From Armatimonadota bacterium (GTDB lineage Bacteria; Armatimonadota; HRBIN16): a stretch of DNA of 64,000 nt. A model generated the notes under the pieces. It ran no database searches. It was not told the DNA's origin and worked only from the letters and a program-made list of their open reading frames with translations. Location of the stretch: assembly GCA_963677485.1 (NCBI GenBank), contig OY781964.1, forward strand, positions 1,216,001 to 1,280,000. Direction: 5' to 3'. Both the position numbers and the translations under genes were made by a program. Within the stretch, counting starts at the first letter, position 1, and every line of letters starts with the position of its first letter. Below, one piece after another: positions 1-64,000 of this stretch.

Positions 1-102
1 GTGAAGCGTATCTGCGAGTTCTATGGCGGCAAGGTTTGGGTTGAATCACAGCTTGGCGAAGGTGCTTGTTTCTGCTTCACCCTGCCGAATGTGATCACCT
101 AA
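1..102 (+). CDS. C-terminal end of a sensor histidine kinase (HATPase_c), partial
   Basis: Frame 1 reads VKRICEFYGGKVWVESQLGEGACFCFTLPNVIT-stop, a typical histidine kinase C-terminus (GGxIWVESxxGxGxxFxFTLP). The gene begins before the window. Confidence 0.85.
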   Translation: MKRICEFYGGKVWVESQLGEGACFCFTLPNVIT

Positions 103-148
103 CCGGTTGCCTACTCCTGTTCTCCCTGCCTCCTGGTAAGTCATTTGG

Positions 149-628
149 TTGCCGTTGTCCGGGGCGGTTTTCCCCACACCGCGCCGGTCTTGATATCTTC
201 GGGACAAGTGGATTCAGGCTATCCGCCAGACCGGCGCAGTCTTGAGCCGTCTGCAACCGCTAACCTGCGCACAGACCGCCCCGGACAGTGGCAACGCATT
301 CCCACTGCTCTGAAGCATTATTTGCCGTTGTCCGGGGCGGTTATCTCCACACCGCGCCGGTCTTGATATCTCGGGACAAGTGGATTCAGGCTATCCGCCA
401 GACCGGCGCAGTCTTGAGCCGTCTGCAACCGCTAACCTGCGCACAGACCGCCCCGGACAGTGGCAACGCATTCCCACTGCTCTGAAGCATTATTTGCCGT
501 TGTCCGGGGCGGTTTTCCCCACACCGCGCCGGTCTTGATATCTTGGGACAAGTGGTTTCAGGCTATCCGCCAGACCGGCGCGGTCTTGAGCCGTCTGCAA
601 CCGCTAGCCTGCGCACAGACCGCCCCGG
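149..628. repeat. Tandem array of about 3 copies of a 146-bp palindromic MITE/REPIN-like element (family A), period 172-173 bp
   Basis: Units start at 149, 322 and 494. Terminal inverted repeats ttgccgttgtccggggcggt / accgccccggacagtggcaa; internal IR ccgcgccggtct / agaccggcgc(a/g)g; identical 27-bp linker between units. Confidence 0.9.
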
Positions 629-637
629 TCTTAGGCA

Positions 638-815
638 ATCCATTCGCGTTCATTCGTGTTCATCCGTGGTTTAAATGGTCCCCTGATAAGACGGGTAGGA
701 CGAGTAGGACGAGTGGGACATTACGTTGCGCCTTTGCACCCTTGCGCCTTTGCGTTGGGTCGCCAGACCTCCTATTCTCCTCGCCCCCTTCTCTCCTTCC
801 TCCCCCTGGCCCCCC
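638..815. repeat. Cluster of short (7-9 nt) imperfect tandem repeats
   Basis: ttcgcgttcattcgtgttcatccgtgg; gacgggtaggacgagtaggacgagtgggac; ttgcgcctttgcacccttgcgcctttgcg; a pyrimidine-rich tract. Confidence 0.7.
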
Positions 816-1051
816 AATTTCCATCCTCGTCACAATGCTAGATTATCGCAAAAACTGGTATATTTACTCTATTTATCTGTCATTTTGTGCTCATTACGAC
901 GTTTATTATCTGATATTAAAGGTATACTAGGACACAAGCAAAAATGACTTGAAGCAGCAACCGTACCACCCTCCGACATCCGTCGGGCGATAAGCACAGC
1001 CAGTATCATGCTGGTTACGAACACAGAAAATCAGTAAGAAAGAGTGAAGCA

Positions 1052-2089
1052 ATGAATGTTTTCACAATAAAACTACAGACCGTCGCGTTGATGACATTGA
1101 CGACCGCTGTATACGCCTCACCGATCGTCATTCCTAAGGGAACGGTCATCCCCGTGGTTCTAGATACCCAGCTCAGCTCCGCCACAAACCAGCAAGGCGA
1201 CATCTTTTATGCCTACCACGAAGGTGCCAATGGAGCCGGCTTTCCCGAGTATTCCAATTTCACCGGGAAAATCAAGTCAGTAACGAAAGCCACAGGCGGT
1301 AAAGCCGGGCAGATCGACGCACGCTTTACCCTCGTGCATCTACCTGATGGAACCTCGATACCGATCCGCGGCCAGCTCACGTCAATGGACAAGACCAATG
1401 TTAAGACCGATACCAAATCTGGCAGGTTGATTGGCACAGCCAACGCAAATAACAACCCAGGCAAGTTCATTGCTATCGGTGCAGGAGCAGGGCTTCTAGC
1501 TGGTCAGCTTGGATGGAAGAAACCGCTGATCGGCACCTTGATAGGAGCCGCGGCAGGATACATATACAGTACTACCCAGAACAAGGCTGCTGTTGGTAAA
1601 GACGTAGTGGTAAAGTCAGGAACACCGTTTGGGATTTTACTGACACAAAAAGTCACACTTCCAGAACTCAGGGCAGCAGATGCCGTCTCTGAGGAAGATG
1701 CCGTTACTGATGAAGACACCAGTACGAGCTCCGATGATAACGGCACAAGCAGTAGCGACGGCTGGCGAGTCAGTTTTAACTCCTTGCAGCCCATCATGAG
1801 CGGTAATAACCTGATGGTACCTTTCCGTTCAGTGATGGACTCAATCGACATGCCATTTAGTTACAACGCTGCCAGCAGGACTCTATCGATGAGCCGACCC
1901 AACACAGACCAGGCCGTACATACAGCCGTAGGCACCAGTCTTGTTTACGTAGACGGTATCGCCACCAGATTTAACACTTCATCGAGGATGATCAACGGCA
2001 ATGTATACGTGCCTGCAAGCTACATTGAGCTGATCACACAGAAAACAGCCTACTGGAACCATGATACAGGCATCCTGCGCCTCCAATAA
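1052..2089 (+). CDS. Secreted protein with TrbI/VirB10-like beta region, glycine-zipper segment and C-terminal copper amine oxidase N-terminal (stalk) domain
   Basis: Signal peptide; IPKGTVIPVVLDTQLSS; GAGAGLLAG/GTLIGAAAG; C-terminal PIMSGNNLMVPFRSV...INGNVYVPASYI. Confidence 0.65.
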   Translation: MNVFTIKLQTVALMTLTTAVYASPIVIPKGTVIPVVLDTQLSSATNQQGDIFYAYHEGANGAGFPEYSNFTGKIKSVTKATGGKAGQIDARFTLVHLPDGTSIPIRGQLTSMDKTNVKTDTKSGRLIGTANANNNPGKFIAIGAGAGLLAGQLGWKKPLIGTLIGAAAGYIYSTTQNKAAVGKDVVVKSGTPFGILLTQKVTLPELRAADAVSEEDAVTDEDTSTSSDDNGTSSSDGWRVSFNSLQPIMSGNNLMVPFRSVMDSIDMPFSYNAASRTLSMSRPNTDQAVHTAVGTSLVYVDGIATRFNTSSRMINGNVYVPASYIELITQKTAYWNHDTGILRLQ

Positions 2090-2177
2090 GCACAACTGAT
2101 CAACCGATCCTATGACGATCGCAAGAGGTAGATAACCAGCTCTACCTCCTGCGGAATCCACAATGGAGGCTCTAAAT

Positions 2178-3845
2178 ATGAAACTTCTGAAAATAATGAT
2201 ACCTGGCCTGATTTTGATGGCCGCCGCATCTGCGATGCCCCAAGCCCTGAATGTGACCATCGATGGCACCCCCGTACGATTTATTGGCACTCAACCCATG
2301 GCAGTGCAGGGACGGGTGATGGTGCCGTTGCGCGGTGTTCTGGAGCAGATGGGTGCATTTGTTGGCTGGGACGCCATCACACGTACGGTCTTTGCGCAGA
2401 AGAGCGACGTTGATGTGCAGTTACCCATCGGTTCTCGAAGCGCAACGGTGAATGGTCGTTCTGTGGCACTTGATGTGCCCGCTCAGATCATCGGGGGCAG
2501 CACGATGGTTCCGCTGCGATTTCTAGGCGAAACGCTCGGTGCTGAAGTCGCATGGAATTACGCGACACGGACCGTCACCATCGCCACGGGCTCTGACAGC
2601 GGCGGAAATAACGGCAACGGCTCCACAACCCCAGATAGTTCGGACGCTATCAGCTCATTCACCCATGATGGATCGAATTGGCTAAAGGCTGGTTCTACCC
2701 TTAAGGTCGTCATGAAAGGCACCGCCGGAGGAACTGCTACTTTTGGTATCCCCGGCATCGTAGATAAGGTGGCCATGAAGGAAGTCTCCAGTGGACGATA
2801 CGAATGCAGCTGGATTGTGCCATCAGGCAAAAGCCTTGTAGTGACTGGTGGCAAAGTGATTGGGCAGCTTCGCACCGGCTCAGTTCAGAAGTTGATCGAG
2901 GCTAGCGAGCCGGTTTCTATCGATACGCTGGCCCCGAAGATACTGAACAGCACCCCAGATCCGGACAGCACGGTCGCCACCGCACGGCCGACCATATCGG
3001 TCGTCACTGAAGACAGCGGCAGCGGCGTCGCCACTGAGAAGGTGTTGATGACCGTCAATGGGGAAGATGTCACAGATGCTGCCAGCATCACGCGAAACTT
3101 CACCAGTTACCGGCCACAGACAGCACTCAAGGCCAAGAACAATAAGGCCAAAGTGACAGTGTATGATCTGGCTGGCAACTACACAAGCCAGACATGGTCC
3201 TTCGATGTGCAAGGTGCCGGAAGTGTCATTACCTCGTTTACCCACTCCGACGTCACCAACATGCAGCCGGGTGATGTCATCACCGCTGAGATGAGGGGCA
3301 AAGCCAAAGGAATAGCGAGCTTCGTCATCACATCACAGGCTGGCAATATCATCGTCACTAAAGCGATGCAGGAGACATCAGCGGGTGTGTATGAAGGTGA
3401 ATATACGATCCGGAAAAACCAGGATATCAATGGCGCGACGATCTCCGGCACACTCAAGGTCGCCTCTGGGCAGGTCTACACTGTGCAAGCCGAGGGTATC
3501 ATCAATGCCCCTGCATTGACAAACGGCAATCTGCCAGTGATCACATCACCTAAAGAAGGCAATACGGTCACCACACCGTTCGTGATTACAGGTAAGGCAT
3601 CACCTAACACAAGCGTACGAATCACGGTGGAATACTCAACCAAGGTTCTGGGTCTGTTTGAGACCAATGGGGCATTAACAGATCAGATTGCGAACACGGA
3701 TGCTAAAGGCGTCTTCACATCGAGTGATATCAACATGGCGACCCTCATCAAAGGGTCGAATACCATATACACCATTAACGTGACCTCAGTGAGTGCCAAT
3801 GGCGAGGAGTCAGAACCCACTACGGTTTCGGTCAAAGGCAAGTAG
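2178..3845 (+). CDS. Secreted protein with copper amine oxidase N-terminal (stalk) domain and Ig-like domains
   Basis: Signal peptide; GRVMVPLRGVLEQMGA and GSTMVPLRFLGETLGAEVAW; repeated ITSFTH...MxExSxGxYEG modules; RBS ggagg upstream. Confidence 0.8.
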   Translation: MKLLKIMIPGLILMAAASAMPQALNVTIDGTPVRFIGTQPMAVQGRVMVPLRGVLEQMGAFVGWDAITRTVFAQKSDVDVQLPIGSRSATVNGRSVALDVPAQIIGGSTMVPLRFLGETLGAEVAWNYATRTVTIATGSDSGGNNGNGSTTPDSSDAISSFTHDGSNWLKAGSTLKVVMKGTAGGTATFGIPGIVDKVAMKEVSSGRYECSWIVPSGKSLVVTGGKVIGQLRTGSVQKLIEASEPVSIDTLAPKILNSTPDPDSTVATARPTISVVTEDSGSGVATEKVLMTVNGEDVTDAASITRNFTSYRPQTALKAKNNKAKVTVYDLAGNYTSQTWSFDVQGAGSVITSFTHSDVTNMQPGDVITAEMRGKAKGIASFVITSQAGNIIVTKAMQETSAGVYEGEYTIRKNQDINGATISGTLKVASGQVYTVQAEGIINAPALTNGNLPVITSPKEGNTVTTPFVITGKASPNTSVRITVEYSTKVLGLFETNGALTDQIANTDAKGVFTSSDINMATLIKGSNTIYTINVTSVSANGEESEPTTVSVKGK

Positions 3846-3945
3846 CTCTAGCCATCGAAGGATGGGTTATGAATCACCCGCACTCTGTAATCAAACCCAG
3901 GTGCTCTATGCAGCTTAGCTGTCACGATAGGAAAAGGAATACCAA

Positions 3946-4350
3946 ATGAGTAACTACACGCAAGACCCGACAGGCGAGAGATCCGCCTGGCAGACCATGG
4001 TGATCATATTGGTGGTGATCATCGCAGCATTGATGATCGGCTATTTCGCATGGTGGGCACCCAGTAGGGAATCGACAACCTATGTCACACCATCCACTCA
4101 AGGTAGTCAGGGTGCTCAAGGCGTTCAAGGAGCAGCTGGAACCCCGGCCGCACCTGCTGCGCCCGGAGCGACAGGCGCCACGGGTGCTACTGGTGCTAAG
4201 GGCAACACCGGAGCCACCGGTGATACTGGATCCACAGGCGACCAGGGAACACCTGGCGCGACTGGTGCAGAAGGTGCGACCGGGGCCGCTGGGGCAGTAG
4301 GTGCCGAAGGCGCCCCTGCCGCAGAGGCACCAGCCCCGAGCAGCCGATAG
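3946..4350 (+). CDS. Single-pass membrane protein with collagen-like G-X-Y repeats
   Basis: N-terminal TM helix followed by [37 protein letters not shown]; RBS aagga. Confidence 0.8.
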
Positions 4351-4363
4351 TTATCGATCAACA

Positions 4364-4398
4364 ACCTCGTCCTTGCCATCTACTGGCAAGGACGAGGT
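4364..4398. terminator. Strong hairpin after the collagen-like gene (terminator or mRNA stabiliser)
   Basis: Perfect 15-bp stem acctcgtccttgcca / tggcaaggacgaggt; no clear U-tract. Confidence 0.55.
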
Positions 4399-4476
4399 GA
4401 ACGCCGTGTCGGATGCCGAATAAGCTCAGGCGTGGCTCTGTCAATATATGGCCGTGGAAGGCCGGAGGTTCATTAT

Positions 4477-4626
4477 ATGCTTAGAACTGTATTCGTCGTG
4501 TTACTAGTCTTGTGGCTGGTAGGGTTGCTGGGCCATATCGGGGGGGCCATGATCCACACCATCCTGGTGATCGCTGTCGTCGCGTTGATTCTTGATGTCG
4601 TGGGCAGCCGGAGAAGTGTGCTTTAG
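4477..4626 (+). CDS. Small membrane protein, lmo0937/DUF5670 family
   Basis: MLRTVFVVLLVLWLVGLLGHIGGAMIHTILVIAVVALI matches the family pattern; RBS ggagg. Confidence 0.75.
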   Translation: MLRTVFVVLLVLWLVGLLGHIGGAMIHTILVIAVVALILDVVGSRRSVL

Positions 4627-4636
4627 GACTGACAGG

Positions 4637-4770
4637 AACAAGCACCCGCCTGTGCTGGCACGGCAGCCCAGGCTGTAACGGATACGCTCGTAGGGGCGCC
4701 TCTTGTGGGCGCCCTAATCGTTGTTTATCCCATAGCTCTTGTTTAGGGCGCCCACAAGGGACGCCCCTAC
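4637..4770. repeat. Composite repeat: family C module plus an inverted pair of GTAG-type REPs (REPIN-like)
   Basis: gtaggggcgcctcttgtgggcgcccta (4690-4716) and tagggcgcccacaagggacgcccctac (4744-4770). A reverse-complement copy of the whole composite lies at 57619-57753. Confidence 0.85.
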
Positions 4771-4824
4771 GAGCGGCTATTTACAATTAACTACAGCAAA
4801 GGCAGCCATGAGCTCAAGGCGGTG

Positions 4825-6444
4825 CTATTCGCCGCCAGCCAGGTCGATAGCGAAGAAGGCGGGGCTCAGCCGTTCACCGGTGATCTGCTCCAGCAACTCA
4901 TCCCAATGCACGCTTTTGCCCGCTGCGAACAATCCATCACACAGATACTTGCCCGTCTCCGGGCTACTAATCATCTGCTCATCGCTTAGCCCCTGCCGAC
5001 GTAAATCCGCCAGCAACTGCGAGGCCATCATTTCACCCAGGATGTAGTTCTGGTAATAGGCGGGGGCGATCGACAGGTGGATTTTCGTGGCCCAGTCGGC
5101 ATCTGCCTCGCTGCGAGGCGTGTAGACCATCTGGTATTTCTGCACGACCTCCCACCACATCCGGTTTAAATCAGCTTCAGGATGGGCATACAGCCGACGC
5201 TCGAACTCGCACATCACCAGCACCCAGCGTGTGAACACCAGCAGCTCCTGACGTAACTGCGCCTGAAGCAGCGGCCCGATCTGCTGAACCAGCTCAGCCT
5301 CCAAGCCGCTATACATGCTCAGCCAGGCAGTGTTCTTCGTAAAGCGGCCCATCAGTTCGGCCACGGCCTCTGTGCTGAGGGTGTGGGCGGGCTCACGCAG
5401 GAAGAAGGGCAGCTCTTGGTCGATATATTTGTCATACACGGCGTGACCAAGCTCGTGCAGCATCGTGCTGAGCCAGCGCTCGGTGCCGCGCAGGTTGCAC
5501 AGAATGCGGATGTCCTGGGCGCGGTCGATGTTCGTGCAGAAGGCATGCTGGCATTTCCCATCGCGTTCATATAGATCACTGCGCGCCATGATGTCCGACA
5601 CATCCATCCCGATGTTTTCATAGAACCCGCTGCAGATCTCCTCGATCGGCAGCTCTTCAAACGCCTTGCCGATCTGCTGGTCACTGGCGGGCACACTTTG
5701 AAAGAAGGGGTCACCATAATGGCCAGGATGAAGCTGCTCTACCGGTATTCCGAACTTTTGTGAGAGCTTGACATCCAACTGCTGCTTGAACTGCGCATAG
5801 GGCTCACGTGTGAGTTCATCCAACTGCTCCAGCAGCTCCGCCAGATGCTGCGGCTCCAGCTCCTGAAGCTCAATCGCCATGCTGTAGTAGTCATTGAAAC
5901 CCAAGCGGACGGCTTCCCTGTTGCGGATGTTCACCAGCTCCAGCAGTTTGGGTGCGACTAACGGGCCGATCTGCTTGCTGGCCTCCCAGGCGCGCTGGCA
6001 CCGGGACGGGTCATCGCTGTGCTCCAGCACGGCCGCCAGCTCGTTGTCAGAGCAGGCGTTGCCATCAAGCACAGCCCGGAAATTGTTGAAAATCTGCCCG
6101 AGTTCCGTTTCCAGTTGGGTAATCTGCGTGATGGCCTCTGGGCTGATCTGCCCGGCCTGAAACTCGCGGTAGAGTAGCTCATACTGCCGACGCTGTAGCT
6201 CATCCTCGATCTCACCTGCCCGCAACTCGCTGACGACGGCGAAATGCTGCGGATCGGCGAACACCGAGGCAAGCTGCTCTCCCAGCTCAGCGGTGCGTGC
6301 GGCCTGAGCCTCATCACCGGTCAGGTTAAGCAGCCAACTGGATTCGGCATATTGTTGGGCGAGGGGTTGTATGATGGCTTGCAAATGCATTAAATACCCC
6401 TGCGCAGGTTGACTGGCAGGGGTTTTGTTCTGGTCTATGCTCAT
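4825..6444 (-). CDS. M2/M3-type zinc metallopeptidase (oligoendopeptidase-like)
   Basis: GKCQHAFC, HELGH zinc motif, downstream TEAVA glutamate, H...YYQNY motif. Confidence 0.85.
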   Translation of the reverse strand: MSIDQNKTPASQPAQGYLMHLQAIIQPLAQQYAESSWLLNLTGDEAQAARTAELGEQLASVFADPQHFAVVSELRAGEIEDELQRRQYELLYREFQAGQISPEAITQITQLETELGQIFNNFRAVLDGNACSDNELAAVLEHSDDPSRCQRAWEASKQIGPLVAPKLLELVNIRNREAVRLGFNDYYSMAIELQELEPQHLAELLEQLDELTREPYAQFKQQLDVKLSQKFGIPVEQLHPGHYGDPFFQSVPASDQQIGKAFEELPIEEICSGFYENIGMDVSDIMARSDLYERDGKCQHAFCTNIDRAQDIRILCNLRGTERWLSTMLHELGHAVYDKYIDQELPFFLREPAHTLSTEAVAELMGRFTKNTAWLSMYSGLEAELVQQIGPLLQAQLRQELLVFTRWVLVMCEFERRLYAHPEADLNRMWWEVVQKYQMVYTPRSEADADWATKIHLSIAPAYYQNYILGEMMASQLLADLRRQGLSDEQMISSPETGKYLCDGLFAAGKSVHWDELLEQITGERLSPAFFAIDLAGGE

Positions 6445-6454
6445 GAACCGGCGG

Positions 6455-6781
6455 CTATTTCAGCATCTGCAATATCATCAGCATGGGGCTGGTGGCGTAC
6501 ACACTGTGCGGTAGTTTAGCTTCCATGTAGCAGAAGAAGCCAGCGGGGGCAGGAACCGGTGTGGCATCACCCAACCCTACCGTGGCGTCGCCCTTGATGA
6601 TCTGAATGATGGCCGGTATGGAGGCGGTGTGCTGGGAAAGCTCCTGGCCGGTATCAAACGCGAAAAGAAGTATCTTGATGGAATCAGCTTCCCATAATGT
6701 CTTGCTGAGTATCCCATTTTCGGGGATAGGGGTGTTGGTGATATCTGGGTCTACCACGTATGATTTGGGTGTCTGACTCAT
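6455..6781 (-). CDS. Cupin domain protein
   Basis: FAFDTGQELSQHTA...MEAKLPHSVYA cupin motifs. Confidence 0.85.
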   Translation of the reverse strand: MSQTPKSYVVDPDITNTPIPENGILSKTLWEADSIKILLFAFDTGQELSQHTASIPAIIQIIKGDATVGLGDATPVPAPAGFFCYMEAKLPHSVYATSPMLMILQMLK

Positions 6782-6829
6782 TGGGGTTCCTCCGGTGTTG
6801 GTTTTTATTAATGGTACCCGATCCGGCCA

Positions 6830-7528
6830 TCAATAGCGTACATAACTCCCTTTACGGTAATACGCACGCAGCAGCCTGTCTTTACCCATGACCGTTATGG
6901 TTAATAAGCCCGCAATGAACCCGCCGACATGCGCCCACGTCGCCACACCAGGTTGCGGCATCAGTAGTTGAAATACGAACCATATACCAAGCATCACGAC
7001 AGCCGGCACAGAGATCACCGTGATAATAAAGGTGAACAACAGAACCCGCACCCGGGCATGAGGGAACAGAACCGCGTAGCTGCCCAGAACCCCCGCAATG
7101 GCTCCGCTGGCACCCAGGGTGGGGATATTGCTGCCGATATTGATCGCGGCGTGAAACAGAGCCGCCACCGCTCCCCAGAACAGGTAGAGCACGATGAAGC
7201 GGCCATGACCGACGACATCCTCTATGTTATTGCCAAATATCCACAGAAAAAGCATGTTTCCTAGCAGGTGCATCCAGCCTCCATGCAGAAACATTGAGGT
7301 GAAGATTGTGACGACCGAGGGATCATAGGTCTGAACGATTGTATGCTTGCATACGTCCAAAAGTTTGCAAGGCACCATAGTAAATGCTATAAGTGCGTTA
7401 GGAGCTCCGGGGCCGAGAATGCGGTCCCACAAAAATAACAGGATGTTAATGATGATCAGAGCAATAGTGACCACCGGGACGCTTTTAGTTGGGTTATCAT
7501 CACCTATGGGAATCATGGTATAAACCAC
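6830..7528 (-). CDS. Rhomboid family intramembrane serine protease
   Basis: FLHGGWMHLLGNMLFLWIFG, GASGAIAG, WAHVGGF. Confidence 0.92.
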   Translation of the reverse strand: MVYTMIPIGDDNPTKSVPVVTIALIIINILLFLWDRILGPGAPNALIAFTMVPCKLLDVCKHTIVQTYDPSVVTIFTSMFLHGGWMHLLGNMLFLWIFGNNIEDVVGHGRFIVLYLFWGAVAALFHAAINIGSNIPTLGASGAIAGVLGSYAVLFPHARVRVLLFTFIITVISVPAVVMLGIWFVFQLLMPQPGVATWAHVGGFIAGLLTITVMGKDRLLRAYYRKGSYVRY

Positions 7529-7614
7529 TCTCCTTTATACATCTTGATACAATCCAAGTATACTGCATGGTAAGGCGCATCTATACGTCGAACCTTCTTA
7601 GAGGAGCAAAACCG

Positions 7615-8928
7615 ATGAGGATACCTTTAGCCTGTCTGGCAATATTCGTAACAGTTACCGCGGCGCAAGCGCAGCCTTTGTCAATAGTTCAAGCGGTAGA
7701 GACCGCGATGGCTAATCGTCCTTCGCTGGTGCGAGCCAGCCTCGCGGTGAAGTCGGCAAAGAACGCCGTCACTCAGGCCAGCTCAGCCTATTACCCCGAG
7801 GTGAGCACTGGCGGGCAATACACATACAAGCGCACCCGTAGTGACGTCACCGGCGGCGGTTCGGCTGTGGGAGTGATGGATCAGACCGACGCGAGTATCG
7901 ATGCCTCGATCAAGCTGTTTGATCTTGGTCAGCGAAACTGGACAGTCTCCAGCAGTAAGCGCGGGTATGAATCAGCACTCGAGGCTTATCGCGAAGAGAG
8001 GCAGCAGACGATCTTAGCCGTATCACAGGCATACATGAACGCCTATCTATATAAGCGTGTATACGACGTCCGCACCCAGCAGCTTGAGCGCACCTTAAAG
8101 GAGTCTGAGCTGATCCGGGCCCAGGTGGCCGAAGGAGCCAGTGCCAAGACGAACCTGCTTCAGGCGGAAGCCAGTGCGGCGAATGCCCAGGTGGCACTGC
8201 TGCAGGCTGATACCGATGCTCAAACCGCCATGACCAACCTGGCGGTGACGATGGGCTTAGGCGCCAAAGAGCAGTGGGAATTGACTCTGCCAGCGGTATT
8301 TGGCAACATGCGCTCGAACACCCCAGAAGCGGTTCTGAACTTGAGAGGCAGCACCCCTGCTGAGCAGTTAAACGTGGCGTTAGCCAACCGCCCCGATATG
8401 CGTATGAGCCGGTTGTCTGCAGAAATGAGCCGACTGAGTTATCGCACCACGGCAGCCAATTCTGGCGTGACCGTTAGCGGCAATGCCAGTACAAGCTACA
8501 ATTTTTCCCCTGGTGATAGCGATTCAGGAACAGTCATGGTGATGGCCAATATCCCGGTTTTTGATGCCGGTTCATCGAAAGCCACGAAGGACATCGCCAA
8601 AGCGAACTATGACAGCTCGATCCAGAATATGCGCACCACTGAACTGCAAGTGATGTCCGAGTTGGAGAACTACCGCTTGGAGCGCAAAAACGCAGCTTTA
8701 CGGCTCACCGCCGCTGAAACCGCGTTGAAGGTGAGTCAAAGCAACTACGACAGTGCACAGGAAAGTCTGAAAGAGGGCGTGGGCACCATCGTGGAAGTGC
8801 TGACCGCACGTGCTGCTTATACCGACGCCGAGGTCAACCTGGCTCAGGCACAGAGTGACAACACCATGAGTTTGATCAAATGGCAGACCGCGCTTGGCGA
8901 GGATGACATCATCACCAGCGAGAAGTAG
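7615..8928 (+). CDS. TolC family outer membrane efflux protein
   Basis: RBS gaggag, signal peptide, two OEP repeats (AVETAMANRPSL; ALANRPDMR; IPVFDAG; GVGTIVEVLTA). Confidence 0.85.
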   Translation: MRIPLACLAIFVTVTAAQAQPLSIVQAVETAMANRPSLVRASLAVKSAKNAVTQASSAYYPEVSTGGQYTYKRTRSDVTGGGSAVGVMDQTDASIDASIKLFDLGQRNWTVSSSKRGYESALEAYREERQQTILAVSQAYMNAYLYKRVYDVRTQQLERTLKESELIRAQVAEGASAKTNLLQAEASAANAQVALLQADTDAQTAMTNLAVTMGLGAKEQWELTLPAVFGNMRSNTPEAVLNLRGSTPAEQLNVALANRPDMRMSRLSAEMSRLSYRTTAANSGVTVSGNASTSYNFSPGDSDSGTVMVMANIPVFDAGSSKATKDIAKANYDSSIQNMRTTELQVMSELENYRLERKNAALRLTAAETALKVSQSNYDSAQESLKEGVGTIVEVLTARAAYTDAEVNLAQAQSDNTMSLIKWQTALGEDDIITSEK

Positions 8929-8950
8929 TCACCGCTCCCGTTTGTTTCGG

Positions 8951-8989
8951 AACCGCGTCAGTTTAACGACTGGCGCGGTTTTTTATTTT
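8951..8989 (+). terminator. Rho-independent terminator after tolC-like gene
   Basis: Stem aaccgcgtcagt / actggcgcggtt followed by a T-tract. Confidence 0.75.
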
Positions 8990-8999
8990 GGGAGAGGGT

Positions 9000-9196
9000 A
9001 ATCCACAGATGACACAGATTGCGCGGGGATTCTCAACGCAATGGCGCAAAGGTGCAAGGACGCAAAGGGAATATGAATGGCTGAGTCCAGGGCGGTCTGG
9101 CGTACAACGCCTAACGTCGTCCGCTACGAAAAGGGCAACCACGGGGCTTGGGCACGGCACGCCATGCCCCTACTGCCCTTCGCGTCTTCGCGTGAG
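9000..9196. repeat. Short tandem repeats plus a single GTAG-type REP between convergent genes
   Basis: cacagatgacacagat; cgcaatggcgcaaaggtgcaaggacgcaaag; gggcacggcacgccatgcccctac; cttcgcgtcttcgcgtg. Confidence 0.6.
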
Positions 9197-9201
9197 AAAA
9201 C

Positions 9202-10275
9202 TTACCCCTTCAGCTCCTGCACCTTCGCGGTTCCGTAGCGCAGGGTTTCGTCCAGCAGCGCTTCTAAGCTGGCCAGTGGGCAGTCGGGGGTAATCCCGTT
9301 ACCGGCGGTCATCATCAGCCGACCCTCTGGGCGCTGGTAGGTGTCGATCATAAACTGCACTTCCCGCCTGACATCCTCAGGGCTGCCCCAGGGGATGGTC
9401 TGCTGAACATCCATGCCCGCCAGGATGGTAATCTGGCTGCCAAACTTTTCGGCGATCTCCCGCTCATCCATCGTGTATTTCTGAATGGGGTGGATCACAT
9501 CAAGCCCAATTTTGATAAACTCAGGCATGAAAGGCGTCACACATCCGCAGGTGTGCAGCCAGAAGTGCATACCGAGCTCGTGAGCCTTGCCGATCATTTG
9601 AGCATAGTAAGGCTCAAAGAACTCCTTGAATACTTTGGGCGAAAAGAAGGTGGAGTTTTGGGTGCCCAGGTCATCGCTGACAAATAAACCGTCGCAATGG
9701 CCTTCAATCTTCAACCGCTCCAGAACACCGCAGTAATAGTCGGCCAAGGCTGCATACAACCGATGGGTCTCTTCGGGGTAGAAAGCGTAGTCGGTCAGGC
9801 AGTTCTCCATCCCACGAAGACTCCAATGGCGCTCAAACAAAGTGAACCACCAGTGCCCCAACCGGTAGCGTCCGTCATCGGCAGGAACACCGGCACTCAT
9901 CACCGCCGGTGAGCTGGCTTTGGGGAAGTTTTCGATCACTTCATCCAGCCGGTCCCAGTCGGGCATGGCGATGTGGCTATCGAGCGCGGCCGATTGCTGT
10001 GTCGTATCGGCGTCGTATGGCAGCCAGCGGTACGAAGGGTCCAAAGGGTGCCCTTCGATCCCGCCTGGCATCACGGCAGGCACCACAGTGATATCGCAAG
10101 GATATTTGGCCAGTAACGCAGCCGCTTCGGCCTCATGGGCGCCAAAAACAGAGGCACTCGTCCAGAAGTGATGAAGCATCGGCACGCGGGATGCAGTAAA
10201 CCGTCCCTCAATCACTGAGACCATCTCTTCGCGAGTTAACGGGCGGTAGTCTATGTGCTCATCTGCCAATGCCAT
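9202..10275 (-). CDS. Uroporphyrinogen decarboxylase/MtaA-like family protein
   Basis: LFERHWSLRGMEN, SDDLGTQ, HTCG, GMDVQ...GSPEDVRREV. Confidence 0.85.
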   Translation of the reverse strand: MALADEHIDYRPLTREEMVSVIEGRFTASRVPMLHHFWTSASVFGAHEAEAAALLAKYPCDITVVPAVMPGGIEGHPLDPSYRWLPYDADTTQQSAALDSHIAMPDWDRLDEVIENFPKASSPAVMSAGVPADDGRYRLGHWWFTLFERHWSLRGMENCLTDYAFYPEETHRLYAALADYYCGVLERLKIEGHCDGLFVSDDLGTQNSTFFSPKVFKEFFEPYYAQMIGKAHELGMHFWLHTCGCVTPFMPEFIKIGLDVIHPIQKYTMDEREIAEKFGSQITILAGMDVQQTIPWGSPEDVRREVQFMIDTYQRPEGRLMMTAGNGITPDCPLASLEALLDETLRYGTAKVQELKG

Positions 10276-10276
10276 T

Positions 10277-10828
10277 TTAGGTCCCCTGAAGTATGGATCG
10301 GTATGATTCGGACTTGGCGTCTCCGCAGCAGGCCAGTTTGACGCAGCTCAGACCCTGTCCATTGGCTGTCACAGCCTGCTTCAGTATCTCGGCGGCTTGC
10401 TCAATGCTCCAGTGAACCAGGCTGTCCGCCACATCCACTATCATCACGCTTTTCGCGCCTAGTTCCTTCGCTTTGTTGAGCGCGGCTGCCAGACCGTCCA
10501 GCACAGCCTGCGAACTGCTGAAGTTCATGCCATCAATTACATTCACATATAGGATGTTCTTCAACGGCAGCAGGCCACGACCTGCCACAGCGACCCCGCC
10601 CATGGGCAGCGGTGCTTGCAGACGCAGCGCATCTTCCACATCCTGACCGGCTTCATCACGCACCCACTTGGCAGCGCCTTTACCCAGCCAGCACATCGAA
10701 TTGCCCAGCACCACAAGCGCATCGGCTTTTGTGCGGTTCAAGTGGTGGTTGGTGTAGAGCTGCACGCGGATACTGTTCAGCGTGGTGCTCCATTTTGGGC
10801 GTGGATACCAGTCTTCAAAGGGGTTCAT
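10277..10828 (-). CDS. Macro domain-like protein (divergent)
   Basis: KADALVVLGNS...GKGAAKWVRDEAG...GGVAVAGRGLLPLKNILYV follows the macro fold pattern. Confidence 0.65.
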   Translation of the reverse strand: MNPFEDWYPRPKWSTTLNSIRVQLYTNHHLNRTKADALVVLGNSMCWLGKGAAKWVRDEAGQDVEDALRLQAPLPMGGVAVAGRGLLPLKNILYVNVIDGMNFSSSQAVLDGLAAALNKAKELGAKSVMIVDVADSLVHWSIEQAAEILKQAVTANGQGLSCVKLACCGDAKSESYRSILQGT

Positions 10829-10904
10829 GATCTGTCACCTGTGCTTGGTTACGGCCAGATGGCCGTGTATCTATCTATGCCCATTTTACCCTAATGCTCG
10901 CCGA

Positions 10905-11285
10905 GGTGTGGTTTCATGCCACGGGTACCCTACGGGCTGTGGGCGTGTAGGGATGGGTCTTGTGCCCATCCCGCCCGCAAGAGGGCGCAAGGACTCCCAA
11001 CGCCCGCCGGAACGCGGGCTGGTACTGATCAGCGATGGGTGACAGTGCCCGTACCGGGACGAAGTCACGGACGGGCCACGGAACCCGTTGCCAAGGACTA
11101 GTGGTTTGGGTCGCAGATGATCAGCCCATGCAACCGCGGGTTCAGAATCATTGATTCGCCCCCGCGCCCTGAAGGACGCGGCTTATTAGCCGAAAAGCCG
11201 GCTAGAAGCCGGCTGCGGTAACACAGGCGCCCAGACTGCTTCAACAGGCTTGATAATCAATAGCCGAGACATTGATGTCGCGGTA
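10905..11285. repeat. Composite palindromic intergenic repeat: GTAG REP, family D element and further hairpin modules
   Basis: gtagggatgggtcttgtgcccatcc (10947). The segment cgcccgccggaacgcgggc...ctgatcagcgatgggtga...gaacccgttgc (11001-11090) is near-identical to 52878-52968. Hairpins agccggctagaagccggct and ccgcgccctgaaggacgcgg. Confidence 0.8.
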
Positions 11286-11311
11286 ACACCTCATTTATCC
11301 TAAAATACAAC

Positions 11312-13333
11312 CTACACCGGAGGTCTGCCCAGGTCAGTCTGGGCTGAAGCTTCCAGAGCTCTCAAGCGAACCTTGATGGCCCAGTTGCCAGGCGCAGCCT
11401 CGTGGATTTTGCGCAAGGCCGATATGGCTGCCGCCGGGTTGCCGATCAAATTCACCGCCAACCGGTCCGCCACACGAGACCGCATGACGCCAAGGAAGTA
11501 TGGGATGCCAAACAGAGTGATACCTGCCACTATAATGAAAGGGATAGGCTCCAGGCTGGAAGGCAATAATAGAGTTACTACGGCAAAAAACGCAAAACCG
11601 ATTAGGTTTTGTGCGACCCTAATCCACTTGCGTTCTTCGTTGAGCAGACTCGCACTAGTCAGGAATTTTAACTCGTCATCGCTCAGTGTATCGAATGCTA
11701 ATCGCGATATGCTCATTTCATTTCCTATCAACAACACGGTGATCACGCGATAGGAATCTAAGCTGTTAACGAGCTTTATACTTGGACTGCGGATACCGCG
11801 CAGAGCGGCCAATGCAGTCAGATCGCATTGTAGTTTCGATAACCGTTCCTTGTAGTCATCAGCATAGGTTGGTATCAACCTTGGTAAAATCGCATTTTCC
11901 CGCTTCCTCAGCAACACGGTCACACCGATATTCGCCAAGAAAACTACCAACAACTCAATGATGAAGCCCGGTAATGACGAGTACAAAACTGACATGGGTA
12001 AATAAAACACCAGGGCCATCATCACTATAAAGTTACCGACCTCAATGAGCCAGTGCTGGGCACGCATCCGCTGCACTTCAGGATACGCGGCCAGACGGTC
12101 GGTGGCATCGAGCAATCTCGACCGGACCATGTTTTGCAGTATCCAGTAACCTGCGATGGGCACCAACAGACTGACAACCAACGGAACGGCCACTGCCCAC
12201 ACCACCAAACCGGGCCTAAACCACATCGCGTAGAGGCTCAGTTGGGCGTTGAGGGAGGCCATAAATGCCGCGATGATCAGCACGATGGCAGCCAGCATAG
12301 TACGGACATAGATACGGCCGGCCTCAGTCTTCCGCTCCTTGTCTGGCAACTCAGAAGTGCGTAATACTCGGCGGCTCACGATCACTACGAATAGTGGTGC
12401 GACCAACAGGCAGAGCAACGGCCAGTAGTCCGCGGTTGTCAGCTTGACCGACACCACCATATGGCCCAATTCGGGATGCCTGCTCAAATCGTAGATGTTG
12501 CTTCTTGGCGTCTGCTGGTCAGGATTCAGCGCGGGCAGCATCTTTGCCGATTTCGAGACCTTTACGATGCCGGGTTTCTCGATGCCTTGCTTCTGAAGCA
12601 TCTGCAGAATCTGCTCGAGGGGTAATGCCTCTCTGTAGCTCCTGAGCCCGAACCGCGTGCTGTTCTTGGTAATCATCGCCACGGTATAGTTATGATCCTG
12701 AATGACATAGGTGTGCCGTTCCATATCCTTGTTATACGGCAGCCGCATAAGATGGTCAAACAGCAGAGTCGGTTGTACTGACTTAGGGGCCACGACCCAT
12801 ATCTTAGATACCGCCGGCATAACCTGCACGAAGATGAAGTAGCGTCGATAGTTCGCAGCAGGGGTCGGAACCGCACTTGGCAGCAGACCTTGATGGTTGA
12901 GAGTTTTCAATTGAGCTGACTTAAGATATGGTCCGCTGATGAATATGGATCCCCTAACTCCGAATCCCGCTTTTGTATACGGGTCACCAAATCCCGGAAC
13001 AGTAGGCAAAGTGGGATCCGGAAGCCGAGGCATGGTACCCCCCGGAGACCGAGGTTGCATTGACATAGGTGGGTTCGATGTCAGTGACGGTGCCGGACCA
13101 ATTGGAGGATCTGGCCACATATCTGGAATTTCATATTTCTGCGGTGTCTTTGTTCCTAGCGGTGGCAGTTTGCGCTCCACAGGCCTATAGCTGCGGGCCG
13201 CATCAATGGAAGGAGCAGGGGGTGCCGGAAATGCTGGCTTGGTTTGGGTATCGGCTTGAAGACCTGGGCCCATCGAGCCGCACACAAACAAAGCTAATAC
13301 CACAAGCAACACAGGATTGGGTCTGGACATCAT
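11312..13333 (-). CDS. Multi-pass membrane protein with Pro-rich N-terminus and degenerate M48 (HtpX/Ste24-like) C-terminal domain
   Basis: Signal peptide, about 7 TM helices, LSDDELKFL, ADRLAVNLIGNPAAAISALRKI, RLRAL; no HExxH. Confidence 0.6.
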   Translation of the reverse strand: MMSRPNPVLLVVLALFVCGSMGPGLQADTQTKPAFPAPPAPSIDAARSYRPVERKLPPLGTKTPQKYEIPDMWPDPPIGPAPSLTSNPPMSMQPRSPGGTMPRLPDPTLPTVPGFGDPYTKAGFGVRGSIFISGPYLKSAQLKTLNHQGLLPSAVPTPAANYRRYFIFVQVMPAVSKIWVVAPKSVQPTLLFDHLMRLPYNKDMERHTYVIQDHNYTVAMITKNSTRFGLRSYREALPLEQILQMLQKQGIEKPGIVKVSKSAKMLPALNPDQQTPRSNIYDLSRHPELGHMVVSVKLTTADYWPLLCLLVAPLFVVIVSRRVLRTSELPDKERKTEAGRIYVRTMLAAIVLIIAAFMASLNAQLSLYAMWFRPGLVVWAVAVPLVVSLLVPIAGYWILQNMVRSRLLDATDRLAAYPEVQRMRAQHWLIEVGNFIVMMALVFYLPMSVLYSSLPGFIIELLVVFLANIGVTVLLRKRENAILPRLIPTYADDYKERLSKLQCDLTALAALRGIRSPSIKLVNSLDSYRVITVLLIGNEMSISRLAFDTLSDDELKFLTSASLLNEERKWIRVAQNLIGFAFFAVVTLLLPSSLEPIPFIIVAGITLFGIPYFLGVMRSRVADRLAVNLIGNPAAAISALRKIHEAAPGNWAIKVRLRALEASAQTDLGRPPV

Positions 13334-13499
13334 ATCTGCCTCCGATTACGATCTATACAACCATCGTTTCATTATACGGCAGCTTGTGTTTCGATTCCTT
13401 CCTGGTGTGACAGCATTTCAGCTCTTGTCCAAGATCTAGCCATGAAACATTATGTGATTCAGCTCGGGTTGGTTTTGGCCAGCCCGAGCATCATGTTGA

Positions 13500-14234
13500 T
13501 CAATCAGCAACGCTCAATCCGGCAAATTTGTTATAGATGGTTCGCGAATCGGTCCATCCCGTGATCCCTGTAGAAGACTTCACGAGATACTGACCATCAG
13601 TTCGTGTTTGCCCTTGTTGTCGAAACTGGGCAATCATGACTTTGCTTTTCGGCTTCAGTTGGATTATAGCCTTGCCACTTAGGTCAGGTGTTTTGTATAT
13701 CGAGACAGGCTCTCGAACAGTCGCGGCTTGGCCTACGGGGTACACCTTTTGTGGCACTAATCTCAGCTCACGATGTTTATTGTCCAGGACGTATTTATCT
13801 GTTTTTTCCCAAAAGCCCATCCAGTCACGGACATAGATATCGCCCTGCCCCTTGAATACAGGCCATCGCTGTAATATCCCCATCAGCTTTACGCCTTTGG
13901 TGTTGAATCCGTAAACCCAGTAAATGTCGTCTTCACTAGGACCTGGTGTGTGAACGGCGATTTCTTTGTACTTGTCCTTGGTATCGATATCAACTACCAT
14001 GAAACCATCAACTGGTTCTACTGTATTGCTCATGGCTTTGTGTCCGCTCACCGTCAGCGTGAATGTAGATTTCTTGTCATTGTATGCGAGGAGGATTTTT
14101 TCCTTAACTCCATCGCTATTCAGGTCGACAGTCGCTGTCTTCATGAACCGTGGGGCCGATGCCGAGGCCACCGTCGATAACATCATCATGACCGAAAGCA
14201 CAGATAGCGAAGCCATTTCGATATGCCTGTTCAT
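13500..14234 (-). CDS. Secreted hypothetical protein with DxNxDG-type motif and SH3b-like C-terminus
   Basis: RBS ggagg, signal peptide, VDLNSDGVKEKI, C-terminal YLVKSSTGITGW. Confidence 0.65.
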   Translation of the reverse strand: MNRHIEMASLSVLSVMMMLSTVASASAPRFMKTATVDLNSDGVKEKILLAYNDKKSTFTLTVSGHKAMSNTVEPVDGFMVVDIDTKDKYKEIAVHTPGPSEDDIYWVYGFNTKGVKLMGILQRWPVFKGQGDIYVRDWMGFWEKTDKYVLDNKHRELRLVPQKVYPVGQAATVREPVSIYKTPDLSGKAIIQLKPKSKVMIAQFRQQGQTRTDGQYLVKSSTGITGWTDSRTIYNKFAGLSVAD

Positions 14235-14341
14235 TTTCAAATTCCTCCCTGGAACGATGGCGAATCTCATGCCGTTTCAGCAGTCATGTAAACGAGTGCT
14301 GATAAGGCAGATTTAGTGTAGCAGGAGTTTAATGAGAATTC

Positions 14342-14403
14342 AACCACATAACCGTCATTATTTGAGACATTACAGCTATACACGGTTATGGTTTTTATGT
14401 CAA
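14342..14403 (-). promoter_or_regulatory. Sigma70-type promoter with overlapping inverted repeat
   Basis: Minus strand TTGACA-17 nt-TATAGC; inverted repeat cataaccgt / acggttatg overlaps it. Confidence 0.5.
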
Positions 14404-14708
14404 CCCCTTTCATCGTGAAAGAATCGCATAGGTATTGTGAAGAGGCTTATCCATCAACCGGTCTTTATGGTTGGGCAAAATCAGTTCGCTTGCCTCAAAG
14501 TCGTTCATCATCGGGAATATTCGCAATGTGGGTACCCCGTGAGATAATCAGGCAAATAGATCAAGCAGGATGAAATATCCAAGTTATCGTTTTGGTGCCA
14601 CTTTTGCCGGCTGGTTACAAGTATCTACCGGGCCATACTTGGTATCCTTCGAGGGCCGTGATATCATTAAATGGTGTTTCTGCCAAAATCTCACACGAGC
14701 GGAGTACT

Positions 14709-16670
14709 ATGTCGCACAGCCATACATCACCTGAACCACCGGTTGAGGGTAAAACACGCGGGATCACCTTCCGCGCGGTGTTACTTGGGTTCATACTCAT
14801 CCCTCCCATGTGTTGGTTCAACTTCAGTACTGAAGTAATACGCTACGCCGGACAACCCACTACTATCTCTTTGATGCCGCACGTGCTGGCTCTATTGTTA
14901 GCCATGATCGGGATCAACACACTGATCGGGCGCGTGGCGCCTAAGTGGAAGTTCAGCGTCGCAGAACTGATCACCACCTACTTCATCGTCGCGATGGGCC
15001 AGACAATGGCCTCGCACGACTTGATTGAAGTGATGACCCCCATCCTTAGCTACGCCGTGAAGTACCAAAATCCGGCGAACAAATGGGCCACGGATGTTCT
15101 GCCTTACTTGCCGCATTGGTTGTTTGTTTTTGACGCCAAGGCAATTGAGCACTACTACATCGGCAACTACAACTTCTGGCAACTCAAAGAGATGAAGATT
15201 TGGGCCCTCCCACTGTTCATGTGGAGTGTCTTTTTCACCGTTTTGGCGTTTGGCCTGTTTTGCTTGAATGCACTACTGCGCAAGCAGTGGACAGAGCGAG
15301 AGCGACTGAGCTACCCTCTGGTGCAGTTCACCCTGGAGATTGCACAGCCGCGAACCCCTATTTTCCGAAACAAGATGTTCTGGATTGCTTTCGGCATCGC
15401 CGCAATTCACGATATCTGGTTCGGACTGGCTTCGCTCTACCCCAGCATCCCTGTGCCTTATCAGCGTCTGACACAGCTTGAGACCTTCATCACCAGCCCT
15501 CCGTGGAACGCCATCGGTTATACCCCGCTGACTTTCTACCCATGGATTGTGGGTATCGGTGTACTGCTGCCAACAGACCTGCTGTTCTCCATGTGGTTCT
15601 TCTTCTGGATATGGAAGCTGGAACCCGTCATCGCGGCACAATACGGCTGGAACCAGATCCCTGGATTCCCGTTTGTGAACCAGCAGTCTGCAGGTGCCTA
15701 TGCTGCCATCGCAGTGTTTACCATCTACACAGCACGCAAGGCCCTGGGACGCGGCTTCAAGGCGATCTTTGTGGGTGCAGGTGACGAAGACAAGGGTGAG
15801 CCTCTGCCCTACCGCTGGGCGGCACTTGGCTTCATATTCGCGCTGGTCGCACTGTTTGTCTTTTTCAGGCTGGCCGGAATGAGCCCATGGGTCATCTGCG
15901 CCACACTGGGCATCTACCTGGTGATCTCTATCGCTGTCACCCGTATGCGCGCCGAACTTGGTGTGCCTGCTCACGACCTTCATGATAGCGGCCCGCAGCG
16001 GTTGATCCCACTGCTGGGTCTAGCGAACATGAAGAACTCGGATGTGGCCTTAATGGCCGCTTTGCAGGGCTTTAACCGAGCCTACCGCGCACACCCGATG
16101 CCAGTGGAAGCTGAAGCTATCCGAGGTGCCGAGCGCACCGGAGGAAGCATGCGTTCGATGTTCTGGATCATGGTTGTCACTGTGTTCTGGGCCTGCATCA
16201 CGGGCTTCTTCATCAATGTCGGTTTGAACTACCACTGGGGTGCCGCCTCTAAGGTGGACAGCCCATACGTCTCTACCATTTTCGGTTCAGAGCCGTATAA
16301 CATGATCAGCGGTTATAAGGCGAGTGCGGTAGGCTCTATTCGGAGCAGCAATGTGGTTAGCGCCATGTTGGTGGGCTTCCTGGTGACTATCGCGTTGTCG
16401 ATTACCCGTCTTCAGATCATCAACTTCCCACTGCACCCGGTGGGCTTTGCCATCAGCTCAAGCTGGTCAGGAAGTATGCTGTGGTTCTCACTGCTGGTAG
16501 CCTGGGTATGCAAGACCTCGCTGATGAAGGTGGGCGGGCTAAAGCTCTTCCAAAAGGCGATGCCCTTCTTCCTTGGGCTCACGCTGGGTGAGTGCGTGCT
16601 TGGCACGTTCTGGTACTTCATGAGTGCTTTTGTGACACACAGCAAAACATTCATCATGTGGCCCATGTAA
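14709..16670 (+). CDS. Large polytopic membrane protein, DUF6785/DUF6784 (putative peptide transporter) family
   Basis: GITFRAVLLG, LRKQWTERERLSYPL, RMRAELG, FPLHPVGF, PFFLGLTLGE motifs; many TM helices. Confidence 0.75.
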   Translation: MSHSHTSPEPPVEGKTRGITFRAVLLGFILIPPMCWFNFSTEVIRYAGQPTTISLMPHVLALLLAMIGINTLIGRVAPKWKFSVAELITTYFIVAMGQTMASHDLIEVMTPILSYAVKYQNPANKWATDVLPYLPHWLFVFDAKAIEHYYIGNYNFWQLKEMKIWALPLFMWSVFFTVLAFGLFCLNALLRKQWTERERLSYPLVQFTLEIAQPRTPIFRNKMFWIAFGIAAIHDIWFGLASLYPSIPVPYQRLTQLETFITSPPWNAIGYTPLTFYPWIVGIGVLLPTDLLFSMWFFFWIWKLEPVIAAQYGWNQIPGFPFVNQQSAGAYAAIAVFTIYTARKALGRGFKAIFVGAGDEDKGEPLPYRWAALGFIFALVALFVFFRLAGMSPWVICATLGIYLVISIAVTRMRAELGVPAHDLHDSGPQRLIPLLGLANMKNSDVALMAALQGFNRAYRAHPMPVEAEAIRGAERTGGSMRSMFWIMVVTVFWACITGFFINVGLNYHWGAASKVDSPYVSTIFGSEPYNMISGYKASAVGSIRSSNVVSAMLVGFLVTIALSITRLQIINFPLHPVGFAISSSWSGSMLWFSLLVAWVCKTSLMKVGGLKLFQKAMPFFLGLTLGECVLGTFWYFMSAFVTHSKTFIMWPM

Positions 16671-16696
16671 TCCGCAACACACGGCAGAAACAACCG

Positions 16697-16729
16697 AAGG
16701 CCTCTGGAGGTAACTCCAGAGGCCTTTTT
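16697..16729 (+). terminator. Rho-independent terminator
   Basis: aaggcctctggag / ctccagaggcctt stem followed by T-tract. Confidence 0.85.
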
Positions 16730-16871
16730 GTATGACCGAGGCGCGGATTACTGATAGATGTGCCGGGACTAGCACCCTATCATGTCAGGTAAAATGAGAA
16801 CAGAGCTGTGTGATATCTGCCCAGTGCAGTGCGAATTATCAGCTTGTATTTACAAGGACGTGGAGGAGACA

Positions 16872-17102
16872 ATGACTGTCTATTCAGGACCTTACCGACA
16901 ACATCGCGACGAAAGGCATCCGCTTGCCGCAGAAACCAGCAAGATATGCCCCTCTTGCCAGGCACATTCCACCGACCGTGATTACACCGTCACCTGCCCG
17001 GTATGTGGTGTTATTCATCACATTGACTGCTGGGTAGAACATGATGGCTGCATGGCGGAAGGATGCATACTGAAAGATATCACGCTAGACCACACACCAT
17101 AA
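16872..17102 (+). CDS. Stand-alone prokaryotic RING finger (Prok-RING_1-like) protein
   Basis: RBS ggagg; CPSC-x12-CPVC-x3-HHxDCW-x5-CxxxGC. Confidence 0.7.
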   Translation: MTVYSGPYRQHRDERHPLAAETSKICPSCQAHSTDRDYTVTCPVCGVIHHIDCWVEHDGCMAEGCILKDITLDHTP

Positions 17103-17130
17103 CCAGTGATCCGTGGTCGGGTCACACTAA

Positions 17131-17268
17131 AGACCGCCCCAGACGTTGGCGATTGCCACTGTCCGGGGCAGTCTGTGCGCAGGCTAGCGGTAGCCCAAGG
17201 CTCAAGACCGCGCCGGTCTGGCGGTTAGCCTGAAGCCACTTGTCCCGAAGACATCAAAACCGGCGAGG
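17131..17268 (-). repeat. Family A palindromic element, inverted copy plus half copy
   Basis: ttgccactgtccggggcagtctgtgcgcaggctagcgg...ctcaagaccgcgccggtctggcggttagcctgaagccacttgtcccga is the reverse complement of the 149-294 unit. Confidence 0.85.
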
Positions 17269-17286
17269 CTAAACAAGCCGAATCAC

Positions 17287-18402
17287 TTACAGCTTGTGCA
17301 TACGCTCCACGTAATACATCACGTTCTCGAACTTCGCATCTGGCGCAATGCGGTGGTCAGGGCAAGGGATGAAGCCACCCAAATCCATTAACGGCTTCAA
17401 CCGCTCGATCTCCGCATCGATAGCGGCCTTATCATGAGCGAACACCACTTTGTTCATGCCGCCGACACCGCGCACCTGCCGGCCGTATTTTTCGCGCCAC
17501 GGGGCGATGCTGGCGCTCCAGGTGCCCACTTCCATGGGGAACATGGTATTTACGCCGTTCTCAAGCCAGATCGGCACCAGTGCGTCAATGCAGCCGTCGC
17601 AGTCCAGGCTGACGATCTCCACTCCGTATGACTTCAGCAGGTCGGTAATGCGTTTGTAGTGCTTGCCCACGTATTCGCTGAACACGCTGGGGCGCACAAG
17701 CGGGCCGTTTTTAAAACAAATGTCTTCCCAGAAGTGCCCGAAGTCCGGTTTTGCCCCGGCTTCCATGCAGGCTTTGACACCTTGGTAGCAGAGGTTGCCC
17801 ACGGTGTCGATGATCTCTTCGTACAGCTCATCGTCATCGGCATACAGGAAGCTGATTCCCTGAACGCCCAGCCAGTTTCGAATCTGCCCGTAAAGGCTGC
17901 CACAGTAGATTCCGATAGGGTATTCGCGGGATTCCGGGTCAACGGAATAGGCTTCTACGGATGGCATATGGACGCGTTTAGTGACGTCCCATTCTAGCCG
18001 CCACTTGTATTCCTTCTCCCAGGCTTCGCGATCTTTCAGCGTGTGGTCGATCTCGGCAGGGATGCTGCCTGCGCCGGGCCTGTGCAGTTCGATCATGCCA
18101 TCCGGGTTCAGCATCGTGAAAGCCCCATCGGCTAGTTGGTCGACGACCCTGGGTTCAAAACCGGGGAGTAGACCGGTAGCAGGCCCGAAGGTGCTGTACC
18201 AATCAAAGTCCCATCCGATGATTTTGTCCAGCTTTTTATCAGCAGGACTGCCGTCATATACACCGTCGATATCGGACTGCTTGAGGTGACCTTCAGCCAC
18301 CCATTTCTGCAGGGTTTCGGTCCAGTATCCAAAATGAACGACGGGCATTCTGTCCGCGTTTTGGTAGTTCAGAATCGCCATGGCTCGTTGTCTGTGTGTC
18401 AT
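17287..18402 (-). CDS. Uroporphyrinogen decarboxylase-like family protein
   Basis: MTHRQRAMAILNYQNADRMP, WEDICFKNGPL, DCDG, GGFIPCPDH. Confidence 0.85.
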   Translation of the reverse strand: MTHRQRAMAILNYQNADRMPVVHFGYWTETLQKWVAEGHLKQSDIDGVYDGSPADKKLDKIIGWDFDWYSTFGPATGLLPGFEPRVVDQLADGAFTMLNPDGMIELHRPGAGSIPAEIDHTLKDREAWEKEYKWRLEWDVTKRVHMPSVEAYSVDPESREYPIGIYCGSLYGQIRNWLGVQGISFLYADDDELYEEIIDTVGNLCYQGVKACMEAGAKPDFGHFWEDICFKNGPLVRPSVFSEYVGKHYKRITDLLKSYGVEIVSLDCDGCIDALVPIWLENGVNTMFPMEVGTWSASIAPWREKYGRQVRGVGGMNKVVFAHDKAAIDAEIERLKPLMDLGGFIPCPDHRIAPDAKFENVMYYVERMHKL

Positions 18403-18680
18403 GATGTGCAAGAAACCTCGCATTAAATATCTATACGTCTATCTGTACCACAGGCCGGTATACAATGCACCCCCTGGAAGCAGTTGATGCATGGTATTAT
18501 GGTATGCCTTTATGTCACAATTGTGCCAAGCAAGCGCATTTTATGCCGTATCCTGCAAATAACCTCACATAGAGGATAAAACCCGCCGAAAAAGGCATCC
18601 TGCCGAGTTGTTGCGGGATTGACAAAACACCAGTGTTCGCGCACAATGGTTGCGAGGCCATACGGAGGAGTCACCGCATC

Positions 18681-19052
18681 ATGCCTTTCATATACCATAT
18701 ATACAAACTGTTGCTGATATGCATTTATGGAGCCATTGTTTACGCCTGCTACCATGACGGCAGCCTAGGTAAGGTCTATGGAAACATCATTGTGGTGCTG
18801 CTGCTGATCCCTGCTGTGTTAATATGGGTCGCCTCATGGTTTGTAGAACCGGAGAGGCGGTTGCACTTGAACATGGGCCATGGGGTGGTTCTGCTGGCTG
18901 CGATTGGTCTGCTGTTTCTGAGCATGCTGATCACTGGTGACCACTTCGATGCGATGACTCTCGGGGCCATCGCACCTTCCGCCCCCGTGCTTCTGGAAGC
19001 CTGGATTTCGTATGACTTTTTCAAAAACAGCGCGCATCGGCGATACCTGTAA
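18681..19052 (+). CDS. Hypothetical 4-TM membrane protein
   Basis: RBS ggagg before ATG; four hydrophobic segments. Confidence 0.55.
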   Translation: MPFIYHIYKLLLICIYGAIVYACYHDGSLGKVYGNIIVVLLLIPAVLIWVASWFVEPERRLHLNMGHGVVLLAAIGLLFLSMLITGDHFDAMTLGAIAPSAPVLLEAWISYDFFKNSAHRRYL

Positions 19053-19063
19053 TCCGGTGGTGA

Positions 19064-19390
19064 CTACAGCTTATACAGCTTCTGGCCTTTCGGGAAGAGT
19101 TCTATAGCCTCTTGACGTATCTGCCACTGCGACTCCGGTGACAGGCTGTTGTATTCGGTGATATGCACCGAGAGTGGCCCGGCAGCCTCATTCGCGGTCA
19201 TTTGCAGGTAGCCCAGTAAGTCTACGTCGATTTTGTTTGGTGACTCGATGGCGAGGAGCACAGGCTCGAAGCGGTCATATGATCCCCAGGCGCGGGCACC
19301 ATACAGATAAATACGGCAGCCACTCTCTGGCCCAAGCTCGTTGAAGATGGACTTTTGGATTTCGATTATCTGGGCAGTCTGATCAAACAT
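19064..19390 (-). CDS. Minimal nucleotidyltransferase (MNT)-fold protein, degenerate
   Basis: RIYLYGARAWG...LLAIE...VHITEYNSL...IRQEAIEL aligns with MNT pattern LFGSRARG..SDIDLA...IxxEGI. Confidence 0.55.
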   Translation of the reverse strand: MFDQTAQIIEIQKSIFNELGPESGCRIYLYGARAWGSYDRFEPVLLAIESPNKIDVDLLGYLQMTANEAAGPLSVHITEYNSLSPESQWQIRQEAIELFPKGQKLYKL

Positions 19391-19491
19391 GGGTGTATCC
19401 TCTTACCGAAGCTATTTTTTTAATAGTACCGCATGGATGTTAAGGAGATAATACATAAGTGAGAATCCGGTAGAAATGCCAGATTACGAAC

Positions 19492-20202
19492 TCAGTTGAA
19501 CGTGCTGATGAACCTGAGAAGCAGTACCTTGCAGGCGTCTGGCGCGGTCAGGTGCGTGGCGTTCACCTGAACAGTTTGGGCTGCCGGCTGACATTGGAGC
19601 GCGAGCTGCTGTATCTCCTCTTCGCTCATGATCACATCGCCCTTGGCGGACACCAGCAGCAGCGGTCGGCCACCGAGGCCGGTGAAGCCATGCATCGCCG
19701 TGCGCACCTCGGACAGCATCTGCTCGGGCGTGCAGCCGATCAAATAGCTCCGTCGGCTGGCGCGCATCGCCTGCCCGATGGGGGTGTTGAAGCCGTTGCC
19801 CGCATCCAAGCCGATGGTGATTCCCACTGCACCTGCTATGTGTGGCAGCTCTGCCGCGATACACAGACTGGCGGCTCCACCCAGACTGTGACCCGCCAGC
19901 ACCACAGGCATCGACCAAAGCTGCCGGGCGTACTCCGCACACTCACGAACCGCCAGACAGGCATCGCGAAACCCACGCATCGGCCGCGTGCTGGCCCCCA
20001 GAATGTGCCCTGGCAGGTCAGGACACATCACTGGAACGCCCCTCTCACAAAGGTAGTTCGCCAGCAGGTCCATACTGGCGGCACTGCTGGTCAATCCGTG
20101 AGTCAGCACCAGACCAACGGGGCTGCTTACCTCACTCGGCTGGTATAACAGCGCACTGAGGCCCTCTGCCGGTTCTATCCTCTGCAAAACCACCTGGCTC
20201 AA
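19492..20202 (-). CDS. Alpha/beta hydrolase
   Basis: THG, DLPGH, GHSLGG nucleophile elbow, Asp in KGDVI, His in ATHL. Confidence 0.85.
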   Translation of the reverse strand: MSQVVLQRIEPAEGLSALLYQPSEVSSPVGLVLTHGLTSSAASMDLLANYLCERGVPVMCPDLPGHILGASTRPMRGFRDACLAVRECAEYARQLWSMPVVLAGHSLGGAASLCIAAELPHIAGAVGITIGLDAGNGFNTPIGQAMRASRRSYLIGCTPEQMLSEVRTAMHGFTGLGGRPLLLVSAKGDVIMSEEEIQQLALQCQPAAQTVQVNATHLTAPDACKVLLLRFISTFN

Positions 20203-20606
20203 AGTAGCTGGATGCTCTTCGGGGTAAACTGGTGGAACTCAATCGGGTTGCCGTCTGGATCAGCCACCCAGAACTGCCAGCTCTCATCCACCTGCAGCGT
20301 CGGTTCACCGTATAGAGCAGGCACACCCGCGCCAGTGATGCGCTCGTAAGCCGCCTGGATGTCGTCCACCTGCAAGCAGATATGCACATAGCCGCAGCGG
20401 CCGTCATCGGATGCCTTCACGGCGGCATCTACGGGGAAGAGCTCGATAAACTGGCCATCAGCCACTTTCAGATAGACAAGGATCACCTGGCCCTCCGGGC
20501 TGGTGTAACGCCAGGTCTCGCGCAGCCCCAGCACACCGGTGTAGAACGCCAGGCTCCGCTGCAGGTCGGTGATGCGCACCGCAATATGGGTCAGTCCGTT
20601 AATCAT
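20199..20606 (-). CDS. VOC/glyoxalase family protein
   Basis: HIAVRITDLQRSLAFYTGVLGL, HICLQVDD, DPDGNPIEF. Confidence 0.9.
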   Translation of the reverse strand: MINGLTHIAVRITDLQRSLAFYTGVLGLRETWRYTSPEGQVILVYLKVADGQFIELFPVDAAVKASDDGRCGYVHICLQVDDIQAAYERITGAGVPALYGEPTLQVDESWQFWVADPDGNPIEFHQFTPKSIQLL

Positions 20607-20869
20607 GCTAGGCTACCTCTGGAAGATTTTGAGTTATACAGCCACACTATGCCACAAAACAGCAGCGGGAGGCTAACCGTTGATGGCGATGACTGGCAGT
20701 TATTGGTGATGATTAGGAACCGTCGTAAACCAGAACCTGTTGACAGCAAGTAAATGGAAACGAGGAGTGTTCTAGGGTATACTCATTCCGTAGCATATAT
20801 CAAGGACGTTTCGCTACAGATAGGCACAGCCTGGTCAACTGTTACGAATGACATGAGGGGTACTCGTTA

Positions 20870-22470
20870 ATGAAATTAAAGTGGGTTATCGTCGCTATCT
20901 GCATTTGCATTGTCGCTATACTATGGGGTGTGAGGAAAAAGCCTCAGGTAAGCACAATACGGCCGACACCTATGCTGGGTGTATCAGTCAAGATGATCGA
21001 AGTTTCAAGGCCTAAAAATGACACTAGTGAGGCTTGGATGGTACCAATGAGACTAGCAGATGATGGTGTTTTGCTGTACGGACACAGTGACAGAGATGCC
21101 AACGGGATGGCAATTGAAAAGCATGATGGATTAGTCATGAAGGTAGATCAACGTGGAAGGACGGTGTGGAGCAAACGCTATCGAACGACTGGATATGACG
21201 ATATCGATGGTGCAAGACAATATCCCAACGGTGACATATTCCTTTTTGGGAACCTTGGTTTGAGCTATACCGATAAGGAAAATCCAAAAGCTGTGGAATT
21301 CCGAACAAGACTGACCAAGAGTGGTCGACAGGTCTGGATGAAGCAACAACCATGCAAGGTGACCATGACTACGGGTATCTTGGATTGCTCCAATGACGGA
21401 GTTTTGATGGGTAATATCACAATCGGTCTTGTAGACAACAAGGGTAATGAAAAGTGGCACTGTAGTCCAAATCGGAGCATTCATTGGACGATTGCTACAT
21501 CGGGCGACACATGGGGCACTACCGGTTTGCGGTCACCAGACCCGTTGACGCGACTGCATATACTGGTACAGATATGTGGTGCATTAAGGATGGGAAACTG
21601 GCGTCAGACAGGAAAGTCATCAATAATTTTCAGACCAATCCGGGAGCAAATGTGCCGGAATCACCTCTAGTAGTAGGTATAGGCCGTAATGGCAAGCATG
21701 GCGAGGTAGTGTTGCTCAATCCTGACACGGGCTGGAGGAAAACCCTCAGCACGTACCCTTCCGGAATGTTTGACTATACCATTCGGGTGCTTGAGCATTC
21801 AAAAAGCAGCTTTACATACCTGGTTCTGAGAGACGGAAATGATCAAGGCATGACTACAGATGATCCTGCTGACAACACCATGGATCGAACCGCTACTGTC
21901 TTTCGGTATTCGGGTTTGAAATCTCAGAAGCTTTTCGATATTTATACGGCACCAGTATACGGACTGGACTATCACCAACCTGATGTCTTGTGTAGAGAAG
22001 ATGGTTCCTTTGTGAGCGTGACCTGTTTCGGCGGTGGAGGATACGGTTCCCAATTCAAGATCGGCACGGTCATCGGCGTGTTCAGTCCAAATGGTGTGAG
22101 GCTGGGTGAATTCTCAACCGTGCCGCAAGCGGAAAGGGCTACGTTGAACAGCTCTCTCAGTGTCCTGGCCGGGCAGACTGGATATGGAAGATCAGCCTTC
22201 GTTGCCACTCTTCCCAAAATCAACATTCCGCTGTTCAACCCGGCTCCGGGCGCATACACAAGTCCTCAGGTCGTAAAAATCACTTGCGCAACCAAAGGTG
22301 CGACCATCCATTACACCACAGACGGTAGCGAGCCGACAACCAGCAGCACTAAGTATGCGGGTGCAATCGCAGTAAATAGCAGTATGACCATCAAAGCATG
22401 CGCATTTAAGGCGGGCACCATACCCAGCCTGCGCGCCGAGGCGAAATACCTAGTTAAATCGATGCGGTAG
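20870..22470 (+). pseudogene. Frameshifted secreted beta-propeller-like protein with C-terminal CHB_HEX_C/FN3-associated domain
   Basis: Two overlapping ORFs (20870-21670, 21484-22470) join by a single-base shift near 21466-21480. C-terminus FNPAPGAYTSPQVVKITCATKGATIHYTTDGSEP. Confidence 0.6.
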
Positions 22471-22506
22471 GCAGGATTCTATATATTTAGCTTGAAAATA
22501 ACTTGG

Positions 22507-22737
22507 TTGGCTATGTCTGGGGTGGTCTGGCGGTACGCTTGAGATGACCGCTGTCTATAGACGGCGCCGGTCATGTTCCCGACACAGATCTTCCGTGGCT
22601 ATCCGCCAGACCGGCGCGGTCTCTAGCTTTTTGCATCCGCTAGCGTGCGCACAGACCGCCCCGGACTTTGCCAATTGAAGGGTGCGAATCAGTTACAGCC
22701 TGGGCTGCCGTGTCAGAACGGGCGGATGCTTGTTGTT
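22507..22737. repeat. Diverged family A element (22507-22674) followed by family C module (22683-22737)
   Basis: ggctatccgccagaccggcgcggtct...cgctagcgtgcgcacagaccgccccggac; gttacagcctgggctgccgtg matches the reverse complement of 4659-4679. Confidence 0.8.
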
Positions 22738-22818
22738 GTAGCTTTACTACAGACAGATGCAGGTTGAATAGAATATGTGGGTGGCTGTGTGACTACGCAA
22801 GTAAAACGGAAAGGTTAT

Positions 22819-22848
22819 AATTTTACTTACTATTTGCTAAGTAAAATT
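22819..22848. promoter_or_regulatory. AT-rich palindromic operator upstream of glycoside hydrolase gene
   Basis: aattttactta-N8-taagtaaaatt (perfect 11-bp arms) with extra half sites aagtaaaa / tttactt nearby. Confidence 0.55.
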
Positions 22849-22976
22849 TCTTTACTTTAAGTCCTTCGCCCTTCGCACCATACACTCACCCGCGTGGTCT
22901 TCCATTAAGCAAACACAGTTGCCATTCCCTTCATTCTGGCGTATGCTAATCTTAATCACGATCGCGAGGTTCTCAA

Positions 22977-24455
22977 ATGACTACTCCCATCAGGCTCCAT
23001 CCCGAAAACCCGAAAGTTTTGGAATTCCGAGGCAAACCCTTCGTGCTGGTCACCGCGACAGAGCACTACGGTGCGGTGATGAACCGGCCGTTTGACATCG
23101 ACAAATACCTGCACGATGCCGCCGAGAAGGGCATGACGGTCACACGCCTCTTCACGCTGTTCCGCGAGTTGCAGGGACCGAACAACCCATACAGCACCTG
23201 CAAACCGGAATCCACCGACTACGTGGCGCCTTTCGTACGCACCGGTCCGGGCATCGCAGGCGACTGCCAGTTGAAGTATGACCTCGACCAGTGGAACCCC
23301 GAGTTCACCGAGCGGCTGCACCACTTCCTGGGACTGGCCAGCGAGCTGGGCATCATGGTGGAGATGACCGTGCTCAGCAACACCTACTGCGACGCCGTGT
23401 GGGCACTGAACCCGATGAACCCGGCGAACAACATCAACGGTCTGCCCGCCATGCTCTGGCCGGAATACATGTCGCTGCGCCACCCCGAGCTGTTTGCCCG
23501 TCAGGCCGCTTATGTGAAGCGGATGGTGCAGGAAACCCAGGGATATGACAACCTGATGTATGAAATCTGCAACGAGCCGGGCGGCGCACTCACACACGAA
23601 GCGGGTGTCTCCACCGATGAAGTGAACGAGTGGCAGATCGCCATCGCGAAAGTGATTCGCGAGAACGACAAGGCTGGTCACATGGTGGTTGGTCAAGAGG
23701 CGTTCCAATGGGTGCCCTTCGAGCAGAAGTCCACCTACAGCTTCAAGGAGCTGCCCATCGATATGGTGAACATGCACCCGCTGCCCAACACCACATTCGA
23801 GGATGTGAGTTACGATATGGGCGAGTTCATGATGAAGCAGCTCAAAATCCGCAACATGCAGAACTACTGCCTGGCCACCTATGATCAGCCGAAACCGCTG
23901 AACTACGATGAAGACAACTCCGCCAGCCAGTACCGTGAGCCAGAGGGCTGGACCGTCCACCGAAAGCGCGCCTGGACCAGCGTGCTCTCAGGTGCCCATT
24001 ATGATGTGATCGACTTCTCGATCCTTCCCGGTTTTGAGGCCGGCACGAAGGCTTCTCAGAAAGGCCTCCGGCAATGGCTGGGGATTCTGGGCAAGACCAT
24101 CAACAGCATCCCGCTGGTGGAGGCGCGTCCCCTGCCAGGTATCGTACTGAGTATGCCGGAACATCTGCTGGCCTCCGCCATGGTGACCCAGGGACAGCAC
24201 GCCCTGATCTATCTGGCCGATGAGCGTGAGTTGGGCGTGGACGGTGCGGGATGCGAGATCAGCGGTGAGTGCGTGATCCAGTGTCCTGCAGGCGATGTGC
24301 TTGTGCGGCTTCTCTCGCCGGAGACAGGCATGTATTCGCCCTGGATATCCGCTCATAGTGATGGCGAACCGAACGGCGATGGCGAACTGCGCTTGACGCT
24401 GCCGGTGTTCCGCCAGGATATCGCCATTGAGGTGGTTCGGCCCACAGGCAAATAG
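22977..24455 (+). CDS. Clan GH-A-like (GH5/cellulase-like) glycoside hydrolase
   Basis: LHPENP, YEICNEP acid/base motif, YDED nucleophile region, RKRAW. Confidence 0.7.
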   Translation: MTTPIRLHPENPKVLEFRGKPFVLVTATEHYGAVMNRPFDIDKYLHDAAEKGMTVTRLFTLFRELQGPNNPYSTCKPESTDYVAPFVRTGPGIAGDCQLKYDLDQWNPEFTERLHHFLGLASELGIMVEMTVLSNTYCDAVWALNPMNPANNINGLPAMLWPEYMSLRHPELFARQAAYVKRMVQETQGYDNLMYEICNEPGGALTHEAGVSTDEVNEWQIAIAKVIRENDKAGHMVVGQEAFQWVPFEQKSTYSFKELPIDMVNMHPLPNTTFEDVSYDMGEFMMKQLKIRNMQNYCLATYDQPKPLNYDEDNSASQYREPEGWTVHRKRAWTSVLSGAHYDVIDFSILPGFEAGTKASQKGLRQWLGILGKTINSIPLVEARPLPGIVLSMPEHLLASAMVTQGQHALIYLADERELGVDGAGCEISGECVIQCPAGDVLVRLLSPETGMYSPWISAHSDGEPNGDGELRLTLPVFRQDIAIEVVRPTGK

Positions 24456-24641
24456 GGCCGCCTCGGTGACGCGAATGCTCATGATGCAGGAATACGCTGG
24501 GCTCATGGGGTATATATAAGGTTGATATGTAAGTTGTGGCATCCCCCGCCATCGAATATGGGCGACCATCTGACAGTGAGGGATGAAACAACGTGCTGAA
24601 CACCGATTTTGAAACCGAACAACTCTTAGGAGGTGCGCATC

Positions 24642-25679
24642 ATGGCGCGACCAGTCACTCTTGTTACCGGTCAATGGGCCGATATGCCCCTGGACGAACT
24701 TGCCGAATTAATGTGCGAACTTGGATACGATGGTCTGGAACTGGCCTGCTGGGGTGACCACTTTGATGTGGAAGCCGCCCTCAGTACAGACGGCTACATC
24801 CAAAGTCGCTGGGATATTCTAGAAAAATACCAACTGGGCTGTTATGCCATCAGCAACCACTTGGTGGGACAGTGCGTGTGCGACAAAATCGACGAACGCC
24901 ACCAGTCGATCCTTCCCCCCAGCGTGTGGGGCGACGGCAACCCTGAGAAGGTTCAGGAGCGTGCCGCTGAGACGATGAAGCACACAGCTCAAGCTGCCAG
25001 GCTCATGTTTGATGGCGCTCCGGATGAGGTCAAGGCATTGTGTATGCGTCCAGTGGTGAACGGCTTCACCGGAAGCAGTATCTGGCCGAAGCTCTACTCC
25101 TTCCCGCCCATGCTTCCTGGCACCATCGATGCTGGTTATAAGGACTTCGCGGACCGTTGGCTGCCCATCCTGGACGCCTTCGAAGCCGTGAATGTGGATT
25201 TCGCACTGGAAGTTCACCCCACCGAAATCGCATTTGACACCGTCTCCGCACAGCGTGCGCTGTCGGCAGTCAACGGACACAAGCGGTTCGGCTTCAACTA
25301 CGACCCTAGCCACCTTGGCTATCAGGGCGTGGACTACGTGGGCTTCATCCGCGCCTTCGCAGAGCGCATCTACCATGTGCATATGAAGGATGTCTACTGG
25401 TCATCCAACCCGTGCGGCAGCGGTGTGTTTGGCGGTCACCTGGACTTCGGAGACTACCGCCGGTTCTGGAACTTCCGAAGCCTGGGCCGCGGCTCGGTGG
25501 ACTTTGAGGAGATCATCCGCGCGCTGAACGACATCGACTACGGCGGCCCACTGAGCGTAGAGTGGGAAGACGCCGGCATGGATCGCGTGCAGGGTGCCGA
25601 AGAGGCCTGCGAGTTCGTGCAGAACGTCGACTTCCAGCCCAGTGAGATCGTCTTCGACGCCGCCTTCGAGAAGAAGTAG
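24642..25679 (+). CDS. Sugar phosphate isomerase/epimerase (xylose isomerase-like TIM barrel)
   Basis: [45 protein letters not shown]. Confidence 0.9.
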
Positions 25680-25690
25680 GCTAATCGACA

Positions 25691-25719
25691 GTAGGGGCAG
25701 GCCCCTGTGCCTGCCCCTT
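25691..25719 (+). repeat. Single GTAG-type REP hairpin
   Basis: gtaggggcaggcccctgtgcctgcccct. Confidence 0.7.
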
Positions 25720-25764
25720 GAATACAAACTAACACGATATTACGCTAGATGGGGTGACTTTGAT

Positions 25765-27057
25765 ATGGCCCAGATTCTTGGGTTTCGAATACATAATTTC
25801 CGCGCGTTGAAAGATATCACCCTTGGCCAGTTGTGGAACCAACAAGGCGGTAGTGCTCTCACCCCCATGACGGCAGTGATCGGCAAAAACGGTGTTGGTA
25901 AAAGTACGCTTTTTGATGCATTTGGTTTTGTGGCTGACTGTTTGAAAAGCGGCGTCGAAGAGGCTTGCGACACCCGTGGTCGCGGAGGTTTCCATAGCAT
26001 CCGTTCGCAGGGTCATGACGGTCCAGTTGAGTTTGAGGTCAACTACCGCGAAGATTCGAACGCACGTCCAATCACATATGAATTGTCTATTGATGTCGAT
26101 CATACTGGGCGTCCGTATGTGTCAAGGGAGCGGCTAAGACAAAGGCGTAAAGGGGAATCTCGAGGGCGTCCATATTCATTTCTGTTCCTCAATAATGGTT
26201 CTGGAGTTGTCTGGAAGGGGGAGCTTGAAGGCGGCCTCATAGATGAAGCTAACAGCACCCTTAATCTTTTGGAGCTAATTGAAGAGGCTAGCACAAGTAA
26301 TGGTAATAATGAAACCAATGCGTCTGAAATTATTGAACTTGAAGACAGGCGAAAACTTGGCATCGCCACTTTAGGGTCGCTAAAACAGCACCCCCGGATA
26401 TCCGCCTTTCGGAAGTTCATTGAGGGATGGTATCTCAGCTATTTCACGCCTGATGCGGCACGCAGCCTCCCTCTGGCAGGTGCACAAAAACATCTCAATA
26501 GTCATGGTGATAACCTAGGAAATGTCGTTCAGTTCATGGAACGCGATCAACCGAGGCAGTTTCAATCTATCTTGAATCGGATTGCCAGTAAGATTCCGGG
26601 GATACACAGTATCGACACCGAAAAAACACAGGATGGAAGGCTCTTACTCCGGTTCAACGACAAAGGGTTTCAGGACCCGTTCTATGCCCAGCAGATGTCG
26701 GATGGTACGTTGAAAGTTTTTGCGTATCTTTTAATGCTCGAGGACCCAAATCCACCGCCATTCCTCTGTATCGAAGAGCCAGAAAATGGTCTTTACCACA
26801 AGCTGTTGGAGTCATTGGCGCAGGAGTTCCGCGAACACGCCACCGGCCGCAAGGGTGGTTCACAGATATTTGTGACCACTCACCAACCGTATCTGGTCGA
26901 TGCCCTCGAACCAGCGGAAGTATGGATTCTCGAAAAGGGCACCGATGGTTTCTCAACCATCAGAAGGGCCAGTGATGATCCAATTGTGAATAGCATGGTT
27001 GCAGAAGGGCTGCCTCTTGGTGGGCTGTGGTATAGCGACTATCTTGATGCGAGGTAA
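25765..27057 (+). CDS. AAA_21/AAA_15-type ABC ATPase
   Basis: IHNFRAL, Walker A GKNGVGKST, signature MSDGT, Walker B IEEPENGL, H-loop TTHQP. Confidence 0.9.
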   Translation: MAQILGFRIHNFRALKDITLGQLWNQQGGSALTPMTAVIGKNGVGKSTLFDAFGFVADCLKSGVEEACDTRGRGGFHSIRSQGHDGPVEFEVNYREDSNARPITYELSIDVDHTGRPYVSRERLRQRRKGESRGRPYSFLFLNNGSGVVWKGELEGGLIDEANSTLNLLELIEEASTSNGNNETNASEIIELEDRRKLGIATLGSLKQHPRISAFRKFIEGWYLSYFTPDAARSLPLAGAQKHLNSHGDNLGNVVQFMERDQPRQFQSILNRIASKIPGIHSIDTEKTQDGRLLLRFNDKGFQDPFYAQQMSDGTLKVFAYLLMLEDPNPPPFLCIEEPENGLYHKLLESLAQEFREHATGRKGGSQIFVTTHQPYLVDALEPAEVWILEKGTDGFSTIRRASDDPIVNSMVAEGLPLGGLWYSDYLDAR

Positions 27058-27060
27058 ATT

Positions 27061-27717
27061 ATGCATTTTGAGATACTCGTCGAAGACCAATCCGGTAAAA
27101 AGGCACTTGATATATTGGTTCCGAAAATCATCGGCGATGAACACTCATATCGGATATTTGCATACAAAGGTATAGGGAAGGTACCTAAGAACTTAAAATC
27201 GTCACAGAGCGTAAAGCACCGCATGTTATTAAGCCAGCTACCGCGCTTGCTTCAAGGGTATGGAAATGCCTTCAGTCAGCAGAACCATGCATCCGCTGTC
27301 ATAGTGTTATGCGATCTAGATGATAAATGCTTAAAATCCTTACGTAACGAGCTTCTTGCTGTGCTTGAGAGTTGTCAGCCGAAACCAGAAACACGGTTTT
27401 GCATTGCGATTGAGGAGGGTGAAGCCTGGCTACTAGGAGATTTGGCAGCGATTACAACTGCCTACCCAAAAGCTAAACAATCTGTTATAAATCACTACCG
27501 TAATGACTCGATCTGTGGCACCTGGGAGTGCCTTGCAGATGCTATCTATTCGGGTGGTGCCAGGGCATTGACAGCAAAAGGTTGGTCAGCCGTAGGAACC
27601 GCGAAATCGACTTGGGCCGAACGCATAACGCCATTTATGTGCATAGACCGAAACACCTCGCCCAGCTTCCAGTATTTCGTTCAAAAGATGAAGGAACTCG
27701 CAGGCAAAGAGCTGTAA
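27061..27717 (+). CDS. DUF4276-like TOPRIM-fold protein
   Basis: ILVEDQSG, CDLDD (DxD), EEGEAWLLGD, NTSPSFQYF. Confidence 0.75.
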   Translation: MHFEILVEDQSGKKALDILVPKIIGDEHSYRIFAYKGIGKVPKNLKSSQSVKHRMLLSQLPRLLQGYGNAFSQQNHASAVIVLCDLDDKCLKSLRNELLAVLESCQPKPETRFCIAIEEGEAWLLGDLAAITTAYPKAKQSVINHYRNDSICGTWECLADAIYSGGARALTAKGWSAVGTAKSTWAERITPFMCIDRNTSPSFQYFVQKMKELAGKEL

Positions 27718-27769
27718 GTTCCTGTGGTTTTTGTGTTCCCATTTCGTGTGAATATATGTAAATCGCCAC

Positions 27770-28900
27770 CTACCCCAGCGCGTACTTCACCCAAAGCAGC
27801 CCCTTTGGGGTGGAGCCATGGCGGTAGTGCTGTTCATACATCGCCTGATGGAGGATGGGCTGACGGCTTGCGTAATATACCGTGAGTATCTCACCGGGGT
27901 GAACCTCAAGCGACATCGGGTATCCCATGTCCGGCTGATCTTCCCATTGGTCCAGCGTGATGATGTTCGCAGTGTCCCAGCTTCGGCCATTATCATATGA
28001 TAACACCGCCCGGATACTCCAGGGATCTCTGCGATGGCCGTAGGTGCATAGAATCGCCCCACTAGACAGTTTCAACAAATGCGCCGGCAGCCCCCAGAAT
28101 GGAAGTTCACGAGGTTCTGACCAGCTTAACCCGGCGTCGGTGGACTCGCTTTGCAGCATGGTGGAACCGACATCTGGCATGACAGCTCGGAAGAGTGCCA
28201 GATAGTGCGTAGGGCCGATCTCCAGAAAGGCCCGCTCGTTCAGGCGGGATGTGGGCAGTTGAATCCCAAGCTCCACTTCGTTGGCGGAATCATCAGGGGG
28301 CATCATCTCACTGGGCACAACAGATTTGCGTGTCCAGCTCTGTCCCTGGTCGTGCGAAATGAAGCAGCACATCTCCACTGCGTTCGCGATGGTGTCATAA
28401 CCGAACGTGATCAAGCAGCCGTCGGACAGTGCGAAGGGGCCTGAATGAGCGGCTCCCCACTGAGGTAACCCGTGAAGTGTGGTTTCCCAAGTGTGACCGC
28501 CATCTGTGGAGCGCATCAACCAGCTTCCCTCCAGCTCTTCGATCATTTGGGGGGTGACCCTGTCACGGCGCGAGTGCCACTCCGGCCGACAGTATGCCTC
28601 GCGTATGAACTCGACTGAGGTGAACCAGGAGGCGGTGATTGTGCCGTCCGGCAGGATCGCCAGGGTGCCGTCGCGGTCATCAAGTTCGCTGTTGTAGATC
28701 TCTTCAGGAAGGCTCCAGGTGGTTCCGCCGTCCAGCGAACGCATGATGACCTCACGCCCGAATGGGCAGACATGGTGCTTCCGTTCGGAAGCGATGACCA
28801 GCAACTCGTCGCCTTTGATTCGTATCAGTCCAGGCCAGCTATACATCTGCCCTGGGCGTGATGCGATAACTCCGTGAGTGAAGTGGCTTGCTCTCAGCAT
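27770..28900 (-). CDS. Sialidase-like BNR/Asp-box protein
   Basis: Asp boxes SLDGGTTW, STDGGHTW, SHDQGQSW, STDAGLSW, SYDNGRSW; DMGYP; TVYY. Confidence 0.85.
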   Translation of the reverse strand: MLRASHFTHGVIASRPGQMYSWPGLIRIKGDELLVIASERKHHVCPFGREVIMRSLDGGTTWSLPEEIYNSELDDRDGTLAILPDGTITASWFTSVEFIREAYCRPEWHSRRDRVTPQMIEELEGSWLMRSTDGGHTWETTLHGLPQWGAAHSGPFALSDGCLITFGYDTIANAVEMCCFISHDQGQSWTRKSVVPSEMMPPDDSANEVELGIQLPTSRLNERAFLEIGPTHYLALFRAVMPDVGSTMLQSESTDAGLSWSEPRELPFWGLPAHLLKLSSGAILCTYGHRRDPWSIRAVLSYDNGRSWDTANIITLDQWEDQPDMGYPMSLEVHPGEILTVYYASRQPILHQAMYEQHYRHGSTPKGLLWVKYALG

Positions 28901-29290
28901 GGTTTACCCCTTGTGTTGGTCTTGATGACCTTAAGATGTTCTGCTCCGATGGTCAGATCGATATGAACTGATTCTGGTCCGCTTAGATTTACTATACACC
29001 CGTCCAGCGTATCATTTGCATCCGAGGGGGTCGCGGCTCTCTTGTCGATGCTTACTGTTGTTGATTGTATGCAGGATGTCGGATTGAAAATGGTCAGGTA
29101 TGTCGTGTGGCCCTCCCCGAAGCGTTCCAGCCAAGTGTTTGGGTTGCTGGTGGAAGCCAGTGTCAGCAGACGCCAGCCAGCGGTGTTGATTTCCACCAGC
29201 ACAGGCATGAGTGTGGCATATGGCGGTCTGATTTTGCCACAAACACGGGGTCGCTCCATGCTGAGATCGCTGTATTACAGAATAGACCAC
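28894..29290 (-). pseudogene. C-terminal remnant of a large hypothetical (carbohydrate-active-like) protein
   Basis: MPVLVEINTAGWRLLTLA...WLERFGEG...YLTIFN resembles C-termini with AGWxPxTxA...ERFG; no credible start; frame breaks upstream. Confidence 0.4.
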
Positions 29291-29529
29291 GACTTGGCTC
29301 CGCTCATGAACCGCACGATGATGGCCTCGCGTGTCGCCTGGTAGCGGGCGACTCTCATGATCAAACCGCTACTGATGCGCAACTGCTGCGGAACTGTGAA
29401 ATCCAGCCGTGAGCAGCCTCCTGTGGTTCATATTGGGCGATTTGACAGTAGAGTGATGCTATCATATAATGATTTCATTGCGCACGGTTTCCTGTAATGC
29501 CAACACTTCATAGTGACTGAGGTATACCC

Positions 29530-30837
29530 ATGAAATGGTATAAACTTGCCATATGCTTCCTGCCGCTGCTGGCGGAAGGTTCTAGCTCTGAGGCAGCATC
29601 GCCAAAACCACCTGTAGGACAAAGTGTATCTCAACGTATCGAGACGAAATGCAGCCAGAGCGTTCGGGCCGCTAGAATTAGGGTCCAACCGCATAAGTTA
29701 GCAGACAACCGCAGCATCACATATCTAGATTTCATCGTCTGTGTGATTTCGGCTGACGGTACCGCCCTAGGCAGATATATGGATTTCGTGGGAATTCCGA
29801 ATCGCACGTCTCGTAAAAAAATAGATGCGGCCATTAGCAAACGTGCAATCGATGCCGCCGCAAAGAGGCAGTATCAATTGCTGGCGGCTGACGGCAAAAG
29901 CTACGAATATAAACTGGCGGCGTTCGGGGCCGATTGTAATACTGTCATTCTCAAACCAGCCAACCCTATACCAGCTCAGCCATATCTCGATATCAGCCGT
30001 CTTGCTGTGCCGGTGTTGGCCCAACGGTATAGAACATACACAGGACCAAATGACCCGATATATAGAGAGAAACCCAGAATGGGTTCTATTATCGTGGGTG
30101 GTATAGGAACCGGTCCGATGTCATTCGGTAATGGTCTCATATTTCGCGACTCCGATGGCTCGTTTATCGGCTACAACTCATCTATCGGTGCAAAAAATGT
30201 AGTCATGAACAGCACTAAGCCACTAATGAGTTTCATCGAAGCCAACAGCACGGTTCGTTTTAAGAAAAAGCCCGAGCCGAAGGCGGTATATAGCGATCTA
30301 TACCGTCGGATACTGACTCAAATGCCACCTTACATGCAGTATCTCTTTCAGAGTTCCAAAACAAAGCACTACCTCAATGCCAGATTCTTACGCTTTGACG
30401 GATTGGCAGTAGACCATATTCCTGTGATGGACAAAAAAACAGCAAAGACCACTCAGATCGCCATGTGGGACAACCGCGAACACATGATGCGGTTCGTGAG
30501 GCTGGATTCTGGACTAGCCGGAGGTTTGTGGATGCCGGTGGAAAAGCTGAAGATCAGGGCACTCATGCCTGCCAAGCCTATGAAGCGTCAATTGAAGCCT
30601 AATGAGATCATATTCGGGGTCGAATACGATGACTTCACCGAAACACCAGTAGTCATCCAAACGAAAGTCACTGCTGTGAGTGGTCATACTGTGTTTTTGG
30701 ATAAGTCATCACTGTGGCGCTGGATATTCACAGCCGATGCTCAACCGATAGGCAAGTCGGTACCAGACGAAAAGACAGGTCGGCCGGTATTACTTCGATT
30801 GGACGAGTTGCAACAGCGGTTGTCGAAAGTGAGGTAG
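29530..30837 (+). CDS. Secreted hypothetical protein with degenerate trypsin-like domain(s)
   Basis: RBS gagg, signal peptide, VISADGTAL, ADCNTVILKP; paralogous to the next gene. Confidence 0.6.
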   Translation: MKWYKLAICFLPLLAEGSSSEAASPKPPVGQSVSQRIETKCSQSVRAARIRVQPHKLADNRSITYLDFIVCVISADGTALGRYMDFVGIPNRTSRKKIDAAISKRAIDAAAKRQYQLLAADGKSYEYKLAAFGADCNTVILKPANPIPAQPYLDISRLAVPVLAQRYRTYTGPNDPIYREKPRMGSIIVGGIGTGPMSFGNGLIFRDSDGSFIGYNSSIGAKNVVMNSTKPLMSFIEANSTVRFKKKPEPKAVYSDLYRRILTQMPPYMQYLFQSSKTKHYLNARFLRFDGLAVDHIPVMDKKTAKTTQIAMWDNREHMMRFVRLDSGLAGGLWMPVEKLKIRALMPAKPMKRQLKPNEIIFGVEYDDFTETPVVIQTKVTAVSGHTVFLDKSSLWRWIFTADAQPIGKSVPDEKTGRPVLLRLDELQQRLSKVR

Positions 30838-30848
30838 TGGTGAACATC

Positions 30849-31622
30849 ATGCGTAAACTCTGGTTATCTTTGGTCATCCTGCCATTGCTGGCGGGCTGTT
30901 CGTTATTTACCCATCAGCCGATTACCCCGCCCGCTGGCCTAAATGCGCAGCAGAAGGTGGAGTGGAGCACCAGTAATTGCGTGCGGTCAGTGAAAGAGCG
31001 TAGACCTTGGATTCATAAGATTTTTCCATGCAAATGCGTCGATCTCGAGTATTATGTCACGATCATCTCGCCAGATGGAACCGCTCTTGCTAGCTACCGG
31101 GACGCCGTACTCAAACCTGCCAGCGCGTTTATGAGCGTGCCCGCAGATGTCAAGCAGAAATACCTTGATCGGGCCACCCAAAAGCAGTATAATTTGCAGG
31201 CCGTTAATGGCAGACGTTACCCATATCACGTGACAGCTATATCCGCCGACTGTGAAAGCGCGATCCTGAAACCCGTGAAGCCGATCCCGCCGCAGCCATA
31301 CCTGGATATCAGCCGCATTGAAGCAGCGAAGGCTGGTCAGAGTTACCGCGGGGTGGTGGGTCCGGAATCGGCCGAAGATCCCGCTTCCCTCACAAATGGT
31401 CACATCACGGTTAGTAGACTGGTTGACGGGGCAGCGTCGGCTAGTATCAATCTGTTGTTCCGTGAGTCCGATGGATCATTTGCGGGCTTCTGCCACTCTG
31501 CAGAAACCGGGTATCTTGCGGCAACAAACCTGAAGCCTCTGCAGAGGTTCATACAGGCGAACAGCTCGGTGCGGTTTGTAGATACGCCGAAACCGAAGCA
31601 TGGGCAACCGGGAATCCCGTAG
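30849..31622 (+). CDS. Lipoprotein, paralog of the upstream gene
   Basis: Lipobox LLAGC; IISPDGTAL, ADCESAILKPVKPIPPQPYLDISR, FRESDGSF, FIQANSSVRF shared with 29530-30837. Confidence 0.7.
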   Translation: MRKLWLSLVILPLLAGCSLFTHQPITPPAGLNAQQKVEWSTSNCVRSVKERRPWIHKIFPCKCVDLEYYVTIISPDGTALASYRDAVLKPASAFMSVPADVKQKYLDRATQKQYNLQAVNGRRYPYHVTAISADCESAILKPVKPIPPQPYLDISRIEAAKAGQSYRGVVGPESAEDPASLTNGHITVSRLVDGAASASINLLFRESDGSFAGFCHSAETGYLAATNLKPLQRFIQANSSVRFVDTPKPKHGQPGIP

Positions 31623-31664
31623 GGGCGGGGTTCCCCCGCCCCAGGGCGCGGAAACCGCGCCCCT
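31619..31664 (+). repeat. GTAG-type REP doublet overlapping the stop codon
   Basis: gtaggggcggggttcccccgcccc followed by gggcgcggaaaccgcgccc. Confidence 0.7.
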
Positions 31665-31691
31665 TGTCAAACCGGACCGGTCATGCCCCAT

Positions 31692-33290
31692 CTACCCCCA
31701 AACCGAGTGCAGCTCATGCACCTCCAGCCGTTCCACCTTCAGCTTGCCGGCAGAGCCGCACGCAAGGCTCACGGCCCGATGCTCCGCATCAGGGATCACG
31801 GCGACCGGCATGTACAGCTCGCCCTTGTTGCCGAATATCTCCAGCGTAGACCTATCGACCACCACACGCAGTTCCAGTTTACCGTCAACCGAAGTCAGTG
31901 GACCAACACATCCCTGGCAATACAACTGCTGTTTGTGGCCATCATAAAACACAGGAACTCCACGCACATCCAGTATCAGCCAGCCGCTTTTCGGCAGCAC
32001 ACAGCTCAGCAGGATGTCCATGCTCTCCGCACCCAGGTCATCGGTGATGGGGCGTGAGGCACTCACTGAAGCGTTCGTGTGCACGCGGCTCTTACCCCGC
32101 AGACGCTCGATCTCCTGCACCGGGTAAGGTGTCAGGCGCATTCCCTGCGGAGTGGTGCGCAGGCTGAGGCTGGTGGGGATCGTCATGCACTGGTTGAAGG
32201 GCATCCCCAGCGTGGTGCTCTGGCCCCAGCCGATTTGGATACGCCGGCCATCGGCGGCAGGGATATTGTTGTAGGTCTGGGCTGCGTAATAGGCGTTGCC
32301 GTATGTGTAGCGGATTTTGTCAGTATCTGGCGTGAACACCTTGCCGTCAAACTTCCCGATCATATAACCTCCGTCGGCTGCGCTGAGCACCCATCGGGTC
32401 TGAGACGGATTCCCATCTACCGGCAGCTCATACATATCGGGGCACTCGTAGAAGCCCCCGATGAAGCTCTGCCGCTCCCAGTGTTTCATGTTGGCGGAGG
32501 TAAAGAAGGCCACGCCCTGCGTGTTTTCCTCCACACGATAGACCGCGATCACATACTGTCGGCTTGGTGCGTGCCATAGAACCCGCGGATCGCGCCCATC
32601 ACCCGGATGTTTGATCATCGGATTGTCGGCACCGAGGCTCCAGGTGAGGCCGGCGTCGTTGCTGTAAGCCAGCACCTCTCCGCTGCCGGTGTCGGTCAGG
32701 AATGCGATCAGGCATTTCTCACTGCCGGTCTGGTATCCGGTGATGTTGTGCTCACCGACTATCGCACTGCCGCTGAAAGCCATCCCCTTACACTGCACAA
32801 ACTGGAATATAGCGGTGGGCAGCTCCTTCCAATGGAACAGGTCGGTGCTGACGGCATGGCCCCAGTGCATGTTGTCCCAGTTGAACCCGTAGGGGTTATG
32901 CTGATAGAACAGGTGGTATTCGCCCTTATAGTAAACCAGCCCATTGGGGTCGTTGTTCCATCCGCGGCGGGTGGTGAAATGCACCATGGGACGCAGCTTT
33001 TCGCGGTAGATGCTCTTTTCATCACGGATTTGCGCCGAGTTCTCAATACCGGTTAACAGCTTGGAGGCAGCCGGTAGGTCAGCCGCTTCGATGGTCGCGG
33101 ACTTGCCTTGATAGCTCTGCATGTCGGCGAACACCCAAAAGTCGGGTTGGCCATCGGCCAATTCGATTCCGAATTTGCGGACGGCTTGACCGTCGATGGT
33201 GATGGTCAGTTGTGCTTTCGGTGCCCCGTTCTTGACGGGAAGGTTCAGGTATCGCTCAGTTAATATGATTGTGCGTTGGATGTTCATCAT
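31692..33290 (-). CDS. GH32 levanase/beta-fructosidase
   Basis: WNNDPNG, WGHAVSTDL, FSGS, RDP, ECPD, YAAQT. Confidence 0.93.
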   Translation of the reverse strand: MMNIQRTIILTERYLNLPVKNGAPKAQLTITIDGQAVRKFGIELADGQPDFWVFADMQSYQGKSATIEAADLPAASKLLTGIENSAQIRDEKSIYREKLRPMVHFTTRRGWNNDPNGLVYYKGEYHLFYQHNPYGFNWDNMHWGHAVSTDLFHWKELPTAIFQFVQCKGMAFSGSAIVGEHNITGYQTGSEKCLIAFLTDTGSGEVLAYSNDAGLTWSLGADNPMIKHPGDGRDPRVLWHAPSRQYVIAVYRVEENTQGVAFFTSANMKHWERQSFIGGFYECPDMYELPVDGNPSQTRWVLSAADGGYMIGKFDGKVFTPDTDKIRYTYGNAYYAAQTYNNIPAADGRRIQIGWGQSTTLGMPFNQCMTIPTSLSLRTTPQGMRLTPYPVQEIERLRGKSRVHTNASVSASRPITDDLGAESMDILLSCVLPKSGWLILDVRGVPVFYDGHKQQLYCQGCVGPLTSVDGKLELRVVVDRSTLEIFGNKGELYMPVAVIPDAEHRAVSLACGSAGKLKVERLEVHELHSVWG

Positions 33291-33412
33291 TATATCTCCA
33301 TGATTAATATAGACCCATTGGTATATTCGCTTGTTGGTGCAGATATCCTTCTATAATGACCTCGCCGCATCATTGTTCCCTGGTGGCATTCAAGATCGCT
33401 GAGATATCGGAT

Positions 33413-33516
33413 ATCTGACCAAATTCAACTATTTCATAATTTTAACATAAATATTTACATATTAATATGTATTTAAAAGGTATACTATAGCCACTAAAGT
33501 CTGATTTAGGTCAGAT
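33413..33516. promoter_or_regulatory. AT-rich divergent promoter region with palindromic operator
   Basis: Perfect 16-bp palindrome tacatattaatatgta (33456-33471), flanked by imperfect IR atctgaccaaat / atttaggtcagat; tatact at 33481. Confidence 0.5.
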
Positions 33517-33592
33517 TTATAGAAGAATCGCCCTAAGGAATCAGGTTTGGAGCACGGATATTTTTAGAACATCTAGAATCAACCACGTCGAC

Positions 33593-34099
33593 TTGGATCA
33601 GGTGAATGAGTTCACCCACTCGATCATGCAAGACCCAACAGCATCACGGACAACGGAAGTCATCGAAAGCGAATGGCAGATCAGTGATGGTGGGATGCAA
33701 GATCAATCCAAGCTGGTGTTTGATAACGGTACAACCGGGGCAGCACTAACCCCGTCAGACGGTGTCGAAGGCGATGTGACCTTCGCAGATCCGATGCACT
33801 ATTACTACTATGGCATTGCGTCAGGCTATACTGGCGTTTTTGCTGCTCTGGCAGCATCACTAGGCGTGAAACTCAAGTGCATGACCACACGAGTGGAAGC
33901 CGATATGAGCCACTCACATGCAGTGAATGTCACACATGAGCCTGTTCTGGAATGTGTGAGGATGGTGCTGCGGATTGTCAGCGATTCGACCATCGCAAAA
34001 CTGCGTGAGGTTGAGGCGCTGGCACTTAAACAATGCCCCTCTGGATTGTTGTGTCGCCATCAGGTCAAACTGATGCCATGGTGTTCTGTCTCAGTATAG
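33593..34099 (+). CDS. OsmC-like protein, degenerate (true start possibly ATT at 33560)
   Basis: DPMHYYYYGIASGY at the PxxxxLxxLASC position, C-terminal QCP; homology appears to extend upstream (INHVDLDQV). Confidence 0.55.
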   Translation: MDQVNEFTHSIMQDPTASRTTEVIESEWQISDGGMQDQSKLVFDNGTTGAALTPSDGVEGDVTFADPMHYYYYGIASGYTGVFAALAASLGVKLKCMTTRVEADMSHSHAVNVTHEPVLECVRMVLRIVSDSTIAKLREVEALALKQCPSGLLCRHQVKLMPWCSVSV

Positions 34100-34353
34100 G
34101 AACACGACCCTTGGCCTCCCTCAACCTCGGGGGAGGCCTCGATCCGCATGATAACGACTTGCATAAACGATCTCGTCAGATATTTCACGCCTCAGATGGG
34201 AATGCGTTACAATGATACTGTTCGGTTGACGCCACTGTATCGAGCCTCATGCAGGCCATCACGACGCCAATATAAGTTCCGGACCGTATTCACAACACCT
34301 TAACTCTGCATTTCGAGGCATAGGGTGTGGTTTGCGCACTTGAAGGGTCTCAT

Positions 34354-36342
34354 ATGTTTGGTTTTGAGCTCACTAGCCAACCTGGCCTGTGGCTGTCGAT
34401 AACCCTTACCGCCTGGCTGCTTGTGGTACTCGTCGGAACCCTCCGGCGCAACTCCTCAGGATATCTTCTCGCGGTACCGGCATTGGCGGGCTGCCTGTTG
34501 GTGTTGGTCGCAGTATTTACCTCACGCAATGGCATGTTCCAACTCCCTCATTTTTTGCATCTGGGTGATGCACCGTTCCGCTTAGTAATCGACCCGCTCA
34601 GCCGATGGTTCCTCGGGATCATCGCCGTGGTCGGTGTTCCTGTGGTGCTGTTTTCCAGCGGATATCTGCACCACTTGCGCAAGCGGGTGGCTCTGGGTTA
34701 CGTGTGGGCCGCGCTGGCGGTGCTGTTTATCAGCATGTGTGCCGTGGTGCTGGCGGGTAATGCGATGTTGTTTTTGGTGGCTTGGGAGTGCATGGCGTTC
34801 AGCTCCTTCGTGCTGGTTGCGGCCGACCACGGCAACCGAGATATCCGTCGTGCTGCTCTGATCTACCTTGGCGCCACCAGAACCGGAACCGCCTTTTTGA
34901 TGGCCGGTTTCCTCTGGGCACACCAACTGACAGGCAGTTGGGAGTTCGCACAGTGGGCCCTGACCGGTGCATCGGCTCTCGGTCCTGCTTTGTTGATTCT
35001 GGTGGGTCTAGCCACTAAAGCGGGTTCCTGGCCATTTCACCTGTGGCTGCCCATCGCCCATCCAGCCGCACCCACGCCTGTGTCGGCCATCATGAGCGGT
35101 GTGATGATCAAAACCGCCATCTACGCCATGGCACGCTTCTTCGTGGTGGGTGACGCCTTTGTCCATCCCGCATTAGGTCCGGTGATTCTGCTGCTCGGGG
35201 CGGTATCCGCCTTCTGGGGAGTGATCTTCGCGCTGCTGCAGCACGACCTGAAGCGGCTGCTGGCCTACCACAGCGTGGAGAACATCGGCATCATCATGAT
35301 GGGGCTGGGCATATCATTGCTGGGTAAACAACACCACCTCCCGATACTGCAGCAATTAGGACTGGCTGCGGCACTGTTCCACACGCTCAACCATGCGGTG
35401 TTTAAAAGTCTGTTGTTCCTGGGCGCAGGGGCCATCGATGCCCGCACCCACCTGCGCGACATCGAGAAGCTGGGCGGACTGATCCGCCGGATGCCCTGGA
35501 CTGCTGGCGCGTTCATCGTGGGAAGTGCTGCCATCTGCGCTTTACCCCCCCTTAACGGCTTTGCCAGCGAATGGGTGCTTTACCAGGGCTTTTTCGAACT
35601 GGCAAAAGGCGGAGCGAGTGTGGCGATGCGGTTAGGTGGCCTGCTGTTGATGGGCTGGCTGGGGCTGATCGGTGCATTGGCCATCGCCTGTTTTGTGAAG
35701 GCGGTGGGTGTGGTATTTCTGGGCAACCCCCGCAGCCAGGAGGCCGAGAACGCCAAAGAGGTGGGCCAGAGCATGGTCACCGCCCAATGGTATCTGGCGG
35801 CTCTCTGCCTGCTGATTGGTCTTTCGGTGCCTGCGCTGATGAGACCACTCGGGGATGTGGTGGCGATGACCGGCCAGAGTTCGCTGCTAGCCGCCGCCTG
35901 GAGCCTACCCATGCTGCCACTGGCTGTGGCACTGCTGCTGGGGCTGGTTGCGGTGAGCCTTTGGATACGCCAACTGCAGAAGCTCCACCCCGAACGCCGC
36001 TTCATCACCTGGGAATGCGGGTTTGGTGAGTTGGGCCCACGCACGCAGTATACCGCCAGTAGTTTCGCCCAGCCGATCTCACGGTTGTTTGGAAAACTCT
36101 ACAGCTATTCGCTGGAGGTGCAGCGGGGTGGGGAGAACAAACAGCTCTTCGCGGAGACCGTGCAAGCGGAAACCCATCACGAAGCGCATCTGGAGACTCA
36201 TCTCTACGTGCCGCTGATAAAGAGTATTCAGCGGATTTCGGAGAAACTCATCATGCGCATCCAGGCTGGCAGCATCCACCAATATCTTCTCACCATGGCG
36301 CTGGTTCTGGCACTCTTACTATGGATAGGTCTCAACCGATGA
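34354..36342 (+). CDS. hyfB: HyfB-like antiporter-type membrane subunit (Ehr complex)
   Basis: FLVAWE, KAGSWPFHLWLPIAHPAAPTPVSAIMSG, LLAYHSVENIG, LPPLNGFASEW, TWECG, QYTASSFAQP. Confidence 0.88.
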   Translation: MFGFELTSQPGLWLSITLTAWLLVVLVGTLRRNSSGYLLAVPALAGCLLVLVAVFTSRNGMFQLPHFLHLGDAPFRLVIDPLSRWFLGIIAVVGVPVVLFSSGYLHHLRKRVALGYVWAALAVLFISMCAVVLAGNAMLFLVAWECMAFSSFVLVAADHGNRDIRRAALIYLGATRTGTAFLMAGFLWAHQLTGSWEFAQWALTGASALGPALLILVGLATKAGSWPFHLWLPIAHPAAPTPVSAIMSGVMIKTAIYAMARFFVVGDAFVHPALGPVILLLGAVSAFWGVIFALLQHDLKRLLAYHSVENIGIIMMGLGISLLGKQHHLPILQQLGLAAALFHTLNHAVFKSLLFLGAGAIDARTHLRDIEKLGGLIRRMPWTAGAFIVGSAAICALPPLNGFASEWVLYQGFFELAKGGASVAMRLGGLLLMGWLGLIGALAIACFVKAVGVVFLGNPRSQEAENAKEVGQSMVTAQWYLAALCLLIGLSVPALMRPLGDVVAMTGQSSLLAAAWSLPMLPLAVALLLGLVAVSLWIRQLQKLHPERRFITWECGFGELGPRTQYTASSFAQPISRLFGKLYSYSLEVQRGGENKQLFAETVQAETHHEAHLETHLYVPLIKSIQRISEKLIMRIQAGSIHQYLLTMALVLALLLWIGLNR

Positions 36343-37262
36343 ACACACTAGCATACCTCCCTCTGGTTTTGGTCAATGTGCTGATCGTGCCGCTGCTGCT
36401 GATGGGCATCATCCGCAAGGTGAAGGCCTTGATGCAAAACCGCATCGGCTCACCCATCCTGCAGCCGTTCTATGATTTCGCGAAGATGATTCGCAAGACC
36501 GAGACGGTCAGCCAGACCGCAAGCTGGGTGTTCGCATGGGCGCCGCGGATCGGACTGGTCACGGCCGTGCTCGTGTCGATCATGGTGCCATGGAGCGGTC
36601 TGCTTATGCCCAGCAACTGGGCGATGGTCACGAACTTTTTACTGGTGCTCTATCTGCTGTCTCTCAGCAAGTTCTTTACGATGCTGGCTGCCATTGATAC
36701 CGGCTCAGCGTTTGGCGGGCTGGGTGCCAGCCGTGAGGCCACCATCTCGATGCTGGTGGAGCCCACTCTGGTGATGGGTCTGGCTGCGCTGGCCCTCGGT
36801 GCGGGCAGCACCAATCTGCTGAGCATCTTCTCGGGGCCCGTGAGTCCGGCAGTGGCCATCCTGGTGGGTTGTGCGCTGGTGGTCGCCGCGCTGGCTGAGC
36901 TCTCGCGAATGCCTGTAGATGACCCCACCACGCACCTGGAACTGACCATGGTGCATGAGGCGATGATACTGGAGAACAGCGGACGTGGACTGGCGTTCAT
37001 TGAGTATGCCTCCGCATTACGGTGCTGCATCTTCCTGGGATTGGCATCTCAGACGCTCATTCGGGCGATACCGGGTTACCACACCATCCCGCTGCTCACG
37101 CAGTATGGCCTCGGGTTGTTGGCTGTTGTGCTGATGGGGGTCGCGGTGGCGGTAGCCGAGGGTGTGCTGGTGAAGTTGAAATGGCGCAGCGTGCCCAACT
37201 TCCTGGTGTTCGCGACGGTGATGAGTATGCTGGCGGCATTGATCGCAGCGGCTCAGGCTTAG
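36339..37262 (+). CDS. hyfC: HyfC/NuoH-like membrane subunit
   Basis: QNRIGSPILQPFYD, GGLGASRE, RMPVDDPTTHLELTMVHEAMILENSG; ATGA overlap with hyfB. Confidence 0.9.
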   Translation: MNTLAYLPLVLVNVLIVPLLLMGIIRKVKALMQNRIGSPILQPFYDFAKMIRKTETVSQTASWVFAWAPRIGLVTAVLVSIMVPWSGLLMPSNWAMVTNFLLVLYLLSLSKFFTMLAAIDTGSAFGGLGASREATISMLVEPTLVMGLAALALGAGSTNLLSIFSGPVSPAVAILVGCALVVAALAELSRMPVDDPTTHLELTMVHEAMILENSGRGLAFIEYASALRCCIFLGLASQTLIRAIPGYHTIPLLTQYGLGLLAVVLMGVAVAVAEGVLVKLKWRSVPNFLVFATVMSMLAALIAAAQA

Positions 37263-37282
37263 CGAGAGGAAGGCGTAAAGAT

Positions 37283-37927
37283 ATGAACCTGTCTCAAATC
37301 GACCTGTTGGCCTCAGGAGCCGCCATTCTGGCGGTGTGGGCCTGTGGGGTCAGCCGCATCAAGGTGCAGATCAGGCTTTTGGCCCTGCAAACCGCCTTCC
37401 TGGCGGCCATCTGCCTTCTTCTGGGCCTGCACGAGGGCAGCAAGCAGTTGCTGGTGCTGTCAGCCGTGGTGCTTCTCGTCAAGGCGGTGGGCATTCCGGT
37501 ATTCCTGCAGTGGTCGGCCAGACATATGGGTGTCGAACGCGACCGAGGAATCGGGGTGAACTTGACACCAGGACTGATCATCGGATTCTGTCTGCTGGCG
37601 GTGGGCTACTTCATGGCCCCGCAGTTCGCGGTGCCCGGCATGGGTAACAGCGGTTCGGCCGGTATGGGCTTTGCGCTGATGCTGCTCGGGATGCTGCAAA
37701 TGACCTCGCGGCGGTTGGCCCTCAGCCAGGTGATCGGCTTCTTGACCATGGAGAATGGCATCTTCCTGTACAGCCTGACTCAGACCAAGCATATGCCGAT
37801 TCTGCTGGAAATGGGCAGTGTGTTCGAGGTGCTGATCGCGGTCATGATCGCTGGCATGGTGCTGTTCCGCATCAACCGAAGTTTTGAGCACATCGATGTC
37901 ACGGATATGCAGGAGTTACGCCATTGA
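37283..37927 (+). CDS. hyfE: HyfE-like membrane subunit
   Basis: KAVGIP, QVIGFLTMENGI, MPILLEMG, RINRSFEHIDV. Confidence 0.88.
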   Translation: MNLSQIDLLASGAAILAVWACGVSRIKVQIRLLALQTAFLAAICLLLGLHEGSKQLLVLSAVVLLVKAVGIPVFLQWSARHMGVERDRGIGVNLTPGLIIGFCLLAVGYFMAPQFAVPGMGNSGSAGMGFALMLLGMLQMTSRRLALSQVIGFLTMENGIFLYSLTQTKHMPILLEMGSVFEVLIAVMIAGMVLFRINRSFEHIDVTDMQELRH

Positions 37928-39360
37928 TCAGCCTGATACTTCTGCCACTCATCATCGCGGTGCTGGGCCTGATGCCCCGTATGTCACGCCATATCGCCGT
38001 CATCAGTGCGAGCCTGATGCTGCTGCAATTGCCGGTGGCCGTCTGGATCTGTCTGCCCGCCTTCCGTGGGCAAACGGTGGTGGCTGGTAACTTTGCGGTA
38101 GATGGTGTTGGGGCCGTGTTCACCATCATCACTACACTGGTGGCACTCGCAGCGATGCTCCAAGCCGCCTTGCAGTTGCCGGCTGAGCGTCTGACGGAAC
38201 ACAAAACCAGCGACAAAGCCTACTGCGGCTTCTTCTCGCTCTCCGCGCTGTTCTTGATCGCGATGTATGCGGTGCCATTGTCTCAGCATCTGGGCGTGAT
38301 CTGGATGGCGATTGAAGCCACCACGTTGATGTCCGCCCCGCTGGTGTATTACCATCGCAGCCGCAGCTCGCTGGAAGCCACCTGGAAGTATCTGCTGCTT
38401 TGCAGCGTGGGCATCGCCTTTGCGCTGTTCGGCACGGTGATGCTGTTCGCCTCCCAGCACTCGTTCAACGGCGAGTCGATGATGCTGGCCGACTTGACGG
38501 CGCACGCCAAACAGCTCGATCCCAAGCTGCTGAGCCTGGGATTCATTTTCTGCCTGCTGGGATACGGCACCAAGGCCGGTATCTTCCCGCTGCATAACTG
38601 GCTGCCAGATGCGCATAGTGAAGCCCCTGCACCCTCGTCTGCGATGCTCTCCGGGTCGTTGTTGAACTGCGCTTTGGTGGCTATCTGGCGGCTGTCGCAG
38701 TTGATGGCCGCGGCCGGTCAGGCCGATCTGGTGCGTGATCTTCTGGTGCCTGCGGGAGCAATCACTGTGATCGCCGCCAGCCTGATGCTGGTGCGACAGC
38801 ACGACTTGAAGCGGATGCTGGCCTATTCCAGTGTGGAACACATCGGATTGCTGACGCTTGCGATTGGTATCGGCTCCACACCGTTGTTCATGCTGCACGC
38901 ATTCAACCACAGCATCATCAAGGTCGCCCTGTTCTTGATGGCGGGCAGTATCCTGCACGTCTACGGAACCAAGCAGTTGTCCAAACTGGGCGGGCTGCTG
39001 AAGTCCTCGCCGTTGTGGGGCGCAGTGTTAATGTTGGCAGGTTTCGCCATCGCTGGCAGCCCGCCGTTTGGCACCTTCATCAGCGAATGGCTGCTGCTGC
39101 GCGACACGCTATCAGCGGGCGAGGTTGCGGCCACCGTCACGGTGATTGTTGGACTGACGATCACCTTCATCGCCATCACAACCCATCTGGGCAAAGTGGT
39201 GTTCGGTATCGAGCGGCCGTTAGTCCACGGCACGCCACAGCGAAGCTGGGCCTATGTGCCTGTCTGCCTGCTGGTGCTCAGCCTGCTGGCCGGTGTGGCG
39301 ATTGCCCCGAATGTGATGAGCAGGCTGGTCATGCTGGCCCAACTGGGGGGTGCCCGATGA
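37924..39360 (+). CDS. hyfF: HyfF-like antiporter-type membrane subunit
   Basis: WMAIEATTL, SLEATWKYLLLCSVGI, GYGTKAGIFPLHNWLPDAHSEAP, KRMLAYSSVEH; TTGA overlap. Confidence 0.9.
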   Translation: MISLILLPLIIAVLGLMPRMSRHIAVISASLMLLQLPVAVWICLPAFRGQTVVAGNFAVDGVGAVFTIITTLVALAAMLQAALQLPAERLTEHKTSDKAYCGFFSLSALFLIAMYAVPLSQHLGVIWMAIEATTLMSAPLVYYHRSRSSLEATWKYLLLCSVGIAFALFGTVMLFASQHSFNGESMMLADLTAHAKQLDPKLLSLGFIFCLLGYGTKAGIFPLHNWLPDAHSEAPAPSSAMLSGSLLNCALVAIWRLSQLMAAAGQADLVRDLLVPAGAITVIAASLMLVRQHDLKRMLAYSSVEHIGLLTLAIGIGSTPLFMLHAFNHSIIKVALFLMAGSILHVYGTKQLSKLGGLLKSSPLWGAVLMLAGFAIAGSPPFGTFISEWLLLRDTLSAGEVAATVTVIVGLTITFIAITTHLGKVVFGIERPLVHGTPQRSWAYVPVCLLVLSLLAGVAIAPNVMSRLVMLAQLGGAR

Positions 39361-40856
39361 ACCACAACTTCAAGTGTATCGATGAGACCCCTGCCAATCT
39401 GGCGAAAGCTGCCAGGAGCTGGCTGAGCAAACCGGGTCGGCGTTATGGTCACTTCACCGCCCGAGTGTGTGATGATGGCCGACTGTGCCTGGTAATGCTG
39501 CTGCTTGACCTCAACACCAGCGGAGGGGTGATCATGAGCGCAGCTCTGGCTGATGGCGAAACCGAATACCCGGCTATCACCGCAGAAATACCGGCAGCTC
39601 ACTGGGCGGAGCGGGCAGTGGGCGACTTCTTTGGGTTGCTGCCCATTGGCCATCCGCGCTGGAAGTCCGTGATCCTGCATGACGGCATCTGGCCAAACGA
39701 CCTCTACCCGCTGTCACCAAACGCAGGCCATCCGCGCGGACTGTATGAGTTCATGCTGGTCACCGGTGAGGGGATTCATGAGATACCCGTGGGCCCTATC
39801 CACGCGGGGATCATCGAGCCTGGCCATTTCCGGTTTAGCTGTTCGGGTGAGGTGATCACCAACCTGAGTATCCGGCTGGGATACCTTCACCGCGGCGTGG
39901 AAAAGCGGCTGGCGGAGCTTCCCTGGCAGCAGACTCGCTTCCTGGCGGAGTCGGCTAGCGCCGACACGGCCCTGGGCAACGCATTGGCCCATAGCGTCGC
40001 GATGGAGCAGTTGCTGGGCATCACGGCACCGGCACGGGCACAGTATCTGCGCACCATCGGATTGGAAATCGAGCGGCTGGGCAACCATGTCGGCGACCTG
40101 GGAGCACTGGCGGGTGATGTGGGCTACAGTGCCGGAGCGGGGTTGTTCCCGCCGATGCGCGGCGCGGCCTTGAGCCTGGCGATGCTGTTGAGCGGATCGC
40201 GGCGTCAGCGGTATTACGTGAAGCCCGGCGAAGTGGCGCGCGATCTGCCAGATGACCGGCGGTTGAAGATGCTGACCGGCCTGGATGAGATGGAGACGCG
40301 TCTGCACGATTTGATCCCACTGTTACTGAAGAACTCATCTGTCATGGAGCGCATGGAAGGTACCGGAGTGGTCTCGCTGGCGGTAGCTCGTGAGCTGGGG
40401 CTAGTGGGCCCCGCGGCACGTGCCAGCGGCCGCAGTTACGACGCCCGCCGCGTATACGCTCATGGTGTGTATCCGGAGTTCGCTCCCGAGCTGGTCAAAC
40501 AGCAAGAGGGCGATGTGATGGCGCGTACCCGTCAGCGAGCGGACGAGATATGGAGCAGCATCGCGATCATCCGGCAACTGCTGCAGTCGCTGCCAGAGGG
40601 AGCTATATGCGAAGAATGCACACACCTTCCGCTGGCACCGAACAGCAGCGGTGTGGGGATTGTGGAGGCCTGGCGAGGCGAACTGCTGCACTGGGTATTC
40701 ACCGATGCTTCAGGAAATATAAGCAGGTATGCCATCAAAGACCCCAGTTTCAACAACTGGACGGGTCTGTCAATGGCGGTGCGCGGCAACCTTGTGGCAG
40801 ATTTTCCTGTCTGCAACAAGAGCTTCAACTTATCCTACAGCGGGAATGACCTTTAG
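39357..40856 (+). CDS. ehrL: Ehr large subunit (NuoCD/HyfG-like, lacks Ni-binding CxxC motifs)
   Basis: VGPIHAGIIEPGHFRF, GYLHRGVEK; ESASADT in place of RxCGxC; C-terminus DFPVCNKSFNLSYSGNDL in place of DPCxxC. Confidence 0.9.
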   Translation: MNHNFKCIDETPANLAKAARSWLSKPGRRYGHFTARVCDDGRLCLVMLLLDLNTSGGVIMSAALADGETEYPAITAEIPAAHWAERAVGDFFGLLPIGHPRWKSVILHDGIWPNDLYPLSPNAGHPRGLYEFMLVTGEGIHEIPVGPIHAGIIEPGHFRFSCSGEVITNLSIRLGYLHRGVEKRLAELPWQQTRFLAESASADTALGNALAHSVAMEQLLGITAPARAQYLRTIGLEIERLGNHVGDLGALAGDVGYSAGAGLFPPMRGAALSLAMLLSGSRRQRYYVKPGEVARDLPDDRRLKMLTGLDEMETRLHDLIPLLLKNSSVMERMEGTGVVSLAVARELGLVGPAARASGRSYDARRVYAHGVYPEFAPELVKQQEGDVMARTRQRADEIWSSIAIIRQLLQSLPEGAICEECTHLPLAPNSSGVGIVEAWRGELLHWVFTDASGNISRYAIKDPSFNNWTGLSMAVRGNLVADFPVCNKSFNLSYSGNDL

Positions 40857-40868
40857 GAGGGCAGTATC

Positions 40869-41624
40869 ATGCGAAACACATTGCTATCGGTGTTGAAAAC
40901 CGGCCTGCTCACTCAGAAAGAGCTGTTCCCTGAGCTGCCAGAGGAGGCCAACGGACTGCCAACGGTGACGCAGACTCCATGCGACGGGGGCTCCTGCGGG
41001 CAGTGCGCAGACCTCTGCCCAACCCATGCGGTTGCGGTTTCCGATGGCGGCGTGTCGCTGGACCTGGGGTGCTGCATCGGCTGTCAGGCGTGCGTGGAGG
41101 TCTGCCCAACGGGCTCGATTGTGCGCAACCGGTCGACGAAGATCGCCTCGCTGAGCCGTGAGGGTTTGGTTCTTACGGCCAGTTCGCTAGCACCCACGGA
41201 CAGTAAGCCAGTGAATCGGCCATTTCACCGCTCGCTGCATGTACGCGCGGTCTCGACGGGGGATAGTGCCAGCGATCTTGAGATGATTGCCAGCACCAAC
41301 GCGGTGTTCGACATCACGCAGTTTGGCGTTCATTTCGTGGCTTCACCGCGGTTTGCCGATGCGCTGATGGTCACCGGCCCGGTGCCGCACGCCATGCAGG
41401 AGCCTTTACGACGCTGTTACCAGGCGATGGCCGAACCTCGGCTGGTGATCGCGCTGGGAACCTCCGCCATCAGTGGCGGGCTGCATTCCGGTGGCTACGC
41501 CGAAGCGAATGGTGTAGACGCCGTGCTTCCGGTGGACTGTTATATCCCCGGCGATCCGCCGCACCCCTGGAGCCTGCTCTACGGTGTGCTGCTGGCGATG
41601 GGTAGGGATCCATCTACCCTTTGA
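40869..41624 (+). CDS. ehrS: Ferredoxin (2x[4Fe-4S])-fused Ehr small subunit (NuoB/HyfI-like) with proximal-cluster Cys ligands substituted
   Basis: CDGGSCGQCADLCP and CIGCQACVEVCP intact. NuoB-like ASPRFADALMVTGPV present, but with TGDSASD, GTSAISGG and IPGDPP. Confidence 0.88.
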   Translation: MRNTLLSVLKTGLLTQKELFPELPEEANGLPTVTQTPCDGGSCGQCADLCPTHAVAVSDGGVSLDLGCCIGCQACVEVCPTGSIVRNRSTKIASLSREGLVLTASSLAPTDSKPVNRPFHRSLHVRAVSTGDSASDLEMIASTNAVFDITQFGVHFVASPRFADALMVTGPVPHAMQEPLRRCYQAMAEPRLVIALGTSAISGGLHSGGYAEANGVDAVLPVDCYIPGDPPHPWSLLYGVLLAMGRDPSTL

Positions 41625-42711
41625 TGCTGCGTGCCACCTCCGCGGCTAGCGCGAACTTCTCCACAGTGACGCCGGGCGGGCAGCTATCGCTGTTCGCCAG
41701 CAGGAACGGCCCGCCGGCACCTTCCGCGATCACCTGTTCCACATAGCTGCCGAAGCTTTCGATGGGCTCATTCAGGAAGCGCACCGGCTCGATGCCACCA
41801 ATGATGCCCATTTTATCGCCGCAGACCTGCCTGATCTCCTTGATCTCGATATTACCTGTGGGGGCTGGTGAGGCACTCTCGACTGCGTATACTCCGCCGT
41901 CGACCATCTGCTCCACTAAATAGCGCAGATGACCACAGGCGTGCTGCACGTACCTCTTGCCATTCGCTTTGGCGATATCGCAGTAGGCTTTAATCTCAGG
42001 TGCGATGTATTTGGCATATTGCCGAGGGCTGTAGTTCTGTGTGCTGCTGTCTTCAAAGGTCAGGAAGTATTGGTAGTCACTTTGGGCGGCGAGTCTGGCG
42101 CATTCCAGATCATTCACCATCATCGCCTGCCATAACTCATCGACCAGCTCCGGCTCATCCTGCATCATATACACCAGTTCCTCTGTGCCCACATAATGCT
42201 CTACCATCGCCTGGAATGCAGTCTTGCCACGGAAACACATCATGGCGAGGGAGAGCCCCTCGTTGGAGCCGGGGTCATTCAGCCAGTTCGTCGCGACCTG
42301 CGGTTGCGCTTCAAAACGGGTGTGCTGTTCGATCCATAGCAGGGTCTTCAAGTCTTCAGGCGACTTGCATGGGTGCTCCACCAGGAACATGGTGCCGCCC
42401 GCATCATTGGTGCGTCGCCAGGTATGGTGCAGACTGCCGACTGGGGTGATGAGCTCCTGGTGGTGCCCGCCCGGTCGTTCGGTCACGATGGATTCCACAC
42501 CGTCTTGAGCGACCGACACGGACATTGGCGCACCTCGCCACAAGGGGTCAGCACCGATCATCTTGTGGAACGGCAGTTGCCCCATCTGCTGTATCTCAGC
42601 AGGAAAATACTCCCAGACATAAGCTAGAAATGGTGAAAACGGCATATGGTCCACAGGCTTTCCCGCGAGGGCAGCCTCGATACGTTCTTTAGAGGTCATT
42701 TCTGGCAGCAT
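41614..42711 (-). CDS. Uroporphyrinogen decarboxylase-like family protein
   Basis: MTSKERIEAALAGKPVDHMP, EDSST, HACG, GGIEP, SDSCP. Confidence 0.85.
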   Translation of the reverse strand: MLPEMTSKERIEAALAGKPVDHMPFSPFLAYVWEYFPAEIQQMGQLPFHKMIGADPLWRGAPMSVSVAQDGVESIVTERPGGHHQELITPVGSLHHTWRRTNDAGGTMFLVEHPCKSPEDLKTLLWIEQHTRFEAQPQVATNWLNDPGSNEGLSLAMMCFRGKTAFQAMVEHYVGTEELVYMMQDEPELVDELWQAMMVNDLECARLAAQSDYQYFLTFEDSSTQNYSPRQYAKYIAPEIKAYCDIAKANGKRYVQHACGHLRYLVEQMVDGGVYAVESASPAPTGNIEIKEIRQVCGDKMGIIGGIEPVRFLNEPIESFGSYVEQVIAEGAGGPFLLANSDSCPPGVTVEKFALAAEVARSIKG

Positions 42712-42946
42712 TGGTTTGATGGCTCCTTGTGTGGTTTCGGTGATGTCAAGTCGTCATCTAATTCTACACCAATGGCCGACATGTGATCGTGCTATCACCG
42801 TCCGAAAAGACAGATGAGAGGATAATATGCAGCATTGTGTCCTACAGCGGGTTTAATAACACAGATGGTCTATCAGCAACATATAGGAATCGTGCTGCCC
42901 AATAAGGTAAAGTACTGTTAGATATACCAGAATCTGGAGGTGCATC

Positions 42947-43639
42947 ATGGACGCCGAACAAAAACCGCGGAAGCAGTTTGCCGGAGCTAACCTTGAAGGT
43001 GCAGAGTTGCGCATGGCGGATCTTGCCGGAGCGAATATGGCCGAAGCCAATCTGAAAGGTGCCAACCTTGAAGGTGCCGACCTCACTTCGGCCGACCTGA
43101 GCGGGGCGACCTTGGTGGAAGTCTACGCCAGAACCCTGGACGCAGCCGATGCCGACTTCAGCGGAGCGGACATGAGCGGGATCAATCTGGAGCTTGCCAA
43201 CCTGGCAGGAGCAGACTTAAGCGGCTGCGAGCTGACCGATGCCTATATGCGTGGTGCCGACATGACTGGCTGCAGCCTGGTGGGCGCCGATCTCTGCCAT
43301 GCCAATCTGGAAAAGGCAAAACTTCTTGAGGTGGACATGCAGAGTGCACTGCTCAAAGGAGCCTCCATGCAGTTTGCGCGATTGAAAGGCGCCAGTCTTC
43401 AGGGTGCCAACTTCAGCAGTGCCAGCCTAGAAAATGCCGACCTCAGCAAGGCGAACCTCACGGGTGCTGAGCTGGACGGCGTCTGCTTGCGAGGGGCGAA
43501 CCTCACCGGTTCGGTATTGTCTGGAGCGAACCTCAGCGGAGCTGACCTTCAGGATGCGGATTTTACCGGTGCCGAAGTGCGCGACATGGTGCTGGATGGG
43601 GCGAATATGACTGGGGTGAAAGGGCTGATTTTGAAATGA
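42947..43639 (+). CDS. Pentapeptide repeat protein
   Basis: Continuous A(D/N)LxG repeats; RBS ggagg. Confidence 0.92.
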   Translation: MDAEQKPRKQFAGANLEGAELRMADLAGANMAEANLKGANLEGADLTSADLSGATLVEVYARTLDAADADFSGADMSGINLELANLAGADLSGCELTDAYMRGADMTGCSLVGADLCHANLEKAKLLEVDMQSALLKGASMQFARLKGASLQGANFSSASLENADLSKANLTGAELDGVCLRGANLTGSVLSGANLSGADLQDADFTGAEVRDMVLDGANMTGVKGLILK

Positions 43640-44073
43640 AATATACGCAGGGTAGCACCGGACGTGTGTTCCTGGCCAAACTTGATGATGGCGAATCGGT
43701 ATACGATGCCGTGATGGAGATTGCCAACAAGGAAAATGTGAAGCACGCGGCGGTATGGGCGGTGGGCGGAATGCGCAGCGGTAAGGTGGTCAGCGGTCCC
43801 GAAGACCCCAACGGGCCGGTGGTGCCCGTGGTGTATGAGTTTGATGATGCGCGGGAACTGGTCGGTTTTGGCACACTGGTGCCGTTGAACGGGGAACCCT
43901 CGCTGCACTTCCATGCCGCCATCGGCCATGAGCAGGGAGCCATGGTGGTGTGTCCCCGCATTGAGATGCATGCCTACCTGGTGCTTGAGGTCGTAATTCT
44001 GGAGATGGTGGGCCTGTCTGCCTGCCGCGAATACGAAGCCCGCTGGGATGTGCATACCCTCAGCGTGGGGTAG
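43636..44073 (+). CDS. PPC/DUF296 domain protein
   Basis: GRVFLAKLDDGE, ELVGFGTL, LHFHAAIG, LEVVILE; ATGA overlap. Confidence 0.85.
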   Translation: MKYTQGSTGRVFLAKLDDGESVYDAVMEIANKENVKHAAVWAVGGMRSGKVVSGPEDPNGPVVPVVYEFDDARELVGFGTLVPLNGEPSLHFHAAIGHEQGAMVVCPRIEMHAYLVLEVVILEMVGLSACREYEARWDVHTLSVG

Positions 44074-44094
44074 AGCTGTGTTAGGACGCAGCCT

Positions 44095-44181
44095 CACGCG
44101 AAGACGCGGAGGTAATGACCGGCGGAAGGCCTTCCCCATCCGCGTCATCCTGTGAATCCGTGTAATCCGTGGTTCAGACAA
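44095..44181. repeat. Short tandem repeat module (atccgtgta-type)
   Basis: atccgcgtcatcctgtgaatccgtgtaatccgtggttcagaca; same module at 51468-51511 and inverted at 45918-45952. Confidence 0.7.
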
Positions 44182-44222
44182 AAATCCGAGCGGTGCCGTT
44201 TGGTGCATATCTCAGGTTGCCG

Positions 44223-44688
44223 GCCCCCCTGCCGCGGGTTTAGTCACCCCACGGGACTGGCGTCCCTAAACGGGGTTCCCTCACCGCGCGTCTAGCCATC
44301 TGCAGCCCGCAAGCGGGCGCTGGTGGCCCTCCGCAAGCGCCCGCTGGAGCGAAGCGACGCGGGCAGCCATCTGATTAGCGACGGGTGATGGAGCCCCCTG
44401 GGGCGATGGAACCCGTCGCTGAGGGCCAGTCGCGAATATCGTTGATCATCAGCCCCCCTGCCGCGGGTTTAGTCACCCCAGGGGACTGGCGTCCCTAAAC
44501 GGGGTTCCTTCACCGCGCGTCTAATCAATCGCAGCCCGCAAGCGGGCGCGGGGTGCCCTCCGCCAGCGCCTGCTGGAGCGAGGCGACGCGGGCAGCCATC
44601 TGATCAGCGACGGGTGATGGAGCTCCCTGGGGCGATGGAACCCGTCGACACGGGGCTACCAGCCCCCCTACCGCGGTTTAGCCACCCA
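44223..44688. repeat. Tandem array of about 2.1 copies of a 210-229 bp multi-hairpin element (family D)
   Basis: Units start at 44223, 44452 and 44662. Hairpins gcccgcaagcgggc, gggactggcgtccc, agcgacgggt...acccgtcgct. Confidence 0.88.
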
Positions 44689-44700
44689 CTTGAACGCACC

Positions 44701-45192
44701 CTACTCCTCTGCCACCAGCTTCGCGTTTTTGGCCAGGCTCTGAGCGGCCAGACCTAGCTTGTATTCGGCCAGCTTCTCTTCAATCTCAGGATCGGATGTG
44801 CCCAAAATCTGCATAGCCAGCAACCCGGCGTTGGTGGCTCCGTTCACGGCCACGGTGGCGACCGGCACACCGCTGGGCATCTGCACGATGGAGAGCAGCG
44901 AATCCAAACCCTGCAGTTTGCTGAGCACCGGCACGCCAATGACGGGCAAGGTGGTGACGGCGGCCATCACACCAGGCAGGTGCGCGGCTCCGCCGGCCCC
45001 GGCGATGATCACCTTGATGCCACGCTCACGGGCAGATCGGGAGTATTCCAGCGTCTCATCTGGGGTTCGGTGGGCGGAGTAGATTTTGACCTCGCACTCC
45101 ACGCCGAACTGGTCGCATATATCTTTCGCCTGCATCATGACAGCCAGGTCCGAATCGCTACCCATCACGATAGCCACGAGGGGGTTCTTCAT
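44701..45192 (-). CDS. purE: N5-CAIR mutase PurE
   Basis: [39 protein letters not shown]. Confidence 0.96.
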
Positions 45193-45282
45193 CAGTGTCC
45201 TCCATGATAACCATTGGTCATCCATTATGATTTTACCGTATGGCTGTGGTAAGCTGAACAAAACATATCTGAGGAGGATCCC

Positions 45283-45915
45283 ATGGATACAATCTTTCTG
45301 ATGCACAAACTGGTCCACCTGGACGAATGCCCGGTACTGTTCGGTACCCCGTTCGATGCCAATAGCTGGCAAGACCATTGGAAGGTTCGTTCGGGTGACT
45401 GGAGCGTCGAAGGTGACTGGGCGACCGGTAACCATCCCCACAACAGCCCGGGAATGATCACCTCGACGGCGAACTATACGGGCAATGTGATACTGGAGTT
45501 TGAGGCACGTACCGTGCTGCCCAGCACGCATGACATCAACTGCATGTGGAATGGCAGTTGGGACGAACAGACCAATACCCGCGATGTGGCCTATGTGGCA
45601 GGCCTCCAAGGCTGGTGGGAGGGTAAAGTGGGGTTCGAGCGATCACCTGAGTATAAGTTGAACGCCGGAACCCCGCTGTTCGCATTTGAACCCGGGCGAA
45701 TCTATCAGATGCGTGTTGGCAGTATCGACGGCCATGTGTTTGTGATGGTCGACGGGGCGTTGCTGCTTGAGATCACCGATCCTGACCCCATCGACCACAG
45801 CCGGTATGGCATGGTCGGTTTCGAGGCCTATTACAGTTGCATCCAGGTTCGCAAGCCAGTCGTCCGGCAGGTGGTGTGGCATCCCAGGGAGCAAAGCTAC
45901 CAGCCTGAGGTGTGA
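45283..45915 (+). CDS. Hypothetical concanavalin A-like (DUF1080-like) beta-sandwich protein
   Basis: RBS gaggagg; [40 protein letters not shown]. Confidence 0.6.
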
Positions 45916-45917
45916 TG

Positions 45918-46102
45918 GTCTGAACCACGGATTACGCGGATGGCATGGATGGTAAAGAACACGGGGCTAACCGCCAGACCGGCGCGGTCTATAGCCATCT
46001 GTCACCGTTACCTTACCGACAGACCGCCCCGGACTTAGGCTATTCGGGTGTCATGAAATACGGTCCCCTTTGCGTCCTTTGCCCCTTTGCGTCATTGCGT
46101 TT
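45918..46102. repeat. Short-repeat modules flanking a half family A element (45965-46040)
   Basis: ggctaaccgccagaccggcgcggtct...cagaccgccccggacttagg; tctgaaccacggattacgcggat; ctttgcgtcctttgcccctttgcgtc. Confidence 0.75.
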
Positions 46103-46132
46103 ACATTCCCTGCCAACCGCACGCAAAGCGGC

Positions 46133-46909
46133 CTACTCGTCGTCGACGGGCTTCTGGTTCTCCAGGCGATAGTCAGACGGCGCTTTCCCCATGGCACGAT
46201 GGAACACGCGTGAGAAATAGAGCGGGTCGGTAAACCCGCACTGGGCGGCTACATCACCCACGCGCAAGTCGGTAGTGCATAAAAGCCGCTGGGCGGCTTG
46301 AAGCCGAAGCTGCATGAGGTAGTTGCTTGGCGTGATCTCCCACCGTTTGCGGAACAGGTGCGACAGGTGACTGCGGGTGGTATTGACCGCGGATGCCACT
46401 TCGCTGAGGCTCAGGGGCTGATGGTAGTTCACCGCCAGATACTGTGCTGCCAATTGGGCCAGGTCAGTTTGGACGCCCTTCCCTTGCTGCCAGGCACGCT
46501 CTACATGGCATAAAAACGCTCTGCCGTAGTAATTGATCAAGTGCTGGTCGCTTCGGCCGGAGTTGACCTCGGCTAGGACTCGGCTGGCCAGCCAACCCAT
46601 CTCACCACCCACATCGGGCAGCATCAAGGGCATCTGCTGCATGTTTTCGGTCTGCACGTCGATCGACATAAACACGGTCTGTTGCGGGTTGCGTGGGTTG
46701 CTCGCTTCGGCATGGGGCATCATGGGTGGGTAGACCACCAAATGGAACTGGTGAGGAGCATAAGAGGTATCCGGCAGATCAACTTTGCCAGACCCCTTCA
46801 TGAAATAGATGAACTCCCAAAACGAATGCGAATGTGCTGGCAGCTTCCATGCGGCGTCAGGAAGCGTACTGCCAGCACTAATGACTGTGGCCGTGTCGAT
46901 GATGAACAT
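46133..46909 (-). CDS. AraC family transcriptional regulator
   Basis: Cupin-type HSHSFWEFIY; C-terminal HTH LSHLFRK...VAAQCGFTDPLYFSRVFHRAMGKAPSDYR. Confidence 0.93.
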   Translation of the reverse strand: MFIIDTATVISAGSTLPDAAWKLPAHSHSFWEFIYFMKGSGKVDLPDTSYAPHQFHLVVYPPMMPHAEASNPRNPQQTVFMSIDVQTENMQQMPLMLPDVGGEMGWLASRVLAEVNSGRSDQHLINYYGRAFLCHVERAWQQGKGVQTDLAQLAAQYLAVNYHQPLSLSEVASAVNTTRSHLSHLFRKRWEITPSNYLMQLRLQAAQRLLCTTDLRVGDVAAQCGFTDPLYFSRVFHRAMGKAPSDYRLENQKPVDDE

Positions 46910-46979
46910 AATACTAGTATACAGATTTGAGGGCAGATTCCATACCGCCTCTGGACACCAATAAATGCTGGGTTTGAGG

Positions 46980-47813
46980 TTATGGCATCCCGACAGGCAT
47001 GCTGCTGGGCGGCCATCCTGTGGCGGGTAGAGTGTTCCACTGCTGTCCCCATGGCAGGAAGCCGGTGTGGCCGTCAAAATACAGCACATTGTAGCCGTCG
47101 TCGTGGTTACGCATCATCATCCCGGCCTCTAGCGGCTGACCGTCGTCACCCTTGGCCTCGGTACCCTGGAAGCCGAAGACGCCGCGGTCGGTCAGAAGCA
47201 TGCGTTCGGATACCCACTGGGAATTGAGGCCCACCGGCTGCTCATACAGGTCGCGAGTTTTGGGGTACATTTCAGAGCCGTAGTTACGGCATTCGAAGAT
47301 CGATCCGACGGCGGGGTTGTCGCATTGCACGTTATACACCCAGCCGGTGATCCACTGGTAGCTTTGGGCGCCTTTAGCCATGTTTTCGGGGGTAGGCAGG
47401 CTCGTGTGGTCGCCTGGGCAGTACCAGTTCTGAAGGTTCTTGGAATATGGCTGAAGCTGCACGTGCATCAGAAACTTGTAGAACCTGTGACCGAAACATC
47501 CACCATCCATATCGGCCTCTTCCGCGACATCGGGATTGACTTCGAAATTCCGGCTCGCTGACAGTGGGCCATCGATCTGGCCGTCCTCATCCAGGTCACC
47601 GCCGGTATAGCAGCCGTTGGGGAACTGCTGCTCGAAGTCCTGAGCATACATGCGCATGGCCCCACCCAGTGTGCGCAGGTTGGAGACACACTCCGCATCC
47701 TGCAAGCCACTGCCTGCGTTTATGACGGCTGGGTGCAGCAGATAGGCCGTGACCGCACAGATGCCAAACGCTGCGCAGACTTGCTTCAAACTGATTTCAG
47801 TTCGCTTCTTCAC
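46980..47813 (-). CDS. DUF1559/H-X9-DG pilin-like protein with atypical N-terminus
   Basis: CVSNLRTLGGAMRMYAQD, WYCPGD, HDDGYNVLYFDGH; GTG start with RBS ggagg. Confidence 0.75.
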   Translation of the reverse strand: MKKRTEISLKQVCAAFGICAVTAYLLHPAVINAGSGLQDAECVSNLRTLGGAMRMYAQDFEQQFPNGCYTGGDLDEDGQIDGPLSASRNFEVNPDVAEEADMDGGCFGHRFYKFLMHVQLQPYSKNLQNWYCPGDHTSLPTPENMAKGAQSYQWITGWVYNVQCDNPAVGSIFECRNYGSEMYPKTRDLYEQPVGLNSQWVSERMLLTDRGVFGFQGTEAKGDDGQPLEAGMMMRNHDDGYNVLYFDGHTGFLPWGQQWNTLPATGWPPSSMPVGMP

Positions 47814-48027
47814 GCCGAAACCTCCGAAATGGTATTGTTTGCATTCATTATGTCACCAAAACGGTTGTCGAGTCAAGTGTTTCTATGGGTAGTTTTGATT
47901 CATCATCAGCTTATTTCTGAACGGATCCGCCTCCTGGCCTCCTTTTCTCTTCCCCTCCTCCCCGGGCCATATGCTATCATGAATCTGACCCACCATCGCA
48001 AAAAACAACCTGAGGATTTACCAACAC

Positions 48028-49251
48028 ATGACCGAACTGCTCGCGCCAGCCGGAAACCTGGAACGTCTGAAATGGGCGGTGGCATACGGTGCGGATGCGG
48101 TCTATTTCGGCGTGGGCAACTTCTCGCTGCGTAGTTTTGCGGGTAACTTCAGCCTGGAGGACGCACAGACCGGGTTGGACTACCTGCATGAGCGCGGGAA
48201 ACGCGGTTATGTGACGCTGAACGCCTACCCCTTCACCGAGGAGTTTGAGGAGATCGCACAACTTGCAGCCTCTCTTGATGAGATGGGTGCAGACGCCTTC
48301 ATTGTGGCCGATCTTGGGGTGTTGAACACCCTCAGGGGTATGGGGCTGCGTGCCGCTCTGCACATCAGCACCCAGGCGAACACGCTCAACGCGCAGTCGG
48401 CACTGGCGTATCAAAAGCTTGGAGCCCGACGGGTCAACCTCGCACGGGAGCTCTCGCTGACCAACATCCAGGATATCCAAAAGGCTTTACAGGGCACCGG
48501 CATGGAGACCGAGGTGTTCATCCACGGCTCGGTCTGCTTTTCATATTCAGGCCGATGTGCCATCAGCGACTATACCACCGGCCGGCGCGCCAACCGCGGT
48601 CAGTGTACCCACCCCTGCCGATGGAACTACACGTTGATGGAGGAAAAGCGCCCGGGTGAATACTTCCCCGTGTATGAGGATGAGCGCGGGCTCTATCTGT
48701 TCAACAGTAAGGACCTCGCTCTGTTTAACTATGTGCCGGCACTGGTAGAGGCCGGTGTGTGTTCATTCAAAATCGAGGGGCGGATGAAGAACGCCCACTA
48801 CCTCGCCGCGGTGCTGCCGGTCTACCGGGCCATTTTGGATGGCAAACCCATGCCTGTGGATGAGGCCTGGTTGCGGTTGATGCGCGTAGATAACCGGGGC
48901 TTTTCGGATGGGTTCATGAAGGGCGAACTGAGCTCTGAGGACTACGAGACCCACTCCACCGTTTACCAGAGCAGTTCGCGCTGGATGGCCAACAGTACCG
49001 AGCAGATGCAGGATGGTCAGCGCGTGTGCCAGATTAAAAACACCATCGACGCTGGTGAGACGCTGGAGCTGCTCACACCCGATGGCGGGCGTCGGCCTTA
49101 CACTCTGCCGAACCTCATTTTCTCCGTAGAAGGCAAGCCGCTTGACCGCGCCAAGAACCAGCACACGATATTGCTGGATGGCAGCATCCCTGCCTACTCG
49201 ATATTTCGGCGTGTCCTCGACCAGTCCGATAATGCAGGTGATGTGTCATGA
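48028..49251 (+). CDS. Peptidase U32 family protein (TrhP-like tRNA hydroxylation protein)
   Basis: ELLAPAG, GADAVYFG, HISTQAN, HGSVCFSYSGRC, NRGQCTHPCRW, FKIEGRMK. Confidence 0.9.
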   Translation: MTELLAPAGNLERLKWAVAYGADAVYFGVGNFSLRSFAGNFSLEDAQTGLDYLHERGKRGYVTLNAYPFTEEFEEIAQLAASLDEMGADAFIVADLGVLNTLRGMGLRAALHISTQANTLNAQSALAYQKLGARRVNLARELSLTNIQDIQKALQGTGMETEVFIHGSVCFSYSGRCAISDYTTGRRANRGQCTHPCRWNYTLMEEKRPGEYFPVYEDERGLYLFNSKDLALFNYVPALVEAGVCSFKIEGRMKNAHYLAAVLPVYRAILDGKPMPVDEAWLRLMRVDNRGFSDGFMKGELSSEDYETHSTVYQSSSRWMANSTEQMQDGQRVCQIKNTIDAGETLELLTPDGGRRPYTLPNLIFSVEGKPLDRAKNQHTILLDGSIPAYSIFRRVLDQSDNAGDVS

Positions 49252-51404
49252 AGTCCATGCCTGATCCCCACCAGCCGTACGCGCTTTCCCAGCCTAATGC
49301 GCAGGAATACCTCAACAAGTTTTGGATGATCTACGGTCTGAGTGAAGGTCCCGAGGGCATGAGCGGCTGGGATGACGGCCCGCTGCACCCCTCCGTGTTC
49401 TGGTTCGAGTGGAACATGATGAAGCTCGCCTGGAATGGACACAGCGAGAAAATGCAGCATTGGCAGCGGGATTTGCTGCTGGGTCAGAAGATCAACGGGC
49501 TCAACGCCAGCAATGAGCAGGCGGACGGCTTCCTCTGGCCCGAGCCCTCCAACCCGCGCTGGTTTGGGCTACAGTATTACTTCGACCACATCCCACGGTA
49601 TATCATCGGTGCCTACCTCTACTATGTGTGGAGCGGAGACCGCGATTTTCTGAAGTCCGCCATGCCGATGCTGAGGGCCGTGATGGGCTTCCTATGGAAC
49701 GGCATGAAGCTGAGCCAGGGAATCGCCATCTGCCCAGGTAATAATACTGGTCTGCCAAACACCGGCGAAGTCACCACATATATGGACTGTATCCGCTCGG
49801 GATACATCGACAGCTGGACCAATACCGCGGTCTACACCGCTTTGCAGAACATGGCGGAGCTGGAAGCCATCTCAGGCAATCCGGCTACGGCCCTTCGCTA
49901 CCACAAGGCCGCGGAGGCATTTGTGGCCCAGTTTGACAAGCAACTATGGAACCCCGCCACGAAACGCTATGCCGGATGGCGTGACATCAAGATGAAGCAG
50001 CACGACTGCGGATACACCTATATCAATATTGAGGCACTGGCCCGTGGGCTGGGTGACGCCGATAAGGCATGCTGCATCTTCGACTGGCTGGATCATGGCA
50101 AAGCTCAGCCGGTCTGGAAGGGCGGAAACAACGGCAGCACGGACATCTACCAGCTTGTGGTGGCCCCGCGCGCGAACACCATCCGCATACCCAATGAGGA
50201 GTGGGACACCTTCTCACACGTCAACCGCAATGCTCAGGGGAAGGATTACAGCTATGCCTACGGCGGGCTAGTGGAAGACGGCGGCACGATGCTGTGGATG
50301 AACTACTACGATGTGCAGGCGCGGCTGCGCTGGCTCGATGCCGACCACGCCTACCGAAAACTGACCGACATGCTCTACCGCTGTGCGAATGACAGCCGGT
50401 TCCTGAGCTTTGGCAAAAAGGGCAGCGGGAACTGGCGCAGCTTTACCGACTTCGGCGAGCACTTCCTGGCCATCGGCACCAACTACGACTTTCCAGAATC
50501 GGGTCTGGCCGCCATGTCGATGCTGTATGGCTTCATGGGCGTGTCTGCTGACACCAAGGGGCTTTATGTGCAGCCGAACCTTCCGCGTGATTTAATATCG
50601 GCGCAGTGCTCAGGAATCCGGCATCGAGGGAATGACTATACGATCTCCGTGGAGCGCGGCAGCACCATCATGATGCAGGAGCGGCGTGACACCGCCTCGA
50701 TACTGGCACCGGGCAAAGAGCTGGTTCAGAGGATTCACATCACGAAGCCGTTCGATCTGGTCGGTGTGTTTACAGGCAACTTCGCCACGGAAGGGGCGGA
50801 GTTCCGAATGACATTGCTTCGGTTGGGCACCGAAGGTCCCCAGTCTGTGGCTTGCCAGCAGATGCGTTGTGATCCCGACAACACCTGGCAGTATATGCCG
50901 GTCGATGACTTGTCCGCTGGCGACTACCAGATCGTGTTGAGCCATGTGAAAGGTCGAATGGCGTGGCACCAGCATTCTGTTGAGGGGTTCGTGTGTTGTG
51001 CGGTCAGTACCCCTGTCACACCCTTGAAGCTGCCCGATTTCACCTGGCGCATGAGTGCTTCCAGGGGTGACTTCGAGTTGAAATTGACAGCGAAACAGCC
51101 GTTCTGCCGCGTCGCGGTGCCGGTTGTTCACGACAAGGGCGCATCGTGCCGGATCTCTTTGCTCAGGCTGATGGGTTCGCAGTGGCAGCCTGTTCAGGAG
51201 ACGCGCCATCCTAATCTAGGGGGCGTGGATCGTCTGCTGATGGATGTAGCCGACCAGCCCGTAGGTGATTACCGCCTGATCATCACGCCATCCGGGCAGA
51301 TGACTCCACGGGGGTTGTCGCTCTCCCGCGGGCTGTATACCGTGACGGCGAATGAACGAAGCAGCGTGTCTGTGCCTGCTGGCACCCGCGTGCGTCTGGG
51401 CTGA
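49248..51404 (+). CDS. (alpha/alpha)6-barrel glycoside hydrolase-like protein with C-terminal beta domains
   Basis: YYVWSGDRDFL, YMD, TNTAVYTAL, FDKQLWNP, DGGTMLW, LYGFMGVSA...LYVQPNLP. Confidence 0.7.
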   Translation: MKSMPDPHQPYALSQPNAQEYLNKFWMIYGLSEGPEGMSGWDDGPLHPSVFWFEWNMMKLAWNGHSEKMQHWQRDLLLGQKINGLNASNEQADGFLWPEPSNPRWFGLQYYFDHIPRYIIGAYLYYVWSGDRDFLKSAMPMLRAVMGFLWNGMKLSQGIAICPGNNTGLPNTGEVTTYMDCIRSGYIDSWTNTAVYTALQNMAELEAISGNPATALRYHKAAEAFVAQFDKQLWNPATKRYAGWRDIKMKQHDCGYTYINIEALARGLGDADKACCIFDWLDHGKAQPVWKGGNNGSTDIYQLVVAPRANTIRIPNEEWDTFSHVNRNAQGKDYSYAYGGLVEDGGTMLWMNYYDVQARLRWLDADHAYRKLTDMLYRCANDSRFLSFGKKGSGNWRSFTDFGEHFLAIGTNYDFPESGLAAMSMLYGFMGVSADTKGLYVQPNLPRDLISAQCSGIRHRGNDYTISVERGSTIMMQERRDTASILAPGKELVQRIHITKPFDLVGVFTGNFATEGAEFRMTLLRLGTEGPQSVACQQMRCDPDNTWQYMPVDDLSAGDYQIVLSHVKGRMAWHQHSVEGFVCCAVSTPVTPLKLPDFTWRMSASRGDFELKLTAKQPFCRVAVPVVHDKGASCRISLLRLMGSQWQPVQETRHPNLGGVDRLLMDVADQPVGDYRLIITPSGQMTPRGLSLSRGLYTVTANERSSVSVPAGTRVRLG

Positions 51405-51532
51405 TAGGGATGTTTTTATCCACAAATTTCGCAGATTACGCAGAAGAGGTTTTTATGGTTACCTCCCATCCGTGTAATCCGTGTAATCCGCGTAATCCGT
51501 GGTTCAGACAAATCCTCGACGCGGTATGCCCT

Positions 51533-51844
51533 CTATTCCCCGATAAACCTGAGGTAGGTATGCGGATTCTCGGAGCAGCTCACAACCATAGAGCGCAGCG
51601 TCTGCCAGAGATCCTCCGCATGATGCTCGCGGAAGCACATCAGCAGCCCGTCCCACTCCGATAGCAGCACGCGAGCCTGAAGCGGGTTAAAGATGGTGTC
51701 GCCATATGGGTCGATGAACCGCAAGCAACAGCTCTGGCTATCACCGCAGCTGCGCAGGCAAGCCGCCATGGCACCCTCGGTATCGCACACCAGCTCGCTG
51801 ATGTTTTGGTGCCTCTCGTCTTGTAGCACAACCACCATACTCAC
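51533..51844 (-). CDS. Putative immunity protein
   Basis: Small gene 12 bp downstream of the toxin-like gene; LRFIDPYGDTIFNxxQ...HTYLRFIGE pattern. Confidence 0.55.
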   Translation of the reverse strand: MSMVVVLQDERHQNISELVCDTEGAMAACLRSCGDSQSCCLRFIDPYGDTIFNPLQARVLLSEWDGLLMCFREHHAEDLWQTLRSMVVSCSENPHTYLRFIGE

Positions 51845-51856
51845 AAACTCACCCGC

Positions 51857-52699
51857 CTACTTCACAACCGGGTAGCAGGTCACCAGCTTACCCGTCTGGG
51901 TGGCAATCACCTTGATGGTGCTGGTCTGCTTGTTCTTGCGTTTATCATATCGATAGTCATCGTATCCCACAATATGGCCAGCATCGTAATCGCGGCTGAC
52001 ATACCCGTTAGACTCAATCTCTGGCGTGACGATCTCGGCCTGCTTGATGAGTGCTCTGATATCTTCCCCGCCGTAGAAGGTGCTGGCTCCGGCGTTCTTC
52101 GCGCCGCCAGCGGTGTGCCGGTCGATGATGTGCTGCCAGGAACTCGTGGTCACCTCGATGTGCTGAAGCATGCTCAAGATGGCCGGAGTGAATTTGGCGG
52201 GTGCCAGGCTGCGATCTGCCTTCAGCGTGTAGGCGCGCCCCTGGAAGGCGACCGTTGAGCCAGCAGGTATCACACTGAGCAGATCGTGCGACACAGGAAG
52301 CCTGTTTATATCAAGGAGCTGGACGATATCCTTCGGTGTGGGCGGACGGCTGGTTTTGTCAGATGGTCGGGCCGCTTCATATAGTTTAACTGCATCTGCA
52401 CCAGCGATCAGGTTGACCGTGTTGGAGTTGAGCACGCGATACAGCTTGTTGTTGTGTAGAAACTCACTGCCCGGTTTGGCCTGAGCGCATGTGCCAGGCT
52501 GCCACTGCCCTGTGTCGGTCATGAACAGCATCACACGGGTGGCCGATGTAAACTGGGCAGCAAGGTTGGTTTTCGCAGTGGTCGGGGCAGAAGGCACCGT
52601 GGCTGTTTGCTCAGCGCAAGCCAAGCCAATCAGCATTAAAGCCGCCAGCATCGCGATGAGCCAGGCAGCGTATTTGTTGGTCTTGCGGGGTTTCAGCAT
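51857..52699 (-). CDS. Secreted protein with C-terminal polymorphic-toxin RNase-like domain
   Basis: Signal peptide; C-terminus WQHIIDRH...STF...DIRALIKQAE...DAGHIVGYD...TSTIKVIATQTGKLVTCYP. Confidence 0.65.
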   Translation of the reverse strand: MLKPRKTNKYAAWLIAMLAALMLIGLACAEQTATVPSAPTTAKTNLAAQFTSATRVMLFMTDTGQWQPGTCAQAKPGSEFLHNNKLYRVLNSNTVNLIAGADAVKLYEAARPSDKTSRPPTPKDIVQLLDINRLPVSHDLLSVIPAGSTVAFQGRAYTLKADRSLAPAKFTPAILSMLQHIEVTTSSWQHIIDRHTAGGAKNAGASTFYGGEDIRALIKQAEIVTPEIESNGYVSRDYDAGHIVGYDDYRYDKRKNKQTSTIKVIATQTGKLVTCYPVVK

Positions 52700-52793
52700 G
52701 TGTGACGCTCCAGAGTCAGGATGGATACACTATACCCTATCACAGGCGAAACGACGATATTCATGACGGTTAGTTTGGCGGGGGGGGGAATTC

Positions 52794-53050
52794 GTAGGGA
52801 TGGGCCTTGTGCCCATCCGAAACCGCAATGTGCGTATTGCCATGACACCACGGATGGCTAGCGGGTAGCCGTCCCAGCGCCCGCCGGAACGCGGGCCGGT
52901 ACTGATCAGCGACGGGTGACAGCGCTCGTACCGGGACGAAGTCACGGACGGGCCGCCGAACCCGTCGCAGCGCGACTGATCGCCCATGCGGCCACGTCAC
53001 AGGCTGGTGTCCATCGATGGGTTCGGATGCCCACAAGGGGCATCCCTACG
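52794..53050. repeat. Family D element bracketed by GTAG-type REPs
   Basis: gtagggatgggccttgtgcccatcc (52794); D core 52878-52968 matches 11001-11090; ggatgcccacaaggggcatccctac (ends about 53049). Confidence 0.82.
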
Positions 53051-53079
53051 CCGGACGTCGTTGAGGCGGTAAAACCCGC

Positions 53080-53502
53080 TTAGCCGCAGCAGCCGCCAGA
53101 GCAGCCGCAGTCGCTCTTCGCGGGCTTGGAGCCAGCCTTCATCTTCTCTTCGGCTTTGAGAACAACCGCAGCCACATCCTGCTGGGTGTAGTCGAATGTG
53201 TGGCTTTTCTCCACTCCGCAGTCATCGGTGATGACCACATGCACGTCAGGTGTTTTACCGACGTTCTCCAGGGCGATCCTGGTGCAGCCCACAGAACAAC
53301 CGTCGACCGCGATGACGGTCGCGTCTTCTGCGTTGACCATATTCACGAACGTCGGCAGCTTGGCACCGACACCGGCCATACAGCTCATGTTTCCCAGACC
53401 GAGTTGGTCCATCGCTTTCGCCGCATCGTTGGCCATCTGTCCAACATTAGACCCACCACTACAGGCCATGATGATTTGCTTTCCGCCGCAACAACTAGAC
53501 AT
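53080..53502 (-). CDS. DGC domain putative zinc-binding protein
   Basis: ACSGGSNVGQ, CMAG, VDGCSVGC; Cys-rich termini. Confidence 0.88.
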   Translation of the reverse strand: MSSCCGGKQIIMACSGGSNVGQMANDAAKAMDQLGLGNMSCMAGVGAKLPTFVNMVNAEDATVIAVDGCSVGCTRIALENVGKTPDVHVVITDDCGVEKSHTFDYTQQDVAAVVLKAEEKMKAGSKPAKSDCGCSGGCCG

Positions 53503-53532
53503 TGCTCATTTCTCCTTGAGTGTAGTTATGAC

Positions 53533-54621
53533 TTACCGAACGTGAAGGACGCCCAGGTTCAGGCTGTTGAACATGAAGCCCACCAGCATGATCCCCACGG
53601 CGACCGTACCAAAGAAAACCGCGATGAGCTTCGGACGCAGCACCTTGCGTAGGATGACTGCCTCCGGCAGACTGAGCCCAATAGTGCTCATCATGAAGGC
53701 GAGGCAACTTCCCAATGCGGCACCTTTGGCCAGAAGCGCCTCAACGATGGGGATTATCCCCGCCGCGTTGCTGTATAACGGCACCCCGACGATGACGGCC
53801 AGCGGCACCGAATACCAGTGTCCAGCACCCAAAATCCCGCTCAGCATGTCGGTAGGGGCGTATCCATGAATGCCCGCGCCCACTGCGATGCCAACGATCA
53901 CATACGGCCAGACCTTGCCCACGATCTCCTTCAACGCTGTGATACCGGCGTCCAGCCGAGAGTTCCAATCTGGGTTCTCGTCGACACCTTCGCCAACGGC
54001 GATCTCGCGGACCCAAGGCTCAATCTCATTCTCCAGGTTCATCTTGCCGATAATCCAACCGGCAATAATGGCCACGGTCAATCCTGCAGCGACATAAATC
54101 GCCGCCACCTTCCAGCCAAACAGACCCGCCAGCAGCACCAGCGCGACCTCGTTGACCATCGGTGCGGAGATCAAAAAGCTGAAGGTCACCCCCAGCGGCA
54201 CACCGCTCTGCACAAATCCGATGAACAACGGCACCGCCGAGCAGCTGCAGAAAGGCGTCACGATACCGAGCGCCGCTGCCATGATGTTGCCCACAAACTG
54301 ACGACCCGCCAGCAGCTTGCGGCTGCGTTCTGGCGTGAAGAAGGTACGCACGATGCCGATGGCCCACACCACCAGGCTGAGCAACAGCAGCACTTTCGGC
54401 ACATCGAAAAAGAAGAACTGCAGCGACAACCCCAAATGCGACTTTTCACCCAGCCCGAGCAGTTTGAAAGCCAGCCACTGGCTAAATGGCAGCGTGGCCC
54501 GATACGCGAGCACCCATACCACCACTGCCAGAGCGGTCAGCAGCAGCCGCTTCTGAAGCGACGGTGCGCCGTTTTGGTTTTGGTCAGGTTTGATTTTAGT
54601 CGTGGGACAACAGTCAGACAT
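53533..54621 (-). CDS. arsP: ArsP/DUF318 family permease
   Basis: FFFFDVPK, TPFCSCSAVPLFIG, SAPMVNE, GVPLYSNAAG, LSLPE. Confidence 0.85.
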   Translation of the reverse strand: MSDCCPTTKIKPDQNQNGAPSLQKRLLLTALAVVVWVLAYRATLPFSQWLAFKLLGLGEKSHLGLSLQFFFFDVPKVLLLLSLVVWAIGIVRTFFTPERSRKLLAGRQFVGNIMAAALGIVTPFCSCSAVPLFIGFVQSGVPLGVTFSFLISAPMVNEVALVLLAGLFGWKVAAIYVAAGLTVAIIAGWIIGKMNLENEIEPWVREIAVGEGVDENPDWNSRLDAGITALKEIVGKVWPYVIVGIAVGAGIHGYAPTDMLSGILGAGHWYSVPLAVIVGVPLYSNAAGIIPIVEALLAKGAALGSCLAFMMSTIGLSLPEAVILRKVLRPKLIAVFFGTVAVGIMLVGFMFNSLNLGVLHVR

Positions 54622-54623
54622 CC

Positions 54624-55679
54624 TTATACCCCTGTCTCAGCCTTAGGCTGAAACCACTTTCGGCGAAGCCAGAAGGCCGAATTCACCAGCAACAGCATCA
54701 CCGGAACCTCCACCAGCGGTCCAATGACGGCCGCAAACGCCTCTTGGGAGTGGATCGTGAATGAGGCCACCGCCACGGCAATGGCCAGCTCGAAGTTGTT
54801 ACTCGCAGCCGTGAAGCTGAGGGTTACGCTCTGCTCGTAACTGGCGTTCAGCTTGCGGCCCATATAGAACGAGATGAAGAACATCAGCAGGAAGTAGACC
54901 AGCAACGGCACCGCAACCAGGAACACCTGGAAGGGAAGCTCCACGATGGTCTGCCCCTTCAGGCTGAACATCACCACGATAGTGAACAGCAGGGCGATCA
55001 GCGTGAGCGGGCTGATTTTCGGCATGAACTGGCCGTAGAACCACTCATCGCCCTTGCTCCTGCGCAGCATGGCGTTAGTCAACGCACCCGCCGCGAAGGG
55101 GATGCCCAGGTAGATCAGCACGCTATGGGCGATTTGTATGGGGTCCACATCGACCACCGAACCCTTCAGGCCGATGAGTTTGGGCAGGATCGTCACAAAT
55201 ATCCAGGCAAAAACCGAGTAGAACAGCACCTGGAAGATAGAGTTGAAGGCCACCAGTCCGGCTGCGAACTCCGTATCACCCTCAGCCAGCGTATTCCACA
55301 CGATCACCATCGCGATGCAACGCGCCAGACCGATCATGATCACGCCGACCATCAGTTGCGGGTAGTGGTGCAGGAATAGAACCGCCAGCACGAACATGAG
55401 GATCGGGCCAATGACCCAGTTCTGCAACAGTGAAGCCGCCAGCAGCCGCTTGTGTTTGAACACCGCCGGCAACTGCTCGTAGCGAACTTTGGCCAATGGA
55501 GGATACATCATGACGATCAACCCGATGGCTATCGCGATGTTGGTACTGCCCACGCTGAAGCGGTCCCAGAACTCAGCCACATGGGGCACCATCGCACCCC
55601 AGGCCACTCCCACAACCATCGCCAGCAGTATCCATACTGTAAGATACTGGTCAAGAACGGACAGCCTCTTCTGCGTCAT
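54624..55679 (-). CDS. acr3: Acr3 family arsenite efflux transporter
   Basis: [44 protein letters not shown]. Confidence 0.95.
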
Positions 55680-55692
55680 TATCCAGGTTGAC

Positions 55693-55926
55693 CTATTGAA
55701 GCATCTTCTTGAGATCGTTCAGGTTGGGTACCTTGCCACTCACCTTTACCTGACCATCTACCACCAGGGCCGGGGTGCTCATCACACCGTATTTCATGAT
55801 GTCAGCCAGGTTCGTGACCTTCTCCATGTTGATCTCGATGCCAAGTTCCTCAGCGGCTTTGGCTGTCTGGTCCGCTAGGGTATGGCATTTGGTGCATCCG
55901 CTGCCCAGGATTTTCACTTCTTTCAT
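55693..55926 (-). CDS. Small redox-active disulfide protein (thioredoxin family)
   Basis: [22 protein letters not shown]. Confidence 0.9.
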
Positions 55927-55956
55927 CGGTCGGTTCCTCCAGTAAAGATTCTTTCC

Positions 55957-56077
55957 TACTTGGCATAATAGCCAAGTATCATCTGAATGTCAATAGCACA
56001 CTGCTGTCTGGGCGAGATGACTGGTGACATTCAGATGATAATCTATATTTGGCGTGATGGCCAACTTATGCTATACT
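55957..56077. promoter_or_regulatory. Divergent promoters with two TTGGC-N6-GCCAA operators and a 16-bp inverted repeat
   Basis: tacttggc-ataata-gccaagta (55957-55978); ttggc-gtgatg-gccaa (56049-56064); minus-strand TTGACA-17-TATTAT; plus-strand TTGGCG-17-TATACT; IR tatcatctgaatgtca / tgacattcagatgata. Confidence 0.75.
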
Positions 56078-56148
56078 AACACCATCATGCAGCCGTAGGA
56101 ACTGAATGACCGCGGTTCACATGACACGATCTTAAGGATCATCACGCA

Positions 56149-56373
56149 ATGAAAAGAGCCATCATCCGTCCCGAGAAGTGCCAGAACTGCACGCCTTGCC
56201 AGATTGAGCTGAACTGCCACATGACGGCGGTCATAAGGGAGGCAGCCAGTTCGCGTCCGTGGATCGACTTCTACCGCTGCGCAGGCTGCATGAAATGCAA
56301 ATCCTACTGCGCCAATAAGGCCGTAGAGGAGATTGCACACCCTTGCGACGGCAAAGGCCGCATGGGCTGGTAG
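56149..56373 (+). CDS. Small 4Fe-4S dicluster-like ferredoxin
   Basis: CQNCTPC...C and CAGCMKCKSYC motifs. Confidence 0.75.
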   Translation: MKRAIIRPEKCQNCTPCQIELNCHMTAVIREAASSRPWIDFYRCAGCMKCKSYCANKAVEEIAHPCDGKGRMGW

Positions 56374-56442
56374 GTTCTGTGGCAGGCCGATACCGTATTT
56401 AAACGGATGACCACACGGGTCATCCCTGCATAGGAGAACACG

Positions 56443-56619
56443 ATGGCGACCATCACACTTACCGAGCAAGATATCATGCGATTGAAAGTCATTTTGATGG
56501 ATCAAGATAAAGATGATGCCTTCGCCTTTATCCGTGAGCGCATCATACCTGAGCTGCAAAAACAAGAAGGTCAGCAGATGAAAAGTCATCTGGACGGCGG
56601 TAAAGGCTCGATGTTTTGA
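56443..56619 (+). CDS. Small hypothetical protein (58 aa, not in ORF track)
   Basis: RBS aggag; MATITLTEQDIMRLKVILMDQDKDDAFAFIRERIIPELQKQEGQQMKSHLDGGKGSMF fills the gap between operon genes. Confidence 0.7.
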   Translation: MATITLTEQDIMRLKVILMDQDKDDAFAFIRERIIPELQKQEGQQMKSHLDGGKGSMF

Positions 56620-56653
56620 TTCTATCGACAAACACCGAACAGATGAGGTAAAA

Positions 56654-57058
56654 ATGCTCGTATTATTCCTTTGTACCGGCAACTCCTGCAGGAGCCAGAT
56701 GGCCGAAGGGTTCGGCAAGCTTTATGCACCCGATGGCTGGCAGGTGGCGTCGGCTGGCAGCAGGCCGGTGGGCTATGTCCACCCAAAAGCGATCGCGGTC
56801 ATGGCAGAAAAAGGCGTCGATATCGCCGGTAACAGCAGCAAGCATCTCAACGATTTTCCAAAACCCGATGTGGTGGTCACGCTGTGTGGAAGTGCAGCCG
56901 AGGAGTGCCCACTGTATCCCGGGGCCCTAATGACCGAGCACTGGGGCCTGCCAGACCCCGCTCACGCCGAAGGCGATGAAGCGGCGGTGTTGAACGCCTT
57001 CCGCAGCGTGCGTGATGAGGTAGAACGCCGAGTGAAGGATCTGTTTGCCCGGCTGTAG
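56654..57058 (+). CDS. arsC: Thioredoxin-coupled arsenate reductase (LMW-PTP fold)
   Basis: CTGNSCRSQMAEG P-loop, VTLC...ECP redox Cys pair, HWGLPDP. Confidence 0.92.
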   Translation: MLVLFLCTGNSCRSQMAEGFGKLYAPDGWQVASAGSRPVGYVHPKAIAVMAEKGVDIAGNSSKHLNDFPKPDVVVTLCGSAAEECPLYPGALMTEHWGLPDPAHAEGDEAAVLNAFRSVRDEVERRVKDLFARL

Positions 57059-57092
57059 CAAATCTCACAGGTAGACCGTCAAGGAGTATGAA

Positions 57093-57587
57093 ATGACAAT
57101 CAAGTGGACCCGCATCGTGCCTTTAACCATTCTCATCGGATCCATCGGCTTGGGTTGCGCCGTGCAGAGCGCAGTAAGCAAGCCGGCTCCGAAAGCTAAA
57201 ACGGGAGCAGTTTGCCCGAAACCTCTGCCCAAAAAGGCAGTTGCGGTAAAGCCTGTTGTAAAAAAGAAGCCTGTCATTGCGGCGAAAACAGCCGTCGGTA
57301 AAAAGCTGCCAAGGTTGCTAGACCTTGGTGCCACTGGCTGCATTCCGTGCAAAATGATGGTCCCTGTTCTTGATGGTCTGGCGAAAGACTACAAAGGCAA
57401 GCTGACCGTGGAGTTCATCGATGTATGGAAGAACCCATCGGCTGCGGAAAAGCACAAGATCCAAAGTATCCCCACCCAGATTTTCTACGACGCCAACGGC
57501 AAAGAGTTCAACCGCCATGTGGGCTTCATCCCCAAAGAAGACATTATGAAGGTATTCAAGGATAAGGGCATTAAATTAGCCCGGTAG
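57093..57587 (+). CDS. Exported thioredoxin family (lipo)protein
   Basis: Signal/lipobox-like GLGC; DLGATGCIPCKMM; IPTQIFYD. Confidence 0.88.
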   Translation: MTIKWTRIVPLTILIGSIGLGCAVQSAVSKPAPKAKTGAVCPKPLPKKAVAVKPVVKKKPVIAAKTAVGKKLPRLLDLGATGCIPCKMMVPVLDGLAKDYKGKLTVEFIDVWKNPSAAEKHKIQSIPTQIFYDANGKEFNRHVGFIPKEDIMKVFKDKGIKLAR

Positions 57588-57618
57588 GTCGCTTTAGCGG
57601 TCATGTGGATAGCTGGTC

Positions 57619-57753
57619 GTAGGGGCGTCCCTTGTGGGCGCCCTAAACAATTACAATCAAACGAACAACGATTAGGGCGCCCACAAGGGACGCCCCTACG
57701 ACCTGTATCTGTTGCAGTCCAGGCTGCCGTGACCGCAAGGGCTGGTGCTTGTT
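57619..57753. repeat. REPIN-like inverted REP pair plus family C module (reverse complement of 4637-4770)
   Basis: gtaggggcgtcccttgtgggcgcccta...tagggcgcccacaagggacgcccctac, then gttgcagtccaggctgccgtg...gtgcttg. Confidence 0.85.
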
Positions 57754-57819
57754 GGTCAATAGACTGGGCTATTAGTAATAGGTAATGATGATCAGCATCG
57801 ACATACCTGACAATGGAGA

Positions 57820-58764
57820 GTGAAGACGATGAACCGAATTTATGTGCTTGCCGCTTTTTCTGCTGCATTATGTGCTGTGATGAGTGTCGCTGCGTGGGCC
57901 GCCGATGCGCCACCGGTCACCAACCCGCAGGTGAAGGATGTGTACCCCTCCCTAGCCTCCAGCGCGTTGACGACTGCTACACTTGGCCCACTCCCGGCGG
58001 GTGTATTGCTGCAGTCCGGTAACTATAAGATAACGCAGAAGGAGATCGATGCTGTAATCGCCAAGTCACCCGCCGCCGGTCGGGCTGAGCTGAAGCGAAA
58101 CCAGTTCTTTCTGCTGGAGAACCAGGCGACCAGCAAGCTTCTGGAGCTGGAAGCCCGCTTCTGGGCTAAGTCAAAGGCATCACCATCTGTAAAGGCCGCC
58201 GATGAGCTCATTACAGATTACCTTTTGGATACGGTGAAGGGTGTTTCGGTGTCGGATGAACAAATCAAGGCCTTCTATGACCAAAACCGGGAAATGGTGG
58301 GCTCTGCTTCCTACGACGACACCAAGGATGAGCTGCGCCAGTATCTGCAAGGCCAAAAGCAACAGGACGCTGTGAACAGCTATGTATTTGCGCTTGGCCA
58401 GCGGAATAGGGTTCTGGTCAATGCGGCCTGGACCGCCAGGCAGGTTGTGCTGGCGATGGATAACCCCGTCGATAAGGCTCGCAAGTCCGGCCAGCTGACT
58501 ATGGTGGACTTTGGTGCGGACGGCTGCCAACCTTGTGAAATGATGACCCCCATCCTGGCTGACCTCAAGACCGAATATGCCGGCAAGGTGAACATCGTGT
58601 TTGTGCAAGTCAGGCAGCAGCAGATACTGGCCGCGCGGTTTGGTGTGCAGAGCATTCCTGTGCAAGTCTTTTTTGATGCCAAGGGCAAAGAGGTATTCCG
58701 GCATGTGGGCTTCTTCGCAAAAGCTGATATCATCGCCAAACTGACCGAGTTGGGAGCGAAGTAG
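57820..58764 (+). CDS. Exported protein with SurA/PrsA-like N-terminal helical domain and C-terminal thioredoxin
   Basis: Signal peptide; ITQKEID, VSDEQIKAFYDQN; DFGADGCQPCEMM, IPVQVFFD. Confidence 0.8.
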   Translation: MKTMNRIYVLAAFSAALCAVMSVAAWAADAPPVTNPQVKDVYPSLASSALTTATLGPLPAGVLLQSGNYKITQKEIDAVIAKSPAAGRAELKRNQFFLLENQATSKLLELEARFWAKSKASPSVKAADELITDYLLDTVKGVSVSDEQIKAFYDQNREMVGSASYDDTKDELRQYLQGQKQQDAVNSYVFALGQRNRVLVNAAWTARQVVLAMDNPVDKARKSGQLTMVDFGADGCQPCEMMTPILADLKTEYAGKVNIVFVQVRQQQILAARFGVQSIPVQVFFDAKGKEVFRHVGFFAKADIIAKLTELGAK

Positions 58765-58766
58765 CG

Positions 58767-59465
58767 TTGGAACAATTGTTCATCACGCTGACCAAGGCGA
58801 TTGAAGGTTCTGTCCCGGTCGCACTGACTGCCGCTTTCATATGGGGCATTCTGAGCGTGATTCTTAGCCCCTGCCACCTGTCCAGCATCCCGTTGATCAT
58901 CGGGTTCATCAGCGAGCAAGAGAACCTGAACACCCGCAAGGCATTCGTGCTCTCATTTTTGTTTGGTCTGGGCATACTGGTCACCATCGCGGTGATCGGG
59001 GTGATCACCGCGTTGATGGGCCGGATGATTGGCGATGTTGGGAGATATGGCAACTACGCGGTGGCAGGCATCTTCTTCATCGTGGGGCTTCATCTGGTGG
59101 GTGTGATCCCGTTGAGCTTTTCCGGTGCCGGGAATATCGGCATGAAGCGAAAGGGGTACTGGGCCTCATTCATACTGGGGCTGGTGTTCGGCATCGCCCT
59201 GGGCCCCTGCACGTTTGCCTATATGGCCCCCGTGCTCACGCTGTCACTCAGGGTGGCCGCCACGAATGCTGCCTACGCGGTGCTGCTGCTGACCCTGTAT
59301 GGGCTGGGGCACTGCCTGGTGATTGTGGCCGCCGGCACCTCGACTGAGCTGGTGCAGCGGTACCTGAATTGGAACGAACGATCGAAGGGCGCAACCATTC
59401 TCAAGCAAGTCTGCGGTGTGCTGGTGATGCTGGGCGGGGTTTACCTTATCTACACCGCGCATTGA
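58767..59465 (+). CDS. ccdA: CcdA/DsbD transmembrane electron transporter
   Basis: LSPCHLSSIP and GPCT motifs; six TM helices. Confidence 0.88.
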   Translation: MEQLFITLTKAIEGSVPVALTAAFIWGILSVILSPCHLSSIPLIIGFISEQENLNTRKAFVLSFLFGLGILVTIAVIGVITALMGRMIGDVGRYGNYAVAGIFFIVGLHLVGVIPLSFSGAGNIGMKRKGYWASFILGLVFGIALGPCTFAYMAPVLTLSLRVAATNAAYAVLLLTLYGLGHCLVIVAAGTSTELVQRYLNWNERSKGATILKQVCGVLVMLGGVYLIYTAH

Positions 59466-59655
59466 TGCCTTCTAGACAGAAGATCGGTGTCCTGTAGCCA
59501 TCTACGCTTGAATCTTACCGCATGTTGTCCGTATCTAACACCCTGAACGCAATCACTAGATAGCTGCGCATATGGTGGGTGACTCGGTATGACCATGCAA
59601 AGGCAATTCAGAATGTTAAACCAAGCCATGTATACCGGTTGTTGGCTATTACAGT

Positions 59656-59678
59656 ATATTTGGCTATATGGCAAAACT
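59656..59678 (+). promoter_or_regulatory. Third copy of the operator upstream of the FmdE-like gene
   Basis: atatttggc-tatatg-gcaaaact, one mismatch to TTGGC-N6-GCCAA; shares the tatatttggc context with 56044-56053. Confidence 0.6.
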
Positions 59679-59745
59679 ACCATATAGCGGTAAACACGCA
59701 GTTGGATTGGGCGTGACTCAATCCGAACAAACAAGGAGACATGAA

Positions 59746-60348
59746 ATGATTGACAAGAACCTGCTTGCATTCGGACAGAAATTCCACGGACACAAATGCC
59801 CCGCTATGCCCATGGGGCTCCGCGTTTCCCTGGCTGCCATGAATAAGCTTGGTGTGGAGCACGCTCCAGACGGACAGCTTGTGGCCCTGATTGAGATTGA
59901 CGAAGACCATTGCGCAACCTGTTTTGCAGATGGTGTGCAGGTGGCCACAGGATGCACACTGGGTAAAGGTAATATTAAGAAGCTGCACTACGGCAAATGG
60001 GCACTAACCTTGATTGACAAAAAGAGCAAGAAGGCCGTGCGTGTCTCTCCCAAAGCCGAAGCGATGAAGAAAAACAAAGAATCCGCCTTCATGAAGCTTC
60101 GATCGTCAGGTGTTCCTGCCTCTCAGGTGCCTGCTGATGTGGCTGACCCACTTGTGGAGATGGTCTCAAATGCGCCTGATGAGATGCTTCTGACCATCGG
60201 TGAAGTGTTCGATTACGAGTGGACCGATGCTCCGCACACCTTTGAATCGGTGGTGTGTGAAGAATGCGGTGAGATGACAGTCACCCGGAATGCACGCGTC
60301 AAGGACGGCAAGATCGTCTGCATCCCGTGTTCAGGCTACGGAAAGTAA
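59746..60348 (+). CDS. FmdE family protein with C-terminal zinc finger
   Basis: FHGHKCP, CFADGVQVATGCTLGKGN, CEECGE...CIPC; RBS aggag. Confidence 0.9.
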   Translation: MIDKNLLAFGQKFHGHKCPAMPMGLRVSLAAMNKLGVEHAPDGQLVALIEIDEDHCATCFADGVQVATGCTLGKGNIKKLHYGKWALTLIDKKSKKAVRVSPKAEAMKKNKESAFMKLRSSGVPASQVPADVADPLVEMVSNAPDEMLLTIGEVFDYEWTDAPHTFESVVCEECGEMTVTRNARVKDGKIVCIPCSGYGK

Positions 60349-60399
60349 CCCATATCAGGGTGCTCAGCACCACAATTACCCTTACTGTAGAAAGCTGGA

Positions 60400-60993
60400 T
60401 TGATGAGACAGAAGCAAGTCGAGAGCTCACATGCACACGGCGTATCCCTATGGGAGATTGCCAGGACGTTTCTGACAATAGGGGCCATCGGGTTTGGTGG
60501 CGGAATGGCCGTGATTGCGCTCATCCAAGAGCGCTGTGTGGTCAAAAAACAGTGGATGGAATCGGATGAGTTCTCGCATGGGATGGCTTTTGGGCAGATT
60601 CTGGGCCCCTTCGCAGTGAACGCTTCGATATTCGTCGGCTACAGGCTAAGGGGGTTAAAGGGAGCGATCGTTGCAGCGATCGCCTTCTTGATCCCCTCGG
60701 TCACACTGGTCATTGGCATGAGTGCGCTTTATAACAGGTTCCAGCATGTACCATCGTTGAAAGCTGCATTGAAAGGGATCGGCCCTGTAGTGGTGGCTCT
60801 CATACTATCTGCAGCATACCAAATGGGCAAAAGCCGTGTCAGAAATATTGAGCCCATACTGCTGATGATCGCAGCAGTCGCCCTAAGCATGTTGCTCAAG
60901 CTGCAGACCATAGTCATCCTGCTTATCGCCGTGCTGTATGGATTTGCTAAACTGAAGTTGGTAAAGGTAGGTGATGCCAATGCAGATGCTTAA
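60400..60993 (+). CDS. chrA: Short-chain chromate transporter, subunit 1
   Basis: FLTIGAIGFGGG, GQILGP, AFLIPS. Confidence 0.85.
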   Translation: MMRQKQVESSHAHGVSLWEIARTFLTIGAIGFGGGMAVIALIQERCVVKKQWMESDEFSHGMAFGQILGPFAVNASIFVGYRLRGLKGAIVAAIAFLIPSVTLVIGMSALYNRFQHVPSLKAALKGIGPVVVALILSAAYQMGKSRVRNIEPILLMIAAVALSMLLKLQTIVILLIAVLYGFAKLKLVKVGDANADA

Positions 60994-61525
60994 GTGGCTC
61001 ATGGCACCTGTGTTATTAACGCTGGCTTGGGTATTCTTCAAAATCGGGCTGGTGTTTTTTGGTGGAGGCTTCGTGCTCATTCCCGTCATGCATCGAGAGT
61101 TGGTGACCAATCTGCATTGGCTGACCGACCGCCAGTTTGTAGATGGCGCCGCTATCAGCCAGTTAACACCTGGACCTATTGCGGTTTTTGCCACATTCGC
61201 AGGATACCAGGTAGCCGGAGTGGCCGGTGCCTTGGTCGGCACAGCCGCTGTCTTTCTGCCGGGCAGCCTGCTTATGATCTTCCTGTCGAAAAGTTATGCG
61301 TATATCAAAGATAACCATACGGCACGTCAGGTCATGAATACCCTCATCCCAGTTATCGTCGGACTACTGGTAGCGGCTGCGCTGCAAATAGGCCGGACAA
61401 GCTTGACGGATTGGGAAGGTTACATAGTCATGTTAGTTGCGCTGGTGGCACTCATTAAATACAAAGTGAACCCGGCGTTACTCATCATCGCTACAGCTCT
61501 ATTGGGCTTAATAAGGGGTTCCTAA
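60971..61525 (+). CDS. chrA: Short-chain chromate transporter, subunit 2
   Basis: FFKIGLVFFGGG, SQLTPGP, VFLPG; exact start uncertain (60971-60986). Confidence 0.85.
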   Translation: MMPMQMLKWLMAPVLLTLAWVFFKIGLVFFGGGFVLIPVMHRELVTNLHWLTDRQFVDGAAISQLTPGPIAVFATFAGYQVAGVAGALVGTAAVFLPGSLLMIFLSKSYAYIKDNHTARQVMNTLIPVIVGLLVAAALQIGRTSLTDWEGYIVMLVALVALIKYKVNPALLIIATALLGLIRGS

Positions 61526-61529
61526 CCAC

Positions 61530-62165
61530 ATGCAAGACAACGCAAAAAGAGATTTCAACAAGGAAGCCCAAAGCTGGGATGATAACCCCATGAGGGTTCA
61601 GATGGCCCACCATATTGCAGATGCTATCCTGCAGCAGATCCCCGTTTCGAATGAGATGGATATGCTGGACTACGGTGCCGGAACAGGGCTTGTCACCCTC
61701 GCGCTGCAGCCTTATGTGCGCAGCGTCACAGCCGCCGACAACTCTGATGGCATGCTGGCCAGGCTCAGTGAGAAGGCCGAAGCCTCTGGCTTGAGCAATG
61801 TGAAGACCAAACTGCTTGATCTGGAGAAGCAGGCGGTGCCAGTTGACCGTTATGAGCTGATCATTTCGAGTATGACCATGCATCACTTACAGGATCATCG
61901 GGCATTGATATCGAACCTTGCTGCGATGTTGAGACCGGGCGGTTATCTGGCCATCGCCGATCTGGATCTGGATGATGGTGAGTTTCATGCCGACCAAACC
62001 GGGATTAGGCATGACGGCTTCGACCGGCAAGAGATCGTCCGTCTGTTCGCAGAAGCGGGCCTTGGTCAGGTAACGGCAACGACGGCTAACACCCTCACCA
62101 AAGAGGTGAAGGGCAAGGGGCCGAGGGAGTTCACCGTCTTTCTGGTCACGGGACGGAAAGCATAG
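61530..62165 (+). CDS. Class I SAM-dependent methyltransferase
   Basis: LDYGAGTG, SSMTMHH, LRPGGYLAIADL, HDGF. Confidence 0.9.
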   Translation: MQDNAKRDFNKEAQSWDDNPMRVQMAHHIADAILQQIPVSNEMDMLDYGAGTGLVTLALQPYVRSVTAADNSDGMLARLSEKAEASGLSNVKTKLLDLEKQAVPVDRYELIISSMTMHHLQDHRALISNLAAMLRPGGYLAIADLDLDDGEFHADQTGIRHDGFDRQEIVRLFAEAGLGQVTATTANTLTKEVKGKGPREFTVFLVTGRKA

Positions 62166-62238
62166 GCCCATTGCTCATCAGTGTTCAGATACCATATTAC
62201 ATGGAAGCTCGTCACTGCTGTGTAAAGCGACATGGGGT

Positions 62239-64000
62239 ATGAATATGAAATCGGCAGCCACCGCTATGCTTGTGTTAACATTCTGTGCGATTGTGACATC
62301 ACTGACCCCAGTCGCCGCCAAAGCTGAATACCTCACCCCTGAAAAGGCGGGGTTTCACCACTGTGTGCTCATCTACCATACGGAAAAGCGGGATGCCAAT
62401 GCCCTGAAGCCGTATGTGGTGCGGATGCGAAACGGCCAGCCGACCAACGACTGGCTGTTCGATTCGTTCTTGTTCCTTGACTACTCGCTGCCGAGTGGAC
62501 GAGATACCGAAGCCGGTGCCACCAACATGCAGGACTGGCTGTGGCAGCTTGACAGCTGGTTCGCGAAAAACCGCGACATCGACGCCCTCAACCAGGCCAT
62601 CAGCCAAACCGCAGCGGTCATTGGAACCAAACCGAAAGCACGCAAAGTGATCCTCGCCATTCCCTGGCCGAACCCCGCCGTTACCGACTTCGGCGATGTG
62701 GATGGCGACGGAGTCAGCGAGAGCCTGGCCTCGCTGGCCGGTCGCGAGAAGGTAATGCGTTGGTATATCAAAGAGGCCATGACGCGCTTCCAGCAGGCCC
62801 GATACGAGCATTTGGAGCTCTGGGGATTTTACTGGATGCGGGAACGCATCGATGTCAACCCCGAGACGGTTCGTGCCGCTGCACGCATTGTGCATGAGGC
62901 CGACAGCAAGCTGCTGTGGATCCCCTGGTTCCGCGCGCCGGGCTGGCAGAATGCCTATAACTACGGCTTCGATGCCGTCATCATGCAGCCGAATTATTCA
63001 TTCAACACCTGGCTGGATGGCGGAAACATACGCTCAAACCGGCTGGATATCTGTGCCATGGATTGTGCCGATAAAGGGTTTGGGGTGGAGATAGAGAACC
63101 GGAGTAACCCACCTAACTTCACCGATGGGCAGGTGTTCCTGAACTACCTGGCCTATGGCGACGCCAAACGGCTGGGATACCAGAAGGCGGTGAACGGTTA
63201 TTTTCTGGATGTCCATTTCCTAGAAAACACCTACTTCTCAAAGCAGCCAGAACTCGTGCGCTATTATGAGGCCCTTGCCGACTACGTGACGGGCAAGACG
63301 ATCCCGGTGCCCATCGACACCGTGAAGTTGAGCTGGACAAAATCGGGCGTGGTGTATACCGGGGAGGGAAAGGTCGACCCCCTTCACAAGGTCTGCTATG
63401 TCGATGTCATCACCTCACGTGAACGGCTTTCGGGATGGCGTGGTGTAATAGAAGCCCAGTTCAAAAGAAATGGTAAATACAGTCCCGCAGGCTGGGCAGC
63501 CTATCTGCAAACAGGCACAGATAAAGTCGGATGTCTGCCTATCCCCGTGGATGGGGGTGGAGAGAGCCTCCGGCTGAAGGTGACCACCCTCTCCGGTACG
63601 TTCCGCCCTGATGCGGTGATCAGGGTCAGCCTGGATGCCACTGGACCTCATGCCAAGCCAAATATGGCACTGTTCAAGCCATATACTATTAGCCCCGATA
63701 TCACGCCTCGTGACTACCCAGACAGCGGCACTAGGCTGACCGACGGCGTGGTCGACCTTCAAGGTTTCCATTCAGGACTGAGCGTGGGCTGGATGTCCAC
63801 CAGAGTTCAGGTGCAATTAGACTTGGGGCAAAAGCGTGTGCTGACGGGTGTCGATCTGCATCTGCTGGGTGGCGGTGGTGCTGGTGTCAACTGGCCAAAG
63901 CAAGTCGACGCCGCGTTCTCGGCCTCAGAGGAGGTTCGGGGTAACTTCGCAGGGCTTGGCAATACGCCCGATGGGCTGGTGGTGGTCTCGAACAAGGCAG
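62239..64000 (+). CDS. Secreted DUF4855-domain protein with downstream F5/8-type C (discoidin-like) domain, partial
   Basis: Open frame to the window end (absent from ORF track because it has no stop). Signal peptide; WLFDSFLFL, GFYWMRE, WIPWF, QPNY, GVEIE; YPDSG..LTDG..GW..LDLG. Confidence 0.8.
   Translation, partial: MNMKSAATAMLVLTFCAIVTSLTPVAAKAEYLTPEKAGFHHCVLIYHTEKRDANALKPYVVRMRNGQPTNDWLFDSFLFLDYSLPSGRDTEAGATNMQDWLWQLDSWFAKNRDIDALNQAISQTAAVIGTKPKARKVILAIPWPNPAVTDFGDVDGDGVSESLASLAGREKVMRWYIKEAMTRFQQARYEHLELWGFYWMRERIDVNPETVRAAARIVHEADSKLLWIPWFRAPGWQNAYNYGFDAVIMQPNYSFNTWLDGGNIRSNRLDICAMDCADKGFGVEIENRSNPPNFTDGQVFLNYLAYGDAKRLGYQKAVNGYFLDVHFLENTYFSKQPELVRYYEALADYVTGKTIPVPIDTVKLSWTKSGVVYTGEGKVDPLHKVCYVDVITSRERLSGWRGVIEAQFKRNGKYSPAGWAAYLQTGTDKVGCLPIPVDGGGESLRLKVTTLSGTFRPDAVIRVSLDATGPHAKPNMALFKPYTISPDITPRDYPDSGTRLTDGVVDLQGFHSGLSVGWMSTRVQVQLDLGQKRVLTGVDLHLLGGGGAGVNWPKQVDAAFSASEEVRGNFAGLGNTPDGLVVVSNKA

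What the first reader, a model, noticed from the sequence alone, without database searches (positions are those of the whole stretch)
34354..41624. Ehr (complex I/hydrogenase-4-like) operon whose small subunit has lost all four proximal Fe-S cysteines
Seen: an intact, largely translationally coupled hyfB-C-E-F-ehrL-ehrS operon. EhrL lacks both Ni-binding CxxC motifs, which is normal for Ehr. In EhrS the NuoB/HyfI ligand motifs GxCxxC, GxC and PGCPP read TGDSASD, GTSA and PGDPP (about 41257-41560), so Cys has become Asp, Ser, Ser, Asp. The surrounding residues (ASPRxAD, VTGPV, AISGG, IPGxPP) and both N-terminal ferredoxin motifs are retained. Known: these Cys bind cluster N2 or the proximal cluster and are normally kept in complex I, group 4 hydrogenases and Ehr. 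Inference: four coordinated swaps to oxygen-donor residues in an undamaged gene look like selection rather than decay. The complex may have an oxygen-ligated metal site or a substrate pocket at this position, or couple ion pumping to non-canonical chemistry. This is the best candidate for an undescribed system in the window.
Basis: partly seen in the sequence, partly recalled or inferred. Interest (0 to 1): 0.88.

Follow-up and report, generated by a model that had tools for sequence, protein, structure and literature searches.

The report
Ehr complex without its terminal cluster
This is a complex-I-like membrane machine of unknown function that, across a whole bacterial lineage and under continued selection, has lost the iron-sulfur cluster that normally passes electrons to its active site, which suggests such machines can work without that electron path.

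Summary
Window 34354-41624 holds an intact six-gene Ehr operon (HyfB-C-E-F, EhrL, EhrS). EhrL lacks all four Ni-Fe cysteines. EhrS is a 2x[4Fe-4S] ferredoxin domain fused to a NuoB domain, and its four proximal-cluster ligands read D132, S135, S199 and D229.

This is not an artefact or decay. Contigs of four runs from two studies are identical. dN/dS is 0.05-0.11 for all six genes. The operon order recurs in 14 related loci.

It is also not unique. Of the 120 closest homologues, 86 have no Cys at these columns. Among 141 representatives at 50% identity, 32 have none, and the tree needs at least 7 independent losses.

The four columns are among the most variable in a conserved domain, yet they are strongly biased towards acidic residues. 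The eight ferredoxin cysteines are invariant (120 of 120).

My reading is cluster loss with an acid-lined filler pocket, not a defined four-ligand metal site. The complex probably moves ions without delivering electrons to the EhrL pocket. A divalent-metal site is not excluded. I class it as a new variant of a known kind, of moderate interest.

The parts
34184..34213 (+). Sigma-70-like promoter match upstream of the operon (weak)
   Evidence: TTCACG-18-TACAAT, 9 of 12 matches. It was the only match in 33900-42000, where shuffles give 2.8 on average, so this is not evidence of function.
34354..36342 (+). HyfB-like antiporter-type subunit (NuoL/MrpA class), 662 aa. An alternative GTG start lies at 34327.
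   Evidence: PF00361 (E 2e-54) and NF005086 hydrogenase-4 subunit B (E 5e-166, below its cut-off); best solved match is HycC 7z0s_C (E 2e-70). The conserved Glu, Lys and His motifs of the ion paths are kept.
36321..37262 (+). HyfC/HycD/NuoH-like membrane subunit, 313 aa. A second in-frame ATG at 36339 overlaps the HyfB stop.
   Evidence: PF00146 (E 2e-33). HycD 7z0s_D (E 1e-25) and MbhM 6cfw_M (E 3e-22).
37283..37927 (+). HyfE-like small membrane subunit, 214 aa
   Evidence: NF008556 hydrogenase-4 membrane subunit (E 2e-19, below its cut-off). There is no Pfam hit.
37924..39360 (+). HyfF-like antiporter-type subunit (NuoN/M, MrpD class), 478 aa, TTG start
   Evidence: PF00361 (E 1.5e-52) and NF005044 (E 2e-100). 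MbhH 6cfw_H (E 2e-31), with the antiporter motifs kept.
39357..40856 (+). EhrL: NuoC-NuoD fused large subunit, 499 aa, without Ni-Fe ligands
   Evidence: PF00329 plus PF00346. HycE 7z0s_E (E 2e-67). All four Ni-Fe Cys are replaced.
39948..39974 (+). Former L1 Ni-Fe motif of EhrL (ESASADTAL, residues 198-206)
   Evidence: Cys to S201 and T204. D203 is invariant in 36 of 36 rows. S201 and T204 are each present in 33 of 36 rows. The rows include some genomes fetched twice.
40827..40850 (+). Former L2 Ni-Fe motif of EhrL (NLSYSGND, residues 491-498)
   Evidence: Cys to S493 and G496. S493, Y494 and G496 are each present in 36 of 36 rows.
40869..41624 (+). EhrS: HycF/NuoI-like 2x[4Fe-4S] domain (about aa 1-115) fused to a NuoB domain (about aa 120-245), 251 aa
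   Evidence: AF2 mean pLDDT 87, and 90-97 over most of the NuoB domain; the NuoB domain superposes on HycG, NDUFS7 and MbhJ at rmsd 1.4-1.9 A over about 126-130 columns.
40980..41105 (+). Two ferredoxin-type Cys motifs (C38, C43, C46, C50 and C69, C72, C75, C79)
   Evidence: all eight Cys are present in 120 of 120 homologues.
41262..41273 (+). Former ligand positions 1 and 2 of the proximal cluster (D132, S135)
   Evidence: D 79, C 22, S 19 of 120 at position 1; S 52, T 36, A 16, C 14 of 120 at position 2.
41463..41465 (+). Former ligand position 3 (S199)
   Evidence: S 86, D 18, C 8, G 4 of 120.
41553..41555 (+). Former ligand position 4 (D229, in PGDPP)
   Evidence: D 99, E 8, C 6, S 4 of 120.

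Best explanation
**What it is.** This is a selected six-subunit Ehr complex, a relative of hydrogenase-4/formate hydrogenlyase and complex I. Named homologues place its host in Armatimonadota. Its internal electron wire has been cut short.

**Order of losses.** The Ni-Fe site was lost first, as in all Ehr. Within this lineage the proximal [4Fe-4S] cluster of the NuoB-type subunit was then lost too. The two outer [4Fe-4S] clusters of the fused NuoI-type domain remain strictly conserved.

**The vacated pocket.** It is filled by small and acidic side chains, usually two carboxylates. This looks like a loosely constrained, negatively charged filler, or a loose cation pocket. It does not look like a precise new four-ligand metal centre.

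**Inferred mechanism.** Without the proximal cluster, the nearest remaining cluster should lie too far from the EhrL pocket for physiological electron transfer. The complex therefore most likely does not reduce a substrate in that pocket.
- The intact antiporter-type membrane arm (HyfB, HyfF, HyfC, HyfE) and the highly conserved polar EhrL pocket probably still carry out or gate ion (H+/Na+) movement.
- The retained ferredoxin-like clusters probably serve as a structural element or a redox input or sensor.

**Shown:** anatomy, cofactor-ligand loss, selection, distribution. **Inferred:** the lack of electron delivery, ion movement, and the role of the remaining clusters.
For: **Family assignment and ligand loss:**

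**Purifying selection.** Pairwise dN/dS against G141 is HyfB 0.067, HyfC 0.108, HyfE 0.052, HyfF 0.060, EhrL 0.073 and EhrS 0.101.

**Conserved operon.** The same gene order occurs in 14 of 14 related loci examined. Full-length orthologues occur in 27 of 301 genomes sampled from the phylum.

**Contrast within EhrS.** The eight ferredoxin Cys are invariant in 120 of 120. The four former ligand columns rank 106, 121, 110 and 96 of 128 by conservation.

**Recurrent loss.**
- 86 of the 120 closest homologues have no Cys at the four columns.
- 32 of 141 representatives have none, 18 are partial and 91 keep all four.
- The tree needs 8 changes for the Cys-free state, and at least 7 are forced by well-supported branches.

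**Order of events.** Metagenome loci L054-L057 and L059 have an EhrS with all four Cys beside an EhrL that already lacks the Ni-Fe Cys. L055 also shows the same operon order.

**Further erosion elsewhere.** Other Cys-free clades keep only four Cys, enough for one cluster, in the N-terminal domain.

**Acid bias.**
- 83 of 86 Cys-free family members have exactly two D/E at the four columns.
- 28 of 32 Cys-free representatives have two or three.
- The background D+E frequency is 10%.

**Intact machinery.** The antiporter motifs are intact. The EhrL pocket motifs are invariant or nearly so. The NuoB fold is retained.

**No dedicated electron-input gene.** None was found beside the operon in 12 loci.
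Against: - The eight ferredoxin Cys are invariant. This argues that redox chemistry or Fe-S binding still matters, and a purely redox-independent antiporter would not obviously need them.
- The acid bias, with Asp at position 1 in most independent Cys-free clades, is also what a divalent-cation or metal site would give. The four positions surround one cavity, so any two carboxylates could serve. Positional variability therefore does not exclude a metal.
- The two-acid rule weakens in more distant orthologues. Of 20 Cys-free genome-derived orthologues, 13 have two acids and 7 have one.
- Distances between cofactor sites are recalled from solved relatives. They were not measured on a model of this complex.
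- There are no expression or biochemical data.
- A test for complementarity with Mrp was uninformative.
- The trees are short-alignment quick trees with many unresolved forks.
Confidence: 0.5

Rival explanations
1. New metal or cation site. The carboxylates and hydroxyls at the former ligand positions bind a mononuclear or divalent metal such as Fe, Mn, Zn, Mg or Ca. This metal replaces the proximal cluster as an electron relay, a catalytic centre or a coupling ion site, fed by the two retained [4Fe-4S] clusters.
For: - Strong and convergent enrichment of D/E at the four columns: 83 of 86 family members have exactly two acids, and 28 of 32 independent-clade representatives have two or three, against a 10% background.
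- No basic residue occurs at these columns in 141 representatives.
- Cys to Asp needs two base changes, yet it recurs in separate clades. This last point is inference from the genetic code.
- The upstream Fe-S domain is invariant.
- The gene is under purifying selection.
Against: - The four columns are among the least conserved of the domain.
- Ala, Gly, Asn, Gln, Pro and His occur at them.
- 7 of 20 Cys-free genome orthologues have only one acid.
- Which positions carry the acids differs between clades: DSSD, STDD, DEDS, DTDN, SEGD.
- No metal-handling gene is linked to the operon.
Confidence: 0.2
2. Electron transfer continues but bypasses the NuoB site. Reduced ferredoxin, for example from the genome's PFOR-like enzyme, loads the two clusters of EhrS. 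These pass electrons to an external or unlinked partner or acceptor at the surface. The rest of the complex acts as a membrane anchor or coupling module.
For: - The eight Fd-domain Cys are invariant.
- A PFOR-like gene is present in the same genome.
- Papers propose that Ehr complexes work with separate oxidoreductases such as formate dehydrogenase (passages read in PMC6349859, and PMC7894505).
Against: - No recurrent partner gene was found next to the operon in 12 loci. Only an ArsR-type regulator recurs, confirmed by Pfam in 3 loci and placed in a fourth by BLAST clustering.
- This reading gives no reason for the extreme conservation of the EhrL pocket.
Confidence: 0.2
3. Decay. The operon is a relic on its way to becoming a pseudogene, and the Cys losses are neutral damage.
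For: - The ligand columns are variable.
- The operon is patchy in the phylum, in 27 of 301 genomes.
- One orthologue (G203) has an in-frame TGA.
Against: - dN/dS is 0.05-0.11 in all six genes at dS 0.25-0.57.
- All frames are open.
- The NuoB domain is otherwise highly conserved, with median column entropy 0.39 bits.
- Gene order is conserved across orthologues down to about 45-55% identity.
Confidence: 0.03
4. Sequencing or assembly artefact at the Cys codons.
For: None found.
Against: - Four runs of two studies give identical contigs over 40869-41624, though they may include the source data.
- The same residues occur in a 90%-identical genome and in dozens of more distant homologues.
Confidence: 0.01

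Closest known systems
Ehr (energy-converting / Ech-hydrogenase-related) complexes, named in Geobacter and surveyed by Marreiros et al. 2013. Both founding papers were not readable here. The description is taken from passages in PMC3569383, PMC6349859, PMC12342949 and PMC4378227.
   Same: - Hyf/Nuo-like gene set with antiporter-type subunits.
- The large subunit lacks the Ni-Fe CxxC motifs.
- Function is unknown.
- The same operon order as in metagenomic Ehr loci L055-L059, whose EhrL shares the GP(I/V)HAG(I/V)IEPGHF and NKSFNLSYxGND motifs.
   Different: - The small subunit has none of the four proximal-cluster Cys.
- None of the Ehr passages I read mentions such a state.
- The NuoI-like and NuoB-like subunits are fused in one protein.
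E. coli formate hydrogenlyase and hydrogenase-4 (Hyc/Hyf; solved FHL 7z0s/7z0t)
   Same: These are the best solved matches for every subunit.
- HycC, E 2e-70.
- HycD, E 1e-25.
- HycE, E 2e-67.
- HycG, E 7e-25.
- HycF, E 6e-9.

 The large subunit is a NuoC-NuoD fusion in both.
   Different: - No Ni-Fe ligands and no proximal cluster.
- No formate dehydrogenase, HyfA, HyfD, HyfJ or maturation genes in the operon.
- HycF and HycG equivalents are fused.
Membrane-bound hydrogenase MBH (6cfw) and sulfane reductase MBS (6u8y) of Pyrococcus
   Same: The peripheral module sits on an Mrp-like membrane arm. MbhH, MbhM, MbhL and MbhJ are among the top solved matches.
   Different: From recall, MBH and MBS keep a three-cluster chain to the active site. 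Here the last cluster and the active-site metal ligands are absent.
Respiratory complex I (NuoB/NuoD/NuoI/NuoH/NuoL-N)
   Same: The fold of the NuoB domain matches (rmsd about 1.4-1.5 A to NDUFS7). The core subunits are homologous.
   Different: - No cluster N2 ligands.
- The Nqo4 quinone-site His38 and Tyr87 align to other residues (the numbering is recalled).
- No NuoEFG, NuoA or NuoJ in the operon.
- The genome has a separate canonical NuoB with all four Cys and a separate NuoD.
Mrp-type multisubunit cation/proton antiporters (6z16, 7qru)
   Same: HyfB and HyfF match MrpA and MrpD (E 1e-27 to 1e-43). A redox-independent ion-moving role would resemble Mrp.
   Different: This complex has a cytoplasmic NuoCD-NuoIB arm and a NuoH-like subunit. 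No MnhE-type gene was found in the genome.

Membership tests
Ehr complex | Operon of group-4-hydrogenase/complex-I-like subunits, including antiporter-type and NuoH-type membrane subunits | tested here: met
Ehr complex | Large subunit homologous to NuoD/HycE but lacking the Ni-Fe CxxC ligand motifs | tested here: met
   Cys to S201, T204, S493 and G496. The same holds in orthologues.
Ehr complex | Small subunit of NuoB type. Whether a proximal [4Fe-4S] site is part of the definition is not stated in the passages I could read. | tested here: inconclusive
   The NuoB domain is present (PF01058; fold), but 0 of 4 ligand Cys are present. Close Ehr loci L054-L059 keep all four.
Group 4 [NiFe]-hydrogenase (Hyf/Hyc/Ech/Mbh) | L1 (RxCGxC) and L2 (DPCxxC) Ni-Fe ligand motifs in the large subunit | tested here: not met
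   PF00374 reaches only E 6e-4, below its cut-off.
Group 4 [NiFe]-hydrogenase (Hyf/Hyc/Ech/Mbh) | Proximal [4Fe-4S] cluster ligated by four Cys of the small subunit | tested here: not met
Respiratory complex I / NDH-1 | Cluster N2 ligands in NuoB | tested here: not met
   The tandem Cys of Nqo6 align to A134 and S135. The later Cys align to S199 and D229.
Respiratory complex I / NDH-1 | Quinone-site His and Tyr of NuoD (Thermus Nqo4 H38 and Y87; numbering recalled) | tested here: not met
   alignment to 2fug_4. Neither position carries His or Tyr in the query.
Respiratory complex I / NDH-1 | Full set of 11-14 nuo subunits, including NuoA and NuoJ (and NuoEFG) | tested here: not met
   There are only six genes in the operon. 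Flanks in 12 related loci add none.
Mrp antiporter | MrpA/MrpD-type subunits with the conserved charged residues of the ion paths | tested here: met
   The motifs are aligned and conserved. Their assignment to particular helices is recalled.
Mrp antiporter | Mrp-specific small subunits (MrpE/F/G) | tested here: not met
   PF01899 (MnhE) was not found in G000. MrpF and MrpG families were not searched.
2x[4Fe-4S] ferredoxin-type domain (NuoI/HycF) | Two Cys motifs of four Cys each | tested here: met
   C38, C43, C46, C50 and C69, C72, C75, C79, each present in 120 of 120 homologues. Supporting matches are NF009053 (E 3e-9) and 7z0s_F (E 6e-9).

The most novel reading that the evidence does not exclude
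The paired carboxylates at the former cluster-N2/proximal position form a genuine divalent-metal (Fe, Mn or Zn) or coupling-ion site. This site has convergently replaced a [4Fe-4S] cluster in at least seven Ehr lineages. Fed or gated by the two retained [4Fe-4S] clusters, it would be a new kind of coupling centre in a complex-I-type ion pump. That would make Ehr a distinct class of energy converter with non-Fe-S chemistry at the heart of the machine.
Probability: 0.15. Interest if true: 0.85.

Novelty: new variant of a known kind. Interest (0 to 1): 0.58.

Why it matters
Ehr complexes occur in many phyla. The passages read here name Nitrospira, ammonia-oxidising archaea, Geobacter, Melainabacteria, Sulfobacillus and Methylacidiphilum. 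Every passage that comments on function calls it unknown, never investigated or only proposed.

The terminal cluster has been discarded repeatedly, at least 7 times among the nearest 141 representative clusters. Meanwhile the membrane arm, the EhrL pocket and the outer clusters stay under strong constraint. This is a natural experiment. It says that in these lineages the selected function does not need electrons to reach the classical active site.

That narrows the hypotheses for Ehr. It also offers a clean test system for how complex-I-type machines couple their peripheral arm to ion movement, by comparing the Cys-containing and Cys-free versions. The convergent acid replacement is a small, testable structural rule about what replaces a buried Fe-S cluster.

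Tried and rejected
**Prior description.** Seven full-text searches and passages in 12 papers gave no statement about Cys-less EhrS.
- The two founding papers (Marreiros 2013, Coppi 2005) are not held. Supplements are closed, and Supplementary Note 4 of PMC6349859 describes Ehr subunits.
- A prior description therefore cannot be ruled out.
- My recollection of these papers is too vague to use.

**Expression.** No RNA holder was listed. This says nothing about expression.

**Mrp complementarity.** MnhE (PF01899) is in 20 of 301 phylum genomes and in 0 of the 27 genomes with the operon. The chance expectation is only 1.8, so the test is uninformative.

**Partner genes.** Clustering the flanking ORFs of 14 loci, with Pfam on 14 flanking proteins, found no shared redox partner.

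**Taxonomy of other Cys-free clades.** The listing of cluster members on 10 representatives gave almost only unnamed metagenome entries.

**Sister group.** The search for related loci with P0125, the sister that keeps all four Cys, returned only 39-50% relatives and not its own locus. These were still useful.

**Order of Cys losses within the family.** The tree of 124 rows is poorly resolved and the outgroup branches are long. I do not infer an order or any reversals from it.

**Promoter and terminator scan.** Nothing above chance.

**Structure.** The AF2 model gives confidence values and fold only, not coordinates. Pocket geometry and distances could not be measured.

Full report
**1. Observation**

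The region holds six same-strand ORFs with short gaps or overlaps. Pfam and NCBIfam assign them as follows.
- HyfB-like antiporter subunit, 34354-36342.
- NuoH/HyfC-like subunit, 36321-37262.
- HyfE-like subunit, 37283-37927.
- HyfF-like antiporter subunit, 37924-39360.
- A NuoC-NuoD fused large subunit, 39357-40856.
- A small subunit, 40869-41624, made of a 2x[4Fe-4S] ferredoxin-type N-terminal part and a NuoB domain.

The best solved relatives of every subunit are the E. coli formate hydrogenlyase chains, followed by MBH, MBS, Mrp and complex I.

In the large subunit the Ni-Fe ligands are gone. The HycE motif RVCGICGF aligns to S199-L206 within the ESASADTAL motif, and DPCYSC aligns to NLSYSG.

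In the small subunit the four proximal-cluster ligands are D132, S135, S199 and D229. I placed these by alignment to HycG and Nqo6, and to relatives that keep all four Cys.

**2. Not an error and not decay**

Contigs from four runs in two studies are identical to the window over the whole EhrS gene. These runs may include the source data.

A same-genus genome (G141) has the same operon, with protein identities of 90-97%. Pairwise Nei-Gojobori dN/dS against it is 0.05-0.11 for all six genes at dS 0.25-0.57. This is like the neighbouring genes.

The gene order HyfB-C-E-F-EhrL-EhrS is the same in all 14 related loci I examined: 13 genomes plus one named MAG record, with identities down to about 45-55%.

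An AlphaFold2 model built with 40 homologues is confident (mean pLDDT 87; 90-97 over most of the NuoB domain). Its NuoB domain superposes on HycG, NDUFS7 and MbhJ at rmsd 1.4-1.9 A.

**3. Distribution**

A search of 301 genomes sampled from the host phylum found full-length fused orthologues (E at most 1.6e-72) in 27 genomes.
- They are scattered over about a dozen families.
- In the window's own family, they occur only in its own genus (3 of 3 genomes in that genus).
- The other matches in that search are ordinary NuoB genes.

Named homologues are mostly Armatimonadota MAGs.

The genome also has several related genes elsewhere.
- A canonical NuoB with all four Cys.
- A separate NuoD.
- A real [NiFe]-hydrogenase gene pair and HypD.
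- A PFOR-like gene.

**4. The ligand columns in the family**

Among the 120 best homologues (57-100% identity; 2107 hits in all) the four columns read as follows.

| Position | Residues (count of 120) |
|---|---|
| 1 | D 79, C 22, S 19 |
| 2 | S 52, T 36, A 16, C 14 |
| 3 | S 86, D 18, C 8, G 4 |
| 4 | D 99, E 8, C 6, S 4 |

By column entropy they rank 106, 121, 110 and 96 of 128 NuoB-domain columns. The domain's median entropy is only 0.39 bits. In contrast, all eight ferredoxin-domain Cys are present in 120 of 120.

On a family tree of 124 rows the four columns change at least 10, 30, 14 and 12 times.

More distant genome-derived orthologues also show N, A, H, G, Q and P at these columns. 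This is the signature of relaxed positional constraint, not of a fixed four-ligand site.

**5. Acid bias**

The columns are far from random.
- Of the 86 family members with no Cys there, 83 have exactly two D/E and 3 have one.
- As the number of remaining Cys falls from 3 to 0, the number of acids rises from 0 to 2.
- When position 1 is Ser instead of Asp, position 3 is Asp in 18 of 19 cases. When position 1 is Asp, position 3 is never Asp (0 of 79). On the tree this swap may be only about two events.
- Among 32 Cys-free representatives from several clades, 28 have two or three acids and none has a basic residue. The background D+E frequency is 10%.
- Among 20 Cys-free genome-derived orthologues, 13 have two acids and 7 have one.

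I read this as a preference for a negatively charged lining of the vacated pocket. Two explanations fit.
- The carboxylates may stand in for the charge of the lost cluster with its thiolates. That a [4Fe-4S] centre with four thiolates carries a net negative charge is established chemistry, recalled here.
- They may hold a divalent cation.

The data do not separate these two. The four positions surround one cavity, so any two carboxylates could serve either role.

**6. Recurrence beyond the family**

A full HMMER scan of 1.84 billion representatives gave 6931 hits, and the best 150 were listed. Of 151 rows including the query, 141 had all four columns aligned.
- 91 keep all four Cys.
- 32 have none.
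- 18 are partial.

A quick maximum-likelihood tree of the NuoB domain needs 8 changes for the Cys-free state, and at least 7 are forced by starred branches. The alignment is short (128 columns) and many forks are open.

The window's clade (15 rows, support 99) contains members with four Cys, partial members (CTCC, CTSC, CTCS, CVCS, CCSP) and Cys-free members.

Other Cys-free clades (patterns DEDS/DDDS, DTDN, SEGD/NEGD) keep only four Cys in the N-terminal domain, enough for one cluster.

Metagenome loci L054-L057 and L059 carry an EhrS with all four Cys next to an EhrL that already lacks the Ni-Fe ligands. L055 shows the same gene order as the window. The Ni-Fe site was therefore lost first, and the proximal cluster later and repeatedly.

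**7. What stays conserved**

The former Ni-Fe pocket of EhrL is nearly invariant across the orthologues (36 rows, some genomes fetched twice).
- GPIHAGIIEPGHF.
- AES.S.DT, with D203 in 36 of 36 rows.
- CNKSFNLSYSGND, with S493, Y494 and G496 each in 36 of 36 rows.

Much of this pocket is shared with the Cys-containing Ehr loci.

HyfB and HyfF keep the conserved Glu, Lys and His motifs of antiporter-type subunits. HyfC keeps the loop motifs it shares with HycD and MbhM. Assigning these motifs to particular helices relies on recall.

**8. Mechanism**

These points are shown.
- No Ni-Fe ligands.
- No proximal-cluster ligands.
- Two outer clusters retained.
- An intact membrane arm.
- Strong selection.
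- No linked electron-input module.

The rest is inferred. In solved relatives the three clusters form a chain with steps of roughly 10-12 A. This is recalled, not measured here. Removing the last cluster should therefore place the nearest cluster well beyond the roughly 14 A limit for physiological electron tunnelling to the EhrL pocket.

I conclude, at about 50% confidence, that the complex does not reduce a substrate in that pocket. It probably functions as an ion-moving module, with the remaining clusters as a structural or redox-sensing element.

The rivals are these.
- A real metal site at the former cluster position (20%).
- Electron transfer from the outer clusters to an unlinked partner (20%).
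- Decay (3%).
- Artefact (1%).

**9. Comparison and novelty**

The complex meets the features of Ehr that I could find stated: the gene set and a large subunit without Ni-Fe ligands. It fails the defining ligand features of group 4 hydrogenases and of complex I. It shares only the large subunits with Mrp.

No passage I could read mentions Ehr small subunits without cluster ligands. The two founding papers and all supplements were out of reach, so earlier mention cannot be excluded.

I class it as a new variant of a known kind. The trait is a recurrent loss and not a singular invention, and the four residues are not a conserved site.

It remains a useful natural experiment on an enzyme family whose function is open. 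The convergent acid replacement is a new, testable regularity.

Noticed in passing
window 33593-34099 (+): A 168-aa ORF just upstream of the operon has a weak OsmC-like match (25.7 bits, below the 27.5 cut-off). It is the fastest-evolving gene of the neighbourhood, with 65% identity and dN/dS 0.20 against G141. It is not next to the operon in other genera.
   Followed up: partly
window 41614-42711 (-): A URO-D-family gene (PF01208, E 1e-14) converges on EhrS, and the two 3' ends overlap by 11 nt. It is shared only with the same-genus genome.
   Followed up: partly
window 42947-43639 (+): A 230-aa protein made almost wholly of pentapeptide repeats (PF00805, E 3e-64).
   Followed up: no
window 31692-33290 (-): A 532-aa ORF that looks like a glycoside hydrolase family 32 enzyme. 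This is from a recalled motif only and no family search was run. It is 92% identical in G141.
   Followed up: no
window 34001-42000 vs flanks: G+C of the operon is 0.586-0.611, against 0.53-0.56 in the 4 kb on either side. The operon is patchy in the phylum, and within its family it occurs only in the window's genus. Lateral acquisition is possible but was not tested.
   Followed up: no
L051 (G010:C83), L052 (G136:C48), L053 (G241:C293): A second, distant Ehr-like operon type occurs in the same phylum, with order HyfC-E-F-L-S-B in L051 (HyfE not detected in L052; L053 holds only HyfC, HyfF/HyfB-like, EhrL and EhrS). Its small subunits have four (L052), three (L053) or no (L051) ligand Cys, and only one ferredoxin motif. 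G010 and G241 carry both operon types.
   Followed up: partly
L044 16107-16574, L045 3197-3553, L049 15729-16085: An ArsR-family HTH regulator lies directly upstream of HyfB on the same strand in a divergent subgroup of orthologues. L047 joins this group by BLAST clustering only.
   Followed up: partly
EhrS residue C183 (window 41415-41417): A Cys in the NuoB domain (RRCYQAM) is near-invariant in the 120 homologues. Solved HycG and Nqo6 have Trp or Val there. Its role is unknown.
   Followed up: no
L027 / L050 (G203:C143): The EhrS orthologue of G203 carries one in-frame TGA. This could be a sequencing error, a pseudogene or a recoded codon.
   Followed up: no
G000:C1:3969298-3971153 and 4794644-4795684: The same genome encodes a [NiFe]-hydrogenase large and small subunit pair and HypD. 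Hydrogenase maturation is therefore available even though the Ehr large subunit has no Ni-Fe ligands.
   Followed up: partly
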